A stretch of DNA of 4,458 nt from a virus (lineage: Duplodnaviria > Heunggongvirae > Uroviricota > Caudoviricetes), in the IMG/VR virus record IMGVR_UViG_2582580934_000005. One strand, given 5' to 3'. Each line of letters opens with the position of its first letter. Within the stretch, counting starts at the first letter, position 1. Below, piece after piece: positions 1-4,458 of this stretch. Under the pieces are notes generated by a model. It worked only from the letters and a program-made list of their open reading frames with translations, made no database searches and had not been told where the DNA came from. Position numbers and translations under genes: made by a program.

Positions 1-179
1 CAGCAAGAGCTGCTGCAACGCATTGACAAGGTTTTTGATTTTTTTCTGAACCACTAAGAAACCAGAACATGCACACACAAAAAAACCGCTTGCCATGCCG
101 CAATCGGTCAGGTTACATTTCCGCTGCACCTCATAAAACGGGTGCCGGGATTCTCAACCCGATACAGAGCAAAGCGCAT

Positions 180-200
180 AACCGCGCCAGCGGTTTTTTT
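180..200 (+). terminator. Putative rho-independent terminator: 6-bp stem AACCGC/GCGGTT, loop GCCA, followed by a T-run
   Basis: Read directly: aaccgc(180-185) gcca gcggtt(190-195), with T at 194-200. About 120 bp downstream of a short open frame at the window start that ends at 57. The stem is short, so this is tentative. Confidence 0.35.
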
Positions 201-212
201 GTGCGTACTGTA

Positions 213-241
213 TTGCCACGTCTTTTTCGCGTCAGAATTAT
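213..241 (+). promoter_or_regulatory. Candidate sigma70-type promoter (TTGCCA, 17-bp spacer, AATTAT) upstream of the small-ORF/gpA gene block
   Basis: TTGCCA at 213-218 (5/6 to TTGACA), 17-bp spacer, AATTAT at 236-241 (4/6 to TATAAT, with conserved A2 and T6). Sits just after the terminator-like hairpin and before the leader. Sequence pattern only. Confidence 0.25.
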
Positions 242-379
242 GGCGGGGCGTACGGGGCCGACTTCGGTCGGGCCGGATTCTTTGCTCTCCGGTGTTGAGA
301 ACCCTGTACGTCTCGCCACCCCGAGATTCTCAACTCTGGATGGTGAGTTATTTCTATCACCGAGCAAAGAGGCCACACC

Positions 380-610
380 ATGGCAAACCGCAAACAGCAC
401 CGCGCATACGCTGCGCGTCGTCACATCCAGACTGAAATCAACCGCAGACTTTCCCGCGCATTCCGCGTCGCTAAAATCATGCATATCAATATGCTGCATG
501 AGCGTAGCTGCGAACTTTCAAACCTCTATTCATCCGCTGTTTTCAGCTATCTGGCGGATGATCTGCGTGAGCTTCAGCAGCTCTTCCAGCAGCAAAACAA
601 ACCCCATTAA
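380..610 (+). CDS. Hypothetical small protein (76 aa), Arg/Lys-rich N-terminus; possible DNA- or RNA-binding regulator
   Basis: ATG at 380 with AAGAGG (366-371) 8 nt upstream; stop TAA 608-610. Codon usage looks enterobacterial (CGC/CGT, CTG, CAG). Same strand as, and immediately upstream of, the replication gene. No family recognised. Confidence 0.5.
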   Translation: MANRKQHRAYAARRHIQTEINRRLSRAFRVAKIMHINMLHERSCELSNLYSSAVFSYLADDLRELQQLFQQQNKPH

Positions 611-682
611 TTCCTGTTCCGGGCCTTTCCTGCACCTTGCGGCGGGAGGCCTTCGCACATCTGTAGTAAAGAGAATTGCAGC

Positions 683-1072
683 ATGATTGACGCTCATGAC
701 TTCACAAGATGGGTGCGCACACAGGACACCCGTCTGGCTCCCGTTCTTCAGGGATTATTTGATCTCTACATCCGTGGTCGTGACAACAGAGCACGCACCA
801 CAAAACCGGAGAATGCAGACACCCTTTATTTCACAGTAGACGACTGCTACCGCGTGGACTTCACACCACACGGGCTGGCGTTGCACTGCCTGACACCACA
901 CGGCGAATCACTACTGGCGTATTACGACTCCCCGGCCTCCGTATTTGCGGCAATGCTGGCGCATCGCACTGCTGGCGGGTGTGCCTCGCTGAGTGAATAC
1001 ACCGCTGAATTTGACCGCCTTTCCGCCATCTTCTCGCAGGAGTGGCAGCGCGTGACGGGATACCAGCCATGA
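683..1072 (+). CDS. Hypothetical protein (129 aa), translationally coupled to the downstream replication initiator
   Basis: ATG at 683 with AAGAGA (669-674) 8 nt upstream. Its TGA stop (1070-1072) overlaps the ATG (1069-1071) of the gpA-like gene in an ATGA arrangement. No family recognised. Confidence 0.55.
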   Translation: MIDAHDFTRWVRTQDTRLAPVLQGLFDLYIRGRDNRARTTKPENADTLYFTVDDCYRVDFTPHGLALHCLTPHGESLLAYYDSPASVFAAMLAHRTAGGCASLSEYTAEFDRLSAIFSQEWQRVTGYQP

Positions 1073-3924
1073 GTGAGTTTGCATGGAGCTGGAATGAACC
1101 ACGACCAGCCATTGATCCGGCCAGATTTACGGAGCGCAGGCAGGAAACTGAAACCGACTTGCAACGCGTCATCCGTTACTACCTTGAGGCGGACAAAAAG
1201 GCCCGGGAAGAACAGGAAGCGAAGGAGGAAGCCTTTTTCGCACAATCCGCCATGGGTAAAAAACTCATGGCATCCCTTGAGGAAGCCGGACAGCGTGAAA
1301 AGCTGGCTCAGAGCATCATCAGTAAGCGCCGGGCAACAGAACAAGACCCGGTAGCCCGTGCCTTTGCCACACTGAAGGCGCTTCCCGTTTATCTGCGAGA
1401 ACCTCTGAGCCGCCACCTCTCTTTCCTGCGCAAAAAACAGGAAGCCGATCGCCGGAAAGGCAAAAAGAGCTGGCAGGCTGAACGCTACGCGCGCGGAACC
1501 CTGCGCAAAATATTCGAACGTCTGGACCGCACCGACCACCGCTGGCTGACACCGGGTTATCGCTCCCTTGCCGGACGCGAACGCCTGGATGATTTGCTTT
1601 ACCTGCCGCAGCTCAACAAACACCAGATACAGACGCTGGCCACCATGACGGCGGCGATGTTCAGCAGCACCTTCGAAAAACTCTGCGATGGCTTTGGCGC
1701 GACTGATGGCGAGCTGACCATGGATGTAACGCTGAAGGCGTATCAGATGCTGGCCCGCATGGCGTTACACCTGCACGCCATGCCTCCGCATTATGACGCA
1801 CTGACAACAGACAAAGACCGGAGGAACGAACCGGACACGGAGCTGCTGCCGGGCGCAATCCTTCGCCTGACCTGTGCGGAATGGTGGAAACGAAAACTGT
1901 GGCTGTTACGTTGCGAGTGGAGAGAAGAACAACTCCGCGCCGCCTGTCTGGTTTCCAGAAAAACATCGCCCTATCTGAGCCAGGACGCGTTAAGCGAGTT
2001 TCGCGCACAGCGCGAGAAAACACGCGATTTCCTGAAAAGTTTCATGCTGGAAAACGAAGACGGGTTCACGATTGATCTCGAGACAGTGTATTACGCGGGA
2101 GTAAGTAACCCGGTTCACCGTAAAGCAGAAATGATGGCCACCATGAAGGGACTGGAACTTCTGGCCGAAGCCCGTGGCGACAGAGCGGTGTTTCTGACTG
2201 TCACCTGCCCGTCAAAATACCACGCAACAACGGAGAACGGTCATCCGAACCCCAAATGGAACGGGGCCACCATGCGCGACTCCAGCGATTACCTGGTTAA
2301 CACGTTTTTTGCGGCGGTCCGCAAAAAACTGAACCGCGACGGCCTGCGCTGGTATGGCATCCGCACGGTGGAGCCTCACCATGACGGCACCGTGCACTGG
2401 CATATGATGGTCTTTGCTCATCCGGAAGAAATCGACAGCATCGTGGCCATCACCCGCGATATTGCCATTCAGGAAGACCGCCACGAGCTGGGCAATGACA
2501 TTACTCCGCGCTTTAAGGTGGAGTATGTCGACGGCTCAAAAGGCACACCAACCAGCTATATCGCCACCTACATTATCGCGACCTACATCGGAAAAAACCT
2601 GGACAGCCGCGCCGTGGATGGCATCGACCCGAAAACGGGCAAACCACGCGTTGACCACGAAATCGGAAAATCAATGGCCGAGAGCGTGGAGCGCGCCATC
2701 GGCTGGGCACGCCTTCACCGGGTCCGCCAGTTCCAGTTCTTTGGCATCCCCTCCCGTCAGGTGTGGCGTGAACTCCGCCGCCTTGCCAGCCAGATGGCAC
2801 GCAACCCGGAAGGCCCGCAACGGCTGAAGGATGACGCAATGGATGCGGTACTCGCTGCCGCTGATGCCGGATGTTTTGCCACCTACATAGAGAAACAGGG
2901 CGGCGTACTTGTTCCGCGCAAGGACTACCTGATTCGCACCGCCTACGACCTCGCCGATGAGCTGAACGATTACGGCGAACAGAGCGTACAGATTTACGGG
3001 ATCTGGTCACCACTCATCGGGGAATCCTCCCGTGTGTGCACGCATCCGGATAACTGGAAGCTGGTAAGACGTAAACCGGAAGCGGAAGACAGCGCCCGCG
3101 AAAATGGTTTTGACCTTCAGGGCGGCCCTGCCGCCCCTTGGACTCGTGGCAATAACTGTCCCCGTGTACAGGAAACGGACAACAACGGGACAGAACAGCC
3201 GGAAGAACGGCCAGCACCGTGGCCGCAGCTTCCTGACGGCATTGAAGTGAACGAATGGATGCGCTCACTGAAACGGCACGAACGCCGGGCGCTGATGCGT
3301 TCGCTTCGTGACAAACAGGCAAAAAACAGCAGTGATGAAATGCAGAGCTGGACACAGAGCCGCAAACAGCAGCGGCCTTTGCCTGATAACCACGAATTAC
3401 TCGCTAGAGAATGGCGGGAGTCTGCTGAATCTCTCGGCCTGCATATCGGTGAACAACAAATGCAGCACCTGTTACGGGGCGGCAGTCTGTACGTTGACGG
3501 CAGCATCATTGCACCGCAGGGATTTGAAATTGTACGCAAACCGGATACCCGCCCGGACAGCCGAATCACGCAGCTCTGGCAGCGCCTGAGCCGTAATCAC
3601 GGTGTAAGCAGCACGGAGATCCGCCATAACCCGGTCGCCAGCTATCTGGCACAGCTGGGGGCATCAGACCCTGAAGCCGCCACACGCCTGGCATCCACAC
3701 TTCAGCAGGACCAGAACACCATGAAAACACCCGTTACCGTGCTTTCTGACATGCTGCGCGCCATCCGCGACGCAGAGCACGCACAGAGAATCAGTGAAAC
3801 CACTGAACGCGCCCGCCGCAAAGCAGACCTGCTGCGGGGTGGCCTGACCAGTGGAAACAAAAAACAGACAGAAACGGGACTCACGAATCCCGTAAATGAG
3901 CAAAAAACGCGCAGCGATATATGA
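1069..3924 (+). CDS. Rolling-circle replication initiator / replication endonuclease, phage P2 gpA family (HUH endonuclease), 951 aa
   Basis: Long ORF in the supplied track (1042-3924). Contains VEPHHDGTVHWHMM (HWH at 2395-2403) and a tyrosine motif SYIATYIIATYIGKN (2554-2598), which match what I recall of the P2/186 A protein motifs (VEPHHDGxxHWHMM; GYIAKYISKN with catalytic Tyr 450/454). Start placed at ATG 1069 (ATGA overlap with the upstream stop) in preference to the track's GTG 1042, which has an AGGAG directly abutting it with no spacer. Longer than the roughly 760-aa P2 protein as I recall it. Confidence 0.9.
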   Translation: MSEFAWSWNEPRPAIDPARFTERRQETETDLQRVIRYYLEADKKAREEQEAKEEAFFAQSAMGKKLMASLEEAGQREKLAQSIISKRRATEQDPVARAFATLKALPVYLREPLSRHLSFLRKKQEADRRKGKKSWQAERYARGTLRKIFERLDRTDHRWLTPGYRSLAGRERLDDLLYLPQLNKHQIQTLATMTAAMFSSTFEKLCDGFGATDGELTMDVTLKAYQMLARMALHLHAMPPHYDALTTDKDRRNEPDTELLPGAILRLTCAEWWKRKLWLLRCEWREEQLRAACLVSRKTSPYLSQDALSEFRAQREKTRDFLKSFMLENEDGFTIDLETVYYAGVSNPVHRKAEMMATMKGLELLAEARGDRAVFLTVTCPSKYHATTENGHPNPKWNGATMRDSSDYLVNTFFAAVRKKLNRDGLRWYGIRTVEPHHDGTVHWHMMVFAHPEEIDSIVAITRDIAIQEDRHELGNDITPRFKVEYVDGSKGTPTSYIATYIIATYIGKNLDSRAVDGIDPKTGKPRVDHEIGKSMAESVERAIGWARLHRVRQFQFFGIPSRQVWRELRRLASQMARNPEGPQRLKDDAMDAVLAAADAGCFATYIEKQGGVLVPRKDYLIRTAYDLADELNDYGEQSVQIYGIWSPLIGESSRVCTHPDNWKLVRRKPEAEDSARENGFDLQGGPAAPWTRGNNCPRVQETDNNGTEQPEERPAPWPQLPDGIEVNEWMRSLKRHERRALMRSLRDKQAKNSSDEMQSWTQSRKQQRPLPDNHELLAREWRESAESLGLHIGEQQMQHLLRGGSLYVDGSIIAPQGFEIVRKPDTRPDSRITQLWQRLSRNHGVSSTEIRHNPVASYLAQLGASDPEAATRLASTLQQDQNTMKTPVTVLSDMLRAIRDAEHAQRISETTERARRKADLLRGGLTSGNKKQTETGLTNPVNEQKTRSDI
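2560..2589 (+). repeat. 15-bp imperfect tandem duplication inside the catalytic tyrosine motif of the gpA-like gene (encodes IATYI-IATYI)
   Basis: atcgccacctacatt (2560-2574) followed by atcgcgacctacatc (2575-2589), 13/15 identical and in frame. Gives Tyr at codons 497, 501 and 506 (numbered from the 1069 start). Confidence 0.7.
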
Positions 3925-3972
3925 AGCGCGCACAAAACAGGCAAAAACGGGATTTCAGAATCCCGTAAACGA
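3862..3972. repeat. Two copies of a ~38-bp direct repeat, each containing a 20-bp palindrome (ACGGGAnT-N4-AATCCCGT); candidate partition centromere/operator (parC-like)
   Basis: Copy 1 at 3862-3899 (palindrome 3874-3893, inside the gpA 3' coding end). Copy 2 at 3935-3972 (palindrome 3947-3966, perfect 8-bp arms, in the intergenic region). 32/38 identity; centres 73 bp apart, about 7 helical turns. CA5-6C A-tracts sit at 3858, 3901, 3931 and 3941. Lies directly upstream of the ParM-like start. Confidence 0.5.
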
Positions 3973-4000
3973 TTAATTAATCAACATAAGGAAAAGCGAC

Positions 4001-4458
4001 ATGAAAATTTGTATCGACGACGGCTCCACCAACATCAAGCTGGCATGGACTGAGAACGGCGAACGCCGCAACGCCATCAGCCCGAACAGCTTCAAGTCGG
4101 AATGGTCTGCGCCGTTCGGTGGTACGCAGCCCGCGAACTACATGCTTGATGGCGTGCGCTATGGTTTTGATCCGGTCAGCGATCGCTTTGTCCAGACGAC
4201 CGACACGCAATACCAGTACAGCGATGTGAATGTCATTGCCATTCATCACGCGCTGGTCAAATCAGGCATCACGCCACAGGAGGTGGATGTGGTTGTCACC
4301 CTGCCACTGAGCGAGTATTTCGACACAAACGCACAGCCGGACATGGCCAACATCAGCCGCAAAAAAGCGAACGTTATGCGCCCGGTGGAGTACCAGAACG
4401 GTGAGGCATTCACTATCCGTAACGTACGGGTTATGCCTGAATCCATTCCGGCTGGCTT
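4001..4458 (+). CDS. parM: ParM/StbA-like actin-type plasmid segregation ATPase (5' partial; continues beyond the window)
   Basis: ATG at 4001 with AGGA (3989-3992) 8 nt upstream; in-frame stop TAA at 3974-3976 bounds the start. My translation MKICIDDGSTNIKLAWTENGERRNAISPNSFKSEWSAPFGG...YSDVNVIAIHHALVKSGITPQEVDVVVTLPLSEYFDTNAQP...RKKANVMRP...FTIRNVRVMPESIPAG shares blocks with the N-terminal half of R1/R100 ParM(StbA) as I recall it (IDDGSTNIKL, ISPNSFK, YSDVNV, HHAL, KKAN, VMPESIPAG). Not in the supplied ORF track because no stop occurs within the window. Confidence 0.88.
   Translation, partial: MKICIDDGSTNIKLAWTENGERRNAISPNSFKSEWSAPFGGTQPANYMLDGVRYGFDPVSDRFVQTTDTQYQYSDVNVIAIHHALVKSGITPQEVDVVVTLPLSEYFDTNAQPDMANISRKKANVMRPVEYQNGEAFTIRNVRVMPESIPAG

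Follow-up and report, generated by a model that had tools for sequence, protein, structure and literature searches.

A probable IsrK-C4 antisense-RNA control cassette in the early operon of a P2-like prophage

The leader that precedes the replication operon in the DNA analysed here (the window, 4458 bp in all) is crowded with repeats and hairpins, which raises the question of what this leader encodes and which gene it serves. An earlier note on the same DNA read positions 58-379 as non-coding, possibly with a small RNA or a control circuit ahead of a replication gene, and this general reading is borne out by the recognition of two Rfam RNAs. We consider it likely that positions 73-379 hold a control cassette of the IsrK-C4 antisense-RNA type, set within the early operon of a P2-like prophage. 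The cassette is an ordinary kind of phage RNA switch, the same module as P4 seqA-CI-seqC and P1/P7 c4. All parts lie on the plus strand, in the order promoter (90-119), isrK (126-200), C4 (236-323), targets (327-371), orf76 and gpA, and are as follows.

73-93, plus strand: left arm of a long inverted repeat, overlapping an A7 tract and the -35 of the IsrK promoter
90-119, plus strand: putative sigma-70-type promoter of the IsrK-like RNA (TTGCCA-18-TACATT, consensus scan)
126-200, plus strand: IsrK/P4-seqA-like small RNA (Rfam RF01394, 62.8 bits, model positions 1-77 of 77)
151-158, plus strand: b1, upstream b target (TTCTCAAC), in the loop of IsrK hairpin 2
166-174, plus strand: a1, upstream a target (AGAGCAAAG), single-stranded in IsrK and 9/9 complementary to 280-288
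180-200, plus strand: IsrK intrinsic terminator (AACCGC-GCCA-GCGGTT plus T7; terminator scan and Rfam isrK 3' hairpin)
186-206, plus strand: right arm of the long inverted repeat, overlapping the 3' half of the terminator stem and the U tract
236-323, plus strand: C4/P4-CI-type antisense RNA (Rfam RF01695, 78.5 bits, E 7.7e-15, model positions 1-87 of 87)
327-334, plus strand: b2, downstream b target, a TTCTCAAC copy on the orf76 mRNA leader
341-362, plus strand: RNA hairpin between b2 and a2 (GGTGA-N10-TCACC dyad), a predicted fold in the window
362-371, plus strand: a2, downstream a target (GAGCAAAGAG; inverted-repeat search), overlapping the orf76 Shine-Dalgarno AAGAGG (367-372)
380-610, plus strand: orf76, homologue of P4 epsilon (helper derepression/anti-repressor; Pfam PF25738 Derepression, 29.4 bits)
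683-1072, plus strand: orf129 (phrog_3237), function not assigned, its stop overlapping the gpA start (ATGA)
1069-3924, plus strand: gpA rolling-circle replication endonuclease (Pfam PF05840 Phage_GPA, 426.7 bits), in the same operon

Both RNA assignments lie above the gathering scores of their families, which are 50 for RF01394 and 45 for RF01695. The first RNA consists of a hairpin (126-145), a second hairpin presenting b1 (146-161), a single-stranded stretch with a1 and the intrinsic terminator, the last of which the earlier note had already seen as a terminator-like hairpin at the right end of a repeat. Its predicted fold agrees with the family structure (folding energy z-score -3.1), and its stems are 98.6-100% paired in alignment A3, made up of 36 distinct leaders that belong to P88-like (Xuanwuvirus) prophages related to this one. 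The same model matches the P4 seqA region at 60.8 bits. Judged by score and layout, 126-200 may thus be regarded as a member of the isrK Hfq-binding RNA family. The promoter at 90-119 is the positional equivalent of P4 PLE, and transcription would start at approximately G126. In the window the -10 element ends 6 nt before position 126; a -35/-10 pair ending 6-7 nt before the Rfam isrK 5' end is likewise present in P4, N15, Stx, mEp460, ST64B and the Yersinia phage, and the promoter-isrK-terminator layout was found in seven distant homologues, the promoter being a consensus match only.

The second RNA comprises a closing stem (241-257/302-318), a UUCG hairpin (258-271), a further hairpin (272-293) whose loop (277-288) is a', and the single-stranded b' (294-301). 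The minimum free energy fold, at -47.6 kcal/mol (z-score -4.9), is the same as that of the family, pairing in its three helices is complete (100%) across the 36 leaders with both-sided compensatory changes in four pairs, and the P4 CI region matches the model at 74.9 bits. Score, architecture, flanking a/b targets and a target placed over a ribosome-binding site all point to 236-323 as a C4 family member. One C4 carries two a' hairpins. The hairpin CCGAC-TTCG-GTCGG at 258-271 had been described as lying downstream of a promoter; the hairpin is present, and it is an internal helix of C4. Consensus scans gave no convincing promoter or terminator belonging to C4 itself. The promoter-like site at 213-241 was rejected as a C4 promoter: a transcript from it would begin within the closing stem of C4, many relatives have TCGCCA as a degraded -35, and a spacer of 24-25 nt is all that distant relatives offer. 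Folding and covariation across homologues, proposed earlier as a check, thus returned family structures and compensatory pairing, and promoter prediction on both strands returned these two plus-strand sites (90-119 and 213-241) and none on the minus strand within 1-1100.

The link between the two RNAs and the downstream gene is provided by two sets of short repeats. The 8-mer TTCTCAAC occurs exactly three times in the window (0.13 expected; 0 of 200 shuffles reach three), directly at 151-158 and 327-334 and as the reverse complement at 294-301. The number, orientations and RNA pairing proposed for this 8-mer in the earlier note hold, with the third copy corrected from 326-333. A second triplet that had been overlooked, GAGCAAAG, lies directly at 167-174 and 362-369 and as the reverse complement at 280-287, the window having four matches vs 0.18 expected. 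The TTCTCAAC triplet is b1/b'/b2 and the GAGCAAAG triplet is a1/a'/a2 of the same system.

These patches covary in relatives. In alignment A3, the pairing of a1/b1 with a'/b' is complete (100%), with 11 of 16 pairs changed on both sides (4/7 for b1:b' and 7/9 for a1:a', each 100% paired), and that of a'/b' with a2/b2 reaches 93.1%, with 10 of 19 pairs changed on both sides (4/8 for b':b2 and 6/11 for a':a2), while slid controls paired only 29-53%. All six patches vary together among the 36 leaders, and in a four-sequence alignment the differences concentrate in the six patches and are compensatory. Among 45 unique leaders, 14 a' types and 7 b' types occur in 18 combinations, and all 45 retain 9 bp of a':a1, at least 8 bp of a':a2 and at least 7 bp of b':b1/b2. 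The P88 type has b TTTCCAC and a CAACTACAG, and the PhiR44_2 type b TTCGCAG and a CTACACAAG. Predicted duplex energies are approximately -31 kcal/mol for cognate vs approximately -18 for non-cognate partners. Such orthogonal a/b specificities in near-identical backbones constitute a natural panel for the study of RNA-RNA specificity and phage heteroimmunity. The idea that the a' specificity of the window is common to satellites or lambdoid phages was rejected: exact matches to its a' hairpin in IMG/VR were found in P88-like contexts with an epsilon-like gene downstream in 40 of 40 cases, and there is therefore no evidence for helper-satellite cross-talk at this specificity.

Downstream of C4, a2 lies on the Shine-Dalgarno sequence in every leader variant, and AAGAGG stands 7 nt before the orf76 ATG at 380. 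The dyad GGTGA (342-346)-N10-TCACC (357-361) between b2 and a2 is present as first reported. It is not a conserved DNA operator but an RNA hairpin, kept in relatives with different arm sequences: the 341-362 hairpin is predicted in 17 of 18 spacer variants (the exception is L011), with differing right arms such as AACTTAC and ACTCAC, and is also visible in the P4, Stx and mEp460 sequences. The gene behind this leader, orf76, scores barely above the PF25738 cut-off of 27, and is 33% identical to P4 epsilon over 51 aa (BLASTP, E 5e-9; hhalign probability 95.4%). On this identity and near-cut-off Pfam score, orf76 is a putative epsilon-type anti-repressor, and we infer that it would be the gene directly gated by C4.

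The element itself is a P2-like prophage (P88-like, Xuanwuvirus) whose genes include integrase, C/cox and P2-type head genes, and which is chromosomal at 1363 of 1365 places in E. coli genomes. The leader of the window recurs with 100% identity in E. coli PE15 and D72. P2-like prophages of the helper type are present in about one-fifth of complete E. coli genomes. The IsrK-C4 cassette was not found in the prototypes P2 and 186 at E <= 0.1, and our search of the literature on P88, Xuanwuvirus and P2-like phages turned up no account of it. P2-like phages also carry the antisense immunity module of the P4/P1 type, where it directly precedes an epsilon-type anti-repressor homologue and gene A. By visual inspection, no LexA box (CTGT-N8-ACAG) lies near either promoter. 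The cassette is a candidate explanation of induction and replication control in a P2-like group without the 186-type LexA-Tum circuit.

Comparison with known systems defines how far the parallels extend. The layout isrK-C4-b2-hairpin-a2-Shine-Dalgarno-ATG with an adjacent promoter was detected in P4, N15, Stx phages, mEp460, ST64B and the Yersinia phage. In P4, CI pairs with seqA and seqC and blocks replication-gene expression, and seqA and IsrK are described as homologous in structure (PMC4825925, PMC3632133). P4 and the window have both Rfam families in common, with order and strand unchanged (isrK corresponding to seqA and C4 to CI), a promoter just upstream of the first RNA, targets duplicated on both sides, a hairpin followed by a2 over the Shine-Dalgarno, and an operon with an epsilon homologue and then a replication protein. 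They differ in that the window belongs to a full P2-like phage of the helper type whereas P4 is a satellite; IsrK and C4 are 35 nt apart in the window and 107 nt apart in P4; gating falls first on the epsilon homologue in the window and on an ORF starting MATTLTP in P4; and the replicase is gpA, a rolling-circle nickase, instead of the P4 alpha primase-helicase. In addition, a 21-bp inverted repeat of the window is missing in P4, and orf129, which had been considered as a P4 orf151 homologue, was dropped from that role and is unrelated, direct comparison giving no similarity.

In P1 and P7, c4 blocks ant translation at the ribosome-binding site, which is the basis of heteroimmunity (PMC12197685). 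The immI region (c4-icd-ant) resembles the window in that the a'/b' of the C4 RNA are complementary to a1/b1 and a2/b2 (PMC12197685, PMC3632133), that the downstream target over the ribosome-binding site controls an anti-repressor, and that the a/b variation is compensatory. Unlike P1, which enters this comparison from the literature, the window has an anti-repressor candidate of the epsilon family rather than Ant, its a1/b1 element is a full terminated IsrK-type sRNA, and a replication gene lies within the same operon. The Gifsy-1 IsrK-STnc1160/orf45-AnrP locus likewise has an IsrK with its own promoter and leaky terminator and an anti-repressor gene downstream (PMC4825925). There, a processed RNA derives from the read-through transcript and IsrK activates downstream translation in trans; Hfq binding and trans activation by IsrK have been shown only for Gifsy-1 (PMC4825925). 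The Gifsy-1 model depends on orf45 translation in the C4-like region and on translational coupling, whereas in the window AUG 240 is out of frame with orf76, its ORF is not conserved in the relative L132, and the downstream genes are different. N15 also has isrK and C4 in tandem and shares the b specificity of the window (GTTGAGAA and TTCTCAAC), but has another a specificity and other downstream genes and is a linear plasmid-prophage; its anti-repressor is controlled by a small processed RNA according to Ravin 1999, as cited in PMC3632133.

From these precedents, the following scheme may be proposed for the cassette. The promoter at 90-119 would give an IsrK RNA of approximately 75 nt ending at 200. 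Production of C4 and of the downstream mRNA from it requires read-through of the IsrK terminator; read-through, or transcription from the early promoter Pe, would yield a precursor from which C4 is excised, as RNase P cuts C4-type RNA from precursors in P1 and P4. C4 would then pair with b2/a2, in trans or in cis, and occlude the ribosome-binding site, so that orf76 would be silenced and orf129 and gpA would be limited through lost translation and Rho-dependent polarity. As the terminator scan found no intrinsic terminator between C4 and orf76, any effect on gpA hinges on this presumed polarity. The expected outcome would be a second, RNA-level immunity added to the C repressor, in which the many a/b variants would set heteroimmune specificities. 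By the precedent of Gifsy-1 IsrK, the window's IsrK with a1/b1 may be a competing or decoy partner of C4; if it competes, the IsrK:C4 ratio would decide whether the anti-repressor and replicase are made. Transcript ends, processing and the level of C4 action (translation or termination) are carried over from the homologues. The model supported by experiment for Gifsy-1 includes a translated small ORF that overlaps the C4 region, and constitutive expression of the C4-like STnc1160 failed to relieve IsrK toxicity (PMC4825925), a result suggesting that a simple repressor/decoy scheme may be incomplete.

The strongest alternative concerns the level of control. In P4 style, C4 would bind a1/b1 and a2/b2 of the nascent transcript and make transcription stop early, at the IsrK terminator, at Rho-dependent sites or at both, with occlusion of the ribosome-binding site being secondary. 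We regard this as a tentative possibility and as the less probable course. P4 seqA-CI-seqC is the closest homologue in sequence and structure, the gene order (epsilon, then replicase) parallels that of P4, a1 ends only 5 nt 5' of the terminator stem, and P4 CI RNA is reported to bring about termination via pairing with seqA and seqC (PMC4825925). The exact placement of a2 on the Shine-Dalgarno in every variant, however, is the P1 c4 arrangement, and the lack of an intrinsic terminator downstream of C4 in the terminator scan also argues against termination as the main event. Translational block and termination are not mutually exclusive and can coexist.

A broader proposal is that P2-like helper-type prophages run a second, P4-type RNA immunity/induction switch gating their own epsilon-type anti-repressor and replicase, with a combinatorial two-address a/b code and a helix-dependent IsrK terminator. 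Taken with all its parts, this proposal appears rather unlikely, albeit worth stating. If true, it would point to the helper phage family either as a partner with which P4 exchanged its immunity-plus-epsilon module or as the source of that module.

The helix in question arises from the long inverted repeat. Its core, AAAAAAACCGCTTG (79-92) and CCAGCGGTTTTTTT (187-200), is 13/14 complementary as first described and lies far beyond shuffled expectation (two matches vs 0.00 in 200 shuffles). The repeat extends to 21 nt (73-93/186-206, 19/21 or 90% complementary). It had been suggested to delimit a small RNA, which does not fit, because IsrK starts at about 126, 3' of the left arm, and because the repeat is absent from distant homologues: the P4, N15, Stx, mEp460, ST64B and Yersinia cassettes contain no counterpart, their best scores of 5-6 being at chance level, and the view that the repeat is kept in distant cassettes was rejected. 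The left arm shows no variation among the 45 unique P88-like leaders, nor in L132, a relative of 79% identity. The long repeat is thus real but lineage-specific, and lies outside the account given by the IsrK-C4 model. A reading as an inverton was also discarded, as a search of 5426 E. coli genomes with a synthetic flipped sequence brought up no flipped allele; none was present in 1171 E. coli genomes, where the best full-length matches were 81.8% identical and the one inspected was in native orientation.

One explanation of the repeat, which we judge unlikely, is that it makes the IsrK terminator promoter-dependent. RNAs from the IsrK promoter, starting at 126 without the left arm, would terminate, whereas RNAs from Pe would carry the left arm, which would compete for the 3' half of the terminator and its U tract or create an RNase III site, and lytic Pe transcription would thereby reach orf76 and gpA. 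The complementarity is far beyond chance, both arms are invariant in the 79%-identical relative although the intervening promoter spacer differs, and the cassette is located within the early operon of P88-like phages. Equilibrium folding is also consistent with such a switch, the distal pairing displacing the terminator stem only in RNAs starting upstream of 79: the probability of the stem is 0.93 for an RNA starting at 126, and for an RNA starting upstream 0.3-0.5 at length 195 and approximately 0 at length >=200. Against it stand the absence of the repeat from all distant cassettes and the 95-nt span of the helix, which would normally fold more slowly than local hairpins. There is no covariation in the repeat because the arms never vary; as to tract length, the arms of one relative both change, to A6/T6, but in two others it is only the T run that is shorter. 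Moreover, the distal helix abuts the U tract and could itself terminate, and part of the complementarity arises because the A7 is placed like an UP element and the T7 is required by the terminator.

It is very improbable that the region codes for protein, either as a 205-aa ORF (69-686), which is carried in annotations as 'hypothetical' or 'ash family protein', or as a 148-aa ORF running from AUG 240 to an ATGA where orf129 starts. Of 54 unique relatives, 50 have no stop in the frame across isrK-C4, 73 of 83 loci keep the 148-aa ORF open, there is a weak Pfam Phage_ASH match (19.5 bits), and Gifsy-1 orf45, which overlaps the C4 homologue, is reported to be translated (PMC4825925). However, a minus-strand frame is about equally open (47/54), the Phage_ASH score is under the cut-off, and the residues matched (16-111) correspond exactly to the two RNA genes. 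The variable patches are radical changes in protein while being perfectly compensatory in RNA, the variation of orf76 is highest at its third codon positions, the second positions in the alternative frame, and the ORF ends after 57 aa in the divergent relative L132. The 205-aa, 148-aa and minus-strand ORFs were rejected as genes, none having a family match over the cut-off or being conserved in L132. This prophage region, which is very common in E. coli and is now labelled 'ash family protein', 'hypothetical protein' or left blank, is hereby re-annotated as holding two RNA genes.

The proposal of a plasmid-style copy-number leader of the R1 CopA or ColE1 RNA I kind, or of a plasmid origin element, is hardly tenable. 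The cassette does lie upstream of a replication gene, parM/parR come after gpA, one 34-kb circular 'plasmid' record also contains the element, and R1 CopA/CopT and ColE1 RNA I likewise are small structured RNAs making loop contacts in the leader of a replication-gene operon. Plasmid counter-transcript RNAs are made from the strand opposite to their target and match it along their full length, whereas the regulator in the window is on the same strand as its targets, pairs by two short discontinuous patches of 8-10 nt and forms part of a prophage immunity circuit. The two RNA genes lie on the plus strand, facing no minus-strand promoter-like site, and the phage gene content and chromosomal location described above, together with a first controlled gene that is an anti-repressor homologue and not rep, also contradict plasmid-type control. 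As to an origin, similarity to the P2/186 nick region is not found in 58-379; alignment to the annotated P2 and 186 ori places this region inside gpA, at approximately 3118-3165.

On the plus strand of the leader, an Rfam scan detected two full-length RNA genes, isrK and a C4 antisense RNA, both above the Rfam gathering scores, in agreement with the suggestion of an earlier, sequence-only note that a small RNA might be encoded here. The arrangement of these genes, their targets and the neighboring genes is as follows.

55-57: TAA ending the upstream ORF
90-119, plus strand: promoter-like site TTGCCA-18-TACATT, ending 6 nt 5′ of the IsrK start
126-200, plus strand: isrK (RF01394), full length, 62.8 bits (gathering score 50)
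151-158, plus strand: b1, direct copy, upstream target in the loop of IsrK hairpin 2
166-174, plus strand: a1, direct copy, upstream target
236-323, plus strand: C4 antisense RNA (RF01695), full length, 78.5 bits (gathering score 45)
280: a′, reverse-complement copy of GAGCAAAG, in the second hairpin loop of C4
294-301: b′, reverse-complement copy of TTCTCAAC, in a single-stranded segment of C4
327-334, plus strand: b2, direct copy, downstream target
362-371, plus strand: a2, direct copy, downstream target overlapping the orf76 Shine-Dalgarno sequence AAGAGG (367-372)
380-610, plus strand: orf76
683-1072, plus strand: orf129, whose stop overlaps the gpA start
1069-3924, plus strand: gpA replication endonuclease (Pfam Phage_GPA, 426.7 bits)
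4001 onward: parM

When folded alone, IsrK and C4 are each predicted to adopt the family structure (z-scores of -3.1 and -4.9, respectively), and their internal stems are 99.8% paired in a 36-sequence alignment. The previously noticed UUCG hairpin, CCGAC-UUCG-GUCGG at 258-271, corresponds to the first of the internal C4 helices. In a related locus (L067:236-340; IMG/VR UViG_2582580934_000004), C4 has a duplicated second hairpin (Rfam, 73.9 bits) and carries two differing a′ loops, one of the window type (TTCTTTGCTCT) and one of the PhiR44_2 type (TTCTTGTGTAG); this C4 may have dual specificity, or it may be an intermediate of recombination.

The earlier note had counted three copies of the 8-mer TTCTCAAC; the count holds (3 versus 0.13 expected), but the third copy was placed one base off and lies at 327-334. 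A second triple had been overlooked, namely GAGCAAAG at 167 and 362 in direct orientation and at 280 as the reverse complement. The covariation analysis proposed there was carried out, and these patches do co-vary in relatives. The leader is approximately 87% identical between phages whose flanks are approximately 96% identical, with its differences concentrated in the six a/b patches, where they are compensatory at all three places: the b and a elements are TTCTCAAC and GAGCAAAG in the window, TTTCCAC and CAACTACAG in P88, and TTCGCAG and CTACACAAG in PhiR44_2. Eighty IMG/VR loci encoding orf76 homologues yielded 45 unique leaders, which comprise 14 a′ types, 7 b′ types and 18 combinations; all 45 retain pairing of 9 bp for a′:a1, at least 8 bp for a′:a2 and at least 7 bp for b′:b1/b2. 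In the 36-sequence alignment, 100% of cells are paired between a1/b1 and a′/b′ (11 of 16 pairs changed on both sides) and 93.1% between a′/b′ and a2/b2 (10 of 19), compared with 29-53% when the partner was slid by 1-3 columns. The mean duplex energy is -31 kcal/mol for cognate and -18 kcal/mol for non-cognate combinations. This direct comparative evidence identifies the a/b repeats as RNA-RNA recognition elements that define exchangeable specificities. Phage N15 (L086:1483-1671) shares its b specificity with the window (b′ GGTGTTGAGAACCC, b2 GAGATTCTCAACTCTGG) and has a different a specificity, and therefore the a and b modules seem to undergo shuffling across phage families, even unrelated ones.

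The GGTGA/TCACC dyad reported at 342-361 is present and is predicted to be an RNA hairpin between b2 and a2. Such a hairpin is predicted in 17 of 18 spacer variants (the exception is L011), its right arm differing among them (TCACC, AACTTAC, ACTCAC), and P4, Stx phages and mEp460 show comparable hairpins. The product of orf76 is assigned by similarity to the P4 epsilon/Derepression family (Pfam, 29.4 bits with a cut-off of 27; BLASTP E value, 5e-9; hhalign probability, 95.4%).

The comparisons establish the RNA genes, their structures and a co-varying complementarity over the orf76 ribosome-binding site. By extension from homologues, IsrK would be a primary transcript ending at 200, and read-through or transcription from Pe would give a precursor from which C4 is processed. 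Pairing of C4 with b2/a2 would keep orf76 from being translated and would have a polar effect on orf129 and gpA; IsrK, through a1/b1, would compete for C4, so that the IsrK:C4 ratio would determine whether the anti-repressor homologue and the replicase are expressed. An action on transcription termination, as in P4, is just as legitimate an alternative and is compatible with the translational block. Work on Gifsy-1 indicates that details may be more complex, including translation inside the C4 region and the behavior of STnc1160 (PMC4825925). Regarding promoters, a -35/-10 pair occurs at the position equivalent to 90-119 in P4 (PLE region), N15, Stx phages, mEp460, ST64B and a Yersinia phage. 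A promoter-like site at 213-241 is doubtful, because its predicted start falls within the C4 closing stem, its -35 reads TCGCCA in many relatives, and only 24-25 nt separate the two RNAs in distant relatives.

A protein-coding reading is suggested by a 205-aa ORF annotated over the region in PhiR44_2 and named "ash family protein" by PGAP. However, the match to Pfam PF10554 (Phage_ASH) is below the cut-off (19.5 bits) and coincides precisely with the two RNA genes, the same model is matched by the obsolete P4 "cI ORF" (59.7 bits), a minus-strand frame is open just as often, the variable patches would be radical changes in a protein, the ORF from AUG 240 ends early in the 79%-identical relative (L132), and variation inside orf76 itself peaks at third codon positions. 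The coding reading is thus not supported. ORFs are annotated over the region at window 69-686 (plus strand) and 131-499 (minus strand) and at P4 L084:8168-8584 (minus strand); those named "ash family protein" (PGAP), "hypothetical protein" (PhiR44_2, P88 gp13) and the old P4 "cI gene product" seem to be the isrK and C4 RNA genes read as protein. In P4 (L084) and the loci L085, L087, L088 and L090, an AUG is conserved at C4 positions 5-7, at the 5′ edge (AAUUAUGG). In P4 and several lambdoid phages, the reading frame opened by this AUG extends across C4, b2, the hairpin and a2 and is shared by the downstream gene (...EAAIMATIP...), a relation not kept in the P88-like group; this open frame may be related to the translated "orf45" of Gifsy-1.

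The possibility that the leader is an origin element was not borne out, since the P2/186 ori nick region aligns to approximately 3118-3165, within gpA. The ori nick site annotated in P2 and 186 (GCGGC..CTGCCGCCCCTTGGACTCGTGGCAATAACTGT) aligns with window 3118-3165, which is therefore the probable origin of this phage; many Peduoviridae that have otherwise diverged retain this segment (62-nt megablast matches, Klebsiella and Salmonella phages).

The 14-nt inverted repeat described earlier was confirmed (13/14 complementary) and extends to 21 nt (73-93/186-206, 19/21 complementary). Its core was never attained in shuffles, and it is strictly conserved in P88-like phages, including the 79%-identical relative with a differing promoter spacer; distant cassettes have no counterpart. 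The idea of an inverton was rejected, as the flipped allele was not found in 1171 genomes. Equilibrium folding predicts that only RNAs starting upstream of 79 lose the terminator stem to the distal arm: RNA begun at 126 has a P(terminator) of 0.93, compared with 0.3-0.5 at length 195 and ~0 beyond 200 for upstream starts. This modeling suggests promoter-dependent termination or an RNase III site as a hypothesis; the arms, which do not vary, show no covariation.

By similarity, the window is early-region DNA from a P2-like prophage of the P88/Xuanwuvirus group (Peduoviridae), with 95-97% megablast identity to PhiR44_2, P88, Citrobacter PhiSM and several E. coli records. Gene order in related genomes is int, C repressor, cox, small early genes, leader, 76-aa gene, 129-aa gene, gpA, parM and parR. 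The early regions of the prototypes P2 and 186 gave no C4 or isrK match, and the cassette is therefore a feature of this sub-lineage. Of 5426 complete E. coli genomes, 1181 carry the leader, which occupies 1363 places on chromosomes and 2 on plasmids. Identity of window 58-400 over 1182 E. coli records is bimodal (457 at ≥99%, 659 at 80-90%, few between), a distribution in keeping with discrete specificity alleles and not with gradual drift.

Systems of this kind are already well known from P1/P7, P4, N15 and Gifsy-1. P1/P7 c4 has the same arrangement of C4 segments, duplicated targets and ribosome-binding-site overlap (PMC12197685), as does P4 seqA-CI-seqC (PMC4825925; PMC3632133), whose seqA and CI regions scored 60.8 bits on isrK and 74.9 bits on C4, respectively. 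In P4, the cassette is followed by epsilon, orf151, orf106 and alpha; no known function was found for orf129 in the comparisons made. IsrK-C4 pairing was noted before in lambdoid prophages (PMC3632133), and both RNAs are already annotated in one GenBank record, an Stx phage. Our literature search found no description of the cassette in P88-like or P2-like phages and no report linking it to an epsilon homologue and gene A.

The sequence just 5′ of the cassette varies among relatives (P88 L001:4084-4960 versus window 1-75): the window has a 100-aa ORF here, P88 has a lipoprotein/serine-protease gene together with a hairpin, and L132 and PhiSM each have a gene for a DNA-binding protein. Similarity restarts at approximately 74-76, the outer end of the left arm of the inverted repeat, which therefore looks like a recombination boundary. 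Yersinia phage vB_YpM_39 has a full-length match to ryfA RNA (L089:149-447, minus strand, 134.6 bits) approximately 1 kb 5′ of its isrK-C4 cassette. On the other side, the plasmid partition genes parM/parR lie directly 3′ of gpA in this P2-like integrative prophage (window 4001-4458 and downstream in L001, which is P88, and L003), and a 34.5-kb circular "plasmid" record, NZ_CP148288.1, is the entire phage genome including the integrase.

Follow-up and report, generated by a model that had tools for sequence, protein, structure and literature searches.

A private 15-bp tandem duplication in motif III of a gpA-family replication initiator from a P88-like prophage

The replication-initiator gene and its conserved motifs

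The window, that is the whole 4,458-bp stretch of DNA analysed here, is a short, complete contig from a draft assembly of E. coli and covers the early region of a P2-like (P88/Xuanwuvirus-type) prophage. Its ORF at 1069-3924 comprises 951 codons, and residues are numbered from the ATG at 1069. The gene and the features recognized within it are the following:

1069..3924, + strand: gene for a gpA-family rolling-circle replication endonuclease (951 aa; WP_025672433.1), assigned from PF05840 and DNA identity to P88-like genes
2395..2403, + strand: HUH motif His443-Trp-His445 within EPHHDGTVHWH, intact (H123 and H125 in construct numbering, both without variation in alignments A1 and A2)
3126..3160, + strand: putative origin or nick region inside the gene, proposed because of where it lies and because it resembles the nick site annotated in P2

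The identification of this gene as a P2 gpA-type initiator, first proposed in a sequence-only reading of the window, is well founded. In a profile search, the window protein matched Phage_GPA (PF05840) with 426.7 bits (E 6e-128; cut-off 31.4 bits) over positions 1-320 of the 321 in the profile. WP_025672433.1 bears the product name 'replication endonuclease' at NCBI, and P88-like prophages and phages have 'replication endonuclease' genes that share 96-98.5% DNA identity with the window gene. The HUH nuclease fold is present. Motif I occurs N-terminal of the HUH motif as FLTVTCPSKYH (pattern FxTxTxPSxxH), with columns F55 and P61 (together with S62 and H65 in A1) invariant or nearly so, and the remaining invariant residues of the nuclease domain are all kept. 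The Y-x3-Y of the 2Y HUH class is likewise retained as Tyr497-IAT-Tyr501, which is modelled as helical, but the contiguous Y-x3-Y-x2-K is replaced in the window by Y-x3-Y-x4-Y-x2-K. Downstream of this insertion, the ORF remains open for 445 codons. Judged from its sequence, the window protein can be regarded as a Phage_GPA member by descent, but as a mutant allele; with the register of motif III broken, its catalytic competence cannot be assumed. Further downstream, the best match to the P2 ori core covers 22 of 30 bases at 3126-3155, in a homologous coding segment (AAPxxxxNNC), and 3126-3160 is proposed as a putative ori or nick region.

Structure and reading frame of the 15-bp duplication

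Within motif III, the window carries two adjacent copies of a 15-bp unit:

2559..2573, + strand: copy 1, TATCGCCACCTACAT (Tandem Repeats Finder and repeat search; the sole gap of the whole-window global alignment to E. coli F163)
2574..2588, + strand: copy 2, TATCGCGACCTACAT (Tandem Repeats Finder and repeat search)
2557..2595, + strand: motif III region Tyr497-Ile-Ala-Thr-Tyr501-Ile-Ile-Ala-Thr-Tyr506-Ile-Gly-Lys509, normally Y-I-A-T-Y-I-G-K (translation; alignments A1 and A2)

The in-frame tandem duplication of five residues, with its three tyrosines Y497, Y501 and Y506, correctly numbered from that ATG, had been noticed in the sequence-only reading and was recovered by repeat search and translation. 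Tandem Repeats Finder placed it at 2559-2588, with a period of 15, 2.0 copies and 93% matches. The duplication turns SYIATYIGKN into SYIATYIIATYIGKN, the translated region being S-Y-I-A-T-Y-I-I-A-T-Y-I-G-K-N, and the codons of interest lie at 2557-2559 (Tyr497), 2569-2571 (Tyr501), 2584-2586 (Tyr506) and 2593-2595 (Lys509). The two copies are identical at 14 of 15 positions and differ solely at C2565 versus G2580 (GCC versus GCG, both Ala), where C2565 in copy 1 departs from both copy 2 and the F163 allele. Two mismatches had initially been counted because the codon register 2560-2574/2575-2589 was chosen. One of the two results from the junction itself, where an ATT codon arises because the duplicated unit is T-ATC-GCS-ACC-TAC-AT, its first T being supplied by the TAT codon. 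The age argued from two mismatches does not hold, the more so as the flanking 2 kb are near-identical to a single-copy allele. At the junction of the duplicated allele, CACCTACAT is directly followed by TATCGCGACC, and the allele is marked by the 31-mer CGCCACCTACATTATCGCGACCTACATCGGA.

Any tandem with a period of 12-30 and at most one mismatch was found in 6 of 300 codon-shuffled windows; comparison with relatives is a stronger test of the duplication than shuffling. The evidence for the duplication itself comes from a single consensus sequence, that of a 4.5-kb draft contig.

Motif III spacing is invariant and the duplication is a singleton

According to PMC3986222, which cites Odegrip & Haggard-Ljungquist 2001, the P2 A protein has two active-site tyrosines in its motif C. 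In phiX174 protein A, Y1 and Y2 serve initiation and termination, and the YxxK motif of HUH enzymes is always located within an alpha-helix (PMC5714925). The Tyr450/Tyr454 pair that the sequence-only reading had named for P2 gpA was found in AGYIAKYISKNIDG of AF063097, and these are the two active-site tyrosines of PMC3986222.

Alignment with P2, 186 and gpA-family relatives revealed the one-unit IATYI-type spacing, Y-x3-Y-x2-K, in every homologue read. This spacing was present in 83 of 83 homologues reaching the motif and in 145 of 145 representatives at 50% identity reaching the motif, a total of 228 homologues, down to about 35% identity, with zero length variation; it is shared by P2 (Tyr450/Tyr454) and by 186. 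In alignments A1 and A2, the columns of both tyrosines and of the lysine are invariant, and the five-residue insertion occurs in the window only. That the duplicated motif might be the norm of the family or clade was also considered and rejected, no relative carrying the duplication.

At the repeat, a single 15-bp gap is all that sets three close relatives apart from the window, and their translation there is SYIATYIGKN. The closest allele, that of E. coli F163, is single-copy, with two substitutions between window positions 1137 and 3176 and no gap anywhere else along the contig. With copy 1 deleted, window positions 2500-2650 match 13 complete E. coli genomes without any difference; the 136/151 (90.1%) of the undeleted sequence is due solely to the 15 bases that these genomes lack. 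The duplication was found in 0 of the 1,276 complete E. coli genomes carrying the gene, which constitute the within-species test, and the best matches (136/151) lacked only the 15 bases. In the plasmid, phage and E. coli collections, all full-length matches spanned 2,841 bases for a query of 2,856, and the duplication was absent. A degenerate-pattern scan for YIATYIIATYI gave 0 hits in IMG/VR, GTDB species representatives and JGI metagenomes, the single-copy control pattern being present in at least 120 IMG/VR contigs; since the GTDB set has a single genome for each species, its result applies across species and not within E. coli. The exact 951-aa protein is recorded on one contig only, AYJZ01000070.1 of GCA_000511465.1, the 4,458-bp draft contig that is the window itself. 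Literature searches found no mention of the source assembly (AYJZ01/GCA_000511465) and nothing relevant on Xuanwuvirus or P88 biology. Among the collections searched, the duplication is a private singleton, occurring in none of the complete E. coli genomes with the gene, and the earlier suggestion of a lineage-specific active-site variant is not upheld.

Haplotypes, age and origin of the duplication

Among 123 relatives, two major haplotypes are distinguished at the Ala codon, TAC..GCC (about 80) and TAT..GCG (about 30). The TAT and GCC combination seen in copy 1 belongs to neither and occurs in 1 of the 123. The parent haplotype, TAT..GCG..GGAAAAAAC, occurs in relatives, and the junction T matches its TAT codon. 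A second private change lies close to the duplication:

2662..2664, + strand: Ile532, versus Thr/Ser in relatives (mismatch at 2663 against L001, L002 and L003)

This non-synonymous change falls in the same domain as the insertion, 26 codons away. Residue 532 is T in 102 and S in 17 of 122 relatives, and I in 0; the replacement of Thr/Ser by Ile fits with relaxed constraint. The codon differences from F163 (13 synonymous and 15 non-synonymous, mostly in the variable C-terminal third) are uninformative on selection after the duplication.

The first alternative to be weighed is a sequencing or assembly artefact, in which the true DNA would be single-copy and the reads of, for instance, two co-resident P88-like prophages (GCC and GCG) would have been collapsed. 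The duplication is indeed known from one draft assembly only, where both ends of its 4,458-bp contig fall inside conserved prophage genes, and up to four copies of the gene occur per E. coli genome. The sole difference between the copies falls at the site with the two main population alleles, GCC and GCG, but copy 1 corresponds to neither major haplotype, so that a simple two-allele mix does not reproduce it. The second private non-synonymous change would also suit an artefact, whereas the gap-free alignment of the remaining contig to F163 would not, and a clean in-frame 15-bp tandem copy is atypical of platform errors. Moreover, the junction CTACAT/TATCGCG occurs in no single-copy allele, and a k-mer assembler would therefore presumably need reads containing it. 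Taken together, an artefact appears unlikely.

A further alternative concerns the origin only and invokes unequal recombination or template switching between GCC-type and GCG-type gpA alleles of co-resident or co-infecting P88-like phages. Consistent with it, the copies differ exactly at the Ala third base that separates the main haplotypes, and multiple gene copies per genome do occur. However, copy 1 is TAT..GCC rather than the TAC..GCC of the major GCC haplotype and the upstream sequence is F163-like, so that a double switch within 10 bases would be needed. A single-copy TAT..GCC in this local background occurs in no complete E. coli genome (best match 99.3%). Unequal crossover between the two main haplotypes was rejected because it does not reproduce copy 1, and an origin from two alleles is, as a whole, rather improbable.

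The duplication is most likely recent, judging from the sequence, as just two substitutions separate window 1137-3176 from F163. Non-identical copies are unexpected for very recent, clean slippage on a background about 0.1% from the nearest relative. The 15-bp unit T-ATC-GCS-ACC-TAC-AT of an F163-like allele would have been copied in tandem, most likely by replication slippage or a similar template-switch error, and the single synonymous G/C difference would have been gained at or after the duplication event.

Predicted consequences for the initiator

In the AlphaFold2 model of the window domain (280-aa construct), motif III forms one longer helix (residues 177-191) and the domain fold is intact (pTM 0.75), with a mean pLDDT of 83.6 and local values of 54-72 at the helix. 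In the model of the single-copy relative P0031 (mean pLDDT 91.5), helix 241-251 bears Y244, Y248 and K251 with a local pLDDT of 91, and the loop after it is of low confidence (pLDDT 71-75). The lower pLDDT of the window model provides weak evidence, because it is expected where the alignment lacks homologous columns and because the constructs differ in length.

The geometry of the Tyr and Lys residues was derived from secondary structure, pLDDT and helical-wheel arithmetic. The Y-x3-Y-x2-K of relatives would lie on the same side of the helix, at about 0, 40 and 340 degrees. Anchored at its N-terminus, the longer helix would keep the Tyr497/Tyr501 i/i+4 pair and would shift the Lys by five residues, about 7.5 Å and 140 degrees. 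Anchored at its C-terminus, it would keep Tyr506-x2-Lys509, with Ile502 at the position of the first Tyr, and Tyr497 and Tyr501 would face the other side. The IATYI insertion would lie in the alpha-helix that bears both catalytic tyrosines together with the conserved lysine. As no register keeps all three residues after the insertion, we infer that the initiator is impaired. Nicking or, more likely, the second transesterification (termination and re-initiation) would be affected, and the prophage would then be replication-defective or weakened. Loss of function is suggested here by conservation and helical geometry; the intact Tyr497/Tyr501 pair, the other intact invariant residues, the 445 codons left open after the insertion and a post-helix loop that might accommodate it run counter to such a loss.

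The duplication could also be real and tolerated, or even useful, if Tyr497-x3-Tyr501 or a new pair works and the loop absorbs five residues, giving a viable three-tyrosine variant. The insertion preserves the reading frame and leaves the ORF intact, an i/i+4 Tyr pair and one Y-x2-K unit both survive, and the modelled segment stays helical within an intact domain; the post-helix loop, of low confidence in the single-copy model, might absorb the insertion. This is to be set against a spacing that is constant in all 228 homologues, as distant as about 35% identity, and against the lack of descendants in any collection searched. The synonymous nature of the copy difference is as expected under protein selection after the event, but a single such change is without statistical weight. 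Such tolerance is conceivable, although we hold it to be improbable. A special case, in which the helix with its three tyrosines functions as an active site, with nicking intact and the second transesterification altered, would make this a natural separation-of-function allele of a 2Y initiator; Tyr506, on the opposite helical face, could then possibly take over, or initiation could be uncoupled from termination. We consider this very improbable.

The explanation that we favour, as probable though far from assured, is a duplication that arose recently by slippage in a P88-like prophage and breaks the Tyr-Tyr-Lys register, probably crippling the initiator, as part of ordinary prophage decay. 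Except for this one private lesion, the initiator would be an ordinary gpA-family HUH rolling-circle nickase. Of the three options raised by the sequence-only reading, the best fit is recent slippage altering the nickase geometry; a private mutation, both recent and damaging, is most likely, and a new kind of active site less likely. If the duplication is real, the prophage is probably unable to start or complete rolling-circle replication. The bearing of this is limited to whether this one prophage is inducible or a decaying remnant, with little beyond the strain. Nevertheless, the allele is a small natural illustration of the strictness of the Tyr-x3-Tyr-x2-Lys register among diverse homologues, and it offers an existing construct with which tyrosine alternation in 2Y HUH nickases could be studied. 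For annotation, it illustrates that an intact ORF and a strong Pfam match can still hide an active-site lesion.

Comparison with known systems

The most remote systems compared are the 2Y HUH enzymes phiX174 protein A, IS91 TnpA (Tyr249/Tyr253) and the Helraiser Helitron transposase (PDB 7LCC), structural relatives with 11-13% identity. None of them is known to carry three tyrosines at spacings of 4 and 5.

P2 gpA (AAD03306.1) and the 186 A protein (AAC34186.1) are the studied PF05840 members, with about 40% identity to the window in the HUH domain. They share with it motif I (TxTxPS), the HUH motif (EPHHDGTPHWH in P2 and 186) and the two motif III tyrosines, between which they have Lys (YIAKY) whereas the window clade has Thr (YIATY). 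Both proteins are shorter (761 and 694 aa), with neither an adjacent ParM module nor an insertion in motif III. The P2 A protein acts in cis, which requires gene and ori to share one molecule. In P2, a rep_origin is annotated inside gene A, whereas the origin inside the window gene is only putative, by similarity.

The closest systems are the P88-like (Xuanwuvirus, Peduoviridae) endonucleases of F163 (WP_269568610.1), PhiR44_2 (XSB42701.1) and P88 (YP_009113059.1), with 96-98.5% DNA identity over the whole gene. They share the gene neighbours of the window: upstream lie a derepression protein and an ORF of 129 aa, and downstream lie the ParM/StbA partition genes. The catalytic domain is also the same, with two substitutions in 2 kb relative to F163. 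These relatives have 946 aa (940 aa in P88) and read SYIATYIGKN, whereas the window protein has 951 aa, with the extra IATYI and the private Thr532Ile.

A tandem duplication in the catalytic motif of the initiator

The reading best supported by the evidence is that the active-site helix of a phage replication nickase of a well-known type has been damaged by a recent duplication, private to the prophage of a single strain. The duplication is a real feature of the sequence: Tandem Repeats Finder placed a repeat of period 15 and two copies, with 93% matches, at 2559-2588, in frame within the initiator gene.

2559-2573, + strand: copy 1, TATCGCCACCTACAT
2574-2588, + strand: copy 2, TATCGCGACCTACAT

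The protein reads S-Y497-I-A-T-Y501-I-I-A-T-Y506-I-G-K509-N. A sequence-only reading had described a five-residue duplication giving three tyrosines at spacings of 4 and 5, and repeat finding, translation and comparison with relatives agree with this account, including its coordinates and residue numbers. Its two mismatches between copies come from aligning them by codon; aligned by the repeat unit itself, they differ only at C2565 versus G2580. The junction isoleucine codon, ATT, combines the terminal AT of copy 1 with the leading T of copy 2, which derives from the TAT codon of Tyr497. By chance, 6 of 300 codon-shuffled windows held a tandem repeat with a period of 12-30 and no more than one mismatch, and the comparison with relatives is far stronger evidence than this statistic. 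A weaker second tandem repeat (3343-3369, + strand; period 12, 2.2 copies, 80% matches, unit CAGAGCCGCAAA) falls within the initiator's variable C-terminal portion, and a 9-bp tandem is also present at 2975.

Relatives were searched for one unit or two, as had been proposed from the sequence, and carried one throughout, without exception. The E. coli F163 locus, which is the closest allele, and phages PhiR44_2 and P88 all read SYIATYIGKN, each differing from the window at the duplication by exactly one 15-bp gap. Full-length matches in plasmid, phage and E. coli collections all span 2,841 bases, against 2,856 for the query. When 151 bases with the repeat at their centre served as query, 1,276 complete E. 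coli genomes proved to carry the gene; the top matches, at 136/151, were identical to the query except for 15 absent bases. The fully degenerate DNA pattern for Y-I-A-T-Y-I-I-A-T-Y-I had no match in GTDB (one genome per species), IMG/VR or JGI metagenomes, and the single-copy control pattern S-Y-I-A-T-Y-I-G-K-N was found on at least 120 IMG/VR contigs. WP_025672433.1, identical to the window's protein, is recorded on one contig only, the window itself; its 90% cluster has 3,025 members, the named ones mostly of 941-946 aa. With a single unit in every relative examined, the suggestion of a clade-level active-site variant was not borne out.

Constraint on the motif

In P2 gpA (AGYIAKYISKNIDG), the sequence of AF063097 places tyrosines at 450 and 454, the positions given in the earlier reading, and PMC3986222, citing Odegrip & Haggard-Ljungquist 2001, identifies them as the pair of active-site tyrosines in motif C. 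The pattern Y-x3-Y-x2-K occurred in 83/83 homologues reaching the motif, among 120 from the 90%-cluster database (the other 37 being fragments or frameshifted products terminating short of it), and in 145 of a further 147 50%-identity representatives, the two exceptions being fragments of 84 and 148 aa. Both tyrosine columns and the lysine column were invariant in the alignments, where the window's insertion was the sole length variation at this motif. The remaining invariant positions of the domain, among them motif I and the HUH histidines, are all kept in the window. That the duplication is a tolerated variant is, against this record of constant spacing, unlikely.

Age and origin of the duplication

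Over 1137-3176, the window differs from F163 by two substitutions (2271, synonymous; 2663) and the 15-bp insertion only, so that a very similar single-copy allele exists today. Divergence from F163 is a mosaic, with 2 mismatches in these central 2 kb, about 35 over 0.8 kb (348-1136) and about 38 over 1.3 kb (3177-4458), a pattern suggestive of recombination with breakpoints close to 1136 and 3177.

Motif DNA from 123 relatives fell mainly into two haplotypes, AGC-TAC-ATC-GCC (about 80 members) and AGC-TAT-ATC-GCG (about 30); the TAT..GCC combination occurred once. Copy 2 and all sequence downstream belong to the TAT..GCG..GGAAAAAAC haplotype, with whose TAT codon the junction T is consistent, and copy 1 pairs TAT with GCC. 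In the simplest history, 15 bases would have been copied in tandem inside a TAT..GCG allele, with one G-to-C change in copy 1 during or after duplication. Copy 1 was not reproduced by an unequal exchange involving the two major haplotypes, and a synthetic single-copy TAT..GCC allele in the window's local background was matched exactly by none of the complete E. coli genomes. Set against a background of 0.1%, the single inter-copy difference is mildly surprising; it could equally reflect error-prone copying, a mutation acquired later or an error in the consensus. An assembly artefact as the source of the whole duplication, an explanation to which the restriction to one draft contig might point, is improbable.

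Predicted structure and likely consequence

Neither sequence search nor Foldseek found a solved structure of the Phage_GPA family. We compared models of P0031, a single-copy relative (410 aa), and of the window domain (280 aa, residues 321-600).

P0031, 241-251: motif helix carrying Y244, Y248 and K251
Window domain, 177-191 (construct numbering): motif helix carrying three tyrosines and the lysine

Mean pLDDT was 91.5 for P0031 versus 83.6 for the window domain, pTM 0.87 versus 0.75 and local pLDDT at the motif 91 versus 54-72, a drop partly expected because the inserted residues lack alignment columns and the constructs are of unequal length. The motif helix of P0031 is followed by a less confident loop (pLDDT 71-75), and in the window domain the blocks beyond the helix score 69-71.

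At 100 degrees per residue, the two normal tyrosines and the lysine lie at 0, 40 and 340 degrees, on one helix face. If the N-terminal register were kept, Tyr497 and Tyr501 would be in place, Lys509 would lie five residues on (about 7.5 Å along and 140 degrees around) and Tyr506 would face away. If the C-terminal register were kept, Tyr506-x2-Lys509 would be in place, the first tyrosine position would become Ile502, and Tyr497 and Tyr501 would sit at about 220 and 260 degrees. Neither register would preserve all three invariant residues. Because length variation is wholly absent from the family, an initiator with this duplication is expected to be hypomorphic or dead; failure of the second transesterification is a more probable defect than misfolding.

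A private Ile532 (2662-2664, + strand; mismatch at 2663) sits in the loop that follows the catalytic helix, 26 residues downstream of the duplication, and is one of only two substitutions from F163 within 2 kb. Among 122 relatives, this residue is threonine in 102 and serine in 17 (T/S 119/122), and isoleucine in none. Ile532 is compatible with relaxed constraint on the gene, and also with a lower-quality consensus.

Genomic context and comparison with known phages

The window is the entire contig AYJZ01000070.1 of draft E. coli assembly GCA_000511465.1.

69-686, + strand: ORF, 205 aa, called in the source record
126-200, + strand: isrK Hfq-binding sRNA, full-length Rfam RF01394 match (62.8 bits, gathering score 50, E 3e-12)
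236-323, + strand: C4 antisense RNA, full-length Rfam RF01695 match (78.5 bits, gathering score 45, E 8e-15)
380-610: 'derepression' ORF, 76 aa, PF25738
683-1072: ORF, 129 aa
1069-3924, + strand: initiator ORF, 951 aa, Pfam Phage_GPA PF05840 (426.7 bits, E 6e-128)
3126-3160, + strand: putative ori/nick segment, homologous to the P2 and 186 origin/nick site
4001-4458, + strand: start of ParM/StbA partition gene, PF06406 (E 8e-81)

Gene, family, mechanism and kind of mutation are each of a familiar sort. Gene order is shared, at DNA identities of 96-98.5%, with P88-like phages (Xuanwuvirus, Peduoviridae) and with prophages in 1,443 of the 5,426 complete E. coli genomes, where the initiator homologue is labelled 'replication endonuclease'. 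Directly 3' of this rolling-circle initiator lies a plasmid-type ParM/StbA actin-like partition gene (4001-4458 in the window, 5918-7193 in the F163 locus), followed in relatives by a small partition/stability protein; the unit is a plasmid-style segregation module within an integrated P2-like prophage.

Both RNA matches lie upstream of the 76-aa derepression ORF, C4 immediately so, and the isrK match ends in a terminator-like hairpin (180-195) followed by a T run. Judged from these matches, the C4 RNA and derepression ORF resemble an immunity module of the P1/P7 C4/ant type carried by a P2-like prophage. The 205-aa ORF has no Pfam hit, runs through the two predicted sRNAs, shares bases with the derepression ORF in a different frame, and is doubtful because of the C4/ant-type module there; RefSeq annotates only the 76-aa ORF in E. 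coli F163, and the longer one is probably a spurious gene call.

In P2 and 186, the origin/nick site lies inside gene A; the homologous segment here, 3126-3160, matches the P2 ori core at 22/30 positions (CCCTGCCGCCCCTTGGACTCGTGGCAATAA versus CATCGCCGCGCCTCGGAGTCCTGTCAATAA) and is likely the ori of this prophage.

Follow-up and report, generated by a model that had tools for sequence, protein, structure and literature searches.

A probable compact two-block parC-like centromere upstream of parM in a P88-like prophage

Introduction

Among actin-based machines for DNA segregation, ParMRC is the textbook case, but work on it has been done on plasmids. The prophage examined here, an integrating member of the P2 family, encodes a ParM/ParR pair close to that of R1. 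The question is what the repeated DNA just upstream of its parM gene does. The 4,458 nt that were analysed, referred to as the window, are the early region of a P2-family prophage that resembles P88 (Xuanwuvirus); they carry gpA followed by the 5' part of parM. An earlier note on this DNA had described a pair of palindrome-bearing direct repeats spanning the gpA stop codon, and had read them as a candidate parC-like centromere and operator or, alternatively, as part of the replication origin. ParM and ParR are already annotated in databases, and both are entered as partition proteins in PHROGs. No annotation of the cis site was found in the records examined, and a literature search on P88, CP-933T, Xuanwuvirus and the ParM of P2-like phages turned up no study of the cassette or of its cis site. 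We conclude that the repeats are probably a compact bipartite centromere, bound by ParR, of an R1/pB171-type ParMRC (type II) cassette; this reading is built on sequence comparison.

Results

Two phased repeat blocks upstream of parM

A repeat search of the window identified two direct repeats, 34/42 identical (81%), that together occupy -143 to -29, counted from the parM ATG (Table 1). The repeats had been described as near-identical and about 38 bp long; they are real, but they extend to 42 nt. When the region 3700-4100 was subjected to 200 dinucleotide-preserving shuffles, the best 42-nt direct repeat had a mean of 23.4 and a maximum of 26 matching positions, and none of the 200 reached the observed 34. 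The start-to-start distance of 73 bp corresponds to 6.95 turns at 10.5 bp/turn, in agreement with the seven helical turns first proposed. Each repeat holds the expected 20-bp dyad, the distal one with 9-nt arms matching at 89% or, counted otherwise, with six perfect base pairs (ACGGGA/TCCCGT). The motif GGGA-N8-TCCC occurs in the window only at the two dyad positions, and in the entire 35.8-kb P88 genome it was observed 3 times versus 0.65 expected.

Table 1 Features of the window (positions in nt; a dot marks features without strand)
Feature	Position	Strand	Description
gpA replication endonuclease	1069..3924	+	PF05840, E 6e-128; last ~22 codons enter the distal block
Distal repeat block	3858..3899	.	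A-rich flank CAAAAAACAGACAGAA, then dyad, then AAATGA
Distal 20-bp dyad	3874..3893	.	ACGGGACTCACGAATCCCGT; core GGGA-N8-TCCC; proposed ParR site
Variable spacer	3900..3930	.	contains the gpA stop codon (3922-3924) in the window
Proximal repeat block	3931..3972	.	CACAAAACAGGCAAAA, then dyad, then AAACGA
Proximal 20-bp dyad	3947..3966	.	ACGGGATTTCAGAATCCCGT; 8-bp perfect arms, free 4-nt centre; proposed ParR site
parM leader	3973..4000	+	AT-rich TTAATTAATCAAC and ribosome-binding site AAGGAA
parM 5' part (actin-like ATPase)	4001..4458	+	extends past the window end

The repeat search found no tandem 10-11-bp direct iterons (four or more) at the site; each block consists of one dyad with A-rich flanks. 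Because a tandem iteron array is absent, the site is called a variant of the R1/pB171 type. Rfam gave no match in 3858-3999 at E up to 1.

The partner genes are of the R1 type

The parM product is approximately 55% identical to R1 ParM. The full-length homologue in P88 matched PF06406 (E 1.8e-82) and PF21523 (E 1.3e-68), and it matched the R1 ParM structures 1MWK/1MWM over its full length (E 9e-93). Codon positions 1 and 2 of parM vary at 0.003 and 0.002, versus 0.034 at position 3; parM is under strong purifying selection.

The earlier note had proposed to look for a ParR-type gene downstream of parM. Such a gene, a 103-aa ORF, lies 4 nt after parM in P88 and in all full-length relatives, beyond the end of the 4458-nt window, and its product belongs to PF10784 (Plasmid_stab_B; E 1.6e-24). 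The ParR family profile matched a single solved structure, that of pB171 ParR/StbB (2JD3; E 2.8e-16), and the phage ParR used as a single-sequence query gave no match to 2JD3. In the pB171 protein, the N-terminal domain is of the ribbon-helix-helix (RHH) type and the C-terminal tail is conserved (PMC5016525). The phage ParR differs from it in length (103 aa versus 130) and in having a hypervariable middle. An AlphaFold2 model of the ParR monomer was of low confidence (pLDDT 54), with an unstructured N-terminus and helices at 20-29, 32-36, 39-52 and 54-61. The RHH fold is an obligate dimer, and the monomer model is therefore uninformative on this point; homology to 2JD3 is the one basis on which an RHH fold is assigned to the phage protein, and the fold is putative.

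RRI.FYLKP at the N-terminus and the NI..FP tail at the C-terminus do not vary among 21 phage ParRs, even though these share only 43-89% overall identity with the representative. A typical member reads TRRISFYLKP in the N-terminal, putative DNA-reading segment and NIRALFPE at the C-terminus, and residues N96, L100 and F101 are invariant from the phage proteins through the ParRs of IncF and Pantoea plasmids. By analogy with described systems (PMC5016525), the C-terminal tail would contact ParM. In the loci examined that carry a variant ParR, ParM is at least 98% identical and the sites are unchanged. The purifying selection on ParM, together with the invariant ParR tail, argues that the contact between motor and adaptor is still in use.

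The repeat block accompanies parMR, not gpA

The overlap between gpA and the partition site, which had been singled out as unusual, was confirmed in the window, where the distal copy lies in the last gpA codons, but its extent varies among relatives. Counted from the parM ATG, the upstream ORF stops anywhere between -183 and -24 in relatives, the gpA tail is not conserved as a protein, and frameshifted or alternative stops are tolerated. The overlap is incidental and variable, with no designed coupling. For annotation, the final gpA codons in this clade would be read-through into a regulatory element, with no conserved protein tail.

The block is found 5' of parM behind unrelated ORFs of 155 and 159 aa (loci L059 and L140), behind a 167-aa ORF in Hafnia, and behind gpA in the window. 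It is absent where a 94-97% identical gpA precedes methylase/ATPase or ATPase/peptidase cargo, and in such parMR-less gpA loci homology stops at approximately 3810-3825. By this comparison, the repeat block belongs to parMR and not to gpA.

This linkage bears on the proposal that the repeats are accessory elements of a gpA-dependent origin, or sites for another DNA-binding protein of the phage, such as Cox, C or Ogr. The repeats do lie at the gpA 3' end, the P2 ori lies inside gene A, and A-tract bending is common at origins. However, a homologue of the P2-type ori nick site is located elsewhere, at approximately 3131-3162 and about 700 bp upstream (GCCGCCCCTTGGACTCGTGGCAATAACTGTCC vs P2 GCCGCGCCTCGGAGTCCTGTCAATAACTGTGG), the block accompanies parM despite other intervening ORFs, and the motif is not at other P88 regulatory regions. 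A by-eye check found no match to IHF or Ogr-type (TGT-N12-ACA) sites. On the position of the nick site and the absence of the block from gpA loci that lack parMR, a replication origin was rejected; we regard this group of explanations as the least probable of those considered here.

The two-site layout is kept in distant lineages

Within the P88 clade (98 unique sequences), the dyad arms vary at 0.02-0.06 and third codon positions at 0.03-0.06. Arm conservation in this shallow clade is no greater than that of third codon positions, and the purifying-selection test is uninformative there. The centre of the proximal dyad is the most variable part of the site within the clade (0.19 versus 0.02-0.06 in the arms). 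A footprint was obtained by comparing the four most diverged clade members, in which 21 of the 24 dyad-arm positions are invariant, as against 1 of the 8 positions in the centres. Invariant columns make up 67% of the distal block and 74% of the proximal block, compared with 32% of the spacer (10/31) and 44% of the upstream gpA sequence; the parM leader stands at 71%. Most relatives have a better distal dyad, GGGATTCACAAATCCC.

P2-like prophages of Hafnia and Plesiomonas, whose ParM is 62-63% identical, carry two GGG-N10-CCC sites 72-73 bp apart at an unchanged distance from parM. Two such sites with the same spacing and position were obtained in 0 of 10,000 shuffles for each of three lineages, although GGG-N10-CCC was generalised after the distant loci had been seen, so that these statistics are not entirely independent. 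In four lineages, the top-scoring 30-nt direct repeat 5' of parM has a lag of 72-73 and a start at -131 to -140; the Hafnia repeat is weak alone (19/30, p ~0.14). The regular A-tracts that had been noticed are significant in the window (AAA periodicity of 10.5 bp, p ~0.0005 versus shuffles), but this phasing is not kept in the Hafnia or Plesiomonas relatives.

Could the repeat be a neutral duplication with no function? In one natural variant, L166, a copy and the spacer have been lost while parMR is intact, and arm conservation within the clade does not exceed that of synonymous sites; both would be expected of such a duplication. Against this, the two-site layout with its 72-73-bp spacing persists in lineages that are no longer alignable, and in the footprint the arms are conserved while the centres and the spacer are free to vary. 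We consider a functionless duplication very improbable.

The dyads could also be read as hairpins acting as intrinsic terminators of minus-strand (antisense) transcription, which would keep transcripts of the late genes on the right from running into gpA. A scan of the minus strand lists ACGGGATTCTGAAATCCCGT TTTTGCCTGT and ACGGGATTCGTGAGTCCCGT TTCTGTCTGT (3 found versus 1.1 expected), a T-rich run follows each stem-loop on that strand, and the RNA folds better than shuffles (z -2.4 to -3.6). However, the stems are weak (8 pairs, 4 GC), and there is no upstream minus-strand gene; the portal gene, the closest on that strand, is separated from parR by more than 1.2 kb that includes plus-strand ORFs. 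Hairpin potential is not conserved at the Hafnia and Plesiomonas sites (z -1.2, -1.35, +0.25 and -1.8), where position, spacing and GGG/CCC are kept, and L059 and L140 have ACAGGA in both copies, which would put an A-C mismatch in the stem. Two terminators would also leave the 72-73-bp spacing without a reason. Minus-strand terminators were rejected because hairpin stability is not conserved and a minus-strand transcription unit is missing, and there is little chance that this explanation holds. Retention of the spacing and of GGG/CCC without hairpin potential favours a protein-binding site over a terminator.

Further lineages with the layout seen in Hafnia and Plesiomonas were also sought. 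The pattern TTGATTAAT-N12-17-GGG-N10-CCC-N54-60-GGG-N10-CCC had 0 matches in viral contigs and 3 in metagenome contigs, none of them near parM. Single-protein scans with the Hafnia and Plesiomonas ParM returned nothing close, and a scan of genome contigs returned only relatives that were 98-100% identical.

Together, the ParR-type gene and the conserved palindromes support the candidate centromere of the earlier note, which had counted a missing ParR gene or unconserved palindromes against it; the sequence-level checks found neither.

The parM leader and the question of an operator

An AT-rich stretch upstream of the parM ribosome-binding site had been suggested as a -10 element. The stretch is present, and two distant lineages, the loci of Hafnia and Plesiomonas, share a part of it (ATTAATCAA, 3976-3984) within the leader pattern ATTAATCAA..ATAAGGAA; however, a promoter scan of 3600-4200 found no sigma-70-like site. 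Inspection of the lineage comparison revealed no -35/-10 pair kept across lineages. Since no promoter-like site of the sigma-70 type was found, an operator role for the repeats is unproven, and this part of the earlier proposal found no computational support. A terminator scan found no plus-strand terminator between gpA and parM, which makes read-through from the early operon plausible. The parMR genes form the distal end of that early (replication) operon, and neither a terminator nor a recognisable promoter of their own was found.

The dyads may nonetheless serve mainly as an operator, at which ParR or another phage regulator would repress or tune parMR transcription or translation with no role in segregation, the module being domesticated or vestigial. 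In R1, operator and centromere are the same sites (PMC2241845, PMC5016525). Only 34 bp separate the end of the proximal dyad from the parM ATG, the conserved AT-rich leader is adjacent to it, and the element is nearly always chromosomal. The promoter searches speak against this explanation, as do the purifying selection on ParM and the invariant ParM-binding tail of ParR. We judge it unlikely, though less so than the other alternatives; it overlaps the centromere reading and does not exclude a centromere.

Discussion

A proposed model for a phage partition complex

The sequences show that the repeats exist and are linked to parMR, that ParM and ParR have their plasmid homologues, and that the layout is conserved; from this we infer how ParR would bind, what geometry the complex would take, and when and for what it would act. 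Dimers of the phage ParR, a small, putatively RHH-type adaptor encoded just after parM, would bind each block, recognising a core of GGGATT-N4-AATCCC, or more generally GGG-N10-CCC, together with the A-rich flanks. With the blocks seven helical turns apart, the bound dimers would lie on the same face of the DNA, and the variable, A-tract-phased spacer would be able to bend or loop out. The resulting compact nucleoprotein complex would display the conserved C-terminal tails of ParR, which would capture the growing ends of ParM-ATP filaments, and these filaments would push copies of the phage DNA apart or to defined positions. The site may hold fewer ParR dimers than described segrosomes, because it has two dyad blocks and not the tandem 10-11-bp iterons of R1 and pSK41.

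A point against a centromere is that one of the plasmid type has no obvious use while the element is integrated in the chromosome. Because parMR stands at the distal end of the operon and neither a terminator nor a recognisable promoter of its own was found, the system most likely works on phage genomes that are circular and not integrated, following infection or induction, and not on the integrated prophage. More speculatively, a minimal two-site centromere may let the phage apply a plasmid-type actin motor to an excised or not-yet-integrated circle, positioning replicating copies or a temporary plasmid-like episome (a facultative phage-plasmid); we consider this possible but doubtful.

Comparison with known partition sites

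Type II systems typically have split centromeres (PMC5016525), and in R1 parC a 39-bp core is flanked on either side by five 11-bp iterons (PMC2241845). The phage site resembles R1 parC in lying immediately 5' of parM, in being bipartite around a non-repeated spacer, and in its phased A-tracts and curvature (PMC2241845), and the proteins are homologous, both ParRs belonging to PF10784. R1 parC measures 159 bp and has the par promoter in its core, whereas the phage site comprises 2 x 42-bp blocks with one 16-20-bp dyad each, about 115 bp in total, and no recognisable promoter lies between or after the blocks. The A-rich strand of the phage site is inverted relative to the T-rich plasmid iterons, and the host element is an integrating phage and not a plasmid.

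Other cassettes bear comparison. A Pantoea plasmid (L014) carries a pair of 35-nt iteron blocks, spaced 72 bp apart, 5' of parM, but these blocks are composed of three ~11-bp TTTCTCT iterons. In P2-like prophages of Serratia and Enterobacter (L011, L012, L102-L105, L175), as here, the cassette lies between gpA and the portal gene, but the site consists of a pair of inverted arms of 14-20 bp (GGGAACGATATAGAAAAAT / ATTTTTCTGTTTCGTTCCC) separated by 26-28 nt, and the N-terminal segment of ParR reads NRKISFYL versus TRRISFYL here. Both the plasmid and these prophages share with the phage site a bipartite repeated element at about -130 to -35 of parM.

The best precedent for the role of such a cassette in a prophage is AlpA/AlpC/alpS of the Corynebacterium glutamicum prophage CGP3, in which AlpC forms actin-like filaments and the adaptor AlpA binds repeats (alpS) 5' of its own operon (PMC4446434). 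AlpA and AlpC are expressed early after induction and are needed for efficient replication and positioning of the circular phage DNA (PMC4446434). CGP3 is unrelated in its sequence families and host phylum, and its alpS motif (TTAAnnG repeats) is a different one. AlpC is also a divergent Alp, in contrast to the ParM encoded here, which is close to that of R1.

Significance and distribution

The system is of a known kind, but its site is unusually compact and the element that hosts it is an unusual one. A candidate centromere of about 115 bp with two short dyads makes it testable whether the motor is used in lytic replication or in the establishment of lysogeny, and likewise whether the phage can persist as an episome; it also bears on the minimum number of ParR sites sufficient to cap a ParM filament.

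Roughly one in four complete E. coli genomes, O157:H7 and ST131 strains among them, contains the phage: the stretch from the end of gpA to parM was matched in 1371 of 5426, and 1287 carry at least 80% of it. The element was located on a chromosome in 1531 cases and on a plasmid in 2, and one complete genome assembly enters the entire phage as a 34.5-kb circular replicon. P88-like phage also carries a hok/gef-type gene, a counterpart of the second stability locus of R1.

Partition genes of the P88-like phage

Across its length, the window showed 95-97% identity to Escherichia phage P88 and related members of Xuanwuvirus, Peduoviridae (P2-family temperate phages). In P88, integrase, C repressor and Cox are followed by small early genes, a 'derepression' ORF and gpA, the replication endonuclease; next come parM, a 'partition protein' of 103 aa and small ORFs, and then portal and terminase genes on the opposite strand. 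P88 ParM matched StbA_N and the ParM C-terminal domain in Pfam and aligned end to end with the structures of R1 ParM (E 9e-93, roughly 55% identity). The 103-aa ORF next after parM matched PF10784, Plasmid_stab_B (E 1.6e-24), and a profile built on eight ParR sequences from phages and plasmids matched a sole structure, the pB171 ParR/StbB crystal 2JD3 (E 2.8e-16). In pB171 ParR, which binds the centromere, a ribbon-helix-helix fold is combined with a conserved tail that binds ParM (PMC5016525). Both ParM and ParR are listed as 'partition protein' in PHROGs. The earlier note had proposed a candidate centromere/operator at 3858-3999, a reading that depends on a ParR gene downstream of parM; given the PF10784 and 2JD3 matches, that gene is therefore present.

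Among 21 phage ParR variants (43-89% identity to a representative), the N-terminal RRI.FYLKP and the C-terminal NI..FP tail were invariant (TRRISFYLKP and NIRALFPE in a typical member), and the middle, about residues 20-95, was hypervariable. In the two divergent-ParR loci examined, ParM was still 98-99% identical and the DNA sites were unchanged. For an adaptor, such hypervariability beside near-constant ParM and sites is unusual; it points to diversifying selection, or else recombination, acting on the linker and cap region.

Positions of features and site conservation (invariant columns refer to the four-sequence footprint)
Feature	Position	Detail
gpA	1069-3924	Pfam Phage_GPA, E 6e-128
parM	start 4001, 3' end beyond window	
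Distal dyad	3874-3893	within repeat 3858-3899
Proximal dyad	3947-3966	within repeat 3931-3972
ParR gene examples	L001 9820-10131; L019/L020 3001-3315	
gpA upstream		44% invariant columns
Distal block		67% invariant columns
Spacer		32% invariant columns
Proximal block		74% invariant columns
parM leader		71% invariant columns
Dyad arms		21/24 columns invariant
Dyad centres		1/8 columns invariant
GGG-N10-CCC sites, window	-125 and -52 from parM ATG	spacing 73
GGG-N10-CCC sites, Hafnia L008	-128 and -55 from parM ATG	spacing 73
GGG-N10-CCC sites, Plesiomonas L010	-131 and -59 from parM ATG	spacing 72

Paired dyads upstream of parM and their conservation

A repeat search recovered two 42-nt direct repeats, 81% identical and 73 bp apart. 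Their score of 34/42 was the highest for any 42-nt direct repeat in 3700-4100, compared to a maximum of 26 in dinucleotide-preserving shuffles (n=200). Paired dyads in direct repeats seven helical turns apart, as first described from the sequence, were thus confirmed, the sole correction being to the unit length, measured at 42 nt rather than ~38 bp. GGGA-N8-TCCC occurred in the window at these two sites only, and three times in the 35.8-kb P88 genome versus 0.65 expected. A-tracts showed a periodicity of 10.5 bp (p about 0.0005).

Close relatives were too similar to inform, with variation of 0.02-0.06 in the arms and 0.03-0.06 at third codon positions, and the footprint was built from the four most diverged clade members: the window, L099, L174 (a Hafnia MAG) and L005 (Salmonella). 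In Hafnia (L008) and Plesiomonas (L010), P2-like prophages encode ParM proteins 62-63% identical and have the same gpA...parM-parR...portal arrangement. Their upstream DNA was no longer alignable to the window, and each kept two GGG-N10-CCC sites, a layout found in 0/10,000 shuffles in each of the three lineages. Because this motif was generalised only after the distant loci had been seen, an unbiased lag scan of the 200 nt before parM was added; in four lineages the best 30-nt direct repeat lay at a lag of 72-73, starting at -131 to -140. The Hafnia repeat was weak alone (19/30, p about 0.14), and an independent repeat search recovered the Plesiomonas pair (26 nt, 81%, spacing 72). The palindromes are conserved in homologues, both in their near-invariant arms, as opposed to the centres, and in the two-site layout.

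The dyads might instead act as minus-strand terminators or hairpins, since both score as terminator-like on that strand (a hairpin and then a T-run) and the window dyad folds better than shuffles (z -2.4 to -3.6). However, the homologous Hafnia and Plesiomonas sites form no significant hairpin (z -1.2, -1.35, +0.25, -1.8) and retain only GGG/CCC and the spacing. Two further loci, L059 and L140, carry in both copies ACAGGA, which would mismatch a stem and occupies the same half-site position as AATCCTGT variants seen elsewhere, and there is no minus-strand gene upstream. On these three grounds we favour a putative site in duplex DNA that a dimeric protein would recognise.

The repeat block belongs to parMR, not gpA

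Four results concur that the repeat block belongs to parMR and not to gpA. In E. coli chromosomes with 94-97% identical gpA and methylase/AAA-ATPase or AAA-ATPase/S8-peptidase cargo, homology ends at about 3810-3825, and neither the repeats nor any GGG-N10-CCC motif is present behind these parMR-less gpA genes. Between gpA and parM, L059 and L140 have an unrelated ORF of 155 or 159 aa, with the block still directly 5' of parM; in Hafnia a 167-aa ORF intervenes and the block again immediately precedes parM. The upstream ORF of close relatives stops at -183, -133, -105, -76 or -24 from the parM ATG through A-run frameshifts, an early stop or deletion, with the DNA block retained in all. The overlap of the first copy with gpA codons, to which the earlier note had drawn attention, is real in the window but is therefore incidental read-through, not a conserved coding feature.

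At codon positions 1, 2 and 3, variability was 0.031, 0.032 and 0.062 in the 3' part of gpA (window 3601-3857), compared to 0.003, 0.002 and 0.034 in parM; parM is under clear purifying selection, and evolution of the C-terminal part of gpA within the clade is close to neutral. In some relatives a separate ORF of 155-159 aa corresponds to this region. A natural single-block variant, L166 (IMGVR_UViG_2657245439_000011), has one copy upstream of parM at 3501 and has lost the 73 bp that separate corresponding points of the copies, as expected of recombination between direct repeats; its gpA stops 24 nt short of parM, with both parM and parR intact.

Part of the replication origin had been offered as an alternative identity for the region. 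The annotated ori nick site of P2 lies within gene A, at 29892, and protein alignment places it at about 3131-3162 in the window, where the DNA GCCGCCCCTTGGACTCGTGGCAATAACTGTCC is recognisably like P2 GCCGCGCCTCGGAGTCCTGTCAATAACTGTGG. This homologue lies about 700 bp from the repeat block, on its upstream side. With the nick site elsewhere and parMR-less gpA loci devoid of the block, the origin was rejected. Dozens of P2-like phages of Klebsiella matched the window in a single 62-nt ori stretch only (window ~3118-3179, 85.5% identity), which makes the ori far better conserved than the gpA gene around it.

A probable compact variant of parC

R1 parC, which is strongly curved, is 159 bp long and has two sets of five 11-bp iterons flanking a 39-bp promoter core; ParR binds the two sets independently and folds the DNA into a U (PMC2241845). 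In a Pantoea plasmid (L014), two 35-nt blocks lie 72 bp apart upstream of parM, each made up of three TTTCTCT iterons of roughly 11 bp. P2-like prophages of the Serratia/Enterobacter type (L011, L012, L102-105, L175) have two inverted 14-20-bp arms 26-28 nt apart, and their ParR N-terminal segment reads NRKISFYL, versus TRRISFYL in the P88 type. As all of these sites are bipartite, a bipartite plan 5' of parM is general, with a repeat unit that differs by ParR type. The P88-type site has this plan and lacks tandem iterons, and for that reason was classed as a variant. Every sequence-level test available supported the centromere reading, and the two-dyad block is probably a parC-like centromere bound by ParR. 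The kind of site is known; the new aspect is a putative compact two-dyad parC in an integrating phage.

Expression and occurrence

A promoter scan scored no sigma-70-like promoter in 3600-4200, and a terminator scan gave no plus-strand terminator between gpA and parM. The AT-rich leader (ATTAATCAA...AAGGAA) recurs in distant lineages; the AT-rich stretch is thus present as described, but its proposed role as a -10 element was not supported, as the leader makes no convincing -10/-35 pair. We infer transcription of parMR from the early operon; its action would then follow infection or induction and target the circular phage DNA. A precedent is AlpA/AlpC/alpS of prophage CGP3, in which the excised phage depends for efficient replication on an actin-like protein and on an adaptor bound to upstream repeats (PMC4446434).

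A 601-nt query from the gpA end to the parM start matched 1371/5426 complete E. coli genomes, at 1531 chromosomal places and 2 on plasmids. The 34,461-bp circular non-mobilizable 'plasmid' deposited for one E. coli isolate (NZ_CP148288.1) is a complete P88-like phage with integrase, C/Cox, gpA and parMR. The record may represent a phage in an episomal or excised state, or else phage DNA assembled after induction; it is a lead to an episomal state, not proof.

Accessory genes

The phage carries a Hok/Gef-family toxin gene (34928-35068 in P88; 1291-1431 in NZ_CP148288.1), a counterpart of the second stability locus of plasmid R1 (parB, hok/sok); no Sok-like RNA reached the gathering score in the Rfam search. 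Above that score were an isrK Hfq-binding RNA (126-200, 62.8 bits) and a C4 antisense RNA (236-323, 78.5 bits), both on the plus strand of the window, directly 5' of a 76-aa 'Derepression' family ORF (380-610). The RNA pair is also in P88, and with this ORF it resembles an RNA-based immunity/antirepressor module of the P1 immI or P4 kind, here within a P2-family phage.

The ORF after parR in L001 (10195-10527) codes for a 110-aa protein that has a C4 zinc finger of the ClpX type (PF06689, E 8e-18) and lacks an ATPase domain; this phage protein may mimic ClpX or resemble an adaptor. The position behind gpA is a hotspot for cargo: in two loci on E. coli chromosomes (L168, L169) it holds, in place of parMR, DNA adenine methylase and AAA ATPase or AAA ATPase and S8 peptidase behind the same gpA. 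KAP NTPase, DUF3800 and HicAB were found 3' of parR in other loci, and the cargo genes at both positions look like defence-type morons.
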